Translations under genes and position numbers: made by a program | Origin: a virus | Reading direction: 5' to 3' (one strand) | Virus record (IMG/VR): IMGVR_UViG_3300025732_000019 | Length of the DNA: 64,000 nt | In this document: one piece after another, positions 1 through 64,000 of the stretch | Numbering within the stretch: position 1 is the stretch's first letter | Layout: the number at the start of each line of letters is the position of its first letter | Notes under the pieces: generated by a model | What the model was told of the DNA's origin: nothing | Database searches by the model: none | The model's input: the letters and a program-made list of their open reading frames with translations, nothing else

Positions 1-3000
1 CGGCTGCTTCGCGACCTTTTGATCGGTGCCGATCACGGTACCGCCCAGTTCACCGGTATACACCGTGTAGGCGTCTGAGTCAGAACGAACAACTATTGCG
101 TATTCTAAGCCCGGTTGCAAATGTACCGGCGCCGCAAAGGCAAAGCGTGTGTAGGTGTTCGCGTCACTAAAGTTAGGTGCAGTCGTCGTATTCACACGAT
201 CTTGACGCATCGATACGGTGGCTTGACCGCTATCCGAAAGACACGGCACCAACTGATTCGAACTTGGATATCCATTTACAACAGGGCGCAATTCAACGAT
301 GACCGGAATGTCGTCTGTCGGCTTCGTCGCGAACGCGAGATCCAGTGAACTCACCATCACGCCTTGCGGATACTGCCGCGCATCGACAAGGAACGTCTGC
401 GCCAGCGGATCGACCCATTCAACCGTCGTATTTTCGACGCGTGTGCGATCCACTTGTGTGCGAGAATCGGTGACACCACTGCGATTGATGCCCACGCTGC
501 GCGTGCTCACACTGAAGTTTTGTTCTGTGACGTTCAACCCTGACGCGGTATAGTTTGTTTCGGCCGTTGTGGTGGCATCCGACACAACATCGCTCGCGCT
601 ATCCGTGAGGCGGAAGAGACGTGTGCCGGCAGCAAATGTGCCATCCTGCAGGTGAAACGCACCCGACACCGTACCCGCACGCGATGCCGTAACGGTGGCA
701 TTTGCAAGGAAGCTCTCGGATGTCATATTGCCAATACTGTAGATGGTTGAACCCACCGTAATATTCGAGAGCCCTGCGGTGACGAGTGTTGCCGATTTGG
801 TGGACACGTTGTAGCTCGCAGTATTGATTGTTGCGAACTGCCCCGCGCCCGGCCCAGACACAAAGTAGATGCGTGGATTGCCACTCACCGTATCTGTCGT
901 CATATCCGATTCGAAGCGAATGATGTGTGTGCCGTCATTGTACGCACGCACGACGCCAGACGCAACAATCGCGGTATTCACATTAAGTGTAAATGAACTA
1001 CCGCGTGCGCTGCTTGGCACGATGAGAGTTGAACCGCTGCCGCTGCTATTTGCCAGCGCGCCAGCACGTACCGGATAGGGTGTCGCGGCATCATTATCCG
1101 CATCGCGCACCACACGCACGACACTAATGGTATATTCAATGGTGTCACCGGTAACGCGAGAAGCGACATCCGAAATCGTGACCGGTGTCAGCGTCGAGAG
1201 TGTTGCACCTGCTAACGTGGCGGGTGCTGTTGAGAGCAACGTCGCACTGGTGTTGTTCGCGCTTGACGAGATGTACCGATCAAATGTGGTACCGCTCAGT
1301 TCAACACGCACCAACTGATTAGGCAGGAGTTGCTCGTCAAAGGCGGTGCTTGTTCCGGTGATAGTGGAGCACGCGGTCGTCGTGGAAATTGTGCCCGACA
1401 GCGGAGTCTTGACGTACACAGTCTGGCCCACAAAGAAGGCCCGTTCTGTCGTCGTGGGCACCAACCGCAACTTGTTGGCGCGCTGCACGTAATTCTTGAC
1501 ATCTACGCCATCAAAGAACGGATAGAGTGTTGCACTGGGGCGCAATCCGTCTGCGGCAAACACGATGTCGCGATTGCGCATATGATGCACAATGCTCGTA
1601 TCCACCACAAGATTACCAAAGTTCGCTGTCGTGGTTTGTGATACGTAGTCGAATCGTGTGCCACTACGCTGTTGCGTTGAGGTCGTCTCTATGTCTTGCC
1701 ACGAAGTCGTGGTTTCCCGCATACTGCGCCAATCGTGCGCATTCGGTGTCCAATTTTCAGGCACCCACCAATCCTGTCGCGAACCTCCACTTACGCTAGT
1801 ACCCGACCATGTGGTGTCCCATTCGCCCCAGTTTGTGTATGACGGCAGATTCGCATCCACCCACGCTTGTGTGGGGCCGCCCATATCGATTACCTGTGCG
1901 GGTCGCGTCGTGGTTGACTTCCACGTATCGACTGCGGGTGAGAGACGTACCTTTCCGTAGAACGAACCGATATTGAACGGATTGACCGATATCGCATGTG
2001 TCGCTAACGGCTGCGTCACAAATGCGCTCTGCGAATAGGCGGGAATCGCCATGTCACCAACGACAGACACGCCAAAGGTATTGCTGTTGGCGCTATCCAC
2101 CGCAAACTGGAAGTTGGTGCTGCGGAACCCCGGATTCAGTGTATGCGCATACGTATCAATCGATGCCGTAAAATCCGGATCGATCACATTGGCCACACCC
2201 GTACCGACGAACCCATCGACAAGAATGCCATTCTTATATCGTTCAAGATTATCCTGATCGGTAATCGACTGGTCGCGGGCATTGCGTTCGAGTTGCGACA
2301 GCGATGTGTAGTATTCCAAGTGTGCCACGCGGTCTTCCATGCGTGATAGATCTTTCATGGTGTACCGCTTATGATCGTACGTGCGGAGCTTCACGTCAAT
2401 AGGCACATTGTTCGCGTCTGCTAAGGTGTAGGGTGGCACTGTGACTTGATAGAACAGCAACCCCTGATTGTCATCCGACGGCGGAACCGGCGACTGATTG
2501 GCTTGTCCTTCAATCACATGAAATGCGCCATCAGGATACAGTGCGATCTTATCGATACGAGCAAGATAGAACTGATAGCTGCCGTTCCACACATCATCCG
2601 AGACGGGCGTCAAATACGACGCGCCACTGGTGGTATCCACAAACTGCGTGTTGCTGGTGCTATCCGATGCCGCATACACCAGTGCACTGCTTTGGAAGTT
2701 GTAGTTCGAGCGCGTGGGGCGGAAATCGAGCACTTCGCGCAAGTTGATCTTGCGGTTGAAGCGCGGAGACATGTAATCGGGAATGGTATCGTAGGATAGA
2801 CCCAATGCGATATTGTTGCTCGTCAGATAGCTATCGACCGTCGCATATCCGATACCATTATGCTGGAACCAATCGAAGATCATCAGCAAACGACCGGTCG
2901 GCTTGATCACGGATGCCGCTCCGTTGTTCACAATCGCTCGACCATATTCGTAGCTGTTATCGCGCTGGCCGGAATCCAATGTGAAATATTCCGTCACATC

Positions 3001-5439
3001 CGTGGCGGTCGAGAGATCACCATTTGCGAACGCGGTGTTGCTACTCTTATACAACACCTTGCGTAAGTTCATCACATCCGGTGTCTTCAGTGAGTATGCG
3101 AACCCGGCAGTGGCATTCAGTGTGTGAAACTCGATCTGCCCCTTCGACAATGCTGACGTGGTGTTCGAATACACTGCAGACGTGTTGCCCACGTAGTAGA
3201 CTTTTTCACGCGCCGGGTATCCGGTGACTAACGCCTTTCCGAGTGCGCTAAAGGTACGCGTATTGCTGGTTGACGAACCGTGATGATACGTGAACGACAG
3301 CACATACTGGCCACCCACAGACGCGACACTCGCATTGGACAGACACCGCACAGAAGAATTCACGTTTGCAGCATCTGCCCACTGAATGACTTGACCGTAA
3401 CCCTTATTGTCTGTCGTCAGATCGAATACAGTGAAGTATTCCTGTGCACTGGCAGCACTCAACGTTCCAACGGGCACGCTGAATGTGTTACCCGCAAAGA
3501 CAACGGACAGAGCACCGTTCGACGCACTGCTAAACGTACGTGTGTTCGATGCGGATTGCAGCCATGTGCTAAACTCCGCAGTAGCAATACCAATCGTGTT
3601 GGCCTTGACGAATCGTTCGGGGATTTGGTATAGCAGTGAGCTATCGTTGACCCCTTCCACATACGTATATCCTGCGGGAGTGCCGTCGAGCTTACTATCC
3701 GGCGCCACATCGGCTTGGAAGACCAGATTCGACGCATAGGGTGCGGCAGTATTTGCAGAACCAAACAATGCAAACGCATCCACATCGCGTGTCTGAAACT
3801 TCAACGAGTACGTGGTGTTGGCGTTTGGCAACGCAGGCAAGAACTCACGTAGAGTGACGTATGCGTGCGTCGCATTTCCCACCACATAGTTGTTCACGGT
3901 AAACGTGCCACTGACGGGTGAGTCGGCACCACCAAGCGTGATGGTTGCTCCTTCAATTGCACCATCTTTTTCCGGTCGCCCATTTCCAATCGTGACTGTC
4001 AGCGTAAACGCAACGTTGTTATTGACGGCGGCCGCCACCACATTACTCGACAAGCTCGCAAACTGCACGTCGCTGAAAAACAGTCGATACACGCTATTGT
4101 TCGCATACGTATCGATCTGCAACTGCGACGGCACCCGATGCGTTTCGATCATGCGCACCTTTGCGGTACCGATCTTGCTATACGCATACGTGCCGCTGGT
4201 CGCTACGTTGATCGATGCCGCGTTCGTGCAGTGAATATCAACCGTGGTCGTGTTCGCAAAGTAACTGTTGGGGGCCGCAGCCGACACACGGTTCGCGTAG
4301 ACGTAACTGCCTACCGACAATGCGAGAGTGCGGTTGTCTGCATTCGCGGTTTCTCGGCCTTTGCGGATGATCGTGTTGACTGTCTGTGTTGTTTCGATTT
4401 CGTAGCCCTGCACGTATGCTTTGCCGGCACCGATAGACAGGTAGAACGTATTCGCGTCACTTGGGTTTTCGTCAATCACGGGTACGAACGGGCGCACGAC
4501 ATAGTTGCCCGATTCATCGTACGTGCGACGAGCGAGAATATCATTCAGTTCTTCGGAGCGCACATATCGCTGTGAGGTGCGGGTGTATTGGATCTGGCCA
4601 TCCACGACACGGCACAGTTCAATGAAGTTCGCATCCGCATCTGTATCCAGTGTGCGTTTTGCTAACGTCAGACGCATGCGGAAACGATGCGCGCCAACGG
4701 CGCCATTGTTCGCGGGATCAAGCAGCGTCTCACCGACTACCGCATCCAACTCGTCGAGAATGTCTTCAGCGATCTCCAAGCCCACACGGTATGAGGGGGT
4801 GCTGCTCAACGCATCCAGTACAATCGTTTGGGGCTTCACATGCACATAGAAGCCAGAGACGAACACCACACCTTCATCGATGCTGGCCGTCGATGCGGCC
4901 GAGAACACTTCACTGTTGGTGCCCGTGGAGAAAGTCGCTTGCTTGGTAGCATCGGTAGCAAGCTGCACCGTGCCGGATGGCAAAAACGCTCCTGCACCAG
5001 CATACTTGAAGACAAGATAGTTATTGCTGGTTTCGCCATCGTCAACACTGACGTATTGCACGACGGTCGCTTTTGTCGTGTTGGCGCTGGTATCGAAAAT
5101 ATTGGTGGGCGTATTCGTATCGCGGTCGTAGAAATTCGTCAGCGTTGTGGCAGGCAGCACCTGACCACTGGTCGCTTGCACATCCACAGCAATTTGTGCA
5201 CCATACACACGGTCGCCATCACGGAACTGTGCGGTACCGAGTCGCTGCAATTGCGCTTGCAGCAGTGTCTGTACCTGTGTCAGTTCGCGAGACTGCACGC
5301 CATAGCGAGGGCGGAAGAGAATGCGATGAAAATCAAACTCTTCACCGCGTAACTCACCCGTAGTGGTATTCGCTATGGTGTAGTAGTCGTCGTAATATTC
5401 AGACCGTAGAATGTTTTGTGTGGTATTACTAATCGCCAT
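1..5439 (-). CDS. Large virion structural protein, DUF4815/VrlC-like (3' end beyond window; absent from ORF track)
   Basis: Minus-strand frame from ATG at 5439 reads MAISNTTQNILRSEYYDDYY...FHRILFRPRYGVQSRELTQVQTLLQAQLQRLG, matching the YYDDF..ILFRP...QARELT.LQ N-terminus of T4-like DUF4815 proteins; lies directly downstream of gp8. Openness of the full frame was spot-checked only. Confidence 0.8.
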   Translation of the reverse strand, partial: MAISNTTQNILRSEYYDDYYTIANTTTGELRGEEFDFHRILFRPRYGVQSRELTQVQTLLQAQLQRLGTAQFRDGDRVYGAQIAVDVQATSGQVLPATTLTNFYDRDTNTPTNIFDTSANTTKATVVQYVSVDDGETSNNYLVFKYAGAGAFLPSGTVQLATDATKQATFSTGTNSEVFSAASTASIDEGVVFVSGFYVHVKPQTIVLDALSSTPSYRVGLEIAEDILDELDAVVGETLLDPANNGAVGAHRFRMRLTLAKRTLDTDADANFIELCRVVDGQIQYTRTSQRYVRSEELNDILARRTYDESGNYVVRPFVPVIDENPSDANTFYLSIGAGKAYVQGYEIETTQTVNTIIRKGRETANADNRTLALSVGSYVYANRVSAAAPNSYFANTTTVDIHCTNAASINVATSGTYAYSKIGTAKVRMIETHRVPSQLQIDTYANNSVYRLFFSDVQFASLSSNVVAAAVNNNVAFTLTVTIGNGRPEKDGAIEGATITLGGADSPVSGTFTVNNYVVGNATHAYVTLREFLPALPNANTTYSLKFQTRDVDAFALFGSANTAAPYASNLVFQADVAPDSKLDGTPAGYTYVEGVNDSSLLYQIPERFVKANTIGIATAEFSTWLQSASNTRTFSSASNGALSVVFAGNTFSVPVGTLSAASAQEYFTVFDLTTDNKGYGQVIQWADAANVNSSVRCLSNASVASVGGQYVLSFTYHHGSSTSNTRTFSALGKALVTGYPAREKVYYVGNTSAVYSNTTSALSKGQIEFHTLNATAGFAYSLKTPDVMNLRKVLYKSSNTAFANGDLSTATDVTEYFTLDSGQRDNSYEYGRAIVNNGAASVIKPTGRLLMIFDWFQHNGIGYATVDSYLTSNNIALGLSYDTIPDYMSPRFNRKINLREVLDFRPTRSNYNFQSSALVYAASDSTSNTQFVDTTSGASYLTPVSDDVWNGSYQFYLARIDKIALYPDGAFHVIEGQANQSPVPPSDDNQGLLFYQVTVPPYTLADANNVPIDVKLRTYDHKRYTMKDLSRMEDRVAHLEYYTSLSQLERNARDQSITDQDNLERYKNGILVDGFVGTGVANVIDPDFTASIDTYAHTLNPGFRSTNFQFAVDSANSNTFGVSVVGDMAIPAYSQSAFVTQPLATHAISVNPFNIGSFYGKVRLSPAVDTWKSTTTRPAQVIDMGGPTQAWVDANLPSYTNWGEWDTTWSGTSVSGGSRQDWWVPENWTPNAHDWRSMRETTTSWQDIETTSTQQRSGTRFDYVSQTTTANFGNLVVDTSIVHHMRNRDIVFAADGLRPSATLYPFFDGVDVKNYVQRANKLRLVPTTTERAFFVGQTVYVKTPLSGTISTTTACSTITGTSTAFDEQLLPNQLVRVELSGTTFDRYISSSANNTSATLLSTAPATLAGATLSTLTPVTISDVASRVTGDTIEYTISVVRVVRDADNDAATPYPVRAGALANSSGSGSTLIVPSSARGSSFTLNVNTAIVASGVVRAYNDGTHIIRFESDMTTDTVSGNPRIYFVSGPGAGQFATINTASYNVSTKSATLVTAGLSNITVGSTIYSIGNMTSESFLANATVTASRAGTVSGAFHLQDGTFAAGTRLFRLTDSASDVVSDATTTAETNYTASGLNVTEQNFSVSTRSVGINRSGVTDSRTQVDRTRVENTTVEWVDPLAQTFLVDARQYPQGVMVSSLDLAFATKPTDDIPVIVELRPVVNGYPSSNQLVPCLSDSGQATVSMRQDRVNTTTAPNFSDANTYTRFAFAAPVHLQPGLEYAIVVRSDSDAYTVYTGELGGTVIGTDQKVAKQP

Positions 5440-5470
5440 TGATGCGCTCGTTTAGAGAGAATGCTGTTTA

Positions 5471-6814
5471 CTAGCCGAACTGGAACACAAGCTTGATTTC
5501 TTCGACTTGATCCGGGCCTCGCGTCACCGGAGAACGCTGATCGACATACAGAATGTTCCCGGTAAAGAACTTCAGTTCCGGCAGCGACACGGTACTGATG
5601 ACACCCTCCACACCCGACACATTGCAGGTGATGGTATCGCCGCTCACAAACGCATTCGCACGACCTTGATCATTGACCGCCGTCACGCGCACGACATTAT
5701 TGTTTCCCGACGCCACGACATCAACCACAATACCCGTGACAACATACGATACGTTTGATGACACATGAATCACATCATCGGGAGCAAACACGCCGGTGTT
5801 GGATGTCAGCGTAAGATCGAACGTCTGCTTATAGAAGTTGCCGTTTGCGGCACTGCCATTCGCAAGCAGTGGATCCGTCAGCAATAGAATACGACGATAG
5901 TTATTGATTGTCGTCAACTCATCATCTTCATCGTATTCGAACTGGCCTGTCAACATGATTGCTGAACCGCCAAGTTCCTTTTGAGCATTATACCCGTGAT
6001 TGGGATACGGAGGAATGATTGCTCGCGCCGTAGCATTGACTGCACCTGCTTGCTGCACGATCACCGTATTGACTGTCGTATATCCAATACCACCATTCGC
6101 AGGAAGAATCTGGGTAACTGCGTTTGACGTGATCGTGAGACTCGATGCATTGACGACGGCACCGTTACCGTCACCCGTAAAGGCAACAGTGAACGACCCC
6201 GCAGGATTGAATCCGGATCCATTTGAGGTCATAATGAACGGCACTGTCGTGGGTAACTTTCCCGGTACCGCGGCCGCAGCGGCGGACACGGTACCATTCG
6301 TAGACACCGGCATCCATGAGTTCGTCAAGAACTTGTACTTGTCAGTTGAGATGTCGTACATGTACTGCCACACGTATCCGTCTGCGGTCGCAACAGGAGA
6401 CACGTTATTGCCAGTCGTGCTCGGTGCAACGGTGCTGTTTCCGCCGTTGTTGTTCCATAAGCACTTGTACACCTTAAACGGCGCATCCGTTGTGTCCAGC
6501 ACATAGAAGTTATTGCTAAACAATGATGTGCTGGTGTCATCATACTGCGCGTAGACGGTATTGCTCGACCAATCGCGGCGTGGAATCACGTATGAAGTGT
6601 TCGCCACATCCACGCGCTTGACGGCAAGCATATCGCGCCAGTATTCGAAATCGACACTCTGCGTGTCTTGTGTCGGTGTTGGCGGGCTGTTATCGTTCGT
6701 CCAATCTTGAGGACGACCCACACCAAGATAGAACATCGAGGTGTTCGAACTCAAGCAATTTGCGAATTGCTGCGACAGAAAGGTACGATACTTTTTTGTA
6801 TTGATACTTGACAT
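5471..6814 (-). CDS. gp8: Baseplate wedge subunit gp8-like
   Basis: FYLGVGRPQDW, IPRRDW, VYKCLWNN, ADGYVWQYMY, C-terminal QVEEIKLVFQF; synteny gp6-gp7-gp8. Confidence 0.9.
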   Translation of the reverse strand: MSSINTKKYRTFLSQQFANCLSSNTSMFYLGVGRPQDWTNDNSPPTPTQDTQSVDFEYWRDMLAVKRVDVANTSYVIPRRDWSSNTVYAQYDDTSTSLFSNNFYVLDTTDAPFKVYKCLWNNNGGNSTVAPSTTGNNVSPVATADGYVWQYMYDISTDKYKFLTNSWMPVSTNGTVSAAAAAVPGKLPTTVPFIMTSNGSGFNPAGSFTVAFTGDGNGAVVNASSLTITSNAVTQILPANGGIGYTTVNTVIVQQAGAVNATARAIIPPYPNHGYNAQKELGGSAIMLTGQFEYDEDDELTTINNYRRILLLTDPLLANGSAANGNFYKQTFDLTLTSNTGVFAPDDVIHVSSNVSYVVTGIVVDVVASGNNNVVRVTAVNDQGRANAFVSGDTITCNVSGVEGVISTVSLPELKFFTGNILYVDQRSPVTRGPDQVEEIKLVFQFG

Positions 6815-6842
6815 AGTTGCGACCTATGGATGTTTCCTTTAT

Positions 6843-9800
6843 TTAGTTAGACAAACCGGAATCGGGTTCCTCCAACGGAGCCGATTCGTCAATAGCAGCG
6901 TTCGCGTAGTATTCCTGTGAAATCGTATTGCTGGCCAATGTATTGATTGTCGTATTGTTCCAGTAGTACAACAGATCGATACCTTGTCCCTGACGCACAA
7001 TCGTCAGCGTTTCTGTACCGTCGCGTTGCCCTGACGCATACAGATCGTTCACGTATGCTTGTGTCGGCGGTTCGATCAGCACTGTCGCTTGTCCATACCG
7101 ACCATCTGCAGACGGGTATTGTGCGGTATTACTACTTCCAATACTTATCGTGCCCGGCACATAGGTACCTTGTGCTGACCCGACCACCTGTTGCATACGA
7201 CCATTGACAAACAGCTTCAATGAGTCTGTGTGTAGATGGTTATCATCGAACGCCAACACGATGTGGTTCCACATTGTCGGGCTGATGGCATCATCCGACA
7301 TGATATTTGTATTTGCATCGTTCGCCACTTGCCCATGAATCTTTCCGGCGGAATCGATACTGAGCCAGAGCCAATCACGATCACCAAAGATCATCGCGTT
7401 TGCGGCAGGAATACCATCGCTCGCGTAGTACCAAATCGACAACCCACCACGGAACGTATGCGGTGCCGAGCGGCTATTGAACAATACCGCATTCGCGTTC
7501 GCAAACGTGTACCGCAGGTATTGCGTCGTATTCGCAAGCAACACCGAATGCACGGGATACGTCGGCCCATCGTCGCTCACCAGCGTCACACCCGCAGAAG
7601 CGGTCAGTGCCACAGTCTGCGCACCTGTACTCGACAAGTTCGCGAGTGTGGTCAATGACCATTGCATTTGTGGCGTGAATCCGTGCTCGTAAAGCGCATC
7701 GTCATAATCCATGCGCGTATCGTATTCTGCAGCACTGAAGAAGATACTATCTTCAGGCTTGACACCCGGAATTGGATACCGACGCGTACGTGCCACTGAC
7801 GATTCTCCCAACTGAATAACGTACTCAATGCCTGTTGTGGGGATCGTGAGCGTATTCACGTCTGTCGCTCGACGATTCAATGACGAGTCTACGGGAATGA
7901 AATCGGTGTATCCGGTTTCTGGCGAAAGATCCAACACGATGTCGCTCACCAGCAAGTACTGACCGTATGGTCGGAACCCCGCAGGATGCATCAGTTTCAA
8001 TAATACATCGCGATAGCGATCAAATGACTGGGCGGCTCTCACCACATAGGTATAGTCGTTATAGTAATTGCCATCCTGCAGATACTTATCAGAACTTGAG
8101 AAACTACGCGTGGTGGTAAACCGACCACTATATTGCGTCACGGCACCAAGCACCGCAGTCAATTCTGCGGTGATACCTGTTTGCCCAGAGGCCCGTTGCG
8201 CGGTAATACTGATGCTGTTTGCGTCAGTGTAAAGCACACCACTGTTTTGAATATCAATACGTGCAATTTGACCGCTACCCTGAATCACTTCAAGATCGGC
8301 ATTTGCAAACATTCCCGCAGCCCGACCACTCGTAGATACCACGGTGTCGTTCGCCGTCACATAATAATACAGTTCCTGTACACGAGCATCCATTGAGTCA
8401 ACGATCACTAACGGCGGTACCGCATACTGCGAACCTGCAGACGTCAGGATCACGCTGTTGACGGTGCCGTATGAGGTTTGCGCCCGAGGTGTGATCGTGC
8501 GCACACGACCCATCGGATACGTCGCATAGACGTTGGCACTGACGGTATTGGCGTTTCCGTAAATCGTCAACGCGGTATTACTCTCAATAGACTTCACGAC
8601 GACATCATAGCCTGCAGACGCGTTTCCGACGCGCATGTGTGCGTTGACGCGCAGAACATTTTGGAACACGGTGTTTGCGCCCACGATGGTACTGTTGCCA
8701 TACGTGGTGACGGTGCCTGTTTGGGTGTTCGCGTAATCTTGCTTCACATACACGCTGGTCGTCAACAATCCCAAATTTGCCACGTTACTCAAATAGAGTT
8801 TCGTCGCATTATACGTGTGAGCAGTATTGCCTGCTAATCCACCTACGAAGTAGCCAATCGCGTTCGCGGTGATCGTGGCAGTACTGGTGTTCGTCGTCAC
8901 ATCAAGAGCGGAGTTCAAGACAAAGAGTTTGCCTGTTGTGCCAGAACTTGTCGCCGTATTGGTGTTTACGAAAGGTGTTACCGAAATGTTATCCGCAAGT
9001 ATCGCGACGTTGGCTAATACCGCAGCACTATTCGTACTGTTTGTCCACACCCACGGTGTGTAAAAGGGTTTCGTGTCGGCGGCCGCATAAACTACGGTTA
9101 GTGCCGTATCAAGATCCGCACCATTGAGCGTAGTCACTCCGGTGGCCGCGCCATAGTCGGGAGAATCTAATGTGACGGTTGCGGTGCTGTTTGCAAATGG
9201 CTCAATTGTCAGATCGAGAAAAATTGCGGTCTTAGTATTAGTGAGTGTTTCTACATACCCGGCGGCGCCGTTTCCGGAACCGCTAAAGAACTCCACAGGT
9301 TCACCAACGGAAAACCCATTGCCGCCATTGACAACATTGACGCCACTGATGGAGCCATTTGTCGTACTGCGTACCACACCATATGCGTTATACCCACCAC
9401 CAGCGCCGGGGCCTTCCGAAATGGCGACGTAATCACCCACCGCATATTGTGTGCCACCGGCCCCCACGGTAATCGCGCTGATGACCGGCAGAATGCGTGT
9501 GCGCACTTGTTCATCGGAGTCGATATTGACTAATTCTTGATCGTATGTAAATGCACCACCAAGACTTCCGAAGCGGAGCGTTAATTCGTAGACGGGAATG
9601 CGCTGACCGAATGACGCTCCCACTACGTATGCACTCACGCGATCAACAATTGCCTGTCCGGTCGACGTGATTACGCGCTGACCGGTATAGTAGGTCGTAA
9701 TATCTGCACCGGCATGACCGTCAATCGGGGCACTGACTTTCAACGTAATCGGCGCCACCCACGTGCCGTCGGATGCCTTGAAGATATCCGTGCGCGGATA

Positions 9801-10238
9801 GTATACAGAGGCCTCTTCGTTGAAGAACGCACGGAAGAACCACTTGATGCTGTTCTCGGTGCCTTTTTCCTGATAGAACGTACGCAGTGAACGCACGAAC
9901 CAATCCGTAGGTAGATAACTATACTGCGGAAAGTTCTTCGCGAACATTGACAAAAACTGCACACGGAATTCATCCAGTGTCGTTTGTGTGTCGCGGTAGT
10001 CTAAGAGTTTGCGTGCTTCATAGAGCGGCCCACCCAATGTCTCGGTGGTGGTGACCGCGAGATTTGCAGGCCCGAACGAAGGCACAATCGTGCTCGTCGT
10101 CGTGGTACGTTCCTGTTCGAGAAACTGTAGAAATGCCGAAATGAATTCTACAAACAGCGGATACTCGGATTCCACGAAATCCGGTATCGCGGTCTTGATG
10201 ATGTTATAAAATTCTTGACCCGGCTGAAAGGCGCGCAT
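6843..10238 (-). CDS. gp7: Baseplate wedge protein gp7-like with C-terminal LamG/ConA-like domain
   Basis: IPDFVESEYPLFVEFISAF, FYQEKGTENSIKWFFRAFF, LQDGNYYNDYTYVV, LMHPAGF; WNHIVLAFD...LKLFVNG LamG-like motif. Confidence 0.75.
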   Translation of the reverse strand: MRAFQPGQEFYNIIKTAIPDFVESEYPLFVEFISAFLQFLEQERTTTTSTIVPSFGPANLAVTTTETLGGPLYEARKLLDYRDTQTTLDEFRVQFLSMFAKNFPQYSYLPTDWFVRSLRTFYQEKGTENSIKWFFRAFFNEEASVYYPRTDIFKASDGTWVAPITLKVSAPIDGHAGADITTYYTGQRVITSTGQAIVDRVSAYVVGASFGQRIPVYELTLRFGSLGGAFTYDQELVNIDSDEQVRTRILPVISAITVGAGGTQYAVGDYVAISEGPGAGGGYNAYGVVRSTTNGSISGVNVVNGGNGFSVGEPVEFFSGSGNGAAGYVETLTNTKTAIFLDLTIEPFANSTATVTLDSPDYGAATGVTTLNGADLDTALTVVYAAADTKPFYTPWVWTNSTNSAAVLANVAILADNISVTPFVNTNTATSSGTTGKLFVLNSALDVTTNTSTATITANAIGYFVGGLAGNTAHTYNATKLYLSNVANLGLLTTSVYVKQDYANTQTGTVTTYGNSTIVGANTVFQNVLRVNAHMRVGNASAGYDVVVKSIESNTALTIYGNANTVSANVYATYPMGRVRTITPRAQTSYGTVNSVILTSAGSQYAVPPLVIVDSMDARVQELYYYVTANDTVVSTSGRAAGMFANADLEVIQGSGQIARIDIQNSGVLYTDANSISITAQRASGQTGITAELTAVLGAVTQYSGRFTTTRSFSSSDKYLQDGNYYNDYTYVVRAAQSFDRYRDVLLKLMHPAGFRPYGQYLLVSDIVLDLSPETGYTDFIPVDSSLNRRATDVNTLTIPTTGIEYVIQLGESSVARTRRYPIPGVKPEDSIFFSAAEYDTRMDYDDALYEHGFTPQMQWSLTTLANLSSTGAQTVALTASAGVTLVSDDGPTYPVHSVLLANTTQYLRYTFANANAVLFNSRSAPHTFRGGLSIWYYASDGIPAANAMIFGDRDWLWLSIDSAGKIHGQVANDANTNIMSDDAISPTMWNHIVLAFDDNHLHTDSLKLFVNGRMQQVVGSAQGTYVPGTISIGSSNTAQYPSADGRYGQATVLIEPPTQAYVNDLYASGQRDGTETLTIVRQGQGIDLLYYWNNTTINTLASNTISQEYYANAAIDESAPLEEPDSGLSN

Positions 10239-10241
10239 AAC

Positions 10242-12140
10242 TTATCGGAGCACGCCGCCCTGATAGAACCCTGTCGCGGTTGATGTTTGCGATTCATCAA
10301 ACAGACTGACAACAATCGTGTTTGCATCGACAGTATACATACGGTTTAGAGAAGGCGTCAAGTCCGTCGTCAATGGCAGTGCATGAATCCAGACATCTAC
10401 CGCATCATTTTCAATGGCTTCTGGCGCGAAATTCGAAAGCGTCATAACACCGGTAGTGGTATCTAATGTGCCGACGTTCTCGTTGATGACCACCTCAGAG
10501 TGCGTGGCATCATCTTGATACCCAATAATTTGGATGATGTTATTTGATTCGCGTAAGATGCAGTTGGTGAACACGGTGCCGTTGGCGGCCGCATAATCAA
10601 ACCGGTGTGTTGATGACGGAAGAATCGCAGACGTAGTTCCCGACTTCAACAGCGGCCCACCGAATTTCACAACAAACGAATTTGAATCGCCGACCACAGG
10701 ATAAATGCGCTTCTGCAATTCGATCCGCGTCAATGAACTACTGATCGCGATATCGGTATCGTCAATCGCACGTGTCAGACGAGAGAAACGGAATGACGTG
10801 TTGAACTTTTCGATGTTCTGTTCTGCGTACGTATCGATGGTCGCCGCGACCGCACTCGCGAGTTGCTGCTTGGTGCGCGTCGTTGCCCGCGGGTCGTATT
10901 TGACTTGCGTGTTGACAATCAGGTAGATGTAATCGGGATCGACAATTTCCGGCACCACACCCACGATGCTATGCGGTTTGATCGCGGTTTCGACGATCTG
11001 ATTTTTCAAGACTTCCGTCAAGCGAATGCCAATCACCGGCTTGATCGCAATGTAGACGCGACCGTACGCAGGGCGTTCGAGTGCGTCATTCGGGTTTCCG
11101 TTTTCACCGCCGAAGACGGTGATCGCGGAAATACTTTCCGAATAGTCTTGTAGAATGACCACTTTGTAGTCATCTGCGGTTACGCATCGGTTCTGTGTGG
11201 CATAGGTGAGCGGCGCGAGATAGCGAATGTTTTCGATATCCTCATAATCGCTGCCGCCAAGGCTCGGCACCGTGTTCGCATCGGGGGTCGCGGTGACGCC
11301 GCGCTGCAACCCCGGAATAGTTGAGTCGTTGATACGGAACGGGCCACGAATGTTATTGCCGTCAAGACCGCGACTGATGTAGTAATCGACGAGCACCACA
11401 TTTCCATTGTGTAAGGCTCGACCGACAACATCGTTGCCAAACTTCAATTCGGGATATCCGTTATACGCTTCGTTCACCAAATAGATGTTCGACGTACTGT
11501 TGGCCAGCAACAGATTTGTTGCTTCCGTGAACACCGTTGACGTGTTGCTCGTGCTGCTATCAAATACCTGTACCGACAAACGGCTAAAGTCTACATTCGC
11601 ATTCGGAATAATGAACCGTTGCGTCGGATCGTTTGTATCCACCACAAACCGATACCGCGCTGGACGACCTTCGACTAAGGTAATCCCTGTACCTTCGTAT
11701 GCTAAACTCGTCGCATTCTGCGTGAGTTCCACATCATCGGTATTGTAGAAAGTGTACTGGGAGTTTGACTGCAACACGAACTGTGTGTTCTTGGATAGTG
11801 TAATTGTTGACGGTGATGTGTTACTGACGACCACCACGACGTTCGCCTCATACGACGCACTGCGCACGCCATGCGACGCATAGCCGAGCATCCGTGCATG
11901 TGACACGACAGAAGAACGTAATTGTGCAGTATCCAGAAACGCTTCGTTGACGGCCGATGAGAGATAGTAATTGTTGTAGAACGTCACGTATGCCAGCACG
12001 CGAGATAGCAACCGCAATCCGCTGCCGGAGAAGTCGTAATCGGAAAATGCCGGATCCGCTTTCATGAACTCGACGAGATTCTGGAGAATCTGATCGTAAT
12101 CGAGTTCCGCAATCCGAATTTGTGACGCTGGTGTAGCCAT
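10242..12140 (-). CDS. gp6: Baseplate wedge subunit gp6
   Basis: ELDYDQI..NL..F, FSDYDFSGSGL, NEAFLDTAQLRSSVVSHARMLGY, QNRCVTADDY. Confidence 0.95.
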   Translation of the reverse strand: MATPASQIRIAELDYDQILQNLVEFMKADPAFSDYDFSGSGLRLLSRVLAYVTFYNNYYLSSAVNEAFLDTAQLRSSVVSHARMLGYASHGVRSASYEANVVVVVSNTSPSTITLSKNTQFVLQSNSQYTFYNTDDVELTQNATSLAYEGTGITLVEGRPARYRFVVDTNDPTQRFIIPNANVDFSRLSVQVFDSSTSNTSTVFTEATNLLLANSTSNIYLVNEAYNGYPELKFGNDVVGRALHNGNVVLVDYYISRGLDGNNIRGPFRINDSTIPGLQRGVTATPDANTVPSLGGSDYEDIENIRYLAPLTYATQNRCVTADDYKVVILQDYSESISAITVFGGENGNPNDALERPAYGRVYIAIKPVIGIRLTEVLKNQIVETAIKPHSIVGVVPEIVDPDYIYLIVNTQVKYDPRATTRTKQQLASAVAATIDTYAEQNIEKFNTSFRFSRLTRAIDDTDIAISSSLTRIELQKRIYPVVGDSNSFVVKFGGPLLKSGTTSAILPSSTHRFDYAAANGTVFTNCILRESNNIIQIIGYQDDATHSEVVINENVGTLDTTTGVMTLSNFAPEAIENDAVDVWIHALPLTTDLTPSLNRMYTVDANTIVVSLFDESQTSTATGFYQGGVLR

Positions 12141-12143
12141 AGG

Positions 12144-12554
12144 TTATCGCAGTCGTGAAAGATACAGAGTGAACGTCACCGGCGTGGTTTGGTTCACCAT
12201 TGAGAAGACCAGATTGACTTCATACCGCTGCTCATCTGCCGACGGAAGCACTACCAGTTGTTGAATCTGCACCCGAGGTTCGAATGAGCGAATCGTCGTT
12301 TCGATCTCACGCTGTAGCAGTACGGTAGTAATCGGATCAATGGGTTCGAACAATAGCCGCTTGATGCGGGTACCAAACTCCGGAAAAAACGGGGTTTCGC
12401 CCGTATCGACAGAAAGCAGCAAGCGCAACGAGCGTTTCACCGCTTCCGCACCACTCACACTCACAACATCGCTCGTAATGGGATTCCGCGCAAACGTCAG
12501 TGACAGATCCTTGTACTGACGAGTGACGTTGAATGTGGTTGATATCTCGGCCAT
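12144..12554 (-). CDS. gp25: Baseplate wedge subunit gp25
   Basis: YKDLSLTF..NP, AVKRS, GETPFFPEFG, LLFEP, FEPRV. Confidence 0.95.
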   Translation of the reverse strand: MAEISTTFNVTRQYKDLSLTFARNPITSDVVSVSGAEAVKRSLRLLLSVDTGETPFFPEFGTRIKRLLFEPIDPITTVLLQREIETTIRSFEPRVQIQQLVVLPSADEQRYEVNLVFSMVNQTTPVTFTLYLSRLR

Positions 12555-12575
12555 AGATATGAGTATTTAGTGTGT

Positions 12576-13979
12576 CTAATACCAATCGTTTTTCGTGTAC
12601 CGAGGCATATCGACGCCCCATCCCGGTGATGCTGTGTCGGAACCCGCGCCGACAATGAAATCGACTGCGGTGACCGTCTTTCCGTTGTATTGTACGCCTT
12701 CCGGATCGCCGGGAAGGCCGAGGAACGCCAGTACGTCTGTCGCGTGCCCTGCGTATTGGGTTTGACCCGCATTCTTGCGCAGGTGACCCCACTGCGACCC
12801 ATACGCGCTCTTGCTGCGTAGTTCCGCGAGGGCAGCTTCCGTGAACCGGCCGCAGTCGTCATCTGATGAGAAGTTATACTGATCTCGCGTCGCAGCGAAG
12901 AGTGCGGCCACGATACCGCGATCATCCGGCACCACACCCGGCGCGCCAGTGTCTCCGTCACCATCACCACCGGTTGTTTCAGTTGTAGGCGACGCATCCC
13001 CAATTGTGACGGGCGGGTTGAGTTTATTTTGCCGTGCTTTTTCGATTTCTAATTCTGCATTGATTCGCGTCAAGAGCGCCGCGGATTCTCGTTGCGCCTG
13101 TGCATACGCTTCACCGGTCAATCGAGTAATCAAATGCACGCCGTCGAGAAAACTATCGTCGTAGTTTCGCGTCAACACCTGACGTCGCAATGACGTCGCG
13201 GAAAACGAGACATGGATCCACGAAATTGCAGGTTCGTCGCAATAATGCAGAATCAATTGATCAAACTGTAATGACTTGGCAATGTAGTCAGCAATCTCAT
13301 ATAAGAGTTCTGGCGTTTGATTGCGCACTTGCAGATCAACGGCTTCACCCTTTTCGTGCTGGCTCAAACCTGTATTGACTTGACGAAATCCACTGACAAT
13401 AACAATGTTGGGATATTTTCGTTTCAATGGTTGCAGCACGTTAGTGGCTAGCAACGCAAGGTTATACAGAATGTCGTCTTCCAGCAATCCAAGTTGCGGA
13501 GTGATGCCAACGGCGGCGGATGCCGAAGCAGATACGGCGGCCTTGTCAGGCACCACCGTCGTCACCGTCTGTGGAATTCTGCTGGTATCTATCGTCGAGG
13601 TATCTGTGACATCCGCAGACGATGAGACGGCATAGAGCCACGGAAATAAGATTCGCTGTTCCCAATACCACCCATCGGTTGGCGACCATCCGGTTGCCGC
13701 CGGGCCGGGTATTGCATTCCGCGTGGCCAATTCTTCATCCGTCCACAACGCACCCCAACCACTATCACGCCCGATAATTTGCACCATCCAAAAATCAAGT
13801 TCACGTGGTGTCGGAAGACCCGACCAATATGGTTGCCCTGAGGGCCCATCCGCTGAAAGTGGATTGGCGCGCCATCCCGATTGCTCCATGATGGAACGGT
13901 ATTGTTCACGTTTCGCATATGCCGCTTCGATCTGCGTTCGCACATACGTAGGTTCATACGGGTTCTGATAGTCAGTCAT
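12576..13979 (-). CDS. Peptidase M15A-domain (Zn D-Ala-D-Ala peptidase-like) virion protein
   Basis: NVLQPL...SGFR...SQHEKGEAVD...FDQLIL...WIHVSF; located between gp5 and gp25. Confidence 0.85.
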   Translation of the reverse strand: MTDYQNPYEPTYVRTQIEAAYAKREQYRSIMEQSGWRANPLSADGPSGQPYWSGLPTPRELDFWMVQIIGRDSGWGALWTDEELATRNAIPGPAATGWSPTDGWYWEQRILFPWLYAVSSSADVTDTSTIDTSRIPQTVTTVVPDKAAVSASASAAVGITPQLGLLEDDILYNLALLATNVLQPLKRKYPNIVIVSGFRQVNTGLSQHEKGEAVDLQVRNQTPELLYEIADYIAKSLQFDQLILHYCDEPAISWIHVSFSATSLRRQVLTRNYDDSFLDGVHLITRLTGEAYAQAQRESAALLTRINAELEIEKARQNKLNPPVTIGDASPTTETTGGDGDGDTGAPGVVPDDRGIVAALFAATRDQYNFSSDDDCGRFTEAALAELRSKSAYGSQWGHLRKNAGQTQYAGHATDVLAFLGLPGDPEGVQYNGKTVTAVDFIVGAGSDTASPGWGVDMPRYTKNDWY

Positions 13980-13981
13980 GA

Positions 13982-16102
13982 TTAGATAGACGGTTCGGTA
14001 TTAGGTTGACGTACATCTCCACCTGCACCACCGGATGTTGTGTTTGGTGTAGAGGTGGTTGACGCAGTAGCATCAGGCTCACCATTCACAGTGATGCCTG
14101 TATCACTGGGTTCAATGCTATCTGTCGCCGCGAAATTTGCGACATCTGCCCGCGATAAACTATCGACGAGATCCGCAACGGTGAATGAAGTATTCGCAAG
14201 TACTGCGGAAGGAGTGAATGTGTATACACCACGATAGGTATCGCGGTTCAGAAAATCAACCAACGGCAGTATTGCTGGTGCGATAATATTCGTGTTTGGT
14301 TGCGACGCTGCACCGCCAATCACATTCATGTAGGTATTCGCAACATCCTTTAGTGCTTTTCGCGTATCGAGATGCGCTTGATATAAATCCGTGGCGCGCA
14401 TTTCTTCAGGTGTATCAAGTTGTACCGCACGGTAATTGACTGCGGCTTGCGTGGTGGCGTTATAGATCAACGGATTAGCCAACGGGCTGGTCTTCGGAAC
14501 GCGATCTGCGGGAATGGGTTCGGATTTCGCGTTGAGTACTTTTAGAAACGCCGCGGCGCCGAGTGATACCAAATCGATCTGCTTCAAGGTATCCTTTGTC
14601 GCAGACAGAATCTTCGTCGCCATCGCTGTCGTGCCTGCTGACGGTGACGCAGGTGTCGCGAGCGCCGCGGCCGCGGCCAGTTCTGTGCCCATCTTCGTGG
14701 TAATCACTGCGGCACTCTTCGCAATCGCACCTTTATATTCTGCTGTAGCTAGAGTGATCGCCCGCGCAAACAATGGAAAGTCAACCGCGAGCGCCTTCAG
14801 ATCGACGAGAGGCGCCACACCGCCAGGCACCGGAGCGACCGGCATACCCTCACCCAGTTTCACATATCGAAGATCCACAACGGAGCCATCGACGGTGGTT
14901 TTATTTTTAGAGCGAAGCGCAATGTTGCCTTCCGCAAACACATTGAAGTCTTTCGTTGTGTGAATGCTCACATCGTTTTCACTCTTAATATCCACTTTAT
15001 TCTTTGCATAGAGCGTCACATCACCTTCCACACTGACGTGGCAACTACCATCAACCTTGACGTATTGATTGCCATGTGTGACGGTATAGCCATCCGCAAA
15101 CGACTTATAGACCACGGTGCCGTTGGGATGCATTTCGATAAAGGAACCTGACCGATGAAAAATGTGAATACGCTCTGCACCGGGCGTATTGTCGTATTCG
15201 ACAATGTGCCCGGATGAGGTTTTCACGACGGTGTTATATGGATACTGTGCGGCATACGGCGGTGCAGGTTCACTCCATCCTGCTTGACGTGACTTATCCG
15301 TAAAGACCACATTCAACGTCGAGTTGTAACCGGGAGCTTTTGAAAAATCTGCTAGTTGTTTGAAGCGACTCCAAAAACTCGGTTTGCCAGACGCAATCGC
15401 ATTACCCGCAGAAACGGATTTTTGTTTATCCGCTAACGCGGGCTCTTTCGCCGCCGCGGTGCCGCCCTCCGCTAATGGCGCGACAGAGGGCGCCCCAATC
15501 TCTGATGGCTTGGGATAGGTCGTACGAGCGGTATTTTCTTGCACCCGAGCGCCGGTGCCTGTCGTGATATCGTTTTTCTTTTTCTCAAGGCTTTGCTGTA
15601 CATTTTGAAGCTGCCGCTTGCGCTCTGCTAATACCGCGGCCGCTTCTGCTAACTGTGCAGCCGACGTGACGAATCCTGGCGGCATGCCCGAGATCTGCAC
15701 CATCTCCGTTGCGGAAGGAAACGTGGTGGCCGACGTATTTGCTGCTTGCTGTAATCCTGCAATGATCGTATCTTGCTGCGGAATGGTGCCTCGCAACACA
15801 CCCTTCGACGCGACATCAAATGATGTGAGTGTCTGCGTAACGGAAGTACTCAGTGCGGTGAGTTGATCTTTTTGTTGAAACGTTTTCTTATACGCATTGA
15901 TCGAGGCACCACCAAGACTTATGGCCGTGCTGACGGTGCCAAGCGCACGTTTGGCTTTGTCGAGAAACGAAAGCTTCTTTGTCGGTGGCGCGGGTTCACG
16001 TGAAACCGGTTCATCCGGTGCAATCGCCAGTTCTGCTGGCGTGCGCATATCGCGGCCGCCATCATTCTTATTTGCCGTGCTCGCAGTATTCGCAATCGCC
16101 AT
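13982..16102 (-). CDS. gp5: gp5-like baseplate spike, C-terminal part (beta-helix region)
   Basis: YPYNTVVKTSSGHIVEYDNTPGAERIHIFHRSGSFIEMHPNG followed by V.G..repeats; no lysozyme motif recognised. Confidence 0.85.
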   Translation of the reverse strand: MAIANTASTANKNDGGRDMRTPAELAIAPDEPVSREPAPPTKKLSFLDKAKRALGTVSTAISLGGASINAYKKTFQQKDQLTALSTSVTQTLTSFDVASKGVLRGTIPQQDTIIAGLQQAANTSATTFPSATEMVQISGMPPGFVTSAAQLAEAAAVLAERKRQLQNVQQSLEKKKNDITTGTGARVQENTARTTYPKPSEIGAPSVAPLAEGGTAAAKEPALADKQKSVSAGNAIASGKPSFWSRFKQLADFSKAPGYNSTLNVVFTDKSRQAGWSEPAPPYAAQYPYNTVVKTSSGHIVEYDNTPGAERIHIFHRSGSFIEMHPNGTVVYKSFADGYTVTHGNQYVKVDGSCHVSVEGDVTLYAKNKVDIKSENDVSIHTTKDFNVFAEGNIALRSKNKTTVDGSVVDLRYVKLGEGMPVAPVPGGVAPLVDLKALAVDFPLFARAITLATAEYKGAIAKSAAVITTKMGTELAAAAALATPASPSAGTTAMATKILSATKDTLKQIDLVSLGAAAFLKVLNAKSEPIPADRVPKTSPLANPLIYNATTQAAVNYRAVQLDTPEEMRATDLYQAHLDTRKALKDVANTYMNVIGGAASQPNTNIIAPAILPLVDFLNRDTYRGVYTFTPSAVLANTSFTVADLVDSLSRADVANFAATDSIEPSDTGITVNGEPDATASTTSTPNTTSGGAGGDVRQPNTEPSI

Positions 16103-16104
16103 GA

Positions 16105-16455
16105 TTAGCTATTTCCACCTTGAGAACCTGTTTGATTATCTGACGGATATGCGGGTAGCTTCCCAAAGATAATCGGTTGCTGACCTAACTGTGCATCAAG
16201 AAAGAATCCAATCACCCAATCACCTTCGCGAATATCAATAGGCATGCGACTGTGTGTCAGTGGAAGTAGCGGCATCGCCCACGGCAAATGATCGGTAGGC
16301 AGAATCGAGGTATCCATTTCGTGCCATCCGAGAATGCGCACTTTGCTGCGAAACAGATGCAGAGGATCGCCGCCAATTTTTTCCACAATCCCGACAAACC
16401 AGATGAACCCATCCATGCCGGTGAAGTAAGACATTGCTGATGATGATGCATCCAT
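16105..16455 (-). CDS. gp5: gp5 N-terminal OB-fold as a separate ORF
   Basis: FIWFVGIVE..DPL...KVRILGWH...LPTDHLPWA...GDWVIGFFLD...QQPIIFG. Confidence 0.85.
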   Translation of the reverse strand: MDASSSAMSYFTGMDGFIWFVGIVEKIGGDPLHLFRSKVRILGWHEMDTSILPTDHLPWAMPLLPLTHSRMPIDIREGDWVIGFFLDAQLGQQPIIFGKLPAYPSDNQTGSQGGNS

Positions 16456-16482
16456 ATTGCTATTTACACATTCTCGATGAGA

Positions 16483-17868
16483 CTATAATCCACGCATCGG
16501 TACACTTAACGAGTCATTATTGACGCGCAATGCCATCCGATAGTCAAATTCGCCGGGGGTTTTAATAACCATGATGTGATGTACCGATGACACCATGTGA
16601 TTGCCGCTATGCGCAGTCGTGCGTGCCGTTGGTCGAACACTTTGTGTCGTATCAGTACCATCCGCGCCCGCTAAGGCATTCGTCATCGGATATATCACGC
16701 GCACCACGCTACCGGCGCGTATTTGTGGTTGACCGGGCAATTCCACCAACGATTCGATTTGGCGCAGTTCGCGCAATTGACGGTTTCGATGGATGATCGA
16801 TTCGTGCATCAATTGTTCTTGCTGGAATGCTTTCTGGCCTGCGGGTGTGCTGGTATTCGCGGTCGACCAGACATTCGTCGGCACCATGAACTGTTGTACA
16901 CTCGGGCCAATCTCGCGGTCATAGTTCTCTGGATACAACGGATATGTATTCAGATGTGATGAAGCTGTGTCTTTGAACGCATCGGTATACAAACTATCGG
17001 TAACAGACAACTTATGTGCGTTGATTTTCTGTGCGAGAAAGTCGAAATGGATCATACGCGAACGATACATGCCGGACGCAATACCCCCAAGCAAGTCGAA
17101 CGCATGCTCCTGTTGAAACCGAAAAATCGCGTTACGCGCATTGTCGGTATTTTCCGAAGACGACGACTGCGTTAAATTCACGTGCAACACCGGCAATTGC
17201 TGTGCCTGCGTTTTTCCGTGTTCGATCAGGCGGTGCAAACTGGAGAAATGAAACCCGTCGAGTGTTTCAAAAAATAAATATCCGCCACTTTGCCGGTTTT
17301 CGTTACGTAACGATAGCATCGCAAAATAATTGATCGCCCGAAGCGGTGTGTAATTGGGAATGACGACATCGATCTTTCCCCATGTCGGCTCGGGCGAACC
17401 CGGCACGAACTTAGAGGTAAACTGTTTTGTCTCGTCTGTTGTACCCAAATATTGATTCACAATCGTTTTCACCGCGTCGGCACACGTTATATCGTGAAAC
17501 CGATGACAGATACGTCGCGACGTGCTGGCGACAAATTCCGGAGTGGCAAACTCGATGATAAAGTCACGCAAGTCGTTACGCAGAAACACTTGGTCGTGAA
17601 CTTTCGTAATGCGAAATACGCGTCGAAACCGCGTGTTCGTTCCGTCAATCGCAAAGTCCAGAAAGAGATGTTCGACCCCGACAATCGGCAGCAGTTCAAC
17701 AAGACCCGCTTTGTCAGTGACGGCGATACTTCCGGAAATGGTATTCTGAAAAATGCTTTCGTACACATCGATACGGCGCACACCATCTAAGATCGAGACG
17801 GGCACCGGTTGATTCGGTGTCAGAATACTGCAGTCAATAATTTTAACTTGCCGTTGTCTCAAAGACAT
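16483..17868 (-). CDS. Baseplate hub/tail protein (gp27-like position)
   Basis: VYESIF...SGSI..D..LVELLPIVG.E, YLFFETLDGFHFSS; lies between gp53 and gp5. Confidence 0.7.
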   Translation of the reverse strand: MSLRQRQVKIIDCSILTPNQPVPVSILDGVRRIDVYESIFQNTISGSIAVTDKAGLVELLPIVGVEHLFLDFAIDGTNTRFRRVFRITKVHDQVFLRNDLRDFIIEFATPEFVASTSRRICHRFHDITCADAVKTIVNQYLGTTDETKQFTSKFVPGSPEPTWGKIDVVIPNYTPLRAINYFAMLSLRNENRQSGGYLFFETLDGFHFSSLHRLIEHGKTQAQQLPVLHVNLTQSSSSENTDNARNAIFRFQQEHAFDLLGGIASGMYRSRMIHFDFLAQKINAHKLSVTDSLYTDAFKDTASSHLNTYPLYPENYDREIGPSVQQFMVPTNVWSTANTSTPAGQKAFQQEQLMHESIIHRNRQLRELRQIESLVELPGQPQIRAGSVVRVIYPMTNALAGADGTDTTQSVRPTARTTAHSGNHMVSSVHHIMVIKTPGEFDYRMALRVNNDSLSVPMRGL

Positions 17869-17876
17869 GCATGTGC

Positions 17877-18404
17877 CTATCGATACAATTCGCGCAATGT
17901 GTTGGCAATCTGCGGAGCCGCTAATGCGGATACTACCTTGATGCGACGTTTCGCTTCGTTCAGCGAGACTTCATACTCATACGGCGTCTGAATCGCGCCA
18001 CGACGTGTAGGAGTCAGTTCCGTGTACGTGATCGCGTCTACTTGATCGCCGTCGATGGTGAAATAATAGGGAGTGCCTTCACGTGCTGCGGCGAGACTAC
18101 CATACTTACTGCGCAGATAGCTTGCCATTTCCGTTTCTGTCAGCGGCCAGTCGTACAGCGAAAGAATGTTGTTCACCACCAGAATGATCCATGTGTAGCT
18201 CACCGTGTTGTATAACTTCATCGAGACAGTATCTGGGCGCTCATCGTCGGCAATGATGTAATCATACAGCGACACCTGCACTTGCTGCAATCGCTGCGCC
18301 AACTTCGTACGCGACGTAATGCGGGAAACGAGCACATCGTACGGCGCACCATCTTCCGTACGATACGTGTAGGGAACGACGGGAAAGTTTGAGAAGTAAT
18401 TCAT
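17877..18404 (-). CDS. gp53: Baseplate wedge subunit gp53
   Basis: YFSNFP, ERPDTVS..LY....WIIL..NNI...YDWPL, YEYE..LNEAKR.IK. Confidence 0.93.
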   Translation of the reverse strand: MNYFSNFPVVPYTYRTEDGAPYDVLVSRITSRTKLAQRLQQVQVSLYDYIIADDERPDTVSMKLYNTVSYTWIILVVNNILSLYDWPLTETEMASYLRSKYGSLAAAREGTPYYFTIDGDQVDAITYTELTPTRRGAIQTPYEYEVSLNEAKRRIKVVSALAAPQIANTLRELYR

Positions 18405-19513
18405 TACTTTTTACCCCCCTCTGTGATCATCTTCTTGGCAACGTCCGCGAGCCTGACGCGACTCGGGTCGGGGAAATTACCAACATCTCCTCGGTCAATA
18501 AGACCTTGACCGCTTGCTGAGGTATCTGCACTTTCTTCGTCGCGAGCCAGCAGCCGTACCTCTTGAAACTCCAAAGAAAGTTTGGTGACCGCTGGAAATA
18601 ATTCGCCGTTTGATGCTCGGAAAAATGCTACTTGAGAAGCACCGGCATGGTCGACGGAGACATTTTGCAACACCGACCGGCCAATTTTGTTAAAGTGGTG
18701 CATGCTCGGCTTCGATTCGCTCCAAAACGATATTTCAAATTCATACGGAAACCCCATGAGCATTCCTTCAATATCCTGATTAGTGCCGACTGCGGGACTG
18801 TATGCGGGAAGCATGTAAAATTGAAAGAACTTGATAATACCATCAACAGCCCGCGCCTCTTCTTCACTTCGGGGAATAAGCACAAACTCCATACGATGTG
18901 TGCGATATCCGATATGTGAAAACAAGACGTCTGTACGAGGATTAGGCCGAACACCGAGAGCTTGGGGAAGGCCACCCTGAAACTTCTCATCAACCATCTG
19001 CAATACTTTTGCAAGAGCCGCTTGCCTTACGGTGGCACCACCACCAGCTTGTGTAATGGTTCCTAGACCAGCTTGCCACAGACTGCTAACTGCAGAACCG
19101 GCATCAGAAATTGTTTTCCCTAGATCTGCTGAAGCGCCACCGGGCAGTAAACCCAATATATCGTCTGCAACCGCGCCAATACCTTTGAACGCCGATATTA
19201 ACTCAGGCTGTCGCGCACCCGCTTCGGACAACACTCCCATAAACGGGCCCAAGTCGTTGGTATCGTACGTCGCAGCAATCTGTGAATTTAAAGCTTCGGC
19301 GGGCACATACAACTGCACACTGGCTAGAGTTCGATCTTGCTGCCCATTTCCTTCAGAGGCCAATCCACGTCTACCTGCGTGCCGACTGCTACGTGCCTCA
19401 AACAGCATCCATTTTTCAAAGGGCCCGGGTGTCCCGAGTTCCATTGGATATTTCGTGGGGATTGGTGCATTAGATATCGTCGAAGAAGATTGAAGTAGTG
19501 GTTCGTCGGCCAT
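18404..19513 (-). CDS. gp48: Baseplate tail tube cap gp48
   Basis: YP.E, LYVP, NPRTDVLF....R.H..F.L.PRSEEEA...I.KFF, LSLEFQEV. Confidence 0.85.
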   Translation of the reverse strand: MADEPLLQSSSTISNAPIPTKYPMELGTPGPFEKWMLFEARSSRHAGRRGLASEGNGQQDRTLASVQLYVPAEALNSQIAATYDTNDLGPFMGVLSEAGARQPELISAFKGIGAVADDILGLLPGGASADLGKTISDAGSAVSSLWQAGLGTITQAGGGATVRQAALAKVLQMVDEKFQGGLPQALGVRPNPRTDVLFSHIGYRTHRMEFVLIPRSEEEARAVDGIIKFFQFYMLPAYSPAVGTNQDIEGMLMGFPYEFEISFWSESKPSMHHFNKIGRSVLQNVSVDHAGASQVAFFRASNGELFPAVTKLSLEFQEVRLLARDEESADTSASGQGLIDRGDVGNFPDPSRVRLADVAKKMITEGGKK

Positions 19514-19590
19514 GAGTGCTCTCTAAATACTCCAAGATGTGAAATGAGGCATCGTCTTTCTATTTAGTCACACATCACATAAGGGTATCG

Positions 19591-20028
19591 GTGGCATATC
19601 AAGGTCGGTACATACCGCAGCATCCGGAAAAATACGCCGGGGATACGACGAACATTATCTATCGCTCCAGTTGGGAGCGAAAGTTTTTTGTCTATTGCGA
19701 CACCACTCCGGGCGTCCTCCGCTGGGCGTCAGAAGAGTTCTGCATTCCGTATCTACATCCTGTCGATGGTCGCATACACCGGTACTTTCCTGACGTGCTA
19801 ATGGAGGTGCGCACGACGAATGGCGCACAAACGTTTCTGATCGAAATCAAACCCAAAGCACAGTCAGAACTGCGTCACGTCAAACGCAAATCAAAAAAGT
19901 TCCTACAAGAATCCATGACCGTCGCGATCAACCACGCAAAATGGGATGCTGCGGAACGATTCTGTAACGAACGCAAATGGGTGTTTCAAGTGCTCACCGA
20001 AGAGCATTTGTTCGGAAAAGGTATCTAA
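19591..20028 (+). CDS. gp4: Head completion nuclease gp4
   Basis: YQGRY.P.HPEKY.GD...IIYRSSWE..F..YCD, WASEE..IPY, HRYFPD, IEIKP. Confidence 0.95.
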   Translation: MAYQGRYIPQHPEKYAGDTTNIIYRSSWERKFFVYCDTTPGVLRWASEEFCIPYLHPVDGRIHRYFPDVLMEVRTTNGAQTFLIEIKPKAQSELRHVKRKSKKFLQESMTVAINHAKWDAAERFCNERKWVFQVLTEEHLFGKGI

Positions 20029-20688
20029 ATGGCGTCTGTTGGCATTTTCGAAACGCTTCGACAACGTATTCTCGACAGCAACGGGTTGCTCCCACAAGAA
20101 CGACGAGCGATGCTCTGGTTTCGTGAGTATGCAACGACGTTGCGAGCATGGCAAAATAGCTACTCCAATCGGATCACCTACACGCAGTTAGCGAAAGACA
20201 CATCCTACGCAAAACGGTTGGTGCCGGTGTCGCAAGCACGTCCCGGCCGACTGTACTTCTATGTCTACCAGCCTGAGCATGCAAGAACATTAGAATACTA
20301 TGATCGGTTTCCGTTCACCCTTATCATTGACCGCAGCCCGACGCACCTCTTGGGATTGAACTTTCACTACCTTGATAATCTGTATCGCGCTAAGTTATTT
20401 GATGCACTCTACACTCGCGCACGCAACGTGCAAAAGAACCCGAAGACACCCGCAGACACGCTAAATACCTATATCGCAGTTGACTACGATCTGTTAAATG
20501 GTGTGCGACGGTTTGCGCCGTTTCGGCCATGCATTCATTCGTATCTGCGAAAGAACATCCGCACACCCTTGCTGCAAGTGGGCGAAAGTGAATGGGATAT
20601 CGCATTGTTCCTGCCTGTGGAGCGATTTGCAAAAGAAACACGCAGCACGGTGTGGGCAGAGTCACGAAAGAAGATTACACGAGGATAG
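20029..20688 (+). CDS. gp2: DNA end protector gp2
   Basis: PGRLYFYVY, YYDRFP, GLNFHYL, PCIHSYL, W..A.FLP.ERF, VWAES. Confidence 0.92.
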   Translation: MASVGIFETLRQRILDSNGLLPQERRAMLWFREYATTLRAWQNSYSNRITYTQLAKDTSYAKRLVPVSQARPGRLYFYVYQPEHARTLEYYDRFPFTLIIDRSPTHLLGLNFHYLDNLYRAKLFDALYTRARNVQKNPKTPADTLNTYIAVDYDLLNGVRRFAPFRPCIHSYLRKNIRTPLLQVGESEWDIALFLPVERFAKETRSTVWAESRKKITRG

Positions 20689-20699
20689 AGCGCACGCGT

Positions 20700-21617
20700 A
20701 TGCCTAATCTACAGAAGTTTATGTCGGAGGTCGGTCAATACGGATTTCAGAAATCAAATTGGTTTGATTTCCGGATTAGCGCATTACCGTTTATTGATCC
20801 AAATTATGCCTCACGCAATCAAATTTATGGCCCTCAGTATGGAACAACACAATTCGGGTTTGAGAATTTCCTTCAACAAGGTTTAGTGTGCACGTCCGTT
20901 TCATTACCGGGTCGAGGGTTTGCGACGGCCGATCAATCTATCTACGGGTTCACTCGCAAAGTTCCATATTTTAGTGAATTTCCCCCACTCTCATGCACAT
21001 TCGTTGTGCCCATTGGGCCTGATGGAACAAATTTTGGTGCATCATACTTTAGAGCATGGATGAATCAAATACAAAATGTGCCGCAAAATGAAACAAGCCA
21101 AGAAACCGTTGACGTGGGGCAAGGCGCATTCGATATGGCATTTCCGGAGACGTATTATGCGGAAGCGGAAATCCGCCAGTACAGTTTTATTGATGTGAGT
21201 CAAACGGATACAACCGCTCAAATCAATATGCACACCAATACGCTGAACGGTTCGTCTACACTGGGAAGAGCCGCAACAACATTTGCAGATGCGTATCTGA
21301 GCAAAAATGAACCATCGAACCCAAATGCTGGGCAAACCATTCGACAAGTATCATTACGACATCGGTTTTATCAACTCTATCCGGCATCGATTGAAGCCAC
21401 GCCATTAAATTGGGCCGATACGGATTCTTTCACGCAGATAACAGTCACATTCAACTATAGTTATTGGGTGGATATGGGATTGTCCGCAGATACGGAAGAT
21501 AATATCTTAGCATATTCGCGTGGTAAAGACGGCACGCCGTCGAAGATTGAAAAGTTTTTTGGCACACTGAAAGACGCTGCATTAGACGAAGCTCGATTCC
21601 GTGGATGGATTAAATAA
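20700..21617 (+). CDS. gp54: Tail tube initiator gp54-like
   Basis: CTSVSLPGR, RKVPY, YFRAW.N.I, YP.SI...LNW, VTFNYSYW. Confidence 0.75.
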   Translation: MPNLQKFMSEVGQYGFQKSNWFDFRISALPFIDPNYASRNQIYGPQYGTTQFGFENFLQQGLVCTSVSLPGRGFATADQSIYGFTRKVPYFSEFPPLSCTFVVPIGPDGTNFGASYFRAWMNQIQNVPQNETSQETVDVGQGAFDMAFPETYYAEAEIRQYSFIDVSQTDTTAQINMHTNTLNGSSTLGRAATTFADAYLSKNEPSNPNAGQTIRQVSLRHRFYQLYPASIEATPLNWADTDSFTQITVTFNYSYWVDMGLSADTEDNILAYSRGKDGTPSKIEKFFGTLKDAALDEARFRGWIK

Positions 21618-21641
21618 TAACTTTCTCTGAGGTGATACACA

Positions 21642-22406
21642 ATGGCACTCCCTAAACTGACGACGCCGGAATATACCATACAATTATTAAGTCTTGCGAA
21701 ACCGGTTCGGTTTCGACCCTATCTTGTGCGCGAAGAAAAGATTCTGCTCATGGCACAACAGGGTGAGGATAAAAAAGAAATCGAGAGTGCCGTCAAGCAG
21801 ATTTTGCGTGCTTGCACGTTTGACGCGGTTGATATAGATGCGCTGCCATCATTTGATCTGGAATATCTGTATCTGCAACTGCGGGCCCGCTCAGTGAACA
21901 ATATCATTGAGACGCGGTTCCAGTGTCAGAACATTGTGCGAGGTCTTTCTGAGGGAGAGCCGCTTCTCAACGCAAATGATGACGGTCGGTGTAAGACGCT
22001 CGTCACCGTGCAAGTCAATTTAGACGACGTGCGAGTACAGACGACTGAAGGGCATACCAAGCAGATCATGATTACCGATGATATTGGATTGGCGTTGCGC
22101 TATCCGACCGCGGCGGTGCTGGATACATGGGTCAATGAAGCGTCAACGGGATTAGCGGTATTACGCGTACTGAATGAATGTATCGAACATGTGTACACTG
22201 CCTCGGGTGACGTTTATGAGTTTCGCGATCAAACGGAACAAGAGCGTCAAAATTTTATTGAATCGTTAAGCGTATCGCAGTTAGAAAAAGTGAGCGCGTT
22301 TTTTCAGACAATGCCGGTACTTTCACATTCGGTGCCGTTTCGATGCCCGAAATGCGCGTATGAAGAGACGATCACACTACAGGGGCTTGACAGTTTTTTC
22401 GGATAG
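21642..22406 (+). CDS. gp26: Baseplate hub assembly protein gp26-like
   Basis: MALPKL.TPEY...RFRPYLVREEKILLMA, FDLEYLYLQLRARSV, ends GLDSFFG. Confidence 0.92.
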   Translation: MALPKLTTPEYTIQLLSLAKPVRFRPYLVREEKILLMAQQGEDKKEIESAVKQILRACTFDAVDIDALPSFDLEYLYLQLRARSVNNIIETRFQCQNIVRGLSEGEPLLNANDDGRCKTLVTVQVNLDDVRVQTTEGHTKQIMITDDIGLALRYPTAAVLDTWVNEASTGLAVLRVLNECIEHVYTASGDVYEFRDQTEQERQNFIESLSVSQLEKVSAFFQTMPVLSHSVPFRCPKCAYEETITLQGLDSFFG

Positions 22407-22429
22407 GGCAGAGCCACGAAACTCTGCCC
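22394..22429 (+). promoter_or_regulatory. Predicted -1 programmed ribosomal frameshift signal
   Basis: T_TTT_TTC (22394-22400), 5-nt spacer, stem GGGCAGAG(22406-13)/CTCTGCCC(22422-29). Confidence 0.75.
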
Positions 22430-22597
22430 AACTATTATACGCTGAACTTTAATCTGATTAAACATCATGGATTCTCATTGACAGAGTTGGAAGATATGCT
22501 CCCGTTCGAACGAGATGTATATGTCGTGCTACTGCGTCAGTGGCTCGAACAACAAGAAGAAATCGCTAAACGACAAGCGCAACAAGCACGACGATAG
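22400..22597 (+). CDS. gp51: gp51-like hub assembly domain without its own start codon (probably reached by -1 frameshift from gp26)
   Basis: -1 frame reads RIGQSHETLPNYYTLNFNLIKHHGFSLTELEDMLPFERDVYVVLL...; frame closed upstream by TGA 22388-22390; no ATG/GTG before the conserved motif. Confidence 0.85.
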   Translation, partial: RIGQSHETLPNYYTLNFNLIKHHGFSLTELEDMLPFERDVYVVLLRQWLEQQEEIAKRQAQQARR

Positions 22598-22611
22598 GAA
22601 CACTAACGCGT

Positions 22612-24816
22612 ATGGCAGATACCAAATTCGCAGAACTTAAAACCGCGATTCGACAAGCAGAATTGCAGCGAGAGATTGCCGATTTACCGTCGTCGCCCAA
22701 AGCATTGCGTACGCTCATCACCATTCTTTCTGAGCAAGGTTCCGCAATCCTGAAGACGGACACAGGGTTCGGATATCTTCGAGCGATTACCTCCGTCACG
22801 AAGACTTTGGAAGATGTTCCGCCGCGGCTGTGGGGAAACGCCACACAAGAAATCGAATATATTCTGAGCTTTGCTGACAGAGACTCCTTTCTTGCACCAG
22901 ATGAACTAGAAGTGCTAAAGAGCACCGCGCAGGCACTGACGAGAGAGATCACGCGTCAATCGAGACTCGCAGTTCGCACCGCTGGAATGCTGGCGCGAGG
23001 CGTCAAGCGCCTTGGTGAGGGAATACTGGAGCGCGGTGCCGGTTCGCAAAACATCGTCGTTCGCATGGGTTCGAAGTTAGCACTCGCTTCGATTGAGCGT
23101 CGGCGCACCACCAAGGAAGTGGGTAAGGAGTTTGCGCGAACCCGCGCCGGAGCATTAGGCGCCATCAGCAGCTATCGCACTCCCTTCGCGCCGTTGGGGG
23201 GTTCTCCGCTCGGTAACACGAATGGCGATAGTTTCAGTAGAGTACCTACAGGAACAGCAAGTGGCGAGGCCACCCAACTTCGTCTCCCTATTGAGTTCGA
23301 ACAACTCAGTGAACTGAAAAAGATCAATAGAACACTTGTTCGTCAAATCGGAGTTGCTGAAAACATTGACGAAGAGAACGACAAGCAACGCGCAATTGAG
23401 CAAAGTCGTTTAGGCTTTGGAGAGATGGAAAGGGGGATTGAAACGCCTCGAATGACATTGGCGAGCATTTCTTCCGCCTCTACATCTACCACTAAAACGC
23501 CGTCTGGAAGTATATTCAGCGATTTATTGAAAGTGTTCAGTGAAGGTATCGGTGGGGTATTAAAAAATATTATGCCTTTTGGTGAAGCTCTTGCTGGTGT
23601 AATTCCTGCGGCTCTTGGTGCGGCGCCGGCTCTTTTGGGAATAACCGCGGCCGCCTACGGTGTAAAAAAAGTTATGGATATGTATAGTGCTTATAAAGGC
23701 TATACCGAAGGGCAATCACAACTTGTTAAAGACCAAGCAGTCGGAGCAGGAATTGACGCTAAAAACATAGAAAGAAGTCGCAAACTTGCCATCGAGAGAG
23801 CAAAGGCATTGGGTGAGAACCCAGATGCTCCGGGTGGCGCATTTCTTTCACCAACATTTTATCTTAGTAAAACGAATAAAATGGGGATATTCAAACCCGG
23901 TTCCGCAGAACTTTTACCGGGAAAAGAATTACCAAGTAAAGAAGCCGCACCTGCACCACTTACACCATCACGTGTATTTGGAGCAGAAATGCTTCCCGCA
24001 CCGCCGATGACACCATCACAAATCAGCGGCGGGGATATGCAGTATAATTTGCGTCAATCGTTGGCGTCGCAAGGTATTCTTGATCCAAAGGCACAAGCAA
24101 ACATTTTTGCTCAAATACAGGGTGAATCGCAATTTGAATTGAAAGATGAGTCGCTGAATTATAGCCCTCAACGATTGTTTGAATTGTTTGGTGTGGGAAA
24201 TAAATTTGGCAATAAAGTTCGTTTGAAAACAATAAAGGATGCGGAAAAAATTGTTGCACAAGGCCCTGTTGCCATCGGCAATCTTCTGTACGGTGGCCGA
24301 ATGGGAAATGCGAGTAGTGAAGGATTCTTATATCGAGGTCGTGGTTATATCCAACTGACAGGAAAAGACAATTATAAGCGCGTCGGTGATATGATTGGTG
24401 TCGATCTCGTTACGCAACCAGATTTGGTCAACGACCCCATTATCGGCGCTCAAGTGGTGGCGGCATATTATAAAATGCGGGCGGGGAAAACTGGAGATTT
24501 GACTGATATCAGTGCCGTCAATCGAATGACGGGTTTTGCGACAGGTAGTAAAGAAGGCGCACGTCGTATGCAGAGTAGCGCGGATTTCTTATCCTCATTC
24601 AATGTGGAACCGAGTGTGAATCGCAACGCCTTCCCCGTCAGTACACTGACTGGTGCACTCACGTCACAAGGGCAGAATGTGATGGTAATGAATGCGCCGA
24701 CGATGGCGCCAATTGTGAATGTGCAGGGAGGCGGATCGACAGTCGTACCGATGCCGATCCGTACGGAGCCGTTAGAAAATACGTTACTCGCGCTGACGCG
24801 TTTGAACTATGTGTAA
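22612..24816 (+). CDS. Tape-measure/gp29-like protein with GH19 chitinase/lysozyme-like domain
   Basis: Helical N-terminus, hydrophobic Gly/Ala stretch, ESLNYS...YGGRMGN...YRGRGYIQLTGKDNY; follows gp26/gp51. Confidence 0.8.
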   Translation: MADTKFAELKTAIRQAELQREIADLPSSPKALRTLITILSEQGSAILKTDTGFGYLRAITSVTKTLEDVPPRLWGNATQEIEYILSFADRDSFLAPDELEVLKSTAQALTREITRQSRLAVRTAGMLARGVKRLGEGILERGAGSQNIVVRMGSKLALASIERRRTTKEVGKEFARTRAGALGAISSYRTPFAPLGGSPLGNTNGDSFSRVPTGTASGEATQLRLPIEFEQLSELKKINRTLVRQIGVAENIDEENDKQRAIEQSRLGFGEMERGIETPRMTLASISSASTSTTKTPSGSIFSDLLKVFSEGIGGVLKNIMPFGEALAGVIPAALGAAPALLGITAAAYGVKKVMDMYSAYKGYTEGQSQLVKDQAVGAGIDAKNIERSRKLAIERAKALGENPDAPGGAFLSPTFYLSKTNKMGIFKPGSAELLPGKELPSKEAAPAPLTPSRVFGAEMLPAPPMTPSQISGGDMQYNLRQSLASQGILDPKAQANIFAQIQGESQFELKDESLNYSPQRLFELFGVGNKFGNKVRLKTIKDAEKIVAQGPVAIGNLLYGGRMGNASSEGFLYRGRGYIQLTGKDNYKRVGDMIGVDLVTQPDLVNDPIIGAQVVAAYYKMRAGKTGDLTDISAVNRMTGFATGSKEGARRMQSSADFLSSFNVEPSVNRNAFPVSTLTGALTSQGQNVMVMNAPTMAPIVNVQGGGSTVVPMPIRTEPLENTLLALTRLNYV

Positions 24817-24832
24817 CGGGTAGACGGAACGT

Positions 24833-26236
24833 CTACCCTTTGAACTTCAGATAATCATGCACGGCAAGAATACTGGAATCCGCATCCGTAATCTTTGCCT
24901 GCACCCATGCAGGCAGTTCACCCGCTGTTGCGAGCATCTGCTTCAGCGCATCCGCCCGAGCGACTAACGACGACAGTTGTGCATGCGCCATTGACGTATC
25001 GTCATCGCCGTTGACGTCTTCGTGCATTCGCACATCTTTTGCAGATTCCGACTTGCCTTTGTGATAGAGATTCCACGCAGTCGCATACAGCACCTCGTCA
25101 CCGCGGTCGCCATACTCTTTACGGAACCGCGCCTTGTTCTTGCGAATCCAATCTTCCATGCCCGGAGGGCCCACTTCGGAAACGTACTGGCCCGGCAGTG
25201 CAGGTTTGACCTCGACGGTTTCGGGTTGTTCACGGAGATGATCTTTGAAAGAAGGCACTGACATGGTAGTATGCTCCTGTTGTTTGAAATATTGCACTTG
25301 GCGATCGCGTTTTTCCGCTTGCGCTTTAGTCGGATAGGTACCGAGATTTTCCCCCGTCTGTTTAGAAACGAGTCGGTACCCATCTTTCACTTTGACGATA
25401 TGCTCGTTCATCGAACGCATCGGCACCACATCTATCTGCTCTTCGTATTCGTCGTCGCTATCCTTACCCCACACGCGCCCCTTGTTGTGCGCGACACATT
25501 TTGCGCACACGCGGTCACCACGCTGAAACTCTTTTGAAGACAGTTTATGGCCACACTGTTGACAGTTGGGATTGCGTTCCCATGCTTCGGATTGGCCCGG
25601 CGTATCGTGCTTGTAGATCTTGACGAGTGAATCCGTGCCCCACTCACGATCCGCAGGCGTGTTCGATTCTTGCGCGGGTGTTTTTCCGGCACGCTTCATT
25701 GCAATCGCAATAGCCGCTTGTTGCGCAGGAGACGTCGCCTCATGCTGCTCAGACGACCACCCGCCACCATGTTCTTTGTACCACTTAGCCGCCCACCCGT
25801 TGGCATACGCAGACGGGTATACGTCGAATTTTGATTTTGCGAGGCTTTTTGCTTTCGACCACAGTGCAGGGTTGGTGGGCGTATTCTTTTCAACAATAGT
25901 GGCGTCGTCAATTCGATTACTAACCGGTCGTGGTGCGCCTCCGGTACCCTTTCGGTCTGTCACCGGATCCTGTGTCTTTTTACGTTTGACCGCATTTGCA
26001 ATTGCTTGTTTGCCGCCCTGTGCGCGAAGTTGTGCCGCTTTCTGTGTGGAGAGACACTTTGGTTTTCCTTCACCGGCGCCACCGCGGTCTTCCGCGTCGC
26101 CACATTTCCCAATGCGCTCACCTTTGGTGTTGTACCGATCCCATCCGCCGCCGCCGACGCCTCCCTCTTTCCCTTTACCAAACCAATTGCGAAGGTCTTC
26201 GTCGAGGTGTGCTGAAAATGTGGGAATCTTAGACAT
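24833..26236 (-). CDS. Putative internal head polyprotein of short basic modules
   Basis: N-terminus MSKIPTFSAHLDE resembles capsid-targeting leaders; modules such as LWSKAKSLAKSKFDVYPSAYANGWAAKWYK; late-type TAAATA upstream. Confidence 0.55.
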   Translation of the reverse strand: MSKIPTFSAHLDEDLRNWFGKGKEGGVGGGGWDRYNTKGERIGKCGDAEDRGGAGEGKPKCLSTQKAAQLRAQGGKQAIANAVKRKKTQDPVTDRKGTGGAPRPVSNRIDDATIVEKNTPTNPALWSKAKSLAKSKFDVYPSAYANGWAAKWYKEHGGGWSSEQHEATSPAQQAAIAIAMKRAGKTPAQESNTPADREWGTDSLVKIYKHDTPGQSEAWERNPNCQQCGHKLSSKEFQRGDRVCAKCVAHNKGRVWGKDSDDEYEEQIDVVPMRSMNEHIVKVKDGYRLVSKQTGENLGTYPTKAQAEKRDRQVQYFKQQEHTTMSVPSFKDHLREQPETVEVKPALPGQYVSEVGPPGMEDWIRKNKARFRKEYGDRGDEVLYATAWNLYHKGKSESAKDVRMHEDVNGDDDTSMAHAQLSSLVARADALKQMLATAGELPAWVQAKITDADSSILAVHDYLKFKG

Positions 26237-26252
26237 GTACGTTATTTAGGAA

Positions 26253-27011
26253 CTATAGATTCGGAAAGCACGAAAGATCCACATCGTTCTTTTGAATCGT
26301 AACGCCGCTTCCTTTTTTGAGAGGGCCGATGTTGTACGGCGATTTTTGACGCACACGGAAACTCATCTCAAACGTGAACTGATACGCACCGCCGCCTTTA
26401 CTCTGCACACGCGCTCGCCAACCTGCTTCCGCAGACGTCGAGAACAACGGCACATTCTTCAACTTCAGGGGATTGTCAGTGCCGAACAAATAGAATCCAT
26501 GCGTACCGATGTTCACATAGAATGTGTCTTTTTTATTGTAGTACTCTTCGATTTTTTTAGCCGGAATCGAACCCTTTAGTTCAGGGAACAGTTTATGGTC
26601 GCGTTCGTATTGTGCTCGTGGATTGTTCTTATACTTCCCCACGCGCCCCTGCCATGCTGCGTCTTGAAACTCTTTATCAACTTTCCATGGCGTATTGTTC
26701 CATTGCTTTCCGATGATCTTGAACAGACCGACAAATTCTGCCAACTCTTTGATAAACTGCTTTTCTTTTTCTTCCGGATCAATATTTCCAAACCCCCACT
26801 TTTTTGTTTTGGGGTTATACTTTAGCACTAAAGAACCCGCAGAGGCATCCGTGATCTTTAGTTCACAACCCGCTTTCGTCTTGTTATATTTGAGCATCAA
26901 GTCAGGCTGACCGTGACCAGCACCCGCCGGTTTAAACTCCGCAGGTACTAATTTATACGGTTTGAGATACTCCGCCACATTTTCTTCGTAAACAAAACCT
27001 TGCTGTGCCAC
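26253..27011 (-). CDS. PD-(D/E)xK nuclease-like protein
   Basis: GF.YE...QPDLML...CELK catalytic-like spacing; Lys-rich. Confidence 0.55.
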   Translation of the reverse strand: MAQQGFVYEENVAEYLKPYKLVPAEFKPAGAGHGQPDLMLKYNKTKAGCELKITDASAGSLVLKYNPKTKKWGFGNIDPEEKEKQFIKELAEFVGLFKIIGKQWNNTPWKVDKEFQDAAWQGRVGKYKNNPRAQYERDHKLFPELKGSIPAKKIEEYYNKKDTFYVNIGTHGFYLFGTDNPLKLKNVPLFSTSAEAGWRARVQSKGGGAYQFTFEMSFRVRQKSPYNIGPLKKGSGVTIQKNDVDLSCFPNL

Positions 27012-27097
27012 ATTGCCCCCTTCTTGGAATATATTTATCAGTTTCCATACAGCACGTCAAGGGTTATCTGCCGTTATAGTTCTGCCACATTTTCCCC

Positions 27098-27126
27098 TTG
27101 ACACGACGACGCACCTGCGGTATAGT
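27098..27126 (+). promoter_or_regulatory. sigma70-type promoter, leaderless
   Basis: TTGACA-17-TATAGT, ATG 7 nt downstream. Confidence 0.75.
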
Positions 27127-27133
27127 AGCATCC

Positions 27134-27403
27134 ATGTCAAAAACACGCACACACCATCAGACGCACGAAGAACCTTTCCGCAAAGAAACTACGGCAGAGT
27201 TTTTGGCTCGCGGCGGCACCATTACCGTTGGCACTCCTGCCACTGGCATTCCCTGTGAGACGCACGAATTGATCGACCGTATTCTTGGCGCATCGTATGA
27301 TGACGCGCTCACGCAACGTGTCTCGGCCTTTACCGTTGCCGCGGAGATTCGCAGTGCGATTGCCGAACATCCGCAGTCTATCACAGAACCCGAATACGTA
27401 TAA
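27134..27403 (+). CDS. Small protein with SutA-like RNAP-binding motif
   Basis: AEFLARGGTI motif. Confidence 0.5.
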   Translation: MSKTRTHHQTHEEPFRKETTAEFLARGGTITVGTPATGIPCETHELIDRILGASYDDALTQRVSAFTVAAEIRSAIAEHPQSITEPEYV

Positions 27404-27449
27404 CCTATATACTAACGAATGCATTAGTGCTTCCATCATGATAGAATAG

Positions 27450-28262
27450 GTGTCTATGCCATCACGTCACTCTACGCTCCCTGCTCTACGCTGCGGCCTC
27501 AATGCGGGATTCGGAGAAACCCTCGCTCATGAGTTAGCGGGTATCGACGCACATCGGTTTACCGAAGTGCGACAGGATTTGATGCCTGTCTCAGATCCGC
27601 ATGCACTACGCTCACTCATGAACGAGATGCGCGTCGGCAACATCTGCCCGCTGTGGATCATGCGCGAGAACCAAGTCGTGCTTGCGAAGCCCTGCGAACG
27701 TGTCGAGTTCTATAACGAACCCGATCTCAATGGGTTCTCCCCCACGCAATATGCGGAAGCGTGGAATCGTGTCGCAGAGACCGCATACGAGCGAAACGTG
27801 CTGTTGTTTGCAGGCAGTATCTCAAACCTCAATAAGTCAGCATTAGCGTGGTTGCGCACCGCATGGAAACTGATGACGCCGACGCCGCGCTATGTGAGTG
27901 TGCATCGCTATCCTGAAACCACCGGCGGCAGTCAGAAGCCACATTCGGGATTCGCGAATCGCGAACAGGAAGTCGATGCGCTGCGACAAATTGTCGGAGA
28001 CGTCACAATTGCCGTCACAGAATTTGGATACCACACCGGCCCGCGTAAACGGTGGGGGTGGTGGCCGCTGCGCCCGTACACGGATGCAGAAGTCGCGCAG
28101 TATGTTCGCGAAGATTGGCAGTTCTGGTCATCGCAGAATGTCGAAAGTGCATATCTCTATCAACTCAACGATGGTGTTGATGGAGATCCTATCAATCGCT
28201 ACGGTATTCGAAATCTGAACGGCGTCTGGAAACCCTCCGCCACCGCACATTACTCACGGTAA
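27450..28262 (+). CDS. Glycoside hydrolase clan A-like TIM barrel
   Basis: EFYNEPD acid/base motif, SVHRY, VTEFGY nucleophile motif. Confidence 0.7.
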   Translation: MSMPSRHSTLPALRCGLNAGFGETLAHELAGIDAHRFTEVRQDLMPVSDPHALRSLMNEMRVGNICPLWIMRENQVVLAKPCERVEFYNEPDLNGFSPTQYAEAWNRVAETAYERNVLLFAGSISNLNKSALAWLRTAWKLMTPTPRYVSVHRYPETTGGSQKPHSGFANREQEVDALRQIVGDVTIAVTEFGYHTGPRKRWGWWPLRPYTDAEVAQYVREDWQFWSSQNVESAYLYQLNDGVDGDPINRYGIRNLNGVWKPSATAHYSR

Positions 28263-28273
28263 AGGAATCACAC

Positions 28274-29998
28274 ATGGCTATCGATATCACGTTCGTCACC
28301 GATGATGAGAAGATTGATCTGCAGCAAAACATCTCCTTCATGATCGAAACCGCGCAGTCGGATCGCGATTTGCGTCAACTGTCGCATCTCGACGCAGGCA
28401 CATGGTATGGTCGCCGTCGGGCAGTCAATCAGCCCCATGCGGATGCGGTCACGTCGGTTCAGTATTTGTGCACCGTATGGTTTGACTTGAAACCGCATTT
28501 CTGTGACGTCCCGCCGCCGCAGCCTCTCGTAGACGTGACGGGTGATGAAATTGTGGCGCTCCATGACGTAGTGAAGCCGATCATGGATGCGCACAACCCT
28601 GACGCCTCATACGCAACGGAGTGCGTAGATATTGGATGCTCGTATGGCATCTATCGTCAGAATGGTGTCGCACCTGACGCCGCGCGTCGTGCATGTCTGG
28701 CGATTGTGTGCGGATGGTATGGCGTGCCGGTTCCTGCACCGCCTGCGCCGGCATTTGGGGGTATCGTCGGTCAACTGCGTGTGGATCATCTTACGTATCG
28801 CGACGACAACGGCTATGTGTTGCCGGTATTGTGCCACTTTGGAGAAGCGTTCAGTGCGTATGTGCGTCGACCGGATGACGTGCGGGTGGAGTTAGATCGC
28901 ATTCGTGCGGCCGGTTATGACGGCATTCGTTTTTGGGATGTGCTGGGCTACTACGATAAGAACCGCCCCGGTGACGCGAACAAGTGGAGCGCCTGGCAAG
29001 GTCGCGAAGTCACCCCGGTATCTTTTGTGGCGTTTTCGGGTGACACTAAAGCTCCAACCCCCAACTACTATGACCATCTCAAAGCGTTCTTGATCGAACT
29101 GCGGGATCGGCAGTTGGTGGCGCATCACTCACGCGGCGACCTGAATAGCTGGAAGTGGGATCAGGTGATTGCACACTGCCGTCGTGTCGGTGAGATTCAG
29201 CGTGAAGTTGGCGCACAGGTGATCGCGCTCAATGAATCGTGCAATGAAGCCTGGCAGAATGGTGTGCCAGAACCATCCAAGCTGCGAGAGATGGGGGATG
29301 CGTTGGGAAATCATGCCCTTCGCGGAAACTCCTGTGGCGATGATGGGTATGGTGGTGAGACACCAGATGAATTGAACCGCATGAAGCGCGATGTTGCGAT
29401 CATTCATGGCCATCGTAACGGTGAGTCATATAACCGCATTGGTCACATTCATGCGGTGGGCTACGAAACGCTATCTCACGCAAAAGTTCCTGCCTGGCAA
29501 GGTGAACCCGCTGGCCCGGGCGATGGCGTCAGTGTGGGTCGTGAAGAGCATCCCGAAGCACTGTGTCTCATGGCCGCGATGTCACTCGCCACGCATCAAG
29601 CATGGGTTTACATGTCCGGTCACGGCGTCTTCTGGAACGGCAGTATCAGTGAGATGATCGCGTTTCGTGAAGTCGCGAAGGTGCGTGACTATCTTCCCAA
29701 AGACATTATGGCGTGGCCGACCATCACACACGGTGGTGATCGATGGCGCGGCACTCGCGTGTTTGTGGCAAATGGAGACGGTTCTCTTCGCTGCGATCAT
29801 ATCTTGACGAACGATGGCCGCTTTGTCGCCTTAGTTTACGGTGCACCAAAGTCATGGTCGATACCCGTCGAGCGGAGTTTCGACGGAGACGTCATTCATC
29901 CAGTGACGGGTGAACGGCAACCGTTGTCGCTCAACGCAGGGCAGACATGGAATGTGAATTTCGAACGTGGTCGGATCGTGATCGGAACATTGCGATAA
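28274..29998 (+). CDS. Glycoside-hydrolase-like protein with extra N-terminal domain
   Basis: LDRIRAAGYDGIRFW, ESCNEAW, QGEP; Pro-rich linkers. Confidence 0.5.
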   Translation: MAIDITFVTDDEKIDLQQNISFMIETAQSDRDLRQLSHLDAGTWYGRRRAVNQPHADAVTSVQYLCTVWFDLKPHFCDVPPPQPLVDVTGDEIVALHDVVKPIMDAHNPDASYATECVDIGCSYGIYRQNGVAPDAARRACLAIVCGWYGVPVPAPPAPAFGGIVGQLRVDHLTYRDDNGYVLPVLCHFGEAFSAYVRRPDDVRVELDRIRAAGYDGIRFWDVLGYYDKNRPGDANKWSAWQGREVTPVSFVAFSGDTKAPTPNYYDHLKAFLIELRDRQLVAHHSRGDLNSWKWDQVIAHCRRVGEIQREVGAQVIALNESCNEAWQNGVPEPSKLREMGDALGNHALRGNSCGDDGYGGETPDELNRMKRDVAIIHGHRNGESYNRIGHIHAVGYETLSHAKVPAWQGEPAGPGDGVSVGREEHPEALCLMAAMSLATHQAWVYMSGHGVFWNGSISEMIAFREVAKVRDYLPKDIMAWPTITHGGDRWRGTRVFVANGDGSLRCDHILTNDGRFVALVYGAPKSWSIPVERSFDGDVIHPVTGERQPLSLNAGQTWNVNFERGRIVIGTLR

Positions 29999-30043
29999 CA
30001 TCGATTCATAAAAAAATGTTATGGTGTATAAGTATTATTGTAC

Positions 30044-30072
30044 TTGACAGACACCGCGATTTCCTATATACT
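30044..30072 (+). promoter_or_regulatory. sigma70-type promoter of leader/tRNA array
   Basis: TTGACA-17-TATACT. Confidence 0.85.
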
Positions 30073-30117
30073 CTTATACATCGTGGTGATCGTATTACCA
30101 CGAATGGCAAAGGAACA

Positions 30118-30264
30118 ATGATGCGACCCCAACCGATCCACAGCACCGCACCGCAACATACGAGCACACGGCTCGTCGCGGCCGGCGTGTATCTGATGGG
30201 GTGGACGACACTCACCCCATACATTGCTGAAGATAATATGCCAGCAGGGGAGTATCCATCTTAG
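30118..30264 (+). CDS. Candidate attenuator leader peptide (48 aa)
   Basis: AAGGA SD before ATG; lies between promoter and terminator; 3' end carries GCAGGGG complementary to the terminator 5' arm. Confidence 0.55.
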   Translation: MMRPQPIHSTAPQHTSTRLVAAGVYLMGWTTLTPYIAEDNMPAGEYPS

Positions 30265-30289
30265 CGAAAATCACTTCGCGACGATAGTG

Positions 30290-30330
30290 AAACCCCTGCC
30301 GGAGTAAAATCCCGCAGGGGTTTTTTGTTT
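30290..30330 (+). terminator. Intrinsic terminator/attenuator upstream of tRNA array
   Basis: AAACCCCTGC...GCAGGGGTTT followed by TTTGTTTT. Confidence 0.85.
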
Positions 30331-30377
30331 TCTGAGAACTGTGGTATACTTCGAAAATGCTACAGTAATGCATATAC

Positions 30378-30453
30378 GAGCTTGTAGCTCAATTGGCAGA
30401 GCAGCAGCCTCTTAAGCTGTTGGTTGAAGGTTCGACTCCTTCCGGGCTCACCA
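30378..30453 (+). tRNA. tRNA-Lys(CTT)
   Basis: Cloverleaf, loop CT-CTT-AA, CCA. Confidence 0.92.
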
Positions 30454-30487
30454 CGTTTTTTGACAACTGCATATCATCCGAAAATGG

Positions 30488-30564
30488 CGCGGGAATGGAG
30501 CAACGGTGGCTCATCAGCCTCATAACCTGAAAATCGGTGGGTTCAATTCCCACTCCCGCAACCA
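30488..30564 (+). tRNA. tRNA-fMet(CAT), initiator-like
   Basis: C1:A72 mismatch, loop CT-CAT-AA, CCA; anticodon stem lacks three G-C pairs. Confidence 0.8.
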
Positions 30565-30565
30565 T

Positions 30566-30639
30566 CCGCATGTCGCTCAATGGCAGAGCAGCACGTTTAC
30601 ACCGTGCCTATGGGAGTTCGATTCTCTCCGTGCGGACCA
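30566..30639 (+). tRNA. tRNA-Val(TAC)
   Basis: GCACG-TT-TAC-AC-CGTGC, CCA. Confidence 0.9.
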
Positions 30640-30644
30640 GTTGT

Positions 30645-30728
30645 ACCGATGTGGCGGAAAGGCATACGCGCTAGTCTGAGATACTAGTGGGGCAACCCAT
30701 AAGAGTTCGACTCTCTTCATCGGTACCA
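30645..30728 (+). tRNA. tRNA-Leu(GAG)
   Basis: CTAGT-CT-GAG-AT-ACTAG, variable arm, CCA. Confidence 0.9.
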
Positions 30729-30733
30729 GATAG

Positions 30734-30819
30734 GCCCGATTGGCGTAATTGGCAGCCGCGCTTGCCTTAGAAGCAAGTGTCTTATTGACGTGTAGGTTCG
30801 ACTCCTACATCGGGCACCA
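30734..30819 (+). tRNA. tRNA-Leu(TAG)
   Basis: CTTGC-CT-TAG-AA-GCAAG, variable arm, CCA. Confidence 0.9.
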
Positions 30820-30828
30820 GATTGTCAT

Positions 30829-30918
30829 GGAGAGTTGGCTGAGTGGCCGAAAGCAGCAGGTTGCTAACCTGTCGTGGTGTCACAACCACCACTGGTTCGA
30901 ATCCAGTACTCTCCGCCA
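30829..30918 (+). tRNA. tRNA-Ser(GCT)
   Basis: GCAGG-TT-GCT-AA-CCTGT, long variable arm, G73, CCA. Confidence 0.92.
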
Positions 30919-30921
30919 GTT

Positions 30922-30998
30922 GGGGTTGTAGTTTAGTTGGTGAGAACACTCGCCTGTCACGCGAGAGGTCGCGGGTTCGATCCCCGTCAACCCCGCCA
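30922..30998 (+). tRNA. tRNA-Asp(GTC)
   Basis: CTCGC-CT-GTC-AC-GCGAG, CCA. Confidence 0.92.
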
Positions 30999-31003
30999 AA
31001 TAT

Positions 31004-31077
31004 TGGGATGTAGTGTAATGGGAGCACCGGAGTCTCTGAAGCTCTTTGTCTAGGTTCGAATCCTAGCATCCCAGCCA
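31004..31077 (+). tRNA. tRNA-Gln(CTG)
   Basis: Loop CT-CTG-AA, U1-A72, CCA. Confidence 0.88.
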
Positions 31078-31085
31078 GATTTCAT

Positions 31086-31159
31086 TACCATGTCGTCCAA
31101 TGGCAGGACAACGGACTTTGAATCCGTGAATGGTGGTTCGAGTCCACCCGTGGTAGCCA
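31086..31159 (+). tRNA. tRNA-Gln(TTG)
   Basis: ACGGA-CT-TTG-AA-TCCGT, CCA. Confidence 0.9.
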
Positions 31160-31165
31160 CGTTTT

Positions 31166-31250
31166 GCCGGGTTCGCATAGTGGCGATTGCACCGCTCTTG
31201 TAAGGCGGCGAGGAAACTCCACGTCGGTTCGAGTCCGACACCCGGCTCCA
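31166..31250 (+). tRNA. tRNA-Thr(TGT) with long variable arm
   Basis: CCGCT-CT-TGT-AA-GGCGG, extra arm GAG-GAAA-CTC, CCA. Confidence 0.8.
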
Positions 31251-31254
31251 GTAT

Positions 31255-31330
31255 GCCATCGTAGCTCAATTGGGAGAGCAAGACTTTCGTAAAGTCGAGG
31301 TTGGAGGTTCAAGCCCTCTCGATGGCTCCA
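31255..31330 (+). tRNA. tRNA-Thr(CGT)
   Basis: GACT-TT-CGT-AA-AGTC, CCA. Confidence 0.85.
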
Positions 31331-31333
31331 TCT

Positions 31334-31410
31334 CGGAACGTAGCTCAGTTGGTTAGAGCAATCGCTTGATAAGCGATAGGTCGCTGGTTCGACTCCAGCC
31401 GTTCCGACCA
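31334..31410 (+). tRNA. tRNA-Ile(GAT)
   Basis: ATCGC-TT-GAT-AA-GCGAT, CCA. Confidence 0.92.
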
Positions 31411-31417
31411 CACATGT

Positions 31418-31491
31418 GGGTCAGAAGTGTTATGGTAGCACAGTGGCCTCCAAAACCGCGAGCGTAGGTTCGACTCCTACCTGATCCGCCA
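31418..31491 (+). tRNA. tRNA-Trp(CCA)
   Basis: Loop CT-CCA-AA, G73, CCA. Confidence 0.85.
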
Positions 31492-31516
31492 ATTTATTGC
31501 GAGTTATTTAATTTAC

Positions 31517-31591
31517 GGCGGTATCTTCTAATGGTTAGGAAAGTGCTCTTTCAAGGCAACAATCGGGGTTCGATTCCCCGTACCGCTACCA
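31517..31591 (+). tRNA. tRNA-Glu(TTC)
   Basis: Loop CT-TTC-AA, CCA. Confidence 0.85.
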
Positions 31592-31604
31592 GTATTTTGA
31601 TTAT

Positions 31605-31679
31605 GCCGCTTAGGCTTAGACAGCGAAGCACGACATTGGTAATGTCGAGAGCAGGGCGCACGTCCCTGAAGCGGCTCCA
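31605..31679 (+). tRNA. tRNA-Thr(GGT), atypical T-loop
   Basis: CGACA-TT-GGT-AA-TGTCG; T-loop CGCACGT instead of TTCRANY; CCA. Confidence 0.7.
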
Positions 31680-31683
31680 TTTC

Positions 31684-31759
31684 GGGCCCGTAGCTCAGTT
31701 GGGAGAGCGCCGCCTTTGCAAGGCGGATGTCGCAGGTTCGATCCCTGTCGGGTCCACCA
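31684..31759 (+). tRNA. tRNA-Ala(TGC)
   Basis: G3:U70, CCGCC-TT-TGC-AA-GGCGG, CCA. Confidence 0.93.
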
Positions 31760-31764
31760 GTTTC

Positions 31765-31850
31765 GGCGCGTTCGCATAGCGGCAATTGCATCTGGCTGTA
31801 AACCAGACGACCCACGGTCTACGGTAGTTCGAGTCTACCACGCGCCACCA
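31765..31850 (+). tRNA. tRNA-Tyr(GTA)
   Basis: TCTGG-CT-GTA-AA-CCAGA, variable arm, CCA. Confidence 0.9.
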
Positions 31851-31852
31851 TC

Positions 31853-31932
31853 TTTACCGACCGATACGTGTAGAGTATATCCACACGCAGTAAGTCCATC
31901 AAGGGTCGCAACCTTGGGCAACGGTCGGTAAA
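31853..31932 (+). ncRNA. Unidentified three-way-junction RNA inside tRNA array
   Basis: 11-bp closing stem TTTACCGACCG/CGGTCGGTAAA, inner stems CGTGT/ACACG and CAAGG/CCTTG. Confidence 0.65.
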
Positions 31933-31941
31933 TCTTTTTGT

Positions 31942-32016
31942 TGGGATGTAGCTCAATGGCAGAGCGTTCGGCTGTTAACCGAATGGTTGTAGGTTCGAGT
32001 CCTACCGTCCCAGCCA
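31942..32016 (+). tRNA. tRNA-Asn(GTT)
   Basis: TTCGG-CT-GTT-AA-CCGAA, CCA. Confidence 0.93.
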
Positions 32017-32026
32017 TCTCTAAAAC

Positions 32027-32100
32027 GCGGCATTGGTGTAGTGGAAGCATGGAACCTTGCCAAGGTTCAGGTATCGGATCGTTACCGATATGCCGCTCCA
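32027..32100 (+). tRNA. tRNA-Gly(GCC)
   Basis: GAACC-TT-GCC-AA-GGTTC, T-loop ATCGTTA, CCA. Confidence 0.8.
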
Positions 32101-32101
32101 C

Positions 32102-32172
32102 GCGGGTATGGTATATCGGTTGTGCCTCGGCCTTCCAAGCCGAAGAAGTCGGTTCGACCCCGACTACCCGCT
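32102..32172 (+). tRNA. tRNA-Gly(TCC), no encoded CCA
   Basis: TCGGC-CT-TCC-AA-GCCGA. Confidence 0.85.
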
Positions 32173-32188
32173 TACCCAATCCATTTTT

Positions 32189-32263
32189 GTGCCGTTGGCT
32201 GATTGACGAGGCGAACGCCTGCAAAGCGTTTTCAAGATGGTTTGATTCCATCACGGCACTCCA
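32189..32263 (+). tRNA. tRNA-Cys(GCA)
   Basis: AACGC-CT-GCA-AA-GCGTT, U73, CCA. Confidence 0.85.
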
Positions 32264-32268
32264 TCTAT

Positions 32269-32344
32269 GGTGGTATAACTCGATTGGAACAGAGGGCAGA
32301 CTGTGACTCTGCTGAAGCGGGTTCGATTCCCGTATACCACCCCA
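32269..32344 (+). tRNA. tRNA-His(GTG)
   Basis: G-1:C73, GCAGA-CT-GTG-AC-TCTGC, CCA. Confidence 0.88.
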
Positions 32345-32347
32345 TAT

Positions 32348-32424
32348 CGGAGAGTGGGCTAAAGGCTGGCCGCCTGCCTTGGGAGCAGGATATCAAGCGA
32401 GTTCGATTCTCGCCTCTCCGACCA
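32348..32424 (+). tRNA. tRNA-Pro(TGG)
   Basis: CCTGC-CT-TGG-GA-GCAGG, CCA. Confidence 0.88.
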
Positions 32425-32428
32425 TCTT

Positions 32429-32503
32429 GGGTCGTAAGCATTCGTGGTGATGCTCTAGACTTTTAATCTGGCGAACCGAGTTCGACTCTCGGACGACCCA
32501 CCA
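32429..32503 (+). tRNA. tRNA-Lys(TTT)
   Basis: CTAGA-CT-TTT-AA-TCTGG, CCA. Confidence 0.88.
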
Positions 32504-32531
32504 TTTATCTTTCGGATGATATGCAGTATAT

Positions 32532-32607
32532 GTCGGTGTGGTCTAACGGAGAAGGCACGGTGTTTCTACCACCGAAGATGTGGGTTCGACTCCTACCACC
32601 GACACCA
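32532..32607 (+). tRNA. tRNA-Arg(TCT)
   Basis: CGGTG-TT-TCT-AC-CACCG, CCA. Confidence 0.85.
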
Positions 32608-32611
32608 GTAT

Positions 32612-32686
32612 ACCAGTGAAGCCGATTGGCGAGGCGCGACGCCCATACCGTCGTTGTAGTGGGTTCGATTCCCTCCGCTGGTACCA
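32612..32686 (+). tRNA. tRNA-Met or Ile2 (CAT) with C33
   Basis: CGACG-CC-CAT-AC-CGTCG, CCA. Confidence 0.75.
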
Positions 32687-32687
32687 C

Positions 32688-32765
32688 GGGCACCGAGCGA
32701 GTCTGGTGATTCCGCGCCTGTCTGAAGAGCAGGAGAATGTGGTTCGATTCCACAGGTGCCCACCA
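32688..32765 (+). tRNA. tRNA-Phe(GAA)
   Basis: CCTGT-CT-GAA-GA-GCAGG, CCA. Confidence 0.85.
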
Positions 32766-32772
32766 CATGTAC

Positions 32773-32855
32773 ACCCGCGTGTCGTAATGGCAGCCGAGGT
32801 AGACTCAAAATCTACTGCTCGAAAGAGCGTACTGGTTCGATTCCAGTCGCGGGTA
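32773..32855 (+). tRNA. tRNA-Leu(CAA), no encoded CCA
   Basis: GTAGA-CT-CAA-AA-TCTAC, variable arm. Confidence 0.88.
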
Positions 32856-32868
32856 CTATCTAAGTACA

Positions 32869-33420
32869 ATGAGCGCAGATATGGAACAGACACTCTTACT
32901 CAACGCAACCTACGAACCAATGGACGTCGTGCACTGGCAACGAGCGATGACGTTATGGTGTCAGGGAAAAGTGGAAATCGTCGAAACACATGATCGCGAA
33001 GTGCATGCGGTGACGTTCTCCTTCAAACTACCGTCTGTGGTGCGACTCCTTCGGTGTGTGCGTTCCAAGCGGCGGCCTGAAGTACAGTTCACACGGGCGA
33101 ACATCTATGCCCGAGATAACTATACCTGTCAATACTGTCGTCAGACCTATGCCACGCACGAACTGACATTTGATCATGTGCTGCCAGTCTCCCGAGGCGG
33201 GAAACGTAGTTGGGATAATATCGTCACGTGTTGTCTTCCGTGCAATCGTTCCAAAGGTTCCAAGACGCCACACGAGGCGCAGATGGTGTTGCTGCGTAAA
33301 CCTGCGAAACCCGCGTATACACCGGTGTTTCGTATCACACTCGGTATGCGGAAGACGCCCGAGAACTGGCGCGACTATTTGTATTGGTCAACAGAACTTG
33401 TCAACGACAACGATGCATAA
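32869..33420 (+). CDS. HNH endonuclease
   Basis: LLLNATYEP, RDNYTCQYC, TFDHVLPVSRGG...WDNIVTCC..CN..KG. Confidence 0.93.
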   Translation: MSADMEQTLLLNATYEPMDVVHWQRAMTLWCQGKVEIVETHDREVHAVTFSFKLPSVVRLLRCVRSKRRPEVQFTRANIYARDNYTCQYCRQTYATHELTFDHVLPVSRGGKRSWDNIVTCCLPCNRSKGSKTPHEAQMVLLRKPAKPAYTPVFRITLGMRKTPENWRDYLYWSTELVNDNDA

Positions 33421-33521
33421 CAGGAGATCGTGACGGATGCTCTCTGAATTGGGTGACATTGCTATGGCGTGGTTTCGTTCAACCTTTTTTGTGGTATAAT
33501 ATGTCTCGTGTAACATTGTAT

Positions 33522-33608
33522 TGGCGTGTGTCCGGAATGGCATCGGCCCTGACTGTTAATCAGTGCGCCCGAAAGGGAATGTAGGTTCGAATCCTACCAC
33601 GCCAGCCA
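33522..33608 (+). tRNA. tRNA-Asn(GTT) with long variable arm
   Basis: CTGA-CT-GTT-AA-TCAG, extra arm CCC-GAAA-GGG, G73, CCA; own TGTGGTATAAT promoter at 33490-33500. Confidence 0.8.
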
Positions 33609-33696
33609 TCTCTAAAACGCGTTGTTTGGTATGAACGTTGCATCGTTACCACTAAAACGTGTGCATATCGCACACCACATATAATAAGGAATAGTC

Positions 33697-34359
33697 ATGA
33701 GGAAAAAATTACTCGTTTTCAGCTTCATCAGTCTTCTGAGTGCCGCCTGTGCAACCAAGACATTTGTGCGCCAGTCCGTACAGCAAGTCGAACAGCGTGT
33801 CGAGGATCAAGAGCAGCGCACACAGCAGAAGATTGATGCCTTGAACGCAGGGTTGTCACAGCAGCAGGATCGGCTCGCAGGCACCCAAGAACACGTCGGT
33901 CGTGTCGAAACCCATGCCGCGTCGGCCGAGAAACACGCACAGACAGCGCAGGCGTCAGCGGATGGGGCCCATCAGCGTACGCAGGCACTCGAACTCACGC
34001 TGTCCAATGTGAATCGTCAGGTCGTGCTGGCGGATCGGGCACAGGGGTTCACTCGCAACTCGGCGCGGCTGTCGCGTGAGACGCAGGCGGCGCTCGATGC
34101 GTTTGTGGATGAAGTGCGTCGCCAGCAACTGGTCTGGATTGAAATTGAAGGGCATACCGACAATACCGGCAACGCGGCCTATAACGCACAGTTGAGTGTG
34201 GCTCGTGCAGAAGTGGTGCGTCAGTATCTGGCGTCGAAAGGTGTGCCGCTACACAAGATGACCGTGATTGGGTATGGTGTGACGCGCCCGGTGGCGCCGA
34301 ATCGCACTCGCGGCGGTCGCGCACAGAATCGTCGCGTCGTCGTACGAGCGGTGCGCTAA
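33697..34359 (+). CDS. OmpA-family peptidoglycan-binding lipoprotein
   Basis: Lipobox LSAAC, coiled coil, IEGHTDNTG...N..LS..RAE.V, NRRV. Confidence 0.9.
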   Translation: MRKKLLVFSFISLLSAACATKTFVRQSVQQVEQRVEDQEQRTQQKIDALNAGLSQQQDRLAGTQEHVGRVETHAASAEKHAQTAQASADGAHQRTQALELTLSNVNRQVVLADRAQGFTRNSARLSRETQAALDAFVDEVRRQQLVWIEIEGHTDNTGNAAYNAQLSVARAEVVRQYLASKGVPLHKMTVIGYGVTRPVAPNRTRGGRAQNRRVVVRAVR

Positions 34360-34370
34360 TACGTGTGTGG

Positions 34371-34402
34371 GGATGCCCGCTCAGTCACCTGAGCGGGTGT
34401 CT
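34371..34402. terminator. Hairpin between convergent genes
   Basis: GCCCGCTCAG-TCAC-CTGAGCGGGT. Confidence 0.65.
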
Positions 34403-35177
34403 ACTCAGCCAGCACTTCTTTCGGTCGATACCAGCGATATCGCTTCTCTTGCCATGCTTTCAATGCCACTCGAAACCGACTCACGGGAATCGCGACAATC
34501 GTACTTTCGCCAATCGACCCCACCAGAAATCCAATAATCGTACGCTGCGTCTGAGAGACTAACGCACTGCCGGAGGAACCGCCATTGACACCCGCTTGCT
34601 GCAAGACGAGAGAGTGCTGCCAGTTGATGTCATTCTGCTTGACAGGGCGATCCAGATCCAGACTGGTAACGCTGCCAGAGAAGACTTGTTTGCCAAGACC
34701 GAGCGGTGACGCAATATTCCAATACAATGCAGGGATCACTTCATGCTGCTCATCGCCGAGTGGAATGACAGGCCAGTGTTTGGTCGTCTCCACCTCAAAC
34801 ACGGCGAAGTCTTCGCCACGCGACTGGTATCCGATGAACACCGGTTCCGCAGGCCAAAACGTTTTCTCAGCATGTTCGTCGAACGTGATGAAGAACGGCG
34901 TTTCCGCAGACGCACTTAATTCTTTGTCACGATTGTCGGAGCCGATGCAGTGCGCGGCCGTGACGAATCGATACCCCGTCTTGATGCGCTCGTATGCGGT
35001 CGCCGTACACGCCATGCGCATGCTCCCGGATTGATCCTGGCTATAGAGCAAGCCCACCGCATTCTGAATTGTCGTAATGAACTCGGTATCTGACTGTCGT
35101 GATTGTGCACGACCACTCTGAGTACTCAGGAGCATCACGATCACGGCACATATCGACCATACGCGAAGATGAGACAT
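34401..35177 (-). CDS. Secreted trypsin-like serine protease
   Basis: Signal peptide, VTAAHC, DFAVF, GGSSGSAL; AGGAG SD. Confidence 0.88.
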   Translation of the reverse strand: MSHLRVWSICAVIVMLLSTQSGRAQSRQSDTEFITTIQNAVGLLYSQDQSGSMRMACTATAYERIKTGYRFVTAAHCIGSDNRDKELSASAETPFFITFDEHAEKTFWPAEPVFIGYQSRGEDFAVFEVETTKHWPVIPLGDEQHEVIPALYWNIASPLGLGKQVFSGSVTSLDLDRPVKQNDINWQHSLVLQQAGVNGGSSGSALVSQTQRTIIGFLVGSIGESTIVAIPVSRFRVALKAWQEKRYRWYRPKEVLAE

Positions 35178-35381
35178 GAGAATTTCTCCTTGAGCATATT
35201 TAGCAGAAACGCGGTTCTCACCGCATGAATTCCTATAACGTGTTGATATGACAGATGTTACGGGTAGTCTATACATATTTTGCATCAATCCATCCGGGTC
35301 GATACAATAAATATATCATCACGGGTGCTCGTAAGTCGTAGAATCTACACCACTTATACGTCATCATTCGTCTGCCCGGAG

Positions 35382-35410
35382 TTGACATCTTCATACACAG
35401 TCACTATAAT
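35382..35410 (+). promoter_or_regulatory. Consensus sigma70 promoter
   Basis: TTGACA-17-TATAAT; degenerate cassette palindrome at 35331-35357. Confidence 0.85.
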
Positions 35411-35416
35411 ACACGC

Positions 35417-35530
35417 ATGCTTAATCATCAGTTTTCATTGACGGTATGGGATATTGTCGTACTGTTCATCGATGCGACATTCTTTGCTCTTGGGATTGGG
35501 TTTTACCTGCTACATATGGGAGTCATCTAA
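35417..35530 (+). CDS. 37-aa leaderless membrane peptide
   Basis: MLNHQFSLTVWDIVVLFIDATFFALGIGFYLLHMGVI; ATG 6 nt after -10. Confidence 0.5.
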   Translation: MLNHQFSLTVWDIVVLFIDATFFALGIGFYLLHMGVI

Positions 35531-35532
35531 TC

Positions 35533-35739
35533 ATGCATCGTCTCCGTCGCGTCTCGTCGCGATCATCAGTGCCTTCGTTTCAGTTGTTTCGTGTCGTCGA
35601 GCGGCATCCCGTCACGGGAGAGTTTGTCGTGAGTGCCTCTCTGACGCTGCGAGATGCGGAAGCGTTAGCGGATCGGTGTCTCGCGAGTCGGCCGCCGCAG
35701 TCGCGTGTACTGTATGCGGTTGAACCGATGGGTCGCTAA
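35533..35739 (+). CDS. Hypothetical protein
   Basis: Tightly packed operon-like ORF. Confidence 0.45.
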   Translation: MHRLRRVSSRSSVPSFQLFRVVERHPVTGEFVVSASLTLRDAEALADRCLASRPPQSRVLYAVEPMGR

Positions 35740-35750
35740 CGGAATCGCGC

Positions 35751-35978
35751 ATGTCCGCCACAGGTTCATTACTCAGTCTCAGTGAAGAGGAACTACTCTT
35801 ATTGCATGAGTTATTGACGTTTGTGATTACGCATTACGAAGGCACCGATGCTATGACGGATGACGCGCTCGATGCGTTTATGAGATTGCAACAGAAGATC
35901 AACTTTCTGTTGGAAGTGACAGCGTTTCAGCGCGCCGTGACGCTACCCCATAGTAACACGTCATCACAAGTACATTAG
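35751..35978 (+). CDS. Hypothetical protein
   Basis: Helical 75 aa ORF, LSEEELLLL motif similar to 40898 ORF (LTEDELTFL). Confidence 0.55.
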   Translation: MSATGSLLSLSEEELLLLHELLTFVITHYEGTDAMTDDALDAFMRLQQKINFLLEVTAFQRAVTLPHSNTSSQVH

Positions 35979-35998
35979 TGAGGAGAAAAGAGATAAAG

Positions 35999-36280
35999 AT
36001 GATTCGAATGTATCAGCATATTGTGTGTGCGGATGGTGCCTCGGTGAGCATTCAGGCGGGTCGGCATATGTACTGCACTCCGCGTGATGACCGTGGCCCC
36101 TACACGCACATCGAAGCAGGGTTTCCCTCGGTGGAACCGCCCGCGTCGTGGCGCGAGTATGCGGAAGAACTCGACGCACTGACCGAGACAGTCTACGGCT
36201 ACATGCCGTTCGACTGCGTGGATGAGTTCATCAACATCCACGGTGGCATGGTGAGCGGGGAACTGCCGCAGAGAGCATAA
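35999..36280 (+). CDS. Conserved-looking phage hypothetical protein
   Basis: IVCADG.SVSIQAG..MYCTPR...YTHIE.GFPS...VYGY; GAGGAG SD. Confidence 0.7.
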   Translation: MIRMYQHIVCADGASVSIQAGRHMYCTPRDDRGPYTHIEAGFPSVEPPASWREYAEELDALTETVYGYMPFDCVDEFINIHGGMVSGELPQRA

Positions 36281-36295
36281 GGAGAGGGTGAGAGT

Positions 36296-36787
36296 ATGTT
36301 TATCACACATCGCAACGGGTCGGTCATTACTGACCAGTATGCATCGGTCGCTGACGCGGTTCATGCCGGCGTGGATCTGTCGTATGCGAATCTGACGGGT
36401 GCGAATCTGACGGGTGCGGATCTGACGGGTGCGAATCTGTCGTATGCGAATCTGTCGGATGCGAATCTGACGGGTGCGAATCTGACGGGTGCGGATCTGA
36501 CGGGTGCGAATCTGTCGTATGCGAATCTGACGGGTGCGAATCTGTCGTATGCGAATCTGACGGGTGCGAATCTGACGGGTGCGGATCTGACGGGTGCGGA
36601 TCTGTCGTATGCGAATCTGTTGGGTGCGAATCTGTGGGGTGCGAATCTGGCGTCAGCACATCTGTATCGTGCGGTTCTGACGGATGCGGTTCTGACCCGT
36701 GCGAATCTGGCAGGTGCGAATCTGTTGGGTGCGACTCTGACGGGTGCGTGGACGTTTCTCGGTAATCAACTCGTGTCGTTGGCATAG
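36296..36787 (+). CDS. Pentapeptide repeat protein
   Basis: A(N/D)L(T/S)G tandem repeats; 15-bp DNA repeat. Confidence 0.93.
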   Translation: MFITHRNGSVITDQYASVADAVHAGVDLSYANLTGANLTGADLTGANLSYANLSDANLTGANLTGADLTGANLSYANLTGANLSYANLTGANLTGADLTGADLSYANLLGANLWGANLASAHLYRAVLTDAVLTRANLAGANLLGATLTGAWTFLGNQLVSLA

Positions 36788-36805
36788 AGGAGAGAGAGAG
36801 AACCC

Positions 36806-37309
36806 ATGACCATTTATCATAAGAACGGTACGGTAATTACGGATCAGTATGACAGCATCGGAGCAGCCGTCAAGGCGGGAGCGGATCTGGCAGGTGCGAC
36901 TCTGGCAGGTGCGACTCTGGCAGGTGCGGATCTGACGGCCGCGAATCTGACGAATGCGGATCTGCGGAGTGCGAATCTGCTGGGCGCGAATCTGACGAAT
37001 GCGGATCTGCTGGGCGCGAATCTGACGAATGCGAATCTGCGGGGCGCGAATCTGACGAATGCGGATCTGTGGGGTGCGGATCTGCGGAGTGCGGATCTGA
37101 CGAATGCGGATCTGTGGGGTGCGGATCTGCGGAGTGCGAATCTGCTGGGCGCGAATCTGACGAATGCGGATCTGCTGGGCGCGAATCTGACGAATGCGAA
37201 TCTGCGGGGCGCGAATCTGACGAAGGTGAATCTGTGGGGTGCGAATCTGACGAAGGTGAATCTGACGGGTGCGATCATCTGTCTGGGCAACCGCCAGGTG
37301 ACGCTGTAA
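36806..37309 (+). CDS. Pentapeptide repeat protein (paralog)
   Basis: A(N/D)Lxx repeats; shares H.NG.VITDQY.S N-terminus and LGN..V.L C-terminus with preceding gene. Confidence 0.93.
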   Translation: MTIYHKNGTVITDQYDSIGAAVKAGADLAGATLAGATLAGADLTAANLTNADLRSANLLGANLTNADLLGANLTNANLRGANLTNADLWGADLRSADLTNADLWGADLRSANLLGANLTNADLLGANLTNANLRGANLTKVNLWGANLTKVNLTGAIICLGNRQVTL

Positions 37310-37325
37310 AAGAAGAAGAGAGAAT

Positions 37326-37589
37326 ATGATCATCACTCGCTGCTCGAACTGCGACCGCGTATTGACGACGGCACACGGGGTGCGTCTGGAAAGTGCCAAC
37401 TTCTCGTCTGCACTTCCCACGCGACCTGCGACGACGACCATCACGTATGCGTGGTGTGATGGCTGTCTTGTCGATGCGTCTGGGCAAGATCGGGAGAGTT
37501 ATACCGATACACAAGATCGCGCCAACTATCATGAAGAACAGGACACCGAACACATCGATGACGATCACACCTGCACAGATATTCGATGA
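37326..37589 (+). CDS. Small CxxC...CxxC zinc-finger-like protein
   Basis: CSNC and CDGC. Confidence 0.45.
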   Translation: MIITRCSNCDRVLTTAHGVRLESANFSSALPTRPATTTITYAWCDGCLVDASGQDRESYTDTQDRANYHEEQDTEHIDDDHTCTDIR

Positions 37590-37965
37590 GGCCTGTGGCG
37601 ATTACCTGCGCTTTCTTGAACGGGATTATCATATTGTTCAGGATTTTCAGAATATCCCTCGCGCCCATCGGCACTGTGTGTTCGTGCTGCGTCATGGTAC
37701 GTTGTTGCACTATGTGCTGCGCGTGATGCGGCACAGCGACGACGCATATACGCGCTCGGTGCATTCCTGTCTGGTGCGCCACGATCATCCACGCATGCGG
37801 TTGCGGGCGGGAGATCTCTTACGCTATGCGGGTGTGCGCACACTGCGGACGTCTGCGGTGTATGGCAACATCTTTCAGTCGGACAGCTATCTCCGGTATG
37901 CACGATGGCATGATGACGTGTCACTGACGACACCGGTGCCGAACTCGATCTCGGAGACGTGGTAA
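37558..37965 (+). CDS. Hypothetical protein, divergent paralog of 39901-40233
   Basis: SVHS.LV..HP...GDLL....GNI. Confidence 0.5.
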   Translation: MTITPAQIFDEACGDYLRFLERDYHIVQDFQNIPRAHRHCVFVLRHGTLLHYVLRVMRHSDDAYTRSVHSCLVRHDHPRMRLRAGDLLRYAGVRTLRTSAVYGNIFQSDSYLRYARWHDDVSLTTPVPNSISETW

Positions 37966-37966
37966 C

Positions 37967-38452
37967 ATGTCATCAACCTTGACACCGCTCTTCAGTAAAG
38001 CCAGTGATCTGTGGGGCACCCCCGCAGCCGTCTTTCAGCATTATCATACGCGCTATGGGTTCACCATCGACGCGGCCGCGAATGCACAGATGACGCTGCT
38101 GCCGCGCTGGTGGGGGCCTGACTCGCGGTTGAGTACAGACGCGTTAGCCGTCTCATGGGCGGGAGAAACGTGTTGGTTGAACCCGCCGTATTCTCGCGTC
38201 AAAGACTTCACGCGCAAAGCGCGCCTCGAACAACTCGAACAGCGCGTCACCACGGTGATGCTGATTCCAAGTCGTACGGATACCGCGTATTGGCATGACT
38301 ACATTTGGAATACCGCCGCGCACACCTGGCAGCATGGCATACAGGGGCAGTTCCTCCGTGGACGATTGAAGTTTCGTGATGCGCGAGGAACATCCATGAA
38401 CCCGGCACCCTTTCCCAGTGTGGTGATCGTGTTTGACGGAGCGACCGTCTAA
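37967..38452 (+). CDS. dam: Phage DNA N6-adenine methyltransferase (Dam family)
   Basis: W.TP, FTIDAAA, WLNPPYS, LIPSRTDTAYWHD, GRLKF, APFPS. Confidence 0.9.
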   Translation: MSSTLTPLFSKASDLWGTPAAVFQHYHTRYGFTIDAAANAQMTLLPRWWGPDSRLSTDALAVSWAGETCWLNPPYSRVKDFTRKARLEQLEQRVTTVMLIPSRTDTAYWHDYIWNTAAHTWQHGIQGQFLRGRLKFRDARGTSMNPAPFPSVVIVFDGATV

Positions 38453-39042
38453 TGCCCTCACGCACCATTACGTCAGCACATATTCGTCAGTATGCCACGT
38501 CAGAGGACAGAGTGGATCATTATGATGATGCGATCGAACTGCGCCGATTCGTGTCTCTTCTGCATGCACACGTCTTTCCGAATCCGCAGCAGCGCGAGAT
38601 CCGCATCAAACCGTATGGAAAGACCGGCGTCGATATCGGCGTCTTCGACCCCCGCTCCCGTGCGCTGGTCTGTGCGTTTGACGTCGAACGCTGTATGATA
38701 TGGCAAGCGGATTGGCCCGCGCATTGGCGGTGTCTCAGTTTTCTCGCACGAAAAGAGAAGTACTTGCGGTTTCCGCAGTTTGGCATGGTCTGGTTCAATC
38801 GCTCGGTCACGACGTGCGCCGTCGCATGGAAAGAGGATCTGGTGTCCGCGCCTCTCGTCACGCGTCGATTCTCCCGTCGTACCTACACCGATCAGGTGCG
38901 AGAACTTCCATGTGCGGCCGGGACCTTGATCGGGCAGACGTTTGGTGTGCGTGAAACAGCACTGTTTACCAACCGTCGGACGTTCGATTTCACACAATCC
39001 GACGCACGACCCGCTCGGGAACAGATGCCCGTAACTCGTTGA
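38452..39042 (+). CDS. PD-(D/E)xK-fold-like hypothetical protein
   Basis: GVDIGV...FDVER...W...WP..W...RKEK; stop/start overlap with the MTase. Confidence 0.45.
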   Translation: MPSRTITSAHIRQYATSEDRVDHYDDAIELRRFVSLLHAHVFPNPQQREIRIKPYGKTGVDIGVFDPRSRALVCAFDVERCMIWQADWPAHWRCLSFLARKEKYLRFPQFGMVWFNRSVTTCAVAWKEDLVSAPLVTRRFSRRTYTDQVRELPCAAGTLIGQTFGVRETALFTNRRTFDFTQSDARPAREQMPVTR

Positions 39043-39194
39043 CAATCAAGCACATACGGGAATCGCATGCATGCAGCGCATCCTGCGGCAGACATTCATA
39101 CAATCTTTGCATCCCAAACCCTCCTGTAACCCCTTGATAATCAAGCACTTACACGCATCCTCGATTTGACACTGCTGGCAGAATCTCCTATACT
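39028..39194 (+). repeat. Promoter cassette copy B (two palindromes + sigma70 promoter)
   Basis: Palindromes 39031-57 and 39126-52; TTGACA 39166, TATACT 39189. Confidence 0.85.
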
Positions 39195-39196
39195 GT

Positions 39197-39391
39197 ATGC
39201 AGATGATGACTCGTAAACATTTTGTGCTGATTGCACACCTCTTCAAATCCACGAAGCCTGACGCGTCGAACACTGTCGCTATGCGGCAGTGGGAATCCAC
39301 CGTCATGCAGTTCGCGCATGCGGGTGTCACGATGAATCCGCGTTTCAATGCCACTCGGTTTCTCAAGGCGTGTGATCTGTGGCTGCGCTAA
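39197..39391 (+). CDS. Small phage protein
   Basis: MTRKHFVLIA...NPRFNATRFLKAC. Confidence 0.7.
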   Translation: MQMMTRKHFVLIAHLFKSTKPDASNTVAMRQWESTVMQFAHAGVTMNPRFNATRFLKACDLWLR

Positions 39392-39393
39392 AC

Positions 39394-39636
39394 ATGCAGA
39401 CGGAAACCGTGAGCGCATTTCTTGCCCGTGGTGGGCGCATCGTGCGGTGTGCGCCGTCGAAGCGCCCCGCGTATCGACCGACAAAGCTGCTCAACATGAA
39501 GCGCGGTCATAACCTGACCGGTCGCATCGTGCGCGTCGCGAATGCGCTGCCACCCTCGGATGGCCCTCGCGTGTCGTCACTGGAGCGATTGTCACAGTAT
39601 CAGTGCAAGTACCGCCACTTACAGCGGATGCAGTAG
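39394..39636 (+). CDS. Small protein with SutA-like motif
   Basis: ETVSAFLARGGRI. Confidence 0.5.
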   Translation: MQTETVSAFLARGGRIVRCAPSKRPAYRPTKLLNMKRGHNLTGRIVRVANALPPSDGPRVSSLERLSQYQCKYRHLQRMQ

Positions 39637-39650
39637 AGGAGCAGAGAAAG

Positions 39651-39920
39651 ATGTATCGTTCAAACGTAGAGTGGTGGTGGAGTTGTGAAGCGGTGGCCGT
39701 CGGTGTCAATAAGCACGGGATTGCACAGGATATCGACGTCGCGACCCGAGAACCGGGACGCAAGAACATCGCCCGGCGCAGACTGCGCATGTATTTGGAT
39801 GACGCCGCGCGGGCCACATGCGCGGAGCATGGATTGACGTTTGTGGGGTATCGTGAGGAGCCGAGTTATGACGGTGAGGGGATGGAATATGACGAATATT
39901 ATGACGAATATGACATTTGA
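39651..39920 (+). CDS. Hypothetical protein with acidic tail
   Basis: GAGGAG SD; C-terminal EYDEYYDEYDI. Confidence 0.5.
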   Translation: MYRSNVEWWWSCEAVAVGVNKHGIAQDIDVATREPGRKNIARRRLRMYLDDAARATCAEHGLTFVGYREEPSYDGEGMEYDEYYDEYDI

Positions 39921-40233
39921 ACTCAAAACGGCGATTGATCAGTACCTCGCCGCGTGTGAAGCGGATTACACGCGCATGTCGTATGCTTCCATGCGGCAGA
40001 TTCGGTTTATACTCGATCCCGGTCGGAAGTTCATCCGCATCTGGCGCCAGTTCGATGGCGAGTCGAGTCGGTCGTGCCATGCGTTTGTGGTGCTCACGCA
40101 TCCAAAGTTTCGCACTGGTGACTTGCTGAAGCCCGCGACGTGGAAAGCGCCCGCAATGAACGCGGCGCGTGGGAATGTGCTGGAACCGTCGTCGTATCGT
40201 GCGCAGTGGACGGGCCCCGAGTATTTGCGCTAA
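39901..40233 (+). CDS. T4-like/cyanophage-type conserved hypothetical protein
   Basis: GRKFIRI, S.HAFV, GDLLKPATWKAPA..ARGNV. Confidence 0.75.
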   Translation: MTNMTFELKTAIDQYLAACEADYTRMSYASMRQIRFILDPGRKFIRIWRQFDGESSRSCHAFVVLTHPKFRTGDLLKPATWKAPAMNAARGNVLEPSSYRAQWTGPEYLR

Positions 40234-40258
40234 GAGAACCATAGAGGAGTCGAGAGAG

Positions 40259-40708
40259 ATGATTACCACAGCGTTTGCGTTTGCAGGTCGTGCGTCGTAC
40301 GTGATCGAGAACCCGAAAGGGGAATCCGTCACTGTCAAGTTGAGTCGGTCGAAGGCGGGGAACGTGAATCCCTACACCGGCCAGCCGTACGCGGAAACGT
40401 TCTTTGTCTCGCTGCGACACAATAACGCGCCGTGGATGTTTGTCGGAAAACTCGATGCGCAGCGGCGCAAGATTCTCGCGACGTCAAAGGTGGAAGCCTA
40501 CTGCGACCTGGTGGAAGCCTACTGGCAGTCGCCGGCGGGTGCGCGAGCGATTGCCATCGCGCAGTGGTCGCTGGATCTCATCCATGCACGGGCGACGGTG
40601 CCTGCGGGCTATCGTCTCGCGCATACCGGTCGCTGCGGAAAGTGCGGGAAGTTGCTCCGGGATGCGGAAAGCATTGCGCTCGGATTAGGGCCGGTGTGCC
40701 GCGGGTGA
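40259..40708 (+). CDS. DUF6011-like zinc-finger protein
   Basis: GRCGKCGKLL.D.ESI..GLGPVC. Confidence 0.75.
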   Translation: MITTAFAFAGRASYVIENPKGESVTVKLSRSKAGNVNPYTGQPYAETFFVSLRHNNAPWMFVGKLDAQRRKILATSKVEAYCDLVEAYWQSPAGARAIAIAQWSLDLIHARATVPAGYRLAHTGRCGKCGKLLRDAESIALGLGPVCRG

Positions 40709-40724
40709 TTCCCCGTCGCACAGA

Positions 40725-40891
40725 CCCGTAACGCGTTGCACATCACGCACATACGGGAATCGTATGCATGGTGCGCATGGTGCTCGACGATGGCATACAA
40801 TCTTTGCATGTCAAAACTTCCTGTAACTCCTTGAAAATCAAGCACTTACAGATACCCCTGATTTGACAGGTTCGCGGGTTTCGCATACACT
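40725..40891 (+). repeat. Promoter cassette copy C
   Basis: Palindromes 40728-54 and 40823-49; TTGACA 40863, TACACT 40886. Confidence 0.85.
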
Positions 40892-40897
40892 ATACCT

Positions 40898-41107
40898 ATG
40901 AGTAACGACATGACTGGCACGTTGCATCTCACGGAAGACGAACTGACGTTCCTGCTGGAACTAGTGCACAACGAGATGTACACTGCGAATACGAACATCG
41001 TGCTTGCGGAGAATCTCGCGGCTCGGCTGTCTCGCGATCTGCACCATGTGCGGATGGAGAACGAAGACGCAGAGGCCGTCGCTGCATGGGATGCGGTGTC
41101 GTGGTAA
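40898..41107 (+). CDS. Leaderless hypothetical protein
   Basis: ATG 6 nt after -10. Confidence 0.6.
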   Translation: MSNDMTGTLHLTEDELTFLLELVHNEMYTANTNIVLAENLAARLSRDLHHVRMENEDAEAVAAWDAVSW

Positions 41108-41109
41108 CG

Positions 41110-41244
41110 CGCATCGATGCCATGTGCGCATGGTTCGGATGCGAGCCATAGAATGTTCGCATCCCAAACTCGTCTGTAAGTCGTTGATAATCAAGCACTT
41201 ACAGACACCCAACATTTGACAGATTGTTTGAAAGGGAGTACACT
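41110..41244 (+). repeat. Promoter cassette copy D
   Basis: Palindrome GTAAGTCGTTGATAATCAAGCACTTAC 41176-41202; TTGACA 41216, TACACT 41239. Confidence 0.85.
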
Positions 41245-41250
41245 TTAGGT

Positions 41251-42582
41251 ATGAAAAATGCTCGGTATGCAGTGATTCTTGAGATTGCGCGTCAAAACAA
41301 CGGTATGGTGCGGTGTGACGATCCCGCGTTGATTGCGGGTTTGGGTGATACCGCGTATCGGTTGCCGACCTATATCGGCGACATTCGTCGCAAAGAGGGA
41401 TTGACAGTCGAACCCCTCAAGTCAGGTCGTACCGTCGTCGCGTACACCTTCCCGGCGTTTGCAGACGGCTCCGCGCCGGTTTCCGCACCTGTCGTCGCAG
41501 TCAAGACGGCAAAGCCCGCAAAAGGGCCGAAAGCCGCTCCTGTGGTGGTTCCTGCGGTCGATGTGGAATCGCTGGTCGCGAGTACTGACAACGCGTCAAG
41601 TCTGTCACTGACGGCGAGTGCCGCGAGTTCGAAGTCGGAGATTACCGCATTACTGCGAGAACTCGCGACGGGTGACAGTGCACTGGTGAAGGTGCCTGCC
41701 AAGCTGCGCGAGTTTGTGCCCTTCGGTCAGTATGACGTCGTGCATCGGATTGTCTCGTCTCGCGTCTTCTGCCCGATCTTCATCACCGGACATTCCGGAA
41801 ACGGCAAGACGCTGCAAGTCGAACAGGCGTGCGCGGCGGCGAACCGCGAGTTTTTGCGCGTGAACGTGACGGCTGAGACGGATGAGGATGCGCTGATCGG
41901 TGGATTCCGTCTCAAGAACGGCAATACCGTGTTTGAGTTTGGCCCTGTCGTACAGGGTATGATTCGCGGTGCGGTGCTCCTGCTCGACGAAATCGATCTT
42001 GCGGGGCCGAAGATTCTCTGCTTGCAGTCGCTGATGGAAGGCAAGCCGATGGTGATCAAGCCGCTCGGCATCACGATTGCGCCTGCGCCGGGGTTCACCG
42101 TCGTCGCGACCGCCAACACGAAGGGTCGCGGGTCTGACGATGGCAAGTATATCGGGACCGGCCCGCTCAATGAAGCGTTTCTCGAACGGTTTCCGATGAC
42201 AATCGAGCAGGAATATCCGGGCGCCGCTGTGGAGAAGAAGATTCTCACGAAGACGTACGAGTCGTATGGCGGTGTCGTAACGGATGGTGTCCTGACGTTT
42301 GCGGATACGCTCACGAAGTGGGCAGACGCGATTCGTGCGACGTTCAACGAAGGGGGTATCGAGGATGTCATCTCGACGCGCCGTCTGTGCCACATCATGC
42401 GCACGTATCAGATTTTCGGTGATGAATCGAAGGTGCTGGCGCTCTGCTTGAACCGCTTCGACAAGTCGGTGCAAGCGAAGTTCTTGGATCTGTATGCCAA
42501 GTTGTCGCCGAGCGCAGCGGGTGCGGCGGCCACGTCCGTCAGTGACGATCCTCGCGTCATTGCTGCCCCGGTGAACTTCTAA
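41251..42582 (+). CDS. MoxR/CobS-like AAA+ ATPase with N-terminal winged-helix-like domain
   Basis: Walker A GHSGNGKT, Walker B LLLDEID, TANTKGRGSDDG, LNEAFLERF, ISTRRL. Confidence 0.9.
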   Translation: MKNARYAVILEIARQNNGMVRCDDPALIAGLGDTAYRLPTYIGDIRRKEGLTVEPLKSGRTVVAYTFPAFADGSAPVSAPVVAVKTAKPAKGPKAAPVVVPAVDVESLVASTDNASSLSLTASAASSKSEITALLRELATGDSALVKVPAKLREFVPFGQYDVVHRIVSSRVFCPIFITGHSGNGKTLQVEQACAAANREFLRVNVTAETDEDALIGGFRLKNGNTVFEFGPVVQGMIRGAVLLLDEIDLAGPKILCLQSLMEGKPMVIKPLGITIAPAPGFTVVATANTKGRGSDDGKYIGTGPLNEAFLERFPMTIEQEYPGAAVEKKILTKTYESYGGVVTDGVLTFADTLTKWADAIRATFNEGGIEDVISTRRLCHIMRTYQIFGDESKVLALCLNRFDKSVQAKFLDLYAKLSPSAAGAAATSVSDDPRVIAAPVNF

Positions 42583-42599
42583 TCGAAAGGGATCCCCAC

Positions 42600-42878
42600 A
42601 TGCATCTGACACCAGAAACACTGAAACTCTACGATCTCGTGGCCTCGCAGATCAATACGCTCGCGTGGACATGCTTGCTGGCGTATGTCGCACGGCTCAC
42701 GCAGCAGTACCTGATGCACCGTTTGACGGTGCTGCAGCATGGGATTCTCGAAGCGGTGAGTGATTGCGGGTGTGCGCCGCACACGGATACCGATGCGACA
42801 GCGCCCGGGTCGTCCACCGGGACGAATGCGATTGGATTCCACCATGCGGTCGAGGAACCCGATGAGGATGACGACTAA
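42600..42878 (+). CDS. Hypothetical protein
   Basis: ORF with hydrophobic helix and acidic tail. Confidence 0.45.
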   Translation: MHLTPETLKLYDLVASQINTLAWTCLLAYVARLTQQYLMHRLTVLQHGILEAVSDCGCAPHTDTDATAPGSSTGTNAIGFHHAVEEPDEDDD

Positions 42879-42885
42879 CCGCTCT

Positions 42886-43051
42886 CCCGTAAGTGCTTGA
42901 AATACAAGCATTTACGGGGATGTATGCGTCACACGCATACTGGTCGGGAGAGTATAGAAAGTTTGCATACTAAAATACCCCGTAAGTCGTTGAAAATGCA
43001 GGGGTTACGGATATCCCCGGTTTGACAGGGATGCCGGTTTCGGAATATACT
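42886..43051 (+). repeat. Promoter cassette copy E
   Basis: Palindromes 42889-42915 and 42982-43008; TTGACA 43022, TATACT 43046. Confidence 0.85.
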
Positions 43052-43061
43052 ATACGTATCA

Positions 43062-45359
43062 ATGATGATGAATCACTCCTCCTCTCCCACGAACTGGTCA
43101 AAACATGTGCAGTTGGATGATCAGAAGCGTGGCCTTGCGCGTCTCATGGCGCGTGAGAATATCACCGTCGAACATGGTGCATACGAGACAGCTTCCTTTG
43201 ACGTCGAGACTCGCGTGTTACGGCTCCCGCTGTGGGACAATGTGACGCTCGATCAGTATGACCTCCTGATTGGTCATGAAGTCGGTCACGCGTTGTATAG
43301 CGACGATTTGTCGTTTATTGACGATTGCAAAGCCGCTCCCGGTTTGCATACCTTCATTAACGTGCTTGAGGATGTGCGCATTGAGCGCCGCATCAAGGAT
43401 GCGTTTCCTGGCATGCAGGGTGCGTTTCAGCGCGGCTACCGTGACTTCTTCGAACACGGCCCGCTGTTTCAGTTGACGAAGCCGGTTGCGGAATACAGCT
43501 TCATTGACCGCATTAACATCCATTACAAGATTGGTGCGCACGTGACGGTACCGTTCACGGATGATGAACGTGCGATTCTCGCGAAGGTCGACGCCACGCG
43601 TACGATGGGTGACGTCATTGCGCTGGCCAAGGAACTGTACGGCGCTGCCAAGTCTGAACAGAAGAAGCAGAATCCTGAGTCGGGATCGCAGTCGTCGAAG
43701 CCGTCTTCTGACGAAACGACTGGCCAGTCGCCGACGGCGAAGTCGTCGGATTCAGAGTCTAATTCAGAGTCGGACTCAGAGTCTAATTCAGAGTCGGATT
43801 CAGAGTCGGACTCAGAGTCTAATTCAAAGTCGGATTCAGAGTCTAATTCAGAGTCGGATTCAGAGTCGGATTCAGAGTCGGATTCAGAGTCGGAATCGAG
43901 TTCGGATTCAGAGTCGGATTCAGAGTCGGAATCGAGTTCGGATGCGACGTCAGAATCGGATGTGACGTCGGATGCGCCGCATGCGGAAACGGATATGGCG
44001 AACGCCGCTGCCATGAAGACGATGCAGTCTGCGACGTCTGACGTGCGCACCGTGACGCATGTGCCGCTGACGAAGAGTGAAGCGGATGCCTACACCGTGA
44101 GTGTCGCGGACGTCGTGCGCGAAGCGGTGCGGATCGAAACGCAGTATGCCACGCGTGCGACGAGCATCACGGCATCGCTGGAAACGCTGACGCGTCAGTA
44201 TGCACCGACTGCCGCGCACATGGCGCGAGAGTTCGAACGTCGCAAGAGCGCCAAGCAGTTGGAACGTGCGCGAGTCGCGACGACGGGTCGTCTGAACCTG
44301 AAGAAGTTGCCGTTCTATCAGTTCCGTGAAGATTTGTTCCAGCAAGTGACGATTCTTCCGAACGGCCAGTCACACGGTTTGATGCTCCTGATCGACGGTT
44401 CCGGCAGTATGTCGGGTGTGTTTCCGGATGTCATCGAGCAGGTGTTTCTCTTCGGATTGTTCGCCAAGCAGGTGCGCATTCCGGTGCAAGCGTTTGTCTT
44501 TCAGACGTCGTATCACAGTCCGTTGATGCCGAACGCGCAGCGATTGATGCCGCGTGCGGTGCAGTTGGTGACAGTCTTGGATACGACGTCGAAGGTGCCG
44601 ATCGCTGCGCAGTTGCGCAGTCTTGCGCAGTTGCATTGCGCGTTCTCGGGATTCGACGCGCATCTCGCGCCGTATGTGCGTCTCGCGGCCACGCCGCTCT
44701 ACGGTGGCATGCTCGTCATGGAAACGCATGTCCTGCGCATGCGCGAGTCGCTGGGCTTGCAAAAGATGACAGTCATGGTGCTGACGGATGGTGAAGACTC
44801 CGACGGTCTGTATGCGGGTGAGCAGCGCATCTCGTCGTCTCCGGGGGCGGCTCGCGTGATCGTGCGCGACACGCTGACGCATCGCACGTTTGTGGGGTTC
44901 ACAGACGCGCCGGATACGTATTGGGGATACACGACGGATCGACACCTGCTGAACCGTCTGATGCATCATGTTTATACGGTGGGCCTCGGTGTCTCCCTGA
45001 TTCGCTTGTATATCGGTCGCGACTCGGATTGCCGTAGTCATCGTGCCGTCGGGACGATGGCGAGCGCGTTGGGCTCGTTGACGGATGCCAAGGATGTGTA
45101 CCAAGTCGCCGCGCCGTACGGTGCGCGTCTCGCGGATGACAAGATTGCTGCGGTGACACGGAAGGATCTGCCGAGCCTGTTTGCGGATACCGCGATTATC
45201 GTGTCGAACCGCAAGCTGGATATGCAGGATGACACGTTTGAAGATCTCGATACTTCGACGATGACGAATCGCCGAATCATGAGTGCCTTTACGAAGAGTA
45301 ACGTAGCGGCCGCTCAAAATCGCGTCTTAATCAATGCGGTGATGCCGTTCATTGCGTAA
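43062..45359 (+). CDS. CobT-like metallopeptidase + VWA protein (MoxR partner)
   Basis: LARLMA.ENI.V, HEVGHALY, NVLEDVRIE, MIDAS DGSGSM and LTDGE. Confidence 0.88.
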   Translation: MMMNHSSSPTNWSKHVQLDDQKRGLARLMARENITVEHGAYETASFDVETRVLRLPLWDNVTLDQYDLLIGHEVGHALYSDDLSFIDDCKAAPGLHTFINVLEDVRIERRIKDAFPGMQGAFQRGYRDFFEHGPLFQLTKPVAEYSFIDRINIHYKIGAHVTVPFTDDERAILAKVDATRTMGDVIALAKELYGAAKSEQKKQNPESGSQSSKPSSDETTGQSPTAKSSDSESNSESDSESNSESDSESDSESNSKSDSESNSESDSESDSESDSESESSSDSESDSESESSSDATSESDVTSDAPHAETDMANAAAMKTMQSATSDVRTVTHVPLTKSEADAYTVSVADVVREAVRIETQYATRATSITASLETLTRQYAPTAAHMAREFERRKSAKQLERARVATTGRLNLKKLPFYQFREDLFQQVTILPNGQSHGLMLLIDGSGSMSGVFPDVIEQVFLFGLFAKQVRIPVQAFVFQTSYHSPLMPNAQRLMPRAVQLVTVLDTTSKVPIAAQLRSLAQLHCAFSGFDAHLAPYVRLAATPLYGGMLVMETHVLRMRESLGLQKMTVMVLTDGEDSDGLYAGEQRISSSPGAARVIVRDTLTHRTFVGFTDAPDTYWGYTTDRHLLNRLMHHVYTVGLGVSLIRLYIGRDSDCRSHRAVGTMASALGSLTDAKDVYQVAAPYGARLADDKIAAVTRKDLPSLFADTAIIVSNRKLDMQDDTFEDLDTSTMTNRRIMSAFTKSNVAAAQNRVLINAVMPFIA
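43743..43970 (+). repeat. 12-bp tandem repeat encoding Ser-Asp/Glu linker
   Basis: TCGGATTCAGAG / TCTAATTCAGAG units (SDSE/SNSE). Confidence 0.9.
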
Positions 45360-45398
45360 GACGCGTGCATTACTCACAACACACACAAGGAACAGACA

Positions 45399-45683
45399 AT
45401 GCAGAAGATGTTTGAAAAAGTCGCGGATGTGATCAAGTCGAAGCAGGGCATGATCGCGGTCAATGATCCGGATCTCGATGCGGTGCTGATGGTGAATGGA
45501 AAGTCTACGAAGTATCGCTTGGCCACCTATATGTGGGAGATTCGCACGAAGATGAATCTTGCGGTGGTGCCGGTGCGCACCGGTCGCACCGTGACGAGCT
45601 ATGAGGTGCCGGCATTCAAGGTGGTCGCAGATGCGACAGTGCCAGCGAGTGTCGCGGAGTCTGCCGTCGCTGCGAGTCTCTGA
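45399..45683 (+). CDS. Stand-alone paralog of the MoxR N-terminal domain
   Basis: GM...DP.L...YRL.TY...IR.K..L.V.P...GRTV..Y..PAF shared with the 41251 protein. Confidence 0.75.
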   Translation: MQKMFEKVADVIKSKQGMIAVNDPDLDAVLMVNGKSTKYRLATYMWEIRTKMNLAVVPVRTGRTVTSYEVPAFKVVADATVPASVAESAVAASL

Positions 45684-45750
45684 GACGTCTCTGAGAGGCT
45701 GCGGGTGTGGGGGAGTCTTCGGATTCTCCCACGCGTTAAACCAACCCAAC

Positions 45751-45800
45751 CTCCACCAGTCTCCACCAATCTCCACAGGCCTCCAATCATCTCCACCATT
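45751..45800. repeat. Five CTCCA motifs at exact 10-bp period
   Basis: ctccaccagt ctccaccaat ctccacaggc ctccaatcat ctccaccatt, after hairpin 45705-45734. Confidence 0.75.
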
Positions 45801-46047
45801 ACGATTCCACAAACACGGGGAATATGCATCACATCGCATGCGTCATCGATCACACGGATCCGTCAAATGCCAGAAATCTCGAACATTTTTCTGTCAATTC
45901 TGCCTGTCATCGTATCTGTTCCATGAGATAATGGTTTCGTTCGCATGAGTGCGAACAACGAACAGTGAACACCCATGGCACTGCGGTGCCTTTTTGACTG
46001 ATCTGTTCGATGTACACCAAACACCCGAAAGAAAAAAGCACCGTATC

Positions 46048-47709
46048 ATGAAGACGTTATACGACACGACAAGTAGTAAAAACGAATTCGGCTTTACGAA
46101 GAATCTGTACACGGTTGATACCCTGTATCAGATGTGGAAAGAGAAAACGCTGATCCCTCGACCTATTGAGTTTCAACGAAAACTCGTCGCGACAGATGAA
46201 TGGAAAGGCGGCATCGTCTATACCGCGTTGAACCGTACCGCATCACTGACGCTGACCGCGAGTTGGACGCGCCTCCCGGATAATCGTCTCGTGCTTGAAG
46301 TGCTTGACGGTCAGCAGCGCATCACCAGCTTGTTTCAGTACTTGGAAAACAGAAAGACGATTGTCTTGCGCAAGCTGTCAGATGCATCAGCAGACGGGAA
46401 GAACCGTTCCGTGACGAAGTTGAATGCGCTGCCTGTGCCTTTGAGAGATGCCGGCATCACCGTCACCGTCGATCCGCGCAAAACTGGAGGCATCGAGCAG
46501 TTGGCGTCATACGAGCATTACGGCACGGAATTGGCACGCCAGTTGCGTGAGACGCCGATCGAAGTCGAAGAATATGGTGAAGACACGACGAACGAAGAAA
46601 AAGCGGAAATCTTCTTCATGAAGAATAACACCAACGACCTCGTCGCACAGGAAAAGCGCAATGGCGTTCGAGGCTGGGTGGCGCGAATCGTGCGTGGCAT
46701 GGTGCGCACGGGTACGGGAAGCGTGACGCCTGATACGGAGATCGAACCCTATAAGATTCCTGTGTCACGGTTCATCAATGAAGGTGCGAACGACACCGGC
46801 ATCATGTCACATCTCACGAACGACAGACTGGAACTGGAAGAGTGTCTCGCTCGACTGTTTGTGTTCGAAAAGCTGAAGACACCGTTTGCGACGAACACGG
46901 GGTATGCGTCAGATGACGAGATTACCAAGATGTATCGCGACATCGCGTATAAGGGCGACGAAGACATGGAATCCGACACGTCGCAAGATGCGCGCCGATC
47001 GTGCGAAACGATGCGAAAAGCGATCGAAAGGCGGTTCAAACATATGGAGACGATTATTCCGCCGTCGAAGCAGCACGATGCACAACGATTCGGAAAGTTC
47101 TCCAATACGCGAAGGAATAGCAAAGTGTTTTCCTATTGGACGACATTGTATGTATTCCTGATGTGGCTCGATCAGGAACACAAAGGCTGGAAGTTCGGCA
47201 ACGAATGCAGTGCAGACGACATCACGGATGCGTTCATGAACGCGTTCAAGAAGCTCACGGTGTCTCCGAAAGACACGAATCCCTATCCCGATTGGAACGA
47301 GACGGATGCGGGCACCGGCAAAGCGACGATGTTTTCCCGCTTGCTCGGCAAGTATGCGCCGCACGAACTCGCGACGAAGTGTGAAATGCTGTTGACGGCG
47401 ATTCAGTTGGAAAATGCGAATGTGATTCGATTGTTAGACCCGAAACGCAACTTCTCGTTTGCGGACAAGGTTCGGAAATGGAAGGAGCAAGGCGAGCGGT
47501 GTGCATACACCAACAAGTTCTTGGTCTTGGATCACGCTGTAGCGGGTCATAAGATTGCTCACAGCAAGGGTGGGCGAACGACGTACGACAATCTTGTCGT
47601 CATCAGTCGATCCGTCAATCAGAGGATGGGTGATATGTCATGGGATGACTTTAGAGACGCGCAGGCGACGAAGCGCACAGCGACACGTGCGGCGACACGT
47701 GCAGCGTAA
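46048..47709 (+). CDS. DUF262 (GmrSD/ParB-like) + HNH nuclease protein
   Basis: FQR...W, EVLDGQQRITSL, IF...N, C-terminal GHKIAHSKGGRTTYDNL. Confidence 0.82.
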   Translation: MKTLYDTTSSKNEFGFTKNLYTVDTLYQMWKEKTLIPRPIEFQRKLVATDEWKGGIVYTALNRTASLTLTASWTRLPDNRLVLEVLDGQQRITSLFQYLENRKTIVLRKLSDASADGKNRSVTKLNALPVPLRDAGITVTVDPRKTGGIEQLASYEHYGTELARQLRETPIEVEEYGEDTTNEEKAEIFFMKNNTNDLVAQEKRNGVRGWVARIVRGMVRTGTGSVTPDTEIEPYKIPVSRFINEGANDTGIMSHLTNDRLELEECLARLFVFEKLKTPFATNTGYASDDEITKMYRDIAYKGDEDMESDTSQDARRSCETMRKAIERRFKHMETIIPPSKQHDAQRFGKFSNTRRNSKVFSYWTTLYVFLMWLDQEHKGWKFGNECSADDITDAFMNAFKKLTVSPKDTNPYPDWNETDAGTGKATMFSRLLGKYAPHELATKCEMLLTAIQLENANVIRLLDPKRNFSFADKVRKWKEQGERCAYTNKFLVLDHAVAGHKIAHSKGGRTTYDNLVVISRSVNQRMGDMSWDDFRDAQATKRTATRAATRAA

Positions 47710-47743
47710 AGCGGGTTCAGGCGATCAACGAATCGAGGAACGC

Positions 47744-48355
47744 ATGAGCGACCACCCCACGCCTCAGCCCGCCGCGTCGTCTGCGGTGGAGCAGGCCATC
47801 ACCGCTTTCATTGAAAAATGGGAGTCATGGGAGCCCGAGACTGGGGCCGAGCTTCAGACTGACCTCACGGCCCTGATCGCCGCCGTGCGTGCCGAATCAT
47901 GTCCCGCCGTCCCTGATCCCGTTCCTGCTGGATGGACGTGTCCCACCTGCGGCTTGGCCCATCGCCGGTATTACGAGAGCATCATTGAGCGTCTCAAAGC
48001 CTTGGAAGCGCAAGCCGTTCGGGGGTGCCCCGCCTGCGCCGAGAAGATCCGTCGTGCGTATCGGGATCGAAACAGACACATGAGTGAGATCGAACAGGCC
48101 ATTCACCTGCTGCAGACGAAGGTGGCAGAGATTCGTCGAGACGCGGCGAAGCCACATCCAGTAGAAGATGCGCATTTCATCGCAACCAGCGTGGCGGAAG
48201 CCGACGCGATTGACACCGTGATTGCTGCGCTGCCCCCGCACGAATGGCGCTATGACGAACGTGCGCAAGTGTATCGGTGCTGGAAGTGTCTTGTGCGCAG
48301 CGACCGCCCGCATGAACGCACCTGTGCTGTCACGCTGACCGTCACATGCGACTGA
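47744..48355 (+). CDS. Hypothetical protein with CxxC motifs
   Basis: GAGGA SD; CPTC, CPAC, CWKC. Confidence 0.45.
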   Translation: MSDHPTPQPAASSAVEQAITAFIEKWESWEPETGAELQTDLTALIAAVRAESCPAVPDPVPAGWTCPTCGLAHRRYYESIIERLKALEAQAVRGCPACAEKIRRAYRDRNRHMSEIEQAIHLLQTKVAEIRRDAAKPHPVEDAHFIATSVAEADAIDTVIAALPPHEWRYDERAQVYRCWKCLVRSDRPHERTCAVTLTVTCD

Positions 48356-48699
48356 CCCGCATCAGTCTCCTCATCGGGTGGTGTGTGCTCAGTCTGCATT
48401 GTGCGTCATCGCTGCACATACAGATACGGAATATGACGCCCTTCGTTCGATGGGCAGACACACGCGTCACACAGATGGAGATCACGCTCCCCGCACAGGA
48501 TCCCGGCAGGTATGCGCTCGTCACCGTCGAAGATGCCATGACGGTGCGCGATTCCGTGGTCACATTGACCCCGAGCGTACAACATCTGCCGTGGACGATT
48601 CCGGTGCGCACGTCAGGCACGATATGGGTGCGCATCGAAATCTATGACCAGCACCATCGGTGTCTGCAGACGCGCATCGAACGCATGGAAGTGCCATAA
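48346..48699 (+). CDS. Putative secreted protein
   Basis: N-terminal signal-like segment, beta-rich. Confidence 0.45.
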   Translation: MRLTRISLLIGWCVLSLHCASSLHIQIRNMTPFVRWADTRVTQMEITLPAQDPGRYALVTVEDAMTVRDSVVTLTPSVQHLPWTIPVRTSGTIWVRIEIYDQHHRCLQTRIERMEVP

Positions 48700-48757
48700 T
48701 GCGCGTTTGACTTTTCCATCGGGATCGGATATCATACGAACAGGAGTTGAACATCTC

Positions 48758-49819
48758 ATGACACATCCGCAAGAGAAGCCGATTATCGTCTTCGGTCTTG
48801 GCCACATTGGCCAATACATCCACGCAGAACTGATCAAGCGCACCTATCGTGTGATCGGGTATGATCTCCGTGACGGTCATGATCTCACCAATCGTGAGAC
48901 GATCCGTTTGGCACTCGTCAAGGGGTGTGCCGTCATTGACACGCTCCCCTATCAATGCAATCTCGCGGTGGCGGAGGAAGCCGCGTCATTGGGTGTCGCG
49001 TACTTCAATCTCTCAGAGGATGTACGGAACACCAACCTCATTCGAAATCTGCAGACCACCAGCGTCTTGATTCCACAGTGCGGATTAGCGCCGGGCATGG
49101 TCAGCATTCTCGCCGCGCATCTGGCGCATCCGTTCGACCGTCTTGATGAGATCCTCATTCGCGTCGGCGCACTCCCCCGCGTGCCGTTCAATCATTTGCA
49201 ATACGCACTCACATGGAGTTGTGCGGGACTCGTCAATGAATACTGCGCACCGTGCGATGTGATTGAGAATGGCGTGCGCACACAGGTACGAGCCTTGGAT
49301 GACGTGGAGCCGCTGGAGTTTTTGGGGCACACCTTTGAAGCCGCACATACGAGTGGCGGCATTGGCACGTTGTGCAACAGTTATCTTGGCAAAGCCCAAC
49401 GCGTCAACTACAAAACGCTGCGGTATCCCGGTCACTATCAGTACATGCACATGTTTCGCGATGATTTGAAACTTGCGGAGCATAAAGATCGTGCAGAACA
49501 ATGGTTCTCCGCGGCGTTGCCTCGCACCACGCACGATCTCGTCGCGATCTGGATCTACGTCGAAGGCACCTATCTGGGCGTCAACGGCCATCGTGCCCAT
49601 CTGTTTGATGGGTATCAGCATATCGTACACGCAACCCCTGACGTGACGGCGATTCAGCGGACCACCGCGCATGGCTGTCTTGCGGTGGTCGATGCGTATC
49701 TGCGTGGTCAGATTCCACAGCGCGGATTTGTGCGACAGGAAGATCTTCCGTTTGACGCGATTGCCGCATCACCGTTCTTTGATGTCTATCGCGCAGGATT
49801 GCGACAGGTGACGCGATGA
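48758..49819 (+). CDS. Saccharopine dehydrogenase / lysine 6-dehydrogenase family
   Basis: VFGLGHIG Rossmann, YFNLSEDV, QCGLAPG, RVGALP, GLVNEY, TSGG.GT, YKTLRYPGH. Confidence 0.88.
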   Translation: MTHPQEKPIIVFGLGHIGQYIHAELIKRTYRVIGYDLRDGHDLTNRETIRLALVKGCAVIDTLPYQCNLAVAEEAASLGVAYFNLSEDVRNTNLIRNLQTTSVLIPQCGLAPGMVSILAAHLAHPFDRLDEILIRVGALPRVPFNHLQYALTWSCAGLVNEYCAPCDVIENGVRTQVRALDDVEPLEFLGHTFEAAHTSGGIGTLCNSYLGKAQRVNYKTLRYPGHYQYMHMFRDDLKLAEHKDRAEQWFSAALPRTTHDLVAIWIYVEGTYLGVNGHRAHLFDGYQHIVHATPDVTAIQRTTAHGCLAVVDAYLRGQIPQRGFVRQEDLPFDAIAASPFFDVYRAGLRQVTR

Positions 49820-50961
49820 CAGAACCATTGAAACCGTGGCAGCACGGGTACACACTCGATACATTGCTTGACTATGAAGCGCGGTACACCACATACAACA
49901 GTTACATGGCGTCTCCGTTTGCAGCATTCAAGAAGCATCGAATTGCAGAACGCCTCCACGCAAACGAATTTGTCGTAGGAGAGGGATATGCGTATGTGAT
50001 CACGACGGCGAAAGTGCGCACGGCACTGTCACAGTTTCCGGATGTCGCGTTTGGTGAGCGGTTTGCGGGCGACCGTACGTTGTCATATCTCGCAGTGGAT
50101 TGGAATGATGGCCGATGGCAGCAAGAGTTTGCGCGTCTGTGTACGGCACCATCTCCGCTGTGGATACAGGTGCCGGTGCGCGACACGGAAGCCATCACGC
50201 ACATTAGTCGCGTCGCGACCCGTGCAGGCACCAAGATTACCACGTTCGGTGATATCTTCGCATGGTTCGTACGCGAATCCGAAGAAGACGCAGGATTGTT
50301 TGGTTCGTCACGATTGCGCACCGTGGAACCCGTGCATCAATATGGCATTTGCCCGTGTGAGGTCGACGTCGAAGCACATGCACGGGCATTGTATTCCGAA
50401 GTCACGGCGCTGTCGGTACCGTATCAAGATCATTACAGCAACTACAATGCGGGTCATGCATGGGGGGCGTTATCGGTGCGCGGATATAGTGCTGACGTGC
50501 ACATGATCGCGAAACCATCGGAAATGAATGCGAAGTGGAAAGCCGCGCATGCGCATGAAGATTTCACATTGCAGGATACCACGCTTCGTGCGCAACTGCC
50601 GTCATTGGAACCGCTGCTCCATGCGTTTGGCGATGTTACATGGCATCGTATTCGATTGATGCGTTTGCAGCCCGGCGGGGGTGAACTTCAGCGTCACACC
50701 GATCAAGTCGATGCAGATTCTGGATTCGGTGTCGGGCAATTGATGCGCATACACGTGCCGTTGAAGACGAATCCGCAAGTGATCTTTACGGTATGGGATG
50801 CGAATGATGTCGCGCAGGAGGTGCACATGCCCGCGTTCTCTGCGTATGCATTGGATACGCGCTGGCCGCATCGAGCGATCAACGGCGGCCGCGACGAACG
50901 AATTCATCTGGTCATGGATGCGGTGACGACGCCCGCATTGCAAGCGAGGTTGCGACCATGA
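49816..50961 (+). CDS. Aspartyl/asparaginyl beta-hydroxylase-like 2OG-Fe(II) oxygenase with unknown N-terminal domain
   Basis: RIRLMRL.PG...RHTD, RIHVPL.TN, PHRAIN.G..RIHLV.D. Confidence 0.8.
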   Translation: MTEPLKPWQHGYTLDTLLDYEARYTTYNSYMASPFAAFKKHRIAERLHANEFVVGEGYAYVITTAKVRTALSQFPDVAFGERFAGDRTLSYLAVDWNDGRWQQEFARLCTAPSPLWIQVPVRDTEAITHISRVATRAGTKITTFGDIFAWFVRESEEDAGLFGSSRLRTVEPVHQYGICPCEVDVEAHARALYSEVTALSVPYQDHYSNYNAGHAWGALSVRGYSADVHMIAKPSEMNAKWKAAHAHEDFTLQDTTLRAQLPSLEPLLHAFGDVTWHRIRLMRLQPGGGELQRHTDQVDADSGFGVGQLMRIHVPLKTNPQVIFTVWDANDVAQEVHMPAFSAYALDTRWPHRAINGGRDERIHLVMDAVTTPALQARLRP

Positions 50962-51293
50962 GTCTCACGGGATGGAAGAAGCGGATGCTATTGGAGCTTC
51001 CACATACGATGGCATCTCCCATGCGCTCTGAACGTGCGGAGGCATTGTGGATCGTGCCCGTGAAGGATGCATACGCAGTGGTGGCGATTCGCAAGGGCGC
51101 GCCTCGTGCTGTTGTCGCGTATTGTCATGAGCTGGATCTCCGTAATATTCATTATCAACCTGTCAAGGTGCGCACGGAAGCAAAACGCTTGACGCCACGT
51201 ACGTCATATCTGGAATTGACCCCGAACGACGCGTCACACGCATTCTACGTCATGAACTCACAAGCGGTCACAGAAGTAGTTGTCACTCAATAG
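50958..51293 (+). CDS. Hypothetical protein
   Basis: ATGA overlap with upstream gene. Confidence 0.5.
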   Translation: MSLTGWKKRMLLELPHTMASPMRSERAEALWIVPVKDAYAVVAIRKGAPRAVVAYCHELDLRNIHYQPVKVRTEAKRLTPRTSYLELTPNDASHAFYVMNSQAVTEVVVTQ

Positions 51294-51313
51294 CGATATT
51301 CCTAAATATCCAC

Positions 51314-51484
51314 ATGTCGCTATACGTCAAACTCATGCTTATTGCGCTCAGTAGTGCCTACGTGTGTTTATTCGTATGGTTTGTGCGCCGCATTCGAATC
51401 ATTGCTCGACACGTGCCACCAAGATCGCATGCGGAAAACGAGACGCATCATGCGGATACGCCTCATCACAGTGTGTGGCACTGA
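51314..51484 (+). CDS. 56-aa single-TM, His-rich protein
   Basis: MSLYVKLMLIALSSAYVCLFVWFVRR...; follows CTAAATA. Confidence 0.45.
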   Translation: MSLYVKLMLIALSSAYVCLFVWFVRRIRIIARHVPPRSHAENETHHADTPHHSVWH

Positions 51485-51498
51485 TAGAGGAGACGCAT

Positions 51499-51756
51499 AT
51501 GCTCTCACGACGTTCATTTCTGACGGGGGCCGCGTTTAGTGTTGCGGCGACAATGGCATACGCTGCGCAACAGTCACAGACCCCCGAATCCCCCAAGTCA
51601 CCTCCACCTGAGAAGCCAAATGAGAAGCCAAATGAAAAACCGTTGATTGATGCAGACGGTCGGGAATATCGCGTGTGCCCACAGTGCGGCAACAATATGT
51701 ACAAGCAGGGTCGCATGTGGGTGTGCGAAGTCTGCGGTTATAGTTACGTCGAATAG
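51499..51756 (+). CDS. Tat-signal small zinc-ribbon protein
   Basis: SRRSFL, CPQCG...CEVCG; GAGGAG SD. Confidence 0.7.
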   Translation: MLSRRSFLTGAAFSVAATMAYAAQQSQTPESPKSPPPEKPNEKPNEKPLIDADGREYRVCPQCGNNMYKQGRMWVCEVCGYSYVE

Positions 51757-51765
51757 GAGAGCATC

Positions 51766-53136
51766 ATGTTCCTGACACAAAAAACGCTGCCTCGTCGCAC
51801 CGTGCTCAAAGGATTGGGGGCCACACTCTCGCTCCCGCTCTTGGATGCGATGATTCCGTTGAATGCATCCGCGGCTCCGACCACCCCCAAAAATCTGATT
51901 GCCATCGAAGTCGTTCACGGCTCCGCCGGCAGCACCACCTACGGGCAGAGCAAAAACCTTTGGTCGCCTGCGACCACCGGCACCGAGTTCGACATCTCTA
52001 AGAACATTCTGTCGTCGTTGCATCCGTATAAAGACCATCTTACCATCATCAGTCAGACGGATGTGCGCATGGCGGAAGCGTTCACTGCACCGGAGATTGG
52101 CGGTGATCACTTCCGTGCGAGTGCGGTGTTCCTGACGCAATCGCATCCGAAACAAACGCAAGGCTCCGATGTATTCGTAGGCACGTCACTTGATCAGATC
52201 TACGCAAAGGCATACGGGCAACAGACGCCGCTGCCGTCGATGCAGTTGTGCATTGAGAATGTCGATCAAGCGGGCGGCTGCTCCTACGGCTATACCTGCA
52301 CCTATACCGATACGATTTCATGGGCGTCCCCGACGGAACCGCTCCCGATGATCCGTGATCCCCGTATGGCGTTCGAAGCGTTGTTTGGGGATGGCGTCGA
52401 TGCGGCGGATCGTCGCGAACGATTGCAGTCACGTCGCAGCCTGCTGGATTTCATGCAGTCGAGTATTCGTCGCATTCAACGCGAGTTGCCCAAATCCGAT
52501 GCGATCCGCTTGGATCAAATGACGACCTATGTGCGAGAACTCGAACGCCGCATTCAGTTGACGGAAGCGCACAATACCAGTGGTGAAGAACGCAGTCTGC
52601 CCAATGCGCCCGTCGGCGTGCCGGATGACTATGAAGAACACATGCGTCTGATGTTCGATCTGCAAGTGGCCGCGTTTATGATGGGCACCACCCATGTGTT
52701 CTCGCTCAAGACGGGACGGGATGCCTCGAACCGCGTCTATCCCAAGAGCGGCGTCTCGGGTGGGTTCCATCCCACGTCACATCATGGCGAAGTGGCGACA
52801 CGCATTGAGGAGTTTGCGAAGATCAACCAGTATCATGTGAGTATGCTGCCGTATCTGCTCGACCGTCTCAAGTCGGTGCCGTCAGCGGGTGGCACGTTAC
52901 TGGATGATACGCTCGTCATCTACGGGTCACCAATGGGGAATCCGAACCTGCACAACCACAAACGCTGCCCGCTCCTGCTGCTCGGTCATGCAGGCGGCAC
53001 CATCAAGGGGCATCGTCACATTCATGCCGCAGACGGCACCCCGATGGCGAATGCAATGTTAGCCGTGCTGCAGAAGTTGGGTGTTGACGTAACGTCTTTC
53101 GGCGACAGTAACGGCGTCATGGATCTCAACGCATAA
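51766..53136 (+). CDS. DUF1552 (HxxSHH) family protein
   Basis: LPRRTVLKGLGATLSLPLLDAMIP, SLDQ, ISW, HPTSHH, LLDDT...YGS.MGN.N.H. Confidence 0.88.
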   Translation: MFLTQKTLPRRTVLKGLGATLSLPLLDAMIPLNASAAPTTPKNLIAIEVVHGSAGSTTYGQSKNLWSPATTGTEFDISKNILSSLHPYKDHLTIISQTDVRMAEAFTAPEIGGDHFRASAVFLTQSHPKQTQGSDVFVGTSLDQIYAKAYGQQTPLPSMQLCIENVDQAGGCSYGYTCTYTDTISWASPTEPLPMIRDPRMAFEALFGDGVDAADRRERLQSRRSLLDFMQSSIRRIQRELPKSDAIRLDQMTTYVRELERRIQLTEAHNTSGEERSLPNAPVGVPDDYEEHMRLMFDLQVAAFMMGTTHVFSLKTGRDASNRVYPKSGVSGGFHPTSHHGEVATRIEEFAKINQYHVSMLPYLLDRLKSVPSAGGTLLDDTLVIYGSPMGNPNLHNHKRCPLLLLGHAGGTIKGHRHIHAADGTPMANAMLAVLQKLGVDVTSFGDSNGVMDLNA

Positions 53137-53177
53137 AACACTTGACTCGGTACGTGTGATCGTGTATACTATGGGAT

Positions 53178-53372
53178 ATGATGAAATATGTGATTCGTAT
53201 GCTCCATCGATGGTGGTATCATGCAGAAGTATTGCCGTCATCGTCGTCTCCGTCAACTTCTTCTATTCGCATGGTCGTCAATGGTCATGTATTTGACCAT
53301 GATCCGGATGCGCTAATCCGTACATGGCAGTTTCCGCGTCGGCAGAATATCTCTCGTGGCGGGTTTCGCTAA
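53178..53372 (+). CDS. Leaderless hypothetical protein
   Basis: TTGACT(53142)-17-TATACT(53165), ATG 7 nt later. Confidence 0.5.
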   Translation: MMKYVIRMLHRWWYHAEVLPSSSSPSTSSIRMVVNGHVFDHDPDALIRTWQFPRRQNISRGGFR

Positions 53373-53800
53373 TGCCACGTAAATGCCGATGCGGAACCGC
53401 GATTAGTGCCGCGCGTCTCGCAGCACTTCCACATACGCGCACGTGCACCGCGTGTTCTGCGGAAGAACCCGTCAAGGGCTTCATGACGTGGGAGCACAAA
53501 ACAGCACCAGTCTTTCAAGTCGTAACACCGAAACAGCATGCATGGTTTCAGCAGCACGATCGGCGCTCCGTGCATTCAAACCTACCAATGGGAACGCGCA
53601 CGATCTCCGGTACGCAATCTGCCGTGAGTCGAACGCTGCCGGTATCCGTGCGGTTGTCTCCACGCACACCGTCACTTCCTGTGATTGATATGCGACCACG
53701 CGCACGAAAATGCGCACATACCGATGCGCCTCAAGCATCATCATATGGGTTGTGTGTCACCTGTGCGCTCGAATGGTATGCAGTACGCGCACGTAAATAG
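53372..53800 (+). CDS. DksA/TraR-type C4 zinc-finger protein
   Basis: C.CG..I...RL.ALP...CT.C. Confidence 0.7.
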   Translation: MPRKCRCGTAISAARLAALPHTRTCTACSAEEPVKGFMTWEHKTAPVFQVVTPKQHAWFQQHDRRSVHSNLPMGTRTISGTQSAVSRTLPVSVRLSPRTPSLPVIDMRPRARKCAHTDAPQASSYGLCVTCALEWYAVRARK

Positions 53801-53814
53801 ATGTGGAGGTGTAT

Positions 53815-54639
53815 ATGTACACATGGATGGCCAAACCACAAACAAACGGTGCTGATACCGATGTACTTCAGCAACTAGATCTTACGCGGTTTGGATGGAA
53901 AAAGCATCCCGCGACAACACCCGTCACATTGTGTGACGGTGCGATTGATGTCTATTCGGGCAAGTCACCACACTACAAATCATCATTGGGTATGGGTGAT
54001 ACTTTGCGACCTGCTTTGTCGGAAGAACTATCCGACGCGTGGGCAGCCGCGATTCGCCCCTACATACAGACGTGGCCAGCAGGTCATGATGCGCTTGCGC
54101 GATACCTTGATGAAGTTTGGCTATGGCAAAGCATCGAGGCCAAGCACGGCATAGGAGGATGCACATCGGGGCACATCAATACCTATCAGCAACCGACATA
54201 TCCATATCATGCCGTGTATGTCAGTATGTATGACTTACAAGGTACCGCGCAGGGTATCTATCATGAATATGCGCATTTACGACTGGAAACGTTGGGTGTT
54301 CAAATAGAAACGCACGACTATGCGTTACTTCTCAACGACCCGACTGAGTTATATCACTCATCCGTACGGTTTGATGTGAAGCGACCGATGTCAGCCGTCG
54401 TGCACGGTGTGTATGCGTGGTTAATGTTCACGGAGAACGATTGGCAACTGTACGAGCATCACGTCATTGATCAACCGACGTTCAGCATGTACACCAAACA
54501 CAATATTCCAAAGATTCGTAACGGGATTCGTGAAATTCAGGAATACGGTCGGTTTACCAATGCCGGCACAGAATTCATCACCGGCGTCTATCTATGGGCC
54601 GATGATCTCTGTCGTCGATGTGAGGAGGCATACACCTAA
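53815..54639 (+). CDS. aKG-HExxH-type (RiPP-associated) oxygenase-like protein
   Basis: GIYHEYAHLRL...Y.S.VR.D..RPM.AVVHG.YAW. Confidence 0.75.
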   Translation: MYTWMAKPQTNGADTDVLQQLDLTRFGWKKHPATTPVTLCDGAIDVYSGKSPHYKSSLGMGDTLRPALSEELSDAWAAAIRPYIQTWPAGHDALARYLDEVWLWQSIEAKHGIGGCTSGHINTYQQPTYPYHAVYVSMYDLQGTAQGIYHEYAHLRLETLGVQIETHDYALLLNDPTELYHSSVRFDVKRPMSAVVHGVYAWLMFTENDWQLYEHHVIDQPTFSMYTKHNIPKIRNGIREIQEYGRFTNAGTEFITGVYLWADDLCRRCEEAYT

Positions 54640-54663
54640 ATATCCATATTCATAGGAGTCTGC

Positions 54664-55383
54664 ATGCGGTCGTTCAAATCATTCCTAACGCTCGACGAAG
54701 GCGTCTTCGATCCGGGGATTCTGAAAGCCATTTTTATGGCGGGTGGGCCCGGCAGTGGAAAATCCACGAAAGCCGAAGAACTCTTCGGATTGGATGCGGG
54801 GTTCAAGTCGTCATTCAGTCACTACGGCTTGAAGGTGGTCAACAGCGATCACATGTTCGAATATTTGCTGAAGCAAATGCATGTCTCTCCGAAAGATCTC
54901 GCGAACATTGAACGCGAAGACCCCGCTCGATTCCTGCATCTCACTGCCGACCCGCATGGCCCACGTGCACGGGCGAAAGCTTTGGTGGATCGTCAACGAG
55001 AACTCTATATTCAAGGGCGCTTGGGGATGATCATTGATGGCACGGGTGATGACTATGCAAAACTTGCCACCAAGAAACATCATCTGGAAGACTATGGATA
55101 TGATACGGGAATGGTGTTCGTGCACACGTCACTTGAAGTTGCGCTGGAACGGAATCGTCAACGGCCGCGTCAGTTGCCAGACGGATTAGTTACCGATATT
55201 TGGCACAACTGTCAAAAAAACCGTGAGCATTATCAAAAACTGTTTGGAAAGCACTACGTAGAAGTCTACAACACGACCGGTGGCGTTGTGCATCAAGTCG
55301 TACAACGAGCAGTGCAAACCTTTATTCATACGCCCGTGCAGAACCCCAAAGGTCAGGCGTGGGTTCGCAGTCAGACTCTCTAG
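54664..55383 (+). CDS. P-loop kinase (zeta-toxin-like fold) with capsid-targeting-like leader
   Basis: KAIFMAGGPGSGKS, VNSD, IIDGTG, GYDTGMVFV.TSLEVALERN. Confidence 0.8.
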   Translation: MRSFKSFLTLDEGVFDPGILKAIFMAGGPGSGKSTKAEELFGLDAGFKSSFSHYGLKVVNSDHMFEYLLKQMHVSPKDLANIEREDPARFLHLTADPHGPRARAKALVDRQRELYIQGRLGMIIDGTGDDYAKLATKKHHLEDYGYDTGMVFVHTSLEVALERNRQRPRQLPDGLVTDIWHNCQKNREHYQKLFGKHYVEVYNTTGGVVHQVVQRAVQTFIHTPVQNPKGQAWVRSQTL

Positions 55384-55476
55384 GATCACCTTCGATGTCG
55401 TCACAGGCGCAGTCTTCCGTCGTATAAGACGCACAAGATTACAACGAACGATATTCACTCACTGAAGGAAAACGCT

Positions 55477-56376
55477 ATGTCGGCATCAAAGCTATTATCG
55501 ATTCTTCGAACCATTCGCGAAACTGAAGAAGATTTCAAAGGTGGTCAAACGACCAATGCCGCCTATGAAGACTGGAAAGAACTCAGCGAAGATGCCGAGT
55601 ATGACGGGCGTAGTGTTAGTCTCAACAAGCCTTTCCGCAGCAACGACGGCAAGCATAAGTTCTATGTCTACGTCAAGAACGACAAAGGCAATGTGATCAA
55701 GCTCGGGTTCGGCGATCCCAACATGGAGATCAAACGCGATGACCCCGACCGTCGCAAAGCGTATCGTGACCGACACAACTGCGACAACCCCGGGCCGAAA
55801 TGGAAAGCCGAATACTGGTCGTGCCGCATGTGGTCGGCGAAACCCGTGAGTAGTATTGCGGAAGCGATGTCGTCAATTCACCGTATCCATAATGGAGATG
55901 TGGTGCGCGGCACCTACATGAATGTGCCGTATACGGGCTTTGTGGCCACGCAGCGTGTGCACCCCACGAACCACGACATCCGCATCTTTACGGTGAAGCT
56001 GGATGCGCCGATTGTCGTGCATGGTGCTCACATGAATTACCTCACCATCAATGCGTCAGACAATCCCGCGTTGGCGAGTGATCATATTGCGCTTCGCGAA
56101 GCGCGGGAGACGTTTCAACAAAATCTTCCCCACCTCCCCATTTCAAAGCTGCAAGCGAAAGCGGTATTGATTGCCGTGCCCAAAAATCCCCATGCGGGTG
56201 ATGGAAGAGGGTTCTGGAAACTTGGCGATGCCGTATATCGCGCATCCGTTGACGGTGCGACAGATATTCACGGTGCCCCCATCGATAAGCGATGGGAGAG
56301 TTCGTATAGCCATTTTACGCGCTATTTTGATGCTGTGTACAGTCAACATTACGTGAAGACCCCGGAGTGGAAGTAG
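55477..56376 (+). CDS. Modular putative internal head protein
   Basis: LNKPFR...KFYVYVK...FGDPNM.IK.DDP.RRK..R.RH.C......YWSC.MW module plus further modules. Confidence 0.6.
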   Translation: MSASKLLSILRTIRETEEDFKGGQTTNAAYEDWKELSEDAEYDGRSVSLNKPFRSNDGKHKFYVYVKNDKGNVIKLGFGDPNMEIKRDDPDRRKAYRDRHNCDNPGPKWKAEYWSCRMWSAKPVSSIAEAMSSIHRIHNGDVVRGTYMNVPYTGFVATQRVHPTNHDIRIFTVKLDAPIVVHGAHMNYLTINASDNPALASDHIALREARETFQQNLPHLPISKLQAKAVLIAVPKNPHAGDGRGFWKLGDAVYRASVDGATDIHGAPIDKRWESSYSHFTRYFDAVYSQHYVKTPEWK

Positions 56377-56603
56377 TGCAGTCATTTCGAGCACACGTCG
56401 CAGAAGTCTCGCGACTGAAGCGGTTCTCGGTTGATTACATCTATCAGACCGCGACGGGCGGCCCGCATCGTACGCAATTGATTTCGACGAACACGCAACT
56501 CCCGAACCTTGCCACCAGCGAGACAGCAGTTTTGGCATGGCTGCGAAAGCGGCATGTTGGGTGTGAGATTACGATCATTTCCCTTGATTGGCAGAGTCTC
56601 TAA
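56376..56603 (+). CDS. Small protein with capsid-targeting-like leader
   Basis: GTG start overlapping upstream stop; QSFRAHVAE. Confidence 0.45.
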   Translation: MQSFRAHVAEVSRLKRFSVDYIYQTATGGPHRTQLISTNTQLPNLATSETAVLAWLRKRHVGCEITIISLDWQSL

Positions 56604-56609
56604 CTCCGC

Positions 56610-56748
56610 TTGACATCCGCATGTATGTGCGGTATACTTGCTTTCGTTGTTGGTGATGCGTTTTGAAATTTCCATTGCATGCCAACGTTGGCAGACGTGG
56701 TACAGAAGCAAAAGAATGCTTGACACCGACTCTGCAATGTGAGATAAT
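56610..56748 (+). promoter_or_regulatory. Tandem sigma70 promoters
   Basis: TTGACA(56610)-17-TATACT and TTGACA(56720)-17-GATAAT. Confidence 0.75.
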
Positions 56749-56824
56749 AGTTCTCATGGTGATGAACGAAAACACTGGCGACGGTTATCACCCTTCAAAC
56801 TTCAGAGCCAGTCACAAAGGTAAA

Positions 56825-57151
56825 ATGAATATGTCGAACACGTCAATGACCGCTACGCAGAAGCTGCTTTCCTACCTCAAGACCGGTCGCGATATTACCG
56901 CTGCACAGGCGCAGAGCCGCTTCGGTATCTCGAACGTTTCTGCTCGGGTGTCGGAGCTTCGCAAGGCGGGTTATTCGGTGTACCTGAACGAGAAGGTCAC
57001 GTCGAACGGCAAGACGATCAAGGCGTACCGCCTCGGTACTCCGACGCGTCGTCAGGTGGCGATCGCGAACTTCGTCGAGAGCAACCCGAACTTCTTCGGC
57101 AAGGCGTCGTGGATCGGTGACCGCGCCGCGCGTCTGATGAAGACCGTGTAG
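56825..57151 (+). CDS. Winged helix-turn-helix DNA-binding protein
   Basis: KLLSYLKTG..IT...A..RFGI....ARVSELRKAGY.V....YRLG. Confidence 0.82.
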   Translation: MNMSNTSMTATQKLLSYLKTGRDITAAQAQSRFGISNVSARVSELRKAGYSVYLNEKVTSNGKTIKAYRLGTPTRRQVAIANFVESNPNFFGKASWIGDRAARLMKTV

Positions 57152-57156
57152 TCATG

Positions 57157-57187
57157 ACGAGGGGCTTCGGCCCCTCGTTTTGTCTTT
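57157..57187 (+). terminator. Intrinsic terminator
   Basis: ACGAGGGGC-TTCG-GCCCCTCGT then TTTGTCTTT. Confidence 0.85.
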
Positions 57188-57247
57188 GCATCTCTGACGA
57201 GCCCGCAAGGGCGAAACATGCTGTGCACACACCAGCATGTCAGATGC
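57188..57247 (+). ncRNA. Hammerhead ribozyme, type I
   Basis: Stem I GCATCT/AGATGC, core CTGACGA, stem II GCCC-GCAA-GGGC, GAAA, stem III CATGCTG/CAGCATG, GTC cleavage triplet ending at 57241. Confidence 0.9.
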
Positions 57248-57422
57248 TGTTCAAGGGGTGTCGTATCCTCTTGAAGTGATATCGCGTGTTGCATACGAAC
57301 CAACCGTGATACCATAAGCCTCAATGACAGGAACGTTGGTGGTGACAGGCGTCATTGAGTATATAGAAACCATCGACGCCGTGGATGCGAGTGCACTTGC
57401 GCCACGGCGTTATTATTTTTTC
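57242..57422 (+). ncRNA. Unidentified structured RNA (kissing loop + pseudoknot + terminal hairpin)
   Basis: Four consecutive hairpins with two independent loop complementarities; ends in a U-rich run. Confidence 0.6.
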
Positions 57423-57427
57423 TCCCT

Positions 57428-58273
57428 ATGACGACCGCACACGACTATCTCTCACTCATTGGTGATTGGCAGGATCCACTTCCCACACCACATCTCGAAG
57501 AACACGATGGTGTCTTGGTGGTGCGCGACGATCTGCTCGGCGCAGGCTCTAAAGTGCGCTTTCTCGATTATCTCATCGGGCACGATCCATCGAACACTGA
57601 TGTGCGTGAATGGGTTTTCGGCTCATGCCCTGCGACGGGCTACGCGCAGATCAGTCTCCCCGTTGTCTGCGAACGATACCAGAAAAAGGCCGTGCTCTTC
57701 ATGGCGCAACGGGATCCTTCGAAGTTTCATCCATACCAGCATCGCGGTCTTGCGCTCGGCGCCGATTATCGATGGGTGCCAAACGGTATGCTCAGTGTGA
57801 CGCAGAAACGTGCCCGTGATTATGCGAACGACGACCCGATGCATCGTCGTGTGCTCCCTCTTGGGTTGGAGCATCCCACGGTGATCGCCAGCATCATTCG
57901 TGTTGCTCGGAGTCTTCCTATTGTACCTGACGTGGTGTGGACGGTGGGCTCCAGCGGAACACTCTCGCGTGGTCTACAACTTGCATGGCCAGACGCAGAG
58001 GTGCATGTCGTGTCAGTCGGTCACACCATGACGGATCACGAACGCGGTCGAGCGATTCTCCACCGCTCTCCCTACAAGTTTGATAAACCGGTACGCCCGG
58101 AAGATGCACCTCCGTTTCCGAGTGCGCCGACATATGATGCGAAAGCATGGCGGATACTGCTCGATTGGCGACATACTCGCACACAGACACTGACGGTGCC
58201 ATCATCCGGACGTGAAGGCGCATTAAATATTCTCGCACATCAGAAAATTCTTCTCTGGAATGTAGGAGCGTAA
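57428..58273 (+). CDS. PLP-dependent fold-type II enzyme (ACC deaminase/cysteine desulfhydrase-like)
   Basis: VVRDDLL..GSKVR, VGSSGTL.RGLQ, PTYDAKAW, LWNVG. Confidence 0.8.
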   Translation: MTTAHDYLSLIGDWQDPLPTPHLEEHDGVLVVRDDLLGAGSKVRFLDYLIGHDPSNTDVREWVFGSCPATGYAQISLPVVCERYQKKAVLFMAQRDPSKFHPYQHRGLALGADYRWVPNGMLSVTQKRARDYANDDPMHRRVLPLGLEHPTVIASIIRVARSLPIVPDVVWTVGSSGTLSRGLQLAWPDAEVHVVSVGHTMTDHERGRAILHRSPYKFDKPVRPEDAPPFPSAPTYDAKAWRILLDWRHTRTQTLTVPSSGREGALNILAHQKILLWNVGA

Positions 58274-58539
58274 TGCGAAAATACTTCACCCGACCGTGTT
58301 TAGAATTAGCAGGTATTGAATTCGCCAGTTACTTCATCATCACGCTGAATACACGAGCAATTGCCTCGGTGAACTATGTGGGTACATTGGTGACAGATAT
58401 TTGCATTGCGGGATTGACGTTCACCGCCGTCAAGCGAATCGCGGAGGCCTCGACACGCGAAGAACAAGTGATGTACGTCGTAGGTGCGGCGCTTGGTGCG
58501 CTGGCAGCGTTGTGGTGTTCGACATTTATTTTTTTGTGA
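58273..58539 (+). CDS. Small membrane protein
   Basis: Three hydrophobic segments, Y..GAALGA. Confidence 0.6.
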   Translation: MRKYFTRPCLELAGIEFASYFIITLNTRAIASVNYVGTLVTDICIAGLTFTAVKRIAEASTREEQVMYVVGAALGALAALWCSTFIFL

Positions 58540-58741
58540 TATAATTATTCTTGTAGCATCATGCTACAGCCGCGCGTCCGACAAGCACGAAAAGTGCCAT
58601 GATGTTCATTCATGCATTATTCGTGTGATGCGTTCCCACCGAGGCGAACCGTTCTGGTTCGCTTCATTCTTTATGTCTGCTATATAGCAGTGTATGTGGT
58701 AGAATGCGTTATGAATTGTTATTAACTTTTTGGAGTCTTAC

Positions 58742-59602
58742 ATGGCAAAGATTGAAGTACCGATTGAAGAAATCCGCAAGCGCAAATTATTCGTTGCGAC
58801 CCCAATGTACGGCGGCCAGTGCGCGGGCCCATACGCAAAGTCTTGTCTCGATCTGAATGCCGTGTGTATCAAATACGGTGTGCAAGTGCAGTTCTTCTTC
58901 CTTTTCAATGAAAGTCTCATCACTCGCGCTCGAAACTATCTGGTCGATGAGTTTCTCCGTAGTGATGCCACGCATCTGATGTTCATCGATAGTGATATCG
59001 ACTACAACCCGATGGATGTGATTGCCCTCCTTGCGCTGGATAAACCTGTCGCGGGTGGCCCGTATCCGAAGAAGACTATCGCATGGGAAAAGGTCTACGA
59101 CGCCGCGAAGCTCGGTCTTGCTGACGAGAATCCACTGCACCTTGAACAGTATTCCGGCGATTATGTGTTCAATGTCGCGCCCGGCACGAAGGAGATTCGC
59201 CTCGACGAGCCTGTTCCGGTGCTGGAAATCGGTACTGGTTTCATGCTGGTGCGCCGTGATGCATTCGAAAAGTATCGTGAGGCGTATCCAGACTACTCAT
59301 ACAAGCCGGATCACAACCGCACGAAGCACTTCGATGGAAGCCGTGAGATTCATGCGTTCTTCGATACCGTCATCGATCCCGAAACGCGGCGCTACTTGTC
59401 GGAAGACTACATGTTCTGCCAGTGGGCACGAAAGATCGGCATCGAGATCTATCTCTGCCCGTGGATGAAGCTGAAGCACGTGGGCACCTACGTCTTCGGT
59501 GGTTCTTTGGATGCCTTGGCAGGATTGTCGCACAAGCAGCAACAGCAGAACTTCTCCACGCCCGTCGCGAGAGACGCACAGGAAGTCATCAAGCGCGATT
59601 AG
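58742..59602 (+). CDS. GT-A-fold glycosyltransferase-like phage protein
   Basis: LFVATPMYGG, NESLITRARN, FIDSDI (DxD), GTGFML, YLSEDY.FC. Confidence 0.8.
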   Translation: MAKIEVPIEEIRKRKLFVATPMYGGQCAGPYAKSCLDLNAVCIKYGVQVQFFFLFNESLITRARNYLVDEFLRSDATHLMFIDSDIDYNPMDVIALLALDKPVAGGPYPKKTIAWEKVYDAAKLGLADENPLHLEQYSGDYVFNVAPGTKEIRLDEPVPVLEIGTGFMLVRRDAFEKYREAYPDYSYKPDHNRTKHFDGSREIHAFFDTVIDPETRRYLSEDYMFCQWARKIGIEIYLCPWMKLKHVGTYVFGGSLDALAGLSHKQQQQNFSTPVARDAQEVIKRD

Positions 59603-59624
59603 CGTCATTGGTGCGCATACGGTT

Positions 59625-60470
59625 ATGATGGAGACTCTGACGCATCCTGTGCAGGTTTTTGGGTTCTGTGGGTTCATTGGCAGCGGTAAGAATGCCGCTG
59701 CTAACGAATTGCTCACGCTCACCAACGGTAAGGAATTGAGCTTCGCTGGCCCACTCAAAGATGCGGTTGCGAAAATCTTTGGGTGGGAGCGGCACATGAT
59801 AGAAGGTGCCACGCCCGCATCTCGCGAATGGCGTGAGACAAAAGACGCGTACTGGTCTGACGTGCTGCGTCGCGATGTGACACCGCGTATGATCCTGCAA
59901 GAAGTTGGCACGAATGTGTTCCGCGAATATCATTCGTCAATCTGGCTCGCGGCCGCGGCGCGTCAACACACACCCCCCATCCCAAGCATCTTTACCGATT
60001 GTCGATTCGGAAACGAACTGCATTGGGTCACCACTCAACAGGGCATGAATATTTGGGTCTATCGACCCGATAGTTTTCCGTTCGATGAGACGACTAATGC
60101 CAGCATTCAAGCGCGGGTACAACGCCGAGATGGGTTGACGAACATGAACATCGACGTGCCCGATTTGCATCTCAGTGAATACGCATTTCTCTCGGAAGGT
60201 GCGCAATTCATTCATGTGGTGGTCGAGAACACAGGTTCCCTTGAAGATCTTCGCGCCGTGCTGTCATCCGTCTATCAGATGTCGCAAGCACCAGATTATC
60301 ACGGCATTCCGTGGCGTGAACGTACTGTGTATGTGCGTACCGAACCAACAGTTACCACAGAGAAAACTGTGTTATGGCAATGGAGGAATCCTGATGGTCG
60401 TATTGCGGGTGTGTTAGAAGCACCCCGATGGTTAGTAAATGATGAAGAAGTTTATGGTCATGGTGTATAA
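59625..60470 (+). CDS. gp1: Deoxynucleoside monophosphate kinase (gp1-like)
   Basis: CGFIGSGK..AA, SFA.PLKDAV..IFGW.R...EG.T..SREWRE, TPR.ILQ.VGT, DCRF.NE. Confidence 0.9.
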   Translation: MMETLTHPVQVFGFCGFIGSGKNAAANELLTLTNGKELSFAGPLKDAVAKIFGWERHMIEGATPASREWRETKDAYWSDVLRRDVTPRMILQEVGTNVFREYHSSIWLAAAARQHTPPIPSIFTDCRFGNELHWVTTQQGMNIWVYRPDSFPFDETTNASIQARVQRRDGLTNMNIDVPDLHLSEYAFLSEGAQFIHVVVENTGSLEDLRAVLSSVYQMSQAPDYHGIPWRERTVYVRTEPTVTTEKTVLWQWRNPDGRIAGVLEAPRWLVNDEEVYGHGV

Positions 60471-60512
60471 TGTCGTGTTAGTATTTCATGTAATTCATGT
60501 GAAGGAGAACCT

Positions 60513-61217
60513 ATGAGCAATGCCGTTGCAAGTGAAACCTATACGTTGACGGATACGACGCTGAAGATCCTGAAGAACTTTTCCGATATCGCGGAGTCTG
60601 CCTCTTTGGTGGAAGGTGACGTGCAGCGTACCACGCATCCCGCAAAGAGTTTGTTGGCGATTGCGACACTGGATACGCCATGGCCGAAGCAGACACCAAT
60701 CTATCAGTTGCGCGAATTCCTGTCGAACGTGTCTGCGTATGAGAAGCCGACGTTGACGTTCGAAGAGACGCAGTTTGTGATTCGTGGCGCGAATAGCCCG
60801 TCGCACGTGGAGTATCCGTATTCGGATCCGTCTGTCGTCATGGCACCACCGTCGAAGGAATTCGTCACATCGAATCCAAAGGCGAAGTTTACGCTGCCTG
60901 AGCATGCGGTGAAGGAAATCAAGAAGTTCTCCGGCATCAACAATCTGCCGACGATTGCGTTTGAGATCGGGAAGTCTTCAGTGATTGTGAAGCCGCATGA
61001 TGAAAAGAATTCTGCGTCTCGCGTGTATTCGTATCCCGTCAACACGAAGGATATCGAGACGTTGAGCGGCGACGAATTCTCCGCGACGATTCGTCGTGAA
61101 CTGTTTGATCTGATTCTGGATGGCACCTATCATGTGAGCGTGAGTTCGTGGCCGTACATCTACATGGAGCATACGACGCTGCCGATTGCGTATCTGATTG
61201 TGCGTAAAGCGCAGTAA
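60513..61217 (+). CDS. gp45: Sliding clamp gp45
   Basis: T..ILKNFS.I, IY.L.EFL, Y.YSDPS; synteny 45-44-62-regA. Confidence 0.88.
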   Translation: MSNAVASETYTLTDTTLKILKNFSDIAESASLVEGDVQRTTHPAKSLLAIATLDTPWPKQTPIYQLREFLSNVSAYEKPTLTFEETQFVIRGANSPSHVEYPYSDPSVVMAPPSKEFVTSNPKAKFTLPEHAVKEIKKFSGINNLPTIAFEIGKSSVIVKPHDEKNSASRVYSYPVNTKDIETLSGDEFSATIRRELFDLILDGTYHVSVSSWPYIYMEHTTLPIAYLIVRKAQ

Positions 61218-61223
61218 CGTCGC

Positions 61224-61316
61224 GCCCCTGTAGTGTAACGGTGAGCACCCGAGGCTTATACCCTCGCAGCCCTAGATGTGGGCGGAGTCTTGGTTCGAAT
61301 CCAAGCGGGGGTACCA
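61224..61316 (+). tRNA. tRNA-Ile(TAT) with long variable arm
   Basis: CGAGG-CT-TAT-AC-CCTCG, extra arm GCCC...GGGC, CCA. Confidence 0.8.
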
Positions 61317-61339
61317 TTTGATGATGAGAGGTGAGTATA

Positions 61340-62284
61340 ATGACGCGTGAGTTCTTTGTGTGGGTCGAGCGGTATCGACCCAAAACACTCTCGGAGTGTA
61401 TTCTTCCGCAATCGATCCTTCAAACGCTCGAAGGCATAAAAGCCATGAGCGATACTCCAAACTTGCTGTTGACGGGGAAACCGGGCACGGGTAAAACCAC
61501 CGTCGCCCGGGCCCTCGCCGCAGATCTTGGCATGGATACGTTAGTCATCAACGCGTCAGACGAAAACGGTATTGACGTGTTGCGCACGAAACTCAAAGAG
61601 TATGCGTCGTCGATGTCGCTGGATGGCAAGCGCAAGATGATTATTCTCGACGAAGCAGATTATTTGAATCCGCAATCGACGCAACCCGCACTGCGCTCGT
61701 TCATGGAAGAGTTCTCTTCCACGACCGTATTTGTGTTGACCTGCAATCACAGCAACCGCATCATTGCTCCGCTGCATTCTCGGTGCTCCGTTGTGAACTT
61801 CACCATTCCGAAGGCAGAACGTGCGAATCTGATGGCGCAGTTCGCAAAACGGGCGCTGGAGATTCTTGATACGGAGCACGTCACATACGACAAAGCTCTC
61901 GTACTGGAAGTGTTGCGTCTGTATTTTCCAGACTTTCGTCGTACCCTGAATGAACTTCAGCGATTCAGCGCGACAGGCGCATTGCAATCTGAGATTCTTG
62001 CACAGATTTCGGATAAAGATGTGATGACGCTGATGAAAGCCTTGAGCAGCGCGAACTTCGTCGCTGTGCGCAAGTGGATTAGCGATCACGAAGATGCGGA
62101 TGAAGCCGCGTTCTATCGCATGCTCTCAGAGACGGTGCCAAAGCATGTGAAGCCTGACGAACTTCCCAATATCATTCTGACGATGGCGGATTATAGCTAT
62201 CGTTCCGCGTTCGCTGCAGACAAGTCGCTCAACATGTTGGCATGTCTCGTTGAGATCATGTCGCATATCCATGTGACTGAGTAG
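61340..62284 (+). CDS. gp44: Clamp loader large subunit gp44
   Basis: WVERYRP, GKPGTGKTT, INASDE.GID, ILDEAD, SRC, FPDFRR. Confidence 0.95.
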   Translation: MTREFFVWVERYRPKTLSECILPQSILQTLEGIKAMSDTPNLLLTGKPGTGKTTVARALAADLGMDTLVINASDENGIDVLRTKLKEYASSMSLDGKRKMIILDEADYLNPQSTQPALRSFMEEFSSTTVFVLTCNHSNRIIAPLHSRCSVVNFTIPKAERANLMAQFAKRALEILDTEHVTYDKALVLEVLRLYFPDFRRTLNELQRFSATGALQSEILAQISDKDVMTLMKALSSANFVAVRKWISDHEDADEAAFYRMLSETVPKHVKPDELPNIILTMADYSYRSAFAADKSLNMLACLVEIMSHIHVTE

Positions 62285-62287
62285 TCT

Positions 62288-62701
62288 ATGGCACAGGGCC
62301 CATTTGAATATGTGGAAGCGGTGTCCCATTCCAAGAATGCGGCACTGCTTGACGCGCCAGATTTCGAGAAGCATTACATTCCCTTTCTGGTGAACCGCGC
62401 ATTCTCCTACCATCACGACACCGTGTTGGCGGCGAACACCATGAACGAGCGTTCATGGCTCGACAAACGTTTACAGTTTTTGTTTTTTCTAAATATTCTC
62501 CGACCGAGAAAACGCTACAGTAAGTGGCTCAAACATCAGGTGTCTGATGATGCGCGATTGGTTGGAGAATACTATGGTTGCAGTTTGCGCCATGCGATCA
62601 CTCTTCTACCCCTCCATACATCAGACCAGTTAACGATTATACGCCAGCGTCTTGATAAAGGCGGCATGGTTTCGACAAAGGGTCGAATGTATGGCACATG
62701 A
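62288..62701 (+). CDS. gp62: Clamp loader small subunit gp62
   Basis: Y.PFLVNRAFS...D...AN.MN, RPRKRYSKW.K, DKGG. Confidence 0.92.
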   Translation: MAQGPFEYVEAVSHSKNAALLDAPDFEKHYIPFLVNRAFSYHHDTVLAANTMNERSWLDKRLQFLFFLNILRPRKRYSKWLKHQVSDDARLVGEYYGCSLRHAITLLPLHTSDQLTIIRQRLDKGGMVSTKGRMYGT

Positions 62702-63131
62702 AAAATCATTACCTCCGCACATCGCCGCGATCATAGATCAATGCGTCGAAGTGCGCCTCACATCACCAGACAACTTCTTAAAAGTGAAAGAGACACTGAC
62801 GCGTATTGGCATTGCATCGCGCAAAGATAAGAAACTGTATCAGTCATGCCATATTCTACATAAGCAGGGGCATTACTATATCGTGCATTTCAAGGAACTG
62901 TTCTTGCTGGATGGAAAGATGCAGCAGACGGTATTCGACGATACAGATCGTGCTCGGCGCAATACGATTGCGAACATGCTACAGGAATGGGGCCTGATTA
63001 CCTTGGTGCAGCCCGCACGGGCGCAAGAGCCATTGCTACCAATGAATCAAATTGTGGTACTTCCCTTTCGTGAAAAAAACGAATGGGAGTTGGTCGCGAA
63101 GTATGAGATCGGAAAGCGTCGAACACCTTAA
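62691..63131 (+). CDS. regA: Translational repressor RegA
   Basis: FLKVKETLTRIGIAS...LYQSCHILHKQG.YYIVHFKELF.LDG. Confidence 0.96.
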   Translation: MAHEKSLPPHIAAIIDQCVEVRLTSPDNFLKVKETLTRIGIASRKDKKLYQSCHILHKQGHYYIVHFKELFLLDGKMQQTVFDDTDRARRNTIANMLQEWGLITLVQPARAQEPLLPMNQIVVLPFREKNEWELVAKYEIGKRRTP

Positions 63132-63138
63132 AGGAGCG

Positions 63139-63642
63139 ATGAATAGTATGGAGCGTTTACGAGTGATACCTATTCCAATCTTTACGCAAACTGTCATGAA
63201 TACGACAGCCGCGATTCCCTCTCGACAGACTACTGAAGCCTACGGATATGACGTGTGTGCATTTCTGCCAGAAGGAGATGTTTCACTTTCTCCTTTGCAA
63301 ATTGTGCGCGTTCGAACGGGGTTGCACGTGGCACTGCCAGAACATTCAAGTTTGCTAGTGTGTAGTCGTAGCGGTTTGGCGGCCAAAGGCGTGCAAGTCA
63401 TCAATGCACCCGGCATTATCGACAGTGATTACCGTAACGAAATTCAGGTGCTTCTAACGCTTATTGCACCTCCTGATGCTCCTGCATTTACTATTACGCA
63501 TGGTCAACGGATCGCACAGTTAGTATATCTTCCGGCATTTGGCATTCCAGACTTTGATGCTGTTACTGCGGCCGCATGGCAAGAACAGCTTCGCGCTCGG
63601 GAACTGTCGCGAGTCGGAGGGTTTGGCTCTACAGGTTCCTGA
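63139..63642 (+). CDS. dut: Trimeric dUTPase
   Basis: GYD, RSGLA, GIIDSDYR, RIAQ, RVGGFGSTG. Confidence 0.93.
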   Translation: MNSMERLRVIPIPIFTQTVMNTTAAIPSRQTTEAYGYDVCAFLPEGDVSLSPLQIVRVRTGLHVALPEHSSLLVCSRSGLAAKGVQVINAPGIIDSDYRNEIQVLLTLIAPPDAPAFTITHGQRIAQLVYLPAFGIPDFDAVTAAAWQEQLRARELSRVGGFGSTGS

Positions 63643-63644
63643 TC

Positions 63645-64000
63645 ATGGCGTTTACGTTAAGCGCGACAGGTTTCGATCTCCTCAAACAATTCGAGGGATG
63701 CCGATTGAAAGCCTATCAAGATTCCGCAGGCATTTGGACAATCGGCTACGGTACCGTACGACTCAACGGAAAGCCCGTAGTCGAGGGGCAACGATGTACG
63801 CAGCGCGAAGCCGAGGATGCATTACGAGAGTTTGTTGAGAAGACGGCACGACAACTCGAAGAACAAGTATCCGTGCCGCTTGCGCAAAACCAGATTGACG
63901 CGCTCATTTGCTTTTGCTATAATGTCGGAATATACGCATTTGCAAAATCGTCACTGCGAAGAGCGGTCAATAAGAACGCTCCAGTTTCCGAAGATCTTTT
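63645..64000 (+). CDS. Phage lysozyme GH24 (truncated by window end)
   Basis: MAFTLSATGFDLLKQFEGCRLKAYQDSAGIWTIGYG...QNQIDAL..F.YNVG. Confidence 0.92.
   Translation, partial: MAFTLSATGFDLLKQFEGCRLKAYQDSAGIWTIGYGTVRLNGKPVVEGQRCTQREAEDALREFVEKTARQLEEQVSVPLAQNQIDALICFCYNVGIYAFAKSSLRRAVNKNAPVSEDL

Follow-up and report, generated by a model that had tools for sequence, protein, structure and literature searches.

A gp26-like gene of an uncultured T4-like phage very probably encodes both a short protein and a gp26-gp51 fusion made by a -1 slip on TTTTTTC

The gp26-like gene described here, in the window (by which we mean the whole 64,000-nt stretch of viral DNA that was analysed), very probably gives two proteins, of 254 and 318 residues, the longer of which would be made by a -1 slip on TTTTTTC. 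We are highly confident that recoding of some kind makes a gp26-gp51 fusion, and we assign a probability of about 0.8 to the more specific reading that this recoding takes the form of a programmed -1 ribosomal frameshift, with U_UUU_UUC (22394-22400) as its site. The majority of ribosomes would end at the TAG at 22404 and release the 254-aa short form, and in a minority both Phe tRNAs would move back by one base, so that CGG at 22400 would be read next and translation would go on for 65 codons, giving a 318-aa long form composed of the gp26 domain and a gp51 tail. This short and long pair would be the counterpart of T4 gp26 and gp51 and would act like lambda G/GT, with the common N-terminal chaperone domain coating a tape-measure-like protein encoded downstream and the additional tail, present in the rare long form, docking the complex onto hub or tube parts. 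The direct basis of this scheme consists of sequence signals, their conservation, domain architecture and fold, from which we infer the slippage, its efficiency and the protein binding. The features of the window on which the argument turns are the following.

21642..22406, plus strand: gp26-like gene, short form, 254 aa (PF12322, phrog_150, AlphaFold2 model)
22380..22385, plus strand: Shine-Dalgarno-like CAGGGG, candidate 5' stimulator, 8-10 nt 5' of the heptamer
22388..22390, plus strand: TGA shutting the -1 frame just 5' of the slip site
22394..22400, plus strand: putative slippery heptamer T_TTT_TTC, in X_XXY_YYZ phase in the gp26 frame
22400..22597, plus strand: -1 frame extension, gp51-like C-terminal tail, 65 codons and TAG (phrog_634, phrog_150, T4 gp51 alignment)
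22404..22406, plus strand: TAG stop of the short form, one codon past the heptamer
22406..22429, plus strand: 8-bp stem with 8-nt loop, candidate 3' stimulator, 5 nt past the heptamer
22612..24816, plus strand: 734-aa gene, presumed tape measure (gp29 analogue) with a GH19 wall-hydrolase domain

The 3' end of the gp26 ORF reads GAC AGT TTT TTC GGA TAG, with the T run at 22394-22399. The TGA at 22388-22390 closes the -1 frame, which thus cannot be entered by translation from farther upstream, and from 22391 this frame is open up to the TAG at 22595-22597, so that the predicted long form comprises 253 + 65 = 318 aa. The first ATG, GTG or TTG of the -1 ORF is the TTG at 22478, 28 codons past the slip site. 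From its residue 3 onward, the -1 product is similar to phrog_634 (gp51, 'baseplate hub assembly catalyst'), with an E value of 5.4e-23. A first-pass annotation had described the end of gp26, the heptamer T_TTT_TTC, a perfect 8-bp stem 5 nt farther on and a -1 frame, open from 22391 onward, with a full gp51-like motif and no ATG or GTG ahead of it, and each of these details was confirmed on the sequence.

In order to place the site among its relatives, we compared it with other phages at two depths. A tblastn search with the 68-residue -1 product retrieved 560 phage records, aligned from residue 1-2 and overlapping the 3' end of the annotated gp26, from cyanophages and from phages of Vibrio, Rhizobium, Sinorhizobium, Pelagibacter, Methylophilales and Pseudomonas. 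Nine named phages (from the Kyanoviridae, the KVP40 group, the Pootjesviridae and others), 80 IMG/VR loci (32-53% identity) and the window were then examined at the nucleotide level, and 88 loci could be scored. All 88 one-gene loci carry an in-phase NNT TTT TTN, and the six T columns are invariant across the 86 loci that were aligned. The codon preceding TTT is AGT in 29 loci, AAT in 21, GAT in 18, TCT in 15, GCT in 4 and GGT in 1, and five amino acids occur before the Phe among the 88 loci, with T as third base of the codon throughout. The first Phe codon is always TTT (88/88), the last codon of the heptamer is TTC (64), TTT (17), TTA (6) or TTG (1), and the frame-0 stop is found 0, 1 or 3 codons past the heptamer in 6, 77 and 5 of the 88 loci, respectively. 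The sole TTG case among the scored loci belongs to Rhizobium phage P9VFCI (L006 1204-1216), where the variant T_TTT_TTG is followed by CAC TGA and an overlapping ATG (TGATG); the record has N bases just upstream.

In the same genes, T-ending codons make up 35-77% of the background and TTT 72% of the Phe codons. With this codon use and with loci taken as independent, log10 P is -18.7 for the preceding T and -12.7 for TTT, both of which are overstated because the loci are related (shared 12-mers group them into 76 clusters). Despite this kinship the conservation signal is not in doubt, and the in-phase T run of the putative slip site, the same in 88 of 88 related loci, is far beyond chance. Coding does not account for the T before TTT TTN either, since it is synonymous in frame 0 and since a -1 stop lies directly 5' of it in many loci, including the window. 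Past the slip, the Arg of the -1 frame (CGN) is kept in 66 of the 88 loci while the overlapping frame-0 residue is G, V, A, E or D, which points to a -1 frame that is already under selection 5' of any start codon.

The -1 signal of E. coli dnaX reportedly combines an X_XXY_YYZ heptamer with a stem-loop a few nt 3' of it and with a Shine-Dalgarno-like motif inside the gene, about 10 nt 5'. The signal that we propose would be tripartite in the same manner, its internal motif likewise lying about 10 nt 5' of the heptamer and its hairpin 5 nt 3'. All three parts are seen in the window, where a perfect 8-bp stem comes after a 5-nt spacer; the window differs from dnaX in the heptamer itself, in that the shift adds a 65-residue tail instead of an early stop, and in a 3' stem that varies among the lineages of the gp26 family. 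The lambda slip site also has another heptamer, G_GGA_AAG as against U_UUU_UUC in the window.

Although the CAGGGG of the window is weaker than the GAGG-type motif of the family, GAGG, GGAG or AGGA is present at the motif position in 63 of the 88 loci, compared with 6% of control windows. The GAGG of the family ends 10 nt before the first T, as part of GGAGGG in 24 loci and of TGAGGG in 17. Of the 62 Glu codons that supply the motif, 44 (71%) are GAG, against a background of 21% in the same genes (p 2.5e-17), and this candidate stimulator is thus held by synonymous codon choice.

The 3' element behaves differently among lineages. In the window the stem arms GGGCAGAG (22406-22413) and CUCUGCCC (22422-22429) are perfectly complementary, and the 77-nt fold reaches -17.6 kcal/mol (z -2.76), a value equalled by 1 of 200 shuffles. 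This stem is kept only in L011, L012 and L013, the window's own clade, with one compensatory pair (G:C to A:U). More generally, the 42 nt past the heptamer fold with a mean of -6.65 kcal/mol, compared with -4.2 kcal/mol in in-gene control windows (p 1.3e-5), and 36% of the loci have z below -2 for this segment. A hairpin common to the whole family was considered and rejected: the window's stem, when mapped on the 86 aligned loci, pairs in only 39.5% of the cells, which does not exceed the slid controls, and RNAalifold gave no consensus over the family's aligned loci. The candidate hairpin is a feature of the window's clade, and the helices predicted elsewhere are lineage-specific, with no common helix among them. 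The expectation that the 3' ends of gp26 would share a slippery site and a hairpin thus holds for the former, found in phase in 88 of 88 loci, and fails for the latter outside this clade.

The same proteins would also result from transcriptional slippage, in which an extra U inserted by RNA polymerase at the T6 run would let some mRNAs encode the fusion in a single frame. The conserved element is indeed a homopolymer, which extends to 7-8 T in 17 of the 88 loci; however, the run has exactly six T and is ended by C in the 71 others, and six T is short, given that reports of efficient slippage by bacterial RNA polymerase usually concern runs of about 8-9 or more. The run is moreover always phased as X_XXY_YYZ, and it is accompanied by hairpins and by a Shine-Dalgarno-like motif that is synonymously kept at a dnaX-like spacing. 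Because the motif, the heptamer and the 3' stem are signals directed at the ribosome, we rank transcriptional slippage on T6 low and consider it unlikely.

A natural control for the proposed frameshift is available in T4, in which genes 26 and 51 are separate and divergently transcribed. The two proteins, gp26 (208 aa) and gp51 (249 aa), both have the PF12322 domain and are both needed for assembly. Residues 1-201 of T4 gp51 correspond to the full PF12322 domain (E 3.9e-52) and residues 200-246 align with the -1 tail of the window (BLASTP, E 1e-4). On the 282 positions of phrog_150, T4 gp51 covers 13-280 and T4 gp26 stops at 235, while in the window the gp26-like short form covers 5-232 and the tail 230-277; the junction is also colinear (..DVF-KLL.. 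in T4 gp51 and ..SFF-RIG.. in the window). The domain, the aligned tail and the profile coverage together give T4 gp51 the architecture of the predicted fusion, and in T4 the tail is never found apart from a gp26-like domain. The difference is that T4 has two diverged genes, whereas the window has one gene with a start-less -1 extension and would have an identical N-terminal domain in both forms. In GenBank MT385367 (Acinetobacter phage Abraxas, L101 178-933 and 1001-1645), gp26 and gp51 are both labelled 'tape measure protein assembly chaperone'.

T4 gp26 retains at its C-terminus the ..GL.EFF motif of the window's protein, as ..GLKEFF.., but there it is coded GAG TTC TTT, without the slippery run. 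Six further lineages have a separate gene 51 (Jiaodavirus, Dhakavirus, Lazarusvirus, Krischvirus, Tulanevirus and the IMG/VR locus L097): in all seven, T4 included, this gene has 249-267 aa and the ..EFF.. motif is kept in codons such as GAG TTC TTT or similar ones, with neither an in-phase run nor a -1 extension. Two one-gene members of the Straboviridae, Vibrio phage VmeM-32 and Aeromonas phage AsFcp_1 (L104 and L105), have both the run and the extension. The T run is present exactly where a frameshift would need it and lost where gene 51 is separate and full-length. In L097, a T-even-like contig, gene 26 ends with GAG TTT TTT AAA, that is, six T in the wrong phase (XXX YYY), and a stop is met immediately in the -1 frame; this negative example shows that a T6 run alone does not mark a site.

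These comparisons also bear on whether the tail could be a separate small protein, started independently at ATA 22403, CTG 22424 or TTG 22478, perhaps through reinitiation by ribosomes that have terminated at the gp26 stop. Databases do annotate short gp51 genes of 44-60 aa, and an ATG, GTG or TTG lies 8 codons or fewer from the slip site in 31 of the 88 loci, some of them as TGATG or TAATG overlaps, so that independent initiation would be possible in those relatives. In 49 of the 88 loci, however, the first such codon is at least 9 codons downstream of the slip and cuts into the conserved SH..L.NYY block, and in the window there is none for 28 codons and no Shine-Dalgarno motif 5-10 nt before ATA 22403, CTG 22424 or TTG 22478. 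Independent initiation would furthermore leave unexplained the invariant synonymous T and TTT of frame 0 and the disappearance of the run from precisely those lineages that have a full-length gene 51, and it fits poorly with the constant attachment of the T4 tail to a gp26-like domain; we find it very unlikely. Finally, homopolymers are error-prone and a true run of 7 T would make gp26-gp51 one continuous ORF, but such an assembly or sequencing error has a negligible probability, given that the six-T run with a close frame-0 stop recurs in the 560 phage records and 80 IMG/VR contigs, which come from many laboratories and platforms, and that each of the best 120 among 3,619 homologues has a length of 234-254 aa, with no in-frame fusion in this set.

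At the protein level, the short form matches Pfam PF12322 (T4_baseplate) over profile positions 2-218 of 219 with an E value of 1.2e-57. Its AlphaFold2 model (pLDDT 86.7) was compared by VIA-align with 48,161 chains, and ranks 1-3 were taken by 3FGX, 3KLU and 2OB9, with Z of 7.2, 7.1 and 7.0, respectively, followed by a fourth rank at Z 5.0; a Z of about 7 is moderate, within the range that VIA-align rates as common for best matches. The three top matches superpose 84-85 residues at an rmsd of 3.7-3.9 A, within the first 90 or so residues of the model, and are all phage tail assembly chaperones (HK97 gp13, YqbN and Rbstp2171; PMC9603447). It is unlikely that precisely this trio would come out on top by chance, and the predicted model thus supports a tail-assembly-chaperone fold for the N-terminal domain of gp26. 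A Foldseek search of the PDB with the short-form model gave no match at E 0.001 or better, and a profile search of PDB sequences gave a chance match only. Past the chaperone fold, the short form consists of an alpha/beta domain in which four Cys (C95, C117, C235 and C238) are invariant across 24 diverse gp26 homologues, and this suggests a zinc site in that domain. T4 gp26 and gp51 likewise have CxC/CxxC motifs, and one gp26 homologue is labelled TFIIS/RpoM-like by JGI.

The surroundings of the gene are those of an uncultured T4-like phage. The minus strand carries gp8, gp7, gp6, gp25, a peptidase ORF, a split gp5, a tail protein, gp53 and gp48, and the plus strand has gp4, gp2, a gp54-like gene and gp26, followed by the -1 tail and by the 734-aa gene in which a GH19 domain is embedded. 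Vibrio phage K575 shows the same gene order. A DNA search of the phage collection with the window gave no match, and the phage is therefore without a close sequenced relative in that collection. The listed gp54-like ORF (20592-21617) overlaps the gp2 ORF (20029-20688) by 97 nt, and the in-frame ATG at 20700 (MPNLQKF...) is more likely to be its start.

The 734-aa protein is probably the gp29 analogue, that is, the tape measure, as judged by its position, its size and weak atlas leads (0.82-0.86) to tape-measure clusters, PF25671 included. It matches Pfam PF00182 at residues 570-623 and phrog_181 at 481-635, whereas its N-terminal 463 aa had no match in a PHROG search and BLASTP of the protein against T4 gp29 and against its Vibrio K575 counterpart detected no similarity. 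The GH19 domain (chitinase or lysozyme-like) extends over about 480-635. The protein is otherwise unmatched and includes a hydrophobic segment rich in Gly and Ala; it is probably a tape measure that carries its own wall hydrolase.

A -1 frameshift is conserved in tail assembly chaperone genes, as in lambda gpG/gpGT (Xu, Hendrix and Duda 2004, Mol Cell 16:11). The window shares with this type, by sequence, the -1 frameshift arrangement (T_TTT_TTC at 22394-22400, followed by a frame open to 22597) and, according to the predicted model and at a moderate Z, the chaperone fold of 2OB9, 3KLU and 3FGX. It differs from lambda gpG/gpGT in that the proteins have no sequence similarity and in that the window's protein is larger, with a chaperone fold of about 90 aa joined to the four-Cys alpha/beta domain. 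In T4, gp26 and gp51 are hub assembly chaperones, gp51 being essential, of unknown function and absent from the particle (Leiman et al. 2010, PMC3004832, Table 2). The proposal of the first-pass annotation that gp26 and gp26-51 are the G/GT equivalents of this lineage is supported by the conserved site, by the architecture of T4 gp51 and by the chaperone fold.

A direct literature search for a gp26/gp51 frameshift returned nothing relevant. PMC12846349, however, cites the work of Vladimirov, Gautam and Davidson (Virology 2022;566:9-15) for poly-T -1 frameshift signals in short-form genes. According to the PRFect paper (PMC10274946), which also cites it, some T4-like phages have one short and one longer fused gene instead of frameshifting. 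As far as these citations go, the two arrangements, frameshift on the one hand and short plus fused genes on the other, are the same pair as the one found here, and our site appears to be another instance of an apparently published phenomenon. Should Vladimirov et al. favour a non-ribosomal mechanism for one-gene phages, the present data would speak against it. What may go beyond the known is the synonymously kept Shine-Dalgarno-like motif at dnaX spacing, the presence/absence control and the two ORFs that tile one profile. It is possible, although we hold it doubtful, that the three-part signal of one-gene T4-like phages, that is, a dnaX-style signal with a GGAGG-type motif exactly 10 nt 5', U_UUU_UUN and changeable hairpins, is undescribed; the clean loss of this signal wherever gene 51 became separate would belong to the same reading, and we are just as tentative about its novelty.

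The annotation of these loci is affected as well. In S-RSM4, Melnitz and phi-pp2 (L001 1567-1701, L003 1564-1707 and L005 1264-1383), gp51 is annotated from an internal ATG about 60 nt past the start of homology, and in S-CAM4 (L002 1517-1694) the tail stretch is unannotated; none of the public records that we examined has a joined (ribosomal slippage) CDS at these loci. The suggestion that separately annotated short gp51 genes may be frameshift products gains support, their starts being internal codons that cut conserved sequence. Hundreds of phage records, among them those of cyanophages, pelagiphages, vibriophages and rhizobiophages, show a stand-alone gp51 of 44-60 aa, or nothing, where a fusion of about 300-320 aa is most likely made.

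The window adds another instance to the phenomenon, together with details of the signal, in the form of the Shine-Dalgarno-like motif, and a natural control. T4 gp51, 'essential, of unknown function and not in the particle', would be explained as the long form of a chaperone pair. For the evolution of recoding, these phages would offer a natural example in which the same problem is met by one recoded gene in some lineages and by two duplicated genes in others.

Follow-up and report, generated by a model that had tools for sequence, protein, structure and literature searches.

The locus

The window analyzed here, the whole 64-kb stretch of DNA, has a GC content of ~52%. Its large minus-strand genes match baseplate and tail families of the T4 type (the gp6 wedge, the gp5 hub-lysozyme, and gp48), its closest cultured relatives reach only ~33% amino-acid identity, and near-identical contigs were found across many metagenomes, from lakes and from other sources. 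Judged by these matches, the window belongs to a distant T4-like phage of lake metagenomes. Since the top cellular matches of its OmpA-domain protein (33697-34359) are MAGs of Vicinamibacterales/Acidobacteriota, lake MAGs included (35-50% identity over the full length), there is a hint that the host is probably a member of the Acidobacteriota.

The region at the head of the tRNA array contains the following features:

30044-30072, plus strand: promoter P1, with TTGACA at 30044-49, a 17-nt spacer, and TATACT at 30067-72
30081-30103, plus strand: 5'-terminal hairpin, TCGTGGT/ACCACGA at 30081-87/30097-103, directly at the predicted transcript start
30110-30114, plus strand: Shine-Dalgarno-like AAGGA, 6 nt ahead of ATG 30121
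30121-30264, plus strand: orphan ORF of 47 codons plus TAG (30262-64), or 48 codons if the start is ATG 30118
30196-30220, plus strand: perfect 8-bp hairpin inside the ORF, a putative pause site in the initial annotation, arms 30196-203/30213-220, z -3.4 against shuffles
30241-30250, plus strand: candidate antiterminator strand CCAGCAGGGG, codons 41-44, including the second GCAGGGG (30244-50)
30290-30331, plus strand: intrinsic terminator, a AAACCCCTGC / GCAGGGGTTT stem with an inner GGA/TCC helix, then TTTTTTGTTTT
30340-30350, plus strand: promoter P2, extended -10 TGTGGTATACT, ending 27 nt before tRNA-Lys
30378-32856, plus strand: array of 27 tRNA genes (ARAGORN and Rfam), covering all 20 amino acids

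An initial annotation had read this arrangement as a leader-peptide attenuator of the tRNA array. The elements that it described (promoter, 5' hairpin, Shine-Dalgarno-led ORF, 8-bp hairpin, terminator, GCAGGGG repeat, and TGTGGTATACT) were all recovered at the positions that it gave.

A probable small gene between promoter P1 and a strong terminator

Promoter P1 is preceded by an AT-rich tract (30010-30043), and transcription from it is predicted to start near 30079-80. Exact TTGACA-N16-18-TATAMT sites occur five times in the window, all on the plus strand, against 0.02 expected, so P1 is not a chance match. Because the family promoter at 35382 leads into a leaderless 37-aa hydrophobic ORF at 35417, small first genes seem to be a habit of this phage behind promoters of the P1 family. 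Consensus TTGACA-N17/18-TATAxT promoters were seen at 27098-27136, 35382-35419, 39166-39205, and 43022-43064, with the end of the -10 hexamer 7-10 nt ahead of the ATG of a real ORF (27134, 35417, 39203, and 43062, respectively); the mRNAs from these four promoters appear to be leaderless or nearly so. The 89-aa product of the ORF at 27134 was also called by gene callers.

The hairpin that would open the P1 transcript has a 7-bp core, or 10 bp in its extended form (-12.4 kcal/mol, z -4.2 against shuffles), and is probably a 5' stabilizer. A similar hairpin follows an equivalent promoter in a related phage locus (L002, at 11697).

The ribosome-binding site of the ORF resembles those of real genes, as AAGGA(A/G) with 5-7 nt spacing is also found before the long genes at 28274, 33697, 55477, and 60513. 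Gene callers chose the 47-codon form on other assemblies, and the ORF was reported in 23 contigs. Codon log-odds scoring, with 35 long ORFs as the training set, gave the ORF a coding-like value: only 2.8% of stop-free non-coding frames score as high, and among real 47-codon gene segments it stands at the 19th-20th percentile. The center of the peptide, LVAAGVYLMGWTTLTPYIA, is moderately hydrophobic, with basic residues on its N side and acidic ones on its C side. The product is probably a small protein, and possibly a membrane-associated one.

We searched for the peptide with a word index and, exhaustively, with HMMER against 1.84 billion cluster representatives. The sole protein matches were an identical peptide of the same phage lineage and a single-substitution variant; neither of these large searches returned a homologue outside the lineage, PHROGs held no match, and tblastn against all fetched loci gave none. 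A protein function is accordingly putative. Two other readings of the transcript were dropped: a leaderless upstream ORF at GTG 30083, since the predicted 5' end is not a start codon, and a type I toxin-like mRNA, since the peptide is weakly hydrophobic and the 5'-3' pairing uses bases past the likely 3' end.

The terminator begins 26-29 nt past the stop codon of the ORF. Its core arms, CCCCTGC (30293-99) and GCAGGGG (30314-20), form a stem of -19.6 to -22.7 kcal/mol. When both strands of the 64 kb were scanned for hairpins followed by a T-run, only two strong terminators were found, this one and another at 57375-57420. The latter likewise closes a promoter-gene unit (56610-57420), with a consensus promoter at 56610, a TTGACA...GATAAT promoter ~80 nt downstream, and an ORF of ~160 aa; its terminator is the strongest in the window.

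The tRNA array and its own promoter

Promoter P2 follows the terminator and precedes the first tRNA gene. Its motif, TGTGNTATAMT, is present in the window in three copies (30340-50, 33490-500, and 58535-45), where 0.2 would be expected; all three are on the plus strand, and the one at 33490-500 ends 21 nt ahead of the solitary tRNA-Asn gene at 33522. We found the same motif in two related loci, L002 and L003, ahead of the tRNA-Val gene that heads the main array and ahead of tRNA-Ile(TAT) (5676-86 and 9628-38 in L002; 5991-6001 and 9199-9209 in L003). Two sites in the phage, and four in L002 and L003 together, thus have it immediately ahead of tRNA genes. Members of this motif family often follow a T-run, and in this phage group they mostly lie directly upstream of tRNA genes. 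Because the family precedes tRNA genes both here and in relatives, the array would be independent of terminator read-through. The caveat of the initial annotation, that an extended -10 promoter at 30340-50 could bypass the terminator, holds.

Besides the 27 genes of the array, ARAGORN and Rfam place one further tRNA gene at 33522 and one at 61224. The array itself holds two tRNA-sized spacers that are not tRNAs. One (31601-31679) is 93.7% identical to L002 6159-6237; the other (31851-31941) is predicted to fold into a three-way junction with an 11-bp closing stem (z -4.1). Both may be co-processed stable RNAs.

As the tRNAs have a promoter of their own, a self-contained small-gene unit is the most likely reading of the locus, and with moderate confidence we interpret 30044-30331 as an autonomous early cassette of this kind, whose terminator insulates the tRNA promoter P2. 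The near-consensus sigma-70 promoter P1 would give rise to an mRNA of ~250 nt, headed by the stabilizing 5' hairpin, which would carry a single Shine-Dalgarno-led orphan gene of 47 codons and end at the strong intrinsic terminator. The same terminator would close the upstream operon that starts at 27098 and, because it would end both units, the tRNA array would be shielded from the strong upstream promoter and transcribed mainly from the extended -10 promoter at 30340-50. On this reading, the peptide would have a function, the terminator would work efficiently and constitutively, and its arm would recur within the ORF by coincidence. In favor of such a cassette are the membership of P1 in a family of five perfect promoters, others of which also drive small first genes, the gene-like ribosome-binding site and codon score of the ORF, the placement of P2-family motifs immediately ahead of tRNA genes in this phage, L002, and L003, and the fact that the other strong terminator, too, ends a promoter-gene unit.

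The position of the terminator also allows for a temporal gate. Read-through mediated by antitermination factors has been proposed for the delayed-early genes of T4-type phages. By analogy, a terminator set between an immediate-early unit and the tRNAs might be read through later with the help of a phage or host antitermination factor. The phage is T4-like, and one of only two strong terminators in its 64 kb separates a strong early-type promoter from genes on the same strand, which is what such a gate would need. However, we identified neither an antitermination factor nor a recognition site, and P2 makes read-through unnecessary; we consider a gate improbable.

Distribution among related phages

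Phage GenBank records were matched by blastn at the tRNAs alone, and tblastn of the same records with the neighboring 574-aa gene gave no match. Scans of IMG/VR and JGI metagenomes with this gene returned three or four contigs, all with unrelated DNA downstream. In three contigs (L001, L092, and L093), the gene is 84-85% identical at the amino-acid level and the cassette is missing 3' of it; such presence in one lineage and absence next to a neighbor gene of ~85% identity is typical of accessory, moron-like units and argues for the small-gene cassette. One of these contigs, from a related lake phage, also encodes a tmRNA (L093 2141-2559; ARAGORN, asterisk flag) with the tag peptide ATDNYQLAMAA. 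An exact-word search of IMG/VR for the first tRNA found none.

Homologous arrays were reached through the HNH gene, by which 80 phage loci were fetched. L002 and L003 carry an HNH gene of 78% identity together with homologous tRNAs. In both, the array head follows directly after a 210-aa gene, with no leader, no terminator, and only a P2-type promoter, which speaks for the cassette reading. At another site in L002, a TTGACA-17-TATACT promoter, a 5' hairpin, and a Shine-Dalgarno-led 85-aa ORF lead into tRNA-Leu and tRNA-Glu with no terminator in between. Because of this arrangement, small genes appear to be co-transcribed with tRNAs in this group in the absence of any switch. Across the 80 related loci, none of the 25 tRNA-array heads was preceded by a strong terminator within 250 nt, in a scan run with a positive control. 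The initial annotation had suggested looking for the same architecture before tRNA arrays of related phages; no relative was found to have it.

Population variants and the fold of the transcript

Variants of the same population were also compared. A second, mosaic lineage with ~95% identity overall differs at one base in 30073-30340, and a third variant (L082) has three more changes. The 1-4 changes in the 268-nt transcript region compare with ~4.6 expected from the conserved flanks (~1.7% divergence), which is not a significant difference. All four variable sites (30089, 30092, 30205, and 30272) lie in or beside hairpin loops, and the only one that falls within the ORF is a Thr-to-Ser replacement; no change is synonymous. 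No variant touches the competing helices described below, so the variants carry no covariation information either way.

Two further differences were seen among these lineages. Between them, the 3' two-thirds of the 574-aa gene (28700-29990) diverges by 13-20% in nucleotide sequence, compared with 1-2% in the flanks. The gene has no Pfam or PHROG match; the divergence suggests allele exchange in the 574-aa protein, which may have a role in host interaction. The 95% lineage (L082 2136-2703 and L086 6354-6921, against ~31592-31760 of the window) also has extra tRNAs, Arg-ACG, Arg-CCG, Thr-GGT, and Ala-GGC, after tRNA-Glu; because of these, the content of the array is variable within the population, with its first 14 tRNAs and the leader nearly unchanged.

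The complete 254-nt transcript is predicted to fold better than shuffled sequences, with a z of about -5.1 to -5.5. This fold would suit a structured non-coding RNA of ~250 nt that opens the array and in which the ORF is fortuitous; the T4 tRNA cluster, for comparison, includes stable non-tRNA RNAs. That the few changes in the transcript all lie in or beside hairpin loops, and that none is synonymous, speaks for an RNA function and against a small gene, and the orphan status of the peptide points the same way. Even without the terminator, a z of -3.0 is left, but it falls to -1.8 once the 5' hairpin is removed as well, so a handful of discrete local hairpins accounts for the signal, and the absolute folding energy of the transcript is ordinary for the genome. 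A scan of the locus against Rfam 15 (E up to 10) gave only look-alikes of the terminator that scored far below the threshold, with no match to a T-box or to a His, Trp, or Leu leader, and the whole window gave tRNAs only. As the sequence is not conserved in relatives and the ORF combines a good ribosome-binding site with a coding-like score, we regard a non-coding RNA as very improbable.

An alternative partner for the terminator

A feature that counts against the small-gene cassette is the repeat of the terminator arm inside the ORF. As the initial annotation had noticed, GCAGGGG occurs at both 30244-50 and 30314-20, and each copy can pair with CCCCTGC at 30293-99. The full repeat is CCNGCAGGGG, shared by 30241-50 and the terminator 3' arm at 30311-20; CCAGCAGGGG is a near-copy (9/10) of that arm, CCCGCAGGGG. 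The alternative duplex, between 30241-50 and the terminator 5' arm at 30293-302, amounts to -17.5 kcal/mol. This energy was attained in 2.5% of dinucleotide shuffles of the leader, in 2% of natural 165-nt windows of the genome, and in 0.3% of natural 45-nt windows, the last figure (p 0.003) being applicable only if the strand must adjoin the leader stop. The pairing thus outdoes ~98% of shuffled or natural sequences. The control terminator at 57375-57420 has no comparable partner (78th percentile).

Several properties of the pairing are those of a ribosome-controlled switch and count against a mere coincidence. The strand 30241-50 ends 11 nt ahead of the stop codon, a position that, by its geometry, would be covered when a ribosome has reached the leader stop. 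Four consecutive codons spell the strand, CCA GCA GGG GAG, all of which are non-preferred. Nascent RNA from 30221 or 30243 to 30313, which lacks the 5' end of the leader as RNA behind a ribosome would, is predicted to prefer the antiterminator, and the full-length RNA the terminator, which is better by 8-11 kcal/mol. When the leader is folded in full, as if untranslated, the predicted partner of GGGG 30247-50 is CCCC 30127-30 together with the bases around the start codon (30120-30), in a 1:2-like helix that is not significant alone (p 0.09). A trp-type or bmrB-type attenuator topology is therefore present, modestly beyond chance. Because the locus was chosen for this pairing, however, a chance event of 2% is not negligible.

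We next considered what such a switch could sense. The initial annotation had noted that the leader contains no run of one amino acid and uses 17 of the 20, and it had proposed a general sensor of tRNA depletion. Both observations are correct, and no codon of any kind is repeated in a run, but the count of 17 is unremarkable, given that 48% of 47-codon gene segments use at least 17 amino acids. The leader touches 19 of the 26 anticodons of the array, and both counts equal the median of ordinary 47-codon gene segments. The fraction of leader codons readable by phage tRNAs is 0.81, compared with 0.78 for genes. Lys, Phe, and Cys codons are all missing from the leader, yet the array opens with tRNA-Lys. 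Neither the amino acids nor the codons of the leader are enriched for the tRNAs of the array, although the complete tRNA set makes an enrichment hard to detect. With no regulatory codons, and with array tRNAs sampled no better than by an average gene segment, the depletion sensor finds no support; the associated link to host anticodon-nuclease attack was pure speculation and rests on nothing in the sequence. What stands of the attenuator proposal is the presence of its structural prerequisites and the pairing. The part that made the array a tRNA-sensing target is unsupported, the leader having no codon bias and the array its own promoter. The absence of codon or tRNA sampling bias is in line with an ordinary small gene.

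Comparison with known systems

Phage morons and other autonomous early cassettes consist of a promoter, a small gene, and a terminator. The present unit resembles them in its own strong promoter, single small accessory ORF, and own terminator, and in its presence in one lineage when close relatives are without it. It differs in that it directly heads a tRNA array and contains a second pairing partner for its terminator that is unusually good.

The classical leader-peptide attenuators are trpL, hisL, leuL, thrL, and ilvL of enterobacteria. The locus shares with them a promoter, a short Shine-Dalgarno-led ORF, helices of the 1:2, 2:3, and 3:4 type that share the terminator 5' arm, and a strand 2 that would be covered once a ribosome has reached the stop codon. 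In contrast to them, it has no runs of regulatory codons, its leader is two to three times longer, a promoter lies downstream, and the element is not conserved in relatives.

A closer parallel is the bmrB leader of the bmrCD operon in Bacillus subtilis, where ribosome-mediated attenuation operates through a 53-aa leader that has no codon run (PMC4191407). The bmrB antiterminator is less stable than its terminator and still works, and there is no promoter between the leader and the genes, as was tested there (PMC4191407). The likeness lies in a long leader ORF (53 aa, compared with 47-48 here) without a codon run, in an antiterminator weaker than the terminator, and in the type of signal, as general slow translation, not the shortage of one amino acid, would give read-through. 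The differences are that the bmrB terminator lies inside the coding region, whereas here it follows the stop codon, that an extended -10 promoter intervenes here, and that the downstream genes are tRNAs, at a locus known from sequence alone.

On this model, the leader would act as a generic sensor of translation speed that has no need of regulatory codons. A ribosome reaching the stop would mask 30241-50 and the terminator would form; a ribosome lagging anywhere in the ORF would leave 30241-50 free to pair with 30293-302, and P1 transcripts would enter the tRNA array. Read-through would then add to a basal transcription from P2 when translation is slow. Every structural part of such an attenuator is present, including the folding order of nascent and full-length RNA and the 1:2-like helix, the pairing reaches a p of 0.02-0.025 overall, the bmrB precedent (PMC4191407) shows that attenuation can operate without a codon run and with an antiterminator less stable than its terminator, and L002 offers a case of a strong promoter and small ORF co-transcribed with tRNAs. 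On the other hand, a promoter of the tRNA-associated type stands past the terminator and ahead of the first tRNA, the leader is no better than the median gene segment in its coverage of amino acids and phage tRNAs, and the architecture occurs in no relative found. The terminator is also the stabler fold, and the identical competing strand should ease displacement. Weighing these points, we treat ribosome-mediated attenuation as a tentative and rather unlikely reading, and return to the small-gene cassette as the preferred one.

Implications

If the locus comprises only a small early gene and an insulating terminator, it is ordinary, and its description chiefly aids the annotation of transcription units in an uncultured T4-like phage. 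If, however, translation of the leader controls the terminator, the phage would tune the production of its own tRNAs to the decoding speed of the ribosome. Lagging ribosomes, for example after loss of host tRNAs, would then cause read-through from P1 into the complete array of 27 tRNAs. To our knowledge, this logic of control by decoding speed has not been described for tRNA genes. Were it true, it would be relevant to the ways in which large phages deal with codon usage that does not match that of the host, or with attacks by the host on tRNAs.

Follow-up and report, generated by a model that had tools for sequence, protein, structure and literature searches.

The tRNA array of an uncultured T4-like phage carries a boxA-like element in its leader and is enclosed by the two strands of a long-range stem that has been kept by matching changes in related arrays, from which we infer that the phage probably has its tRNAs transcribed and processed by the host machinery for rRNA. 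We consider it fairly likely that the array represents a pseudo-rRNA operon, in which the binding of Nus factors, antitermination, the timing of helix formation, and cleavage by RNase III are all inferred. An earlier note, made from the letters of the DNA alone, had proposed that the array is built like an rRNA operon, and this proposal is supported here by the conserved pairing, the identity of the L004 boxA to sequences upstream of rRNA genes, and an rrn operon of Aureimonas in which a leader strand likewise comes after the boxA.

The window, by which we refer to the whole stretch of 64 kb that was analyzed, contains the array on the plus strand, as are all features described below. The first gene of the array codes for tRNA-Lys(CTT) (positions 30378 to 30453), was identified by both ARAGORN and Rfam, and is located upstream of the boxA-like element and the first arm of the stem. 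The enclosed cargo (30488 to 32503) consists of 22 tRNA genes, 1 degenerate tRNA-like slot, and 1 non-tRNA structured RNA. The number of enclosed tRNAs was previously given as 23, which was off by one, as both ARAGORN and Rfam identified 22 between the arms. The slot at positions 31592 to 31683 has a fold resembling a degenerate tRNA and could account for the 23rd tRNA, while the slot at positions 31851 to 31941 is a structured RNA and not a tRNA. Four tRNA genes, for Arg-TCT, Met-CAT, Phe-GAA, and Leu-CAA, are located beyond the helix (32532 to 32856), and a gene for an HNH endonuclease (32869 to 33420; Pfam HNH_5, E=2.9e-17) is located at the 3' end of the array.

Just before the array, a small upstream ORF is closed by an intrinsic terminator (30290 to 30330), which consists of an inverted repeat (30290 to 30303 and 30310 to 30323) followed by a run of T, and the same ORF-plus-terminator arrangement was identified in the related phages L004 and L006 to L008. 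A putative extended -10 promoter of the array, TGGTATACT (30337 to 30349), was inferred by reading the sequence and was not called by the promoter scan; its counterparts at the equivalent place are GATATACT in L004 and TGATATAAT in the related array L028. The first tRNA-Lys(CTT) gene is missing in L004, where the transcript has the boxA right at its beginning.

The leader strand of the helix (arm 1) is located at positions 30466 to 30483, after the tRNA-Lys(CTT) gene, and the trailer strand (arm 2) at positions 32510 to 32527, after the tRNA-Lys(TTT) gene (32429 to 32503) and 4 nt upstream of the gene for tRNA-Arg(TCT). It had been noted before that the 2 arms are exact reverse complements and that both are situated in spacers downstream of tRNA-Lys genes, and both observations were confirmed, with complementarity at 18 of the 18 positions. 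No other copies of the arm sequence were found in the window when up to 3 mismatches were allowed, and none of 100 shuffles yielded 2 or more matches. By our own estimate, an 18-nt perfect inverted repeat is expected by chance about 0.03 times anywhere in a 64-kb window, and a chance pair restricted to 2 tRNA spacers is far rarer. The observed complementarity score was not reached in any of 1,000 shuffles of the window leader, and the energy of the arm duplex was -36.7 kcal/mol versus -23.6 +/- 2.0 kcal/mol for shuffled leaders. No local structure was identified by folding in either of the spacers that contain the arms.

Related arrays were located by using homologs of the HNH endonuclease gene as a marker. 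Such homologs flank the arrays in L004, L019, L028, and L106, and most of the homologs with less than about 70% identity do not adjoin related arrays. The gene for a 574-aa protein upstream of the array led to the close relatives L004 and L006 to L008, and beyond about 85% identity it was found in other phages without an adjacent array. Exact-match scans of IMG/VR with arm 1 and pieces of the tRNAs gave only chance or unrelated matches (L001, L003), and no close relative was found among the GenBank phages. In total, 5 variants of the homologous array were compared, namely those in the window, L004, L368, L019, and L028/L106, the latter 4 of which are from metagenomes. The closest relatives have diverged by only 5% to 13%, and sequence identity among them therefore says little. 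Neither flanking complementarity nor a leader boxA was found in the more distant arrays of L108 and L109, which start with tRNA-Lys(CTT). One unrelated candidate for a boxA-led phage tRNA array closed by a long-range stem, L350, was also seen.

In each of the related arrays, the leader was best complemented by a spacer located toward the 3' end. The observed score was reached in 7 of 1,000 leader shuffles for L004, 0 of 1,000 for L019, 17 of 1,000 for L028, 18 of 1,000 for L106, and 4 of 300 for L368. The arm pair in L028 was singled out by the ungapped complementarity test and was not singled out by a duplex energy search that allowed loops. All 5 variants pair in the same register beside the boxA-like motif and with changes on both sides. 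The earlier note had stated that a lack of conserved complementarity in relatives would count against its proposal, and the outcome was thus the opposite.

To examine the changes in the helix, the leaders were aligned blind to the pairing; the sequences were too few for a formal covariation statistic. The shared paired core spans columns 35 to 53 of the alignment, with columns 40 to 50 paired in all variants, and changes on both sides were observed in 8 core columns (39, 44, 45, 47, 48, 49, 50, and 52) across the 5 variants. The length of the helix is 16 to 20 bp or longer. The core in L019 contains 2 U-G pairs, which fit only an RNA on the tRNA strand, and the helix in L004 contains one uncompensated A.G mismatch. 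Arm 2 of L004 is identical to that of the window, although the tRNA-Lys(TTT) gene that precedes it differs strongly, and a compensated arm 2 was found at the equivalent place in L368, before the gene for tRNA-Arg(TCT). Furthermore, complementarity has been kept while the tRNA neighbor of arm 2 varies, from Lys-TTT in the window and L004 to Val-GAC in L368, Met in L019, and Pro in L028.

We considered whether the frame could be a functionless relic, its leader taken over from an rrn operon of the host or from another mobile element and its complementarity inherited rather than selected. The low divergence of the closest relatives and the tolerated mismatch in L004 would be compatible with such an origin, but selection on pairing is required to explain 4 distinct helix sequences in which both strands have changed, and likewise an arm 2 that switched tRNA neighbors and stayed complementary, and we regard a relic as very unlikely. 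The arms could alternatively be DNA sites, serving either as recombination sites for inversion of the array or as terminal inverted repeats of a mobile tRNA cassette, as might be suggested by a perfect inverted repeat around a block of genes that adjoins a gene for a homing-type HNH endonuclease in a group of phages whose genomes are mosaic around the array. However, the arm sequences vary while the complementarity stays, which would not be expected of sites bound by a protein, the U-G pairs in L019 would not match in DNA, all of the recovered arrays have one orientation relative to the upstream terminator or promoter and the downstream HNH gene, and no invertase or transposase gene adjoins the array. 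A DNA inversion site was already ranked as the less likely reading in the earlier note, and the variable arms, the single orientation, and the absence of an adjoining recombinase leave it without support; we consider a role of the arms as DNA sites of either type hardly credible. Taken as a whole, the changes on both sides of the arms and the G-U pairs in one variant point to an RNA helix on the tRNA strand, as inferred from the aligned sequences, and not to a DNA site.

The boxA-like element, GTTTTTTGACAAC (30455 to 30467), is located directly 5' of arm 1 and overlaps with it by its last bases. The core G.T.TTTG.CAA is invariant across the variants, and each variant contains a single boxA-like site in the array region, always at the leader, when at most 1 mismatch to GYTCTTTRANA is allowed. 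The motif in L004, GTTCTTTGACA, has 1 mismatch and the motif in the window 2 mismatches to the gamma-proteobacterial boxA consensus GYTCTTTAANA (PMC5725501), and the mismatched position 8 is a G in the B. subtilis consensus (PMC13753749). The resemblance to boxA that was noticed earlier has been strengthened by the presence of the motif in all variants and by the identity of the L004 form to sequences upstream of 16S and 23S genes. Of 120 sampled genomic matches, 5 of those to the 14-mer TGTTCTTTGACAAC of L004 were located 40 to 263 nt upstream of a 16S or 23S gene in several bacteria. In the Aureimonas family, 7 of 10 loci carry the motif 192 to 312 nt upstream of the 16S gene, including the TTTTTT form, and the TTTTTT form of the window was found in a natural 16S leader, L304.

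The sequence TTGACA is also the consensus of the sigma-70 -35 box and is present in 4 of the 5 variants, so GTTTTTTGACAAC might instead be the -35 region of an internal promoter to which the arms are unrelated. However, no conserved -10 element could be read 16 to 18 nt downstream in any variant, the promoter scan called nothing at the site, the conservation extends in the 5' direction into GTTCTTT, which fits a boxA and not a -35 box, and identical 14- to 20-mers are located in transcribed rrn leaders. We therefore consider a -35 region highly improbable.

The position of the boxA relative to the promoters, all of which are predictions, differs between the variants. In L004 and L028 it lies no more than about 15 nt from the inferred transcript start and a few bases past the predicted -10, and in the window and L019 it immediately follows the first tRNA. 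Position 4 of the boxA in the window is a T, whereas the E. coli consensus has a C, and a C4T/T6C double mutation inactivated the boxA of E. coli suhB (PMC5725501). No boxB hairpin was identified, and in L004 there is no room for one between the start site and the boxA; nor was a boxC-like conserved block found in the alignment of the variant leaders. The boxA is necessary and sufficient for formation of the rrn antitermination complex (PMC10250234).

Arm 1 begins at the last bases of the boxA and spans a conserved extension, CTG(A/C)ATA, of which the form CTGCATA matches Aureimonas. A host assignment based on this extension was rejected, as TGTTCTTTGACAACTGAATA was also found in Lachnospiraceae, Nitrospira, Bryobacterales, and other groups, in part at sites that are not near rRNA genes. 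The exact 15-mer was present in only 1 of 201 sampled Alphaproteobacteria.

In the proposed pseudo-rRNA operon, transcription would begin at the promoter immediately upstream of the array, and the nascent RNA would carry the host-type boxA at positions 30455 to 30467. By inference from the role of boxA in rrn operons, the element would recruit NusB/NusE and an rrn-type antitermination complex to the RNA polymerase, and the outcome would be a 2.5- to 3-kb untranslated transcript that is synthesized fast and without Rho-dependent termination. The 18 nt of arm 1, which start at the end of the boxA, would remain single-stranded until arm 2 appears about 2 kb later, a timing that is itself inferred, and the paired arms would then form a leader-trailer helix that encloses the 22 tRNAs. 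The helix would presumably be cleaved by host RNase III, which would free the tRNA block from the leader and from the downstream part with the tRNAs and the HNH gene, after which RNase P and other enzymes may trim the individual tRNAs.

RNase P and RNase E excise tRNAs quickly, and arm 1 may therefore leave the nascent chain before arm 2 has been made, unless it is held by the polymerase. A helix of 18 bp is at the short end of the range for RNase III substrates. Furthermore, not every tRNA needs the helix for its release, as the first tRNA-Lys gene and the 4 tRNA genes at the 3' end are located outside it. It is also a caveat that the host is unknown, and with it the preferences of its boxA and RNase III.

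The helix could be a real RNA structure that does not serve excision by RNase III, with a trailer that would strip NusB/NusE from the leader once the array has been transcribed and restore the ability of the polymerase to terminate, or with a helix that protects the ends of the precursor or holds them together. The start of arm 1 at the last bases of the boxA and its coverage of the extension would fit stripping, as would the helix in L019, which continues through the boxA itself with TCTTTGA pairing with TCAAAGA. In L028/L106, on the other hand, the helix starts several bases past the boxA, which is left free, and no terminator was found directly after arm 2. Moreover, the equivalent leader-trailer helices of bacterial rrn operons are RNase III substrates, and biogenesis of the 30S subunit requires a helix of more than 17 bp (PMC10250234). 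We consider a role other than RNase III excision unlikely, yet it cannot be dismissed.

Big phages often carry large tRNA arrays, and it is unsettled how kilobases of untranslated RNA avoid Rho-dependent termination and are processed. If the pseudo-rRNA operon is correct, phages take over the whole frame of rRNA transcription and maturation, beyond a lambda-style nut site, and the type of boxA would provide a sequence handle for guesses about hosts. The array would also lend itself, as a compact natural model, to studies of how distant RNA strands are joined by the rrn antitermination complex. A broader and rather doubtful reading is that such framing is a general phage strategy that has arisen repeatedly. 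On this reading, the boxA would load the rrn antitermination and chaperone complex of the host where the array begins, and the overlap between helix and boxA would make the device self-limiting, with the trailer at the end both marking the RNase III cut and pulling the boxA off NusB/NusE. It is also possible that Nus factors are diverted from host rRNA synthesis by abundant boxA RNA from the phage.

We found no published description of a phage tRNA array that is led by a boxA and closed by a helix. The T4 tRNA cluster contains co-transcribed tRNAs, stable non-tRNA RNAs, and the segB gene for a homing endonuclease, and RNase III has been reported to take part in the processing of its precursor. 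The array described here resembles it in belonging to a T4-like phage and in the co-transcribed tRNAs, the slots for non-tRNA RNA, the gene for a homing-type endonuclease, and the presumed processing by host RNases. To our knowledge, neither a boxA nor a helix spanning the cluster has been described for T4, and none was found in the literature on its tRNA cluster. The lambda nut sites are similar in that a phage places a host-type boxA on the nascent RNA for recruitment of NusB/NusE, which is inferred here without binding data. The nut sites require a boxB hairpin and the phage protein N, and have mRNA operons as their target, whereas the array has no visible boxB or N-like gene and instead has an rrn-type layout with a closing helix. 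Non-rRNA boxA elements, as in suhB and other genes, likewise bring the host Nus complex to a non-rRNA transcript by means of a leader boxA, but these sites belong to leaders of bacterial mRNAs, have the opposite effect in many cases, and lack a closing helix (PMC5725501).

The rrn operon of Aureimonas sp. AU4 (L310) contains a boxA, 13 nt, a 35-nt leader strand, the 16S gene, and, about 170 nt past the 16S gene, a trailer strand with which the leader strand pairs. Unlike rrn operons, the array is owned by a virus, has a cargo of tRNAs only and no rRNA, and has no recognized boxB or boxC. The phage helix abuts or overlaps the boxA extension, whereas the rrn helix starts at least 13 nt later, and it is shorter than the 35-bp helix in Aureimonas. 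In common with bacterial rrn operons (PMC10250234) and that of AU4, the array has the order of promoter, boxA, leader strand within a few bases of it, kilobases of structured untranslated RNA, and trailer strand, the same type of boxA, with identity over 14 to 20 nt in L004, and a helix that has been kept by covariation.

The tRNA array consisted of 27 genes in a single orientation (30378-32856), followed by an HNH endonuclease gene (32869-33420) and, beyond it, a second tRNA-Asn gene (33522-33608). Two arms of 18 nt, ACTGCATATCATCCGAAA (arm 1, 30466-30483) and its exact reverse complement (arm 2, 32510-32527), each occupied a spacer directly 3' of a tRNA-Lys gene, as described in the earlier note, which had however counted 23 tRNAs between them, whereas ARAGORN and Rfam both gave 22. 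No longer inverted repeat occurred in the region, and the window contained no further copy at up to 3 mismatches; two matches were obtained in 0 of 100 shuffles. The two arm-bearing spacers lacked local structure (-2.6 and -2.3 kcal/mol, z about 0), and the arm-arm duplex, at -36.7 kcal/mol, was far more stable than duplexes with shuffled leaders (-23.6 +/- 2.0 kcal/mol).

The window encodes T4-type baseplate proteins. No close relative was identified among GenBank phages, where the best homologs of the gp6-like protein shared only about 33% identity with it; the source is an uncultured, divergent T4-like myovirus. Related metagenomic contigs were retrieved with homologs of the 574-aa gene upstream of the array (the near-identical Logan contigs L006-L008 and the ENA contig L004), with HNH homologs (L019 and L020 from JGI, L028 and L106) and with a scan for the extended boxA (L368). 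Their arrays matched the window gene order in part, for example in Val-TAC, Leu, Leu, Ser, Asp towards the start and in Arg-TCT, Met, Phe, HNH towards the end. Over alignable parts, L004 was 87-98% and L368 78-88% identical to the window.

For all variants, the leader spacer had its best ungapped complement in a spacer close to the array's 3' end. All 18 positions paired in the window (score reached by 0 of 1000 leader shuffles), 17 of 18 in L004 (13334-13351 with 16326-16343; 7 of 1000) and 16 of 16 on the minus strand of L368 (3444-3459 with 273-288; 4 of 300). The L019 helix (3887-3906 with 7644-7663; 0 of 1000) had a 20-bp core with two U-G pairs and extended imperfectly to 42 nt, running through boxA, while 17 of 19 positions paired in both L028 (5461-5479 with 6967-6985; 17 of 1000) and L106 (4717-4735 with 6967-6985; 18 of 1000). 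The leaders were aligned with MAFFT without pairing information, and the partner of each base was then read off. The common paired core spanned alignment columns 35-53, of which columns 40-50 were paired in all variants and outer columns were unpaired in one or two (L019, L028 or L368). Both sides had changed at columns 39, 44, 45, 47, 48, 49, 50 and 52; column 39 was C-G in the window, A-U in L368 and an uncompensated A.G in L004. The complementarity was thus conserved among relatives through compensatory changes, as the earlier proposal of an RNA stem had predicted.

Arm 2 followed Lys-TTT in the window and L004, Val-GAC in L368, Met in L019 and Pro, the last tRNA, in L028, yet it remained complementary to arm 1 throughout. 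Every array had the same orientation relative to its flanks, which argues against the arms being DNA sites, such as an inversion site or transposon ends. Furthermore, the U-G pairs in L019 would give C.A mismatches in RNA of the opposite strand and would also be mismatched in DNA, and the structure therefore belongs to the RNA of the tRNA strand. DNA inversion, already ranked as less likely, was not supported.

A boxA-like element (30455-30467) directly preceded arm 1, and G.T.TTTG.CAA was kept at this position in all variants, as the sole site within one mismatch of GYTCTTTRANA in each array region. The gamma-proteobacterial consensus is GYTCTTTAANA (PMC5725501), and those of E. coli and B. 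subtilis are UGCUCUUUAACA and AUGAUCUUUGAAA (PMC13753749). The L004 element, GTTCTTTGACA, differs from GYTCTTTAANA by one G that is also present in the B. subtilis consensus, and the window element, GTTTTTTGACA, has T at position 4. When the L004 14-mer TGTTCTTTGACAAC was scanned against species-representative genomes, 5 of 120 sampled matches, from five different phyla, were located 40-263 nt upstream of 16S or 23S genes. One of these five came from Aureimonas sp. AU4, and ten loci from its family were fetched for the related 17-mer TCTTTGACAACTGCATA (at most 2 mismatches). In 7 of the ten, the motif preceded 16S by 192-312 nt, and L304, among these 7, had the TTTTTT form followed by GACAATTGCATAATGG. 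The suggested likeness to rrn boxA was thereby strengthened. The extension CTG(A/C)ATA after boxA was widely conserved in bacteria, mobile-element contexts and other phages and is therefore no guide to the host.

It was also noted that the 20-mer TGTTCTTTGACAACTGAATA occurred about 150-200 nt upstream of an Rfam pemK RNA motif in two Lachnospiraceae genomes (L186:862-1113, L216:2461-2736) and upstream of a group II intron in L212, with no rRNA gene near these three sites; boxA-type signals may lead long mobile-element operons in Firmicutes too. In an Acidobacteriaceae MAG (L281:6637-6700), a 39-nt unit containing TGTTCTTTGACAACTG was repeated twice in tandem about 1 kb upstream of a tRNA gene.

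Just 5' of the array (30044-30330), a strong promoter (TTGACA-17-TATACT) preceded a small ORF that ended at 30264; an intrinsic terminator came next, and then a second promoter-like site ahead of the array. L004 and L006-L008 shared this layout, and regulated read-through may feed the array in addition to its own promoter. In L002 (3740-4005), a relative of the upstream gene (84% identity) was followed by a small reverse-strand ORF and, at the contig end, by a reverse-strand tRNA-Glu-like 3' half, an arrangement unlike the window on a contig too short to interpret.

In rrn operons, boxA is necessary and sufficient for formation of an antitermination complex that resists Rho and speeds elongation, RNase III cuts the leader-trailer helices, and 30S subunit formation needs a helix of more than 17 bp (PMC10250234). 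By analogy, we infer that boxA would protect and speed transcription of the untranslated array, that the antitermination complex may keep the leader close to where RNA exits until its trailer partner emerges, and that the helix would define a tRNA block released through RNase III cleavage. This model is weakened by the T at position 4 of the window boxA, the absence of boxB and boxC, the shortness of the helix, the unknown host, and the possibility that fast tRNA processing could sever arm 1 early. Since the boxA extension, and in L019 also boxA, lies within the helix, pairing could alternatively or additionally serve to release Nus factors at the array end.

Two slots in the array held unusual RNAs. 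The 92-nt slot between tRNA-Glu and tRNA-Ala (31592-31683), missed by ARAGORN and Rfam, folded like a degenerate tRNA, with a 7-bp acceptor-like stem, an odd T-loop, a 3' UCCA and a stem-loop with the loop UUGGUAA (anticodon GGU, Thr). It was 98.7% identical in L004, and a regular tRNA-Thr(GGT) occupied the matching position in L019. The slot probably holds a tRNA in degenerate or atypical form. Between tRNA-Tyr and tRNA-Asn (31851-31941) was a well-folded non-tRNA RNA (-31.4 kcal/mol, z = -4.1) with an 11-bp closing stem, two inner hairpins and no match in Rfam. The tRNA-Asn(GTT) 3' end with 13 nt of trailer was duplicated on either side of the HNH gene region (31988-32029 and 33580-33621, 90% identity), and an HNH homolog in L026 lay immediately 3' of tRNA-Asn, which hints that the endonuclease homes beside tRNA-Asn and gave rise to the duplication. 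The tRNA-Lys(TTT) genes of the window (32429-32503) and L004 (16245-16319) differed strongly in arrays otherwise 87-98% identical, although the arm 2 spacer directly after them was identical, which suggests that single tRNA genes are exchanged as cassettes.

Among extended-boxA matches in IMG/VR, 14 of 117 adjoined same-strand tRNA genes, in several unrelated phages. In one of the loci (L350), a good promoter and boxA preceded an 11-tRNA cluster, and the 15 nt directly following boxA paired with a site that began beyond the last tRNA, at a distance of 24 nt; the score alone was not significant, but the position is suggestive. The other boxA-led arrays had no clear helix within the DNA examined, and arrays of more distant phages had neither boxA nor helix. 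Literature searches on phage tRNA clusters together with boxA, antitermination or RNase III gave no description of a frame of this kind. In the Aureimonas rrn operon, a 35-nt strand located 13 nt after boxA pairs with a sequence about 170 nt beyond the 3' end of 16S, and the bacterial layout is therefore the same as that of the phage array, although the phage arms are not copies of the Aureimonas helix. Both rrn operons and lambda nut sites provide precedents for the parts, and assembling them around a phage transcript that carries only tRNAs is a new variation.

Follow-up and report, generated by a model that had tools for sequence, protein, structure and literature searches.

Hammerhead ribozymes have been known from the intergenic regions of phages and prophages since 2011 (Perreault et al., PMC3088659; Rfam RF00163, clan CL00010). 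Pistol ribozymes are found in association with genes of phages and with ribozymes of other kinds (Rfam RF02679; PMC4604425), and theta ribozymes, which are minimal HDV-like ribozymes, occur next to tRNA genes of gut phages (PMC10879173). In phage VIPR systems, vrRNA arrays that are interspersed with hammerheads release small functional RNAs (preprint 10.64898/2026.04.26.720920).

The locus described here lies in a 64,000-nucleotide stretch of viral DNA (IMG/VR record IMGVR_UViG_3300025732_000019), the whole of which is referred to below as the window. An earlier note on the window, made from the sequence alone, had ascribed it to a T4-like phage, and the genes for a baseplate wedge, a hub-lysozyme, and a dNMP kinase that it carries agree with this. 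To our knowledge, the biological purpose of the many phage and bacterial hammerheads has been unclear since their discovery in 2011. The present locus is an unusually clean case, in that a single ribozyme is tied to a conserved folded RNA and not to a particular gene.

The hammerhead motif and its conservation

The ribozyme occupies positions 57188-57247 of the + strand and was delineated with a descriptor of our own, by folding, and with a custom covariance model (R1, see below). An open stem I of six Watson-Crick pairs, the two strands of which are exact complements (57188-57193 and 57242-57247), encloses the core CUGACGA (57194-57200), a stem II of four Watson-Crick pairs (57201-57204 and 57209-57212) with a GCAA loop of the GNRA class (57205-57208), the GAA that represents G12, A13, and A14 (57213-57215), and a stem III of eight Watson-Crick pairs, the first being A15.1-U16.1, with a 9-nt loop (57216-57223 and 57233-57240). 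C17 is at 57241, which places the predicted scissile bond between 57241 and 57242, and the first unpaired base 3' of stem I is a U at position 1.7 (57248, + strand). The stretch thereby has all residues of the hammerhead core (C3 U4 G5 A6 N7 G8 A9, G12 A13 A14, and H17) and forms a three-helix junction with the standard core-flanking pairs (1.1-2.1, G10.1-C11.1, and A15.1-U16.1) and with stems II and III capped. The earlier note had listed every element of a type I hammerhead at these places on the + strand, and both a direct reading of the sequence and the descriptor agree with it. When both strands of the window were searched with the descriptor, 57188-57247 was the single hammerhead site.

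Folding of the isolated 60 nt yields a minimum free energy structure with the shape of a hammerhead (-24 kcal/mol), and contexts of 74-111 nt also fold as a hammerhead, both in the window and in its closest relative, L002. When 291 nt of context are folded, the U-run of the upstream terminator is paired, in the structure of minimum free energy, with stem II and the ribozyme's GAAA (57176-57215); this competing fold was discounted, as it is specific to the window and is not conserved in L002. To evaluate chance as the source of the motif, 400 sequences of 64 kb were simulated with the dinucleotide statistics of the window. These contained one match to a relaxed descriptor and none as good as that observed (0/400; expectation 0.0025 per 64-kb window). 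Chance does not explain the motif at 57188-57247.

The Infernal search with Rfam hammerhead models that had been suggested as a check fell below threshold. At gathering score, the Rfam models found tRNAs only, and no hammerhead, in the whole window. In E-value mode, one hammerhead match was recovered, which was partial and circularly permuted and scored 21 bits to Hammerhead_3 (gathering score 48.5). Two relatives with a short stem III, L111 and L117, scored 30 bits on RF00163 Hammerhead_1 (gathering score 34). As the motif has all its defining features and strong comparative evidence behind it, we take these sub-threshold scores to reflect a limit of the seed alignments and do not count them against it. 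A gathering threshold is a property of one curated model and does not define the ribozyme, and the curated Rfam thresholds miss textbook-perfect hammerheads with a long stem III. The tRNA genes of the window include an array of 26 (30378-33605) and an isolated tRNA of 90 nt within a block of replication genes (61224-61313).

A blastn search with positions 56600-58300 returned no match among deposited phage genomes. Comparative evidence was gathered from contigs. With the downstream gene of 281 amino acids (aa) as the anchor, 80 viral contigs were fetched, among which only L002 was syntenic (five genes, 80-96% protein identity); the other 78 distinct contigs had no hammerhead within 3 kb. This indicates that the 281-aa gene was the wrong anchor and that the winged-helix gene upstream of the ribozyme is the right one. 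In L002 the ribozyme is at the same place as in the window, and the two copies differ at 10 of 60 nt. Eight of these differences make up four compensatory pair changes, while the remaining two fall at the free core position N7 and in loop III, such that no difference breaks the core or any pair.

A covariance model (R1) built from the window and L002, on which the window copy scores 92.3 bits, identified the ribozyme 3' of the winged-helix gene in L110, L117/L118, L111-L114, L119-L121, and L122. The same ribozyme, with the same winged-helix gene upstream, is thus present in six other uncultured phage lineages (L002 included). When the seven syntenic copies are aligned, standard pairs make up 99.1% of the stem cells and 11 of the 18 pairs have double changes, which none of 500 shuffles matched; slid controls were 22-40% paired. 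Fitting the underlying alignment to the model biases these counts somewhat towards the structure, though by far less than the effect observed. In plain MAFFT alignments, both that of the hammerheads (A1) and that of the downstream RNA (A9), the 3' strands are out of register, and neither alignment entered the pair counts. The syntenic hammerhead of L122 (L122:2410-2483) has a long insert in stem III and carries U3/A8 instead of C3/G8, a core covariation described as natural and active by Perreault et al. (2011, PMC3088659). The identification of the motif as a canonical type I hammerhead therefore stands, both on the sequence itself and on compensatory changes in all three stems across the six syntenic relatives. 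Collectively, these observations suggest that the 60 nt are a genuine and probably active type I hammerhead, with activity being predicted from sequence.

A pattern specific to this class of hammerhead, consisting of the core and this stem II, had no match in 185,579 prokaryote genomes and matched 4 viral and 24 metagenomic contigs. Many of the matches are type I hammerheads of the same proportions, with a stem I of six pairs and a stem II of four pairs with a GNRA loop. One contig carries ten type I hammerheads in 3.7 kb (L106:1-3732, - strand), each followed, a few bases on, by a ribosome-binding site and a gene, and another (L107) carries three; the clustered arrangement in L106 is of a kind described earlier in prophages (PMC3088659). 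Position 1.7 is U in 23 of 25 hammerheads of the class and the opposite base is a pyrimidine in 22 of 25, where 13 of the 25 come from two contigs and hence are not independent. Most natural hammerheads have a contact between a U in loop 1 and an A in loop 2, a tertiary motif that is needed for speed at low Mg (Dufour et al., PMC2632901). The U1.7 of the window (57248), the pyrimidine opposite, and the GNRA loop II match this published motif in sequence, which makes U1.7 and the final A of loop II candidate partners in a contact between stem I and loop II. Because U1.7 and a loop II ending in A fit the contact, the window copy is probably not a slow 'minimal' ribozyme.

The folded RNA downstream and the genes on either side

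The ribozyme, where present, is always located ahead of a conserved structured RNA that measures about 180-230 nt across lineages. In the window, the part that cleavage would release spans approximately 180 nt (57242-57422, + strand); it can be aligned between lineages, of which at least seven have the RNA, and has a fold z-score of -6.4. It comprises hairpin A (loop at 57259-57266), hairpin B (loop at 57292-57300), hairpin C (loop at about 57335-57343), a single-stranded partner segment (57369-57374), and a long terminal hairpin (57376-57410) with a T-run after it, all on the + strand. The consensus fold of the RNA from the window and L002 includes 9 compensatory pairs. The loops of hairpins A and B are complementary to each other (57261-66 and 57293-98) and would form kissing loops of 5-6 Watson-Crick pairs in seven of seven lineages, with five different sequence pairs; this degree of complementarity was reached by only 0.1-2% of composition-matched shuffles per case. 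The loop of hairpin C (57338-43) and the single strand at 57369-74 change together between lineages, as judged by eye, and likely form a pseudoknot.

No Rfam family was found for the downstream RNA of the window or its relatives. A closing helix in the consensus fold (57243-46 with 57370-73) was dropped, as it is invariant between the window and L002 and could not be traced by eye in L117 or L111. A match to the conserved RNA block in L109 was attributed to chance, since it lies inside a coding region and has no flanking similarity. A guide RNA of the VIPR type was likewise rejected because GGY/NN repeats are lacking: runs of at least three GGY/NN units were absent from the RNA of the window, L002, and L111.

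In most lineages a long hairpin with a U-run closes the RNA at its 3' end. The gene that follows varies by lineage (281, 87, 113, or 89 aa), unlike the ribozyme and the RNA, which are retained. In the window this gene encodes 281 aa (57428-58273, + strand; phrog_7093) and lies outside the conserved module. The terminal hairpin of the RNA ends 6 nt ahead of its start codon, and a consensus scan found no promoter-like site belonging to this gene.

On the upstream side, the ribozyme is preceded by a gene for a winged helix-turn-helix protein (56663-57151, + strand; HTH_39, Pfam PF14090, E 9.7e-08; phrog_4973). The start of this gene is uncertain, since homologues of 102-131 aa point to a start at 56756 or later. 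Two near-consensus sigma-70-like promoters ahead of this gene on the + strand (56610-56638 and 56720-56748), identified as pattern matches in a consensus scan (11/12 matches each), would drive the transcript that feeds the ribozyme. Between the gene and the ribozyme is a hairpin of 10 pairs with a T-run that resembles an intrinsic terminator (57156-57187, + strand). It adjoins the first base of the ribozyme at 57188, just as the earlier note had described a ribozyme that starts directly after the terminator of the winged-helix gene. The terminator is not kept among relatives: in L002 the hairpin is a different one and lacks a T-run, the T-run of L110 is weak, and other lineages have 85-250 nt of other sequence. 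In the alignment of the window and L002, conservation resumes exactly at the first base of the ribozyme. The lack of conservation in the terminator, together with the conservation that resumes at the ribozyme, suggests that transcription of the ribozyme is most simply explained as an extension of the winged-helix mRNA.

A gene for an AAA_33 or zeta-toxin-like kinase, with a weak match to polynucleotide kinase, recurs a few genes upstream of the ribozyme and RNA in three lineages (window 54664-55383; L111:1-131; L117:86-895). In L126, which lacks the ribozyme, RtcB is encoded nearby. Where genes for enzymes acting on RNA with 5'-OH or cyclic-phosphate ends lie near an RNA cut by a ribozyme, they may merit attention.

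Replacement, damage, and loss of the ribozyme

One lineage, L123, has no hammerhead and instead carries a pistol ribozyme (3047-3107; 43.8 bits against the RF02679 gathering score of 34.5). Part of the homologous RNA is located 3' of the pistol ribozyme (L123:3215-3367; nhmmer E 6e-9), and upstream of the matched part are two hairpins, the loops of which are again complementary. Another open reading frame separates the pistol ribozyme from the winged-helix gene, and the ribozyme is still adjacent to the RNA. In type I hammerheads and pistol ribozymes alike, the cut is placed such that almost all of the ribozyme stays with the 5' fragment and the 3' fragment keeps only a few bases. That two unrelated ribozymes occur in the same place, each of which would produce a 5' end that is nearly free of scars, is the strongest argument that release of the 5' end of the RNA is the function under selection.

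Other relatives have retained the RNA with an altered ribozyme or have lost the ribozyme. A hammerhead with G at position 16.1, and therefore a GGC cleavage site, is found in three contigs from three samples (L119:2415-2461, L120, and L121). This lineage is abundant, is represented by contigs of up to 87 kb, and has kept the downstream RNA. By the NUH/NHH rule, a site with G at 16.1 should cleave poorly, and the hammerhead of this lineage is thus probably impaired. In L129, the only match is weak (11.7 bits, E 0.12), has an altered core and a disrupted stem I, and is possibly a decayed relic. Searches with the custom model detected no hammerhead in L115/L116, L125, L126, or L128. The lack of a ribozyme in L115, L125, L126, and L128 and the relic in L129 suggest that cleavage is dispensable in some relatives. 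The natural swap in a sister lineage, together with natural loss or damage in other relatives, allows a direct test of the idea that the ribozyme exists to define the 5' end of a small RNA.

Possible roles of the ribozyme and comparison with known systems

We consider it probable that the hammerhead generates the 5' end of a small phage RNA lacking its own promoter. In the mechanism that we propose, the ribozyme would be transcribed as a 3' extension of an early winged-helix mRNA, by way of a terminator that is leaky or, in relatives, absent. It would fold during transcription and cut itself between 57241 and 57242. The upstream mRNA would retain almost the whole ribozyme and end in a 2',3'-cyclic phosphate, and the downstream product would start with a 5'-OH and carry only the six bases of the 3' strand of stem I. 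The released RNA of about 180 nt, with its kissing loops and likely pseudoknot, would end at its own terminator-like hairpin. The motif itself, the way in which it is conserved and covaries, its link to the RNA, and its exchange for a pistol ribozyme are observed; that the site is transcribed through, that cleavage takes place in vivo, and that a stand-alone RNA is the product is inferred.

The earlier note had proposed that read-through transcripts would be cut after 57241 and that this would set the 5' end of the downstream RNA. Such predicted cleavage agrees with four observations: the ribozyme and the RNA remain linked where the following gene differs, conservation does not extend to the upstream terminator, the type I layout would leave only 6 nt on the downstream product, and a pistol ribozyme replaces the hammerhead before the homologous RNA in L123. 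Some observations argue the other way. The G at 16.1 in L119-L121, the relic in L129, and the absence of the ribozyme from other relatives are among them, as is the window-specific competing fold. In the window, moreover, a good terminator directly precedes the ribozyme, such that few transcripts may pass it, and the next start codon is so near that the RNA could be a leader.

The latter point bears on a different reading, which we regard as unlikely, in which the hammerhead punctuates an operon between the winged-helix mRNA and the next mRNA and the 180 nt are the structured untranslated leader of the next gene. This is the model of Perreault et al. for phage hammerheads (PMC3088659), and it would be in keeping with the ten hammerheads of the same class in L106, each positioned just before a ribosome-binding site and a gene, as well as with a start codon within 6 nt of the RNA and a gene devoid of its own promoter-like site in the window. 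However, the gene that would possess this leader differs (281, 87, 113, or 89 aa) among lineages that keep both ribozyme and RNA. Moreover, a long hairpin with a U-run stands at the end of the RNA in most lineages, and the conserved kissing loops and the pseudoknot, which co-varies by eye, suggest a folded functional RNA and not a spacer.

We find it highly unlikely that the main role of the ribozyme lies upstream, in the 3' end or stability of the winged-helix mRNA, with the downstream RNA being incidental. From the known chemistry of hammerheads, a compact ribozyme fold and a cyclic phosphate could shield the mRNA from 3' exonucleases, and the linkage to the winged-helix gene is indeed conserved; yet this mRNA already has a terminator hairpin in the window, the pistol ribozyme of L123 is parted from the winged-helix gene by an open reading frame while remaining beside the RNA, and the conserved block starts exactly at the ribozyme and extends downstream, not upstream. 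A present lack of function, with the motif being either an inactive relic or a look-alike that arose by chance, would accord with the sub-threshold Rfam scores and with relatives that carry the G16.1 variant or a possibly decayed copy, but we judge it extremely improbable given a chance expectation far below one, a perfect core, and, among the seven lineages, compensatory changes in every stem and a core pair that covaries.

If the hammerhead does make the 5' end of the RNA, a broader proposal can be entertained, although we would stop short of favouring it: T4-like phages may use at least two interchangeable ribozymes, hammerhead and pistol, as a promoter-independent means of making the 5' end of an undescribed family of small RNAs, which would have kissing loops and a pseudoknot and be expressed early, together with a winged-helix regulator. 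If true, a concrete function open to testing could be assigned to phage hammerheads, and a new effector would be at hand in the RNA, such as a regulator or a decoy against host defence.

Among known systems, the theta ribozymes (PMC10879173) resemble the hammerhead of the window in being small self-cleaving ribozymes of phages with a proposed function in maturing the end of a non-coding RNA, and differ in the class of ribozyme, in the RNA concerned (theirs is a tRNA), and in the phages that carry them. As in the vrRNA arrays of VIPR systems (10.64898/2026.04.26.720920), a hammerhead is predicted here to free a small RNA from a longer phage transcript. Unlike vrRNA, the window's RNA lacks tandem GGY/NN repeats and is one RNA, not an array, and of the neighbouring genes scanned in the window none was recognised as encoding a RAMP-type protein. 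The pistol ribozyme (RF02679) holds the equivalent position before the homologous RNA in L123; its fold and core are unrelated to those of the hammerhead, and it is absent from the window.

The nearest counterparts are the hammerheads of Perreault et al. (PMC3088659), with which the window copy shares the catalytic core, the three-stem junction, an open stem I, and a position between phage genes on the coding strand. The class to which the window copy belongs, with a stem I of six pairs and a stem II of four pairs with a GNRA loop, is common in metagenomic phage-like contigs. In contrast to the hammerheads of Perreault et al. (PMC3088659), the copy in the window is below the Rfam gathering threshold, is single and not clustered, and precedes a conserved folded RNA and not a ribosome-binding site and gene. 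The ribozyme itself is thus of an already known sort, whereas its constant association with a folded RNA of an undescribed kind and the natural exchange of hammerhead for pistol are less ordinary.
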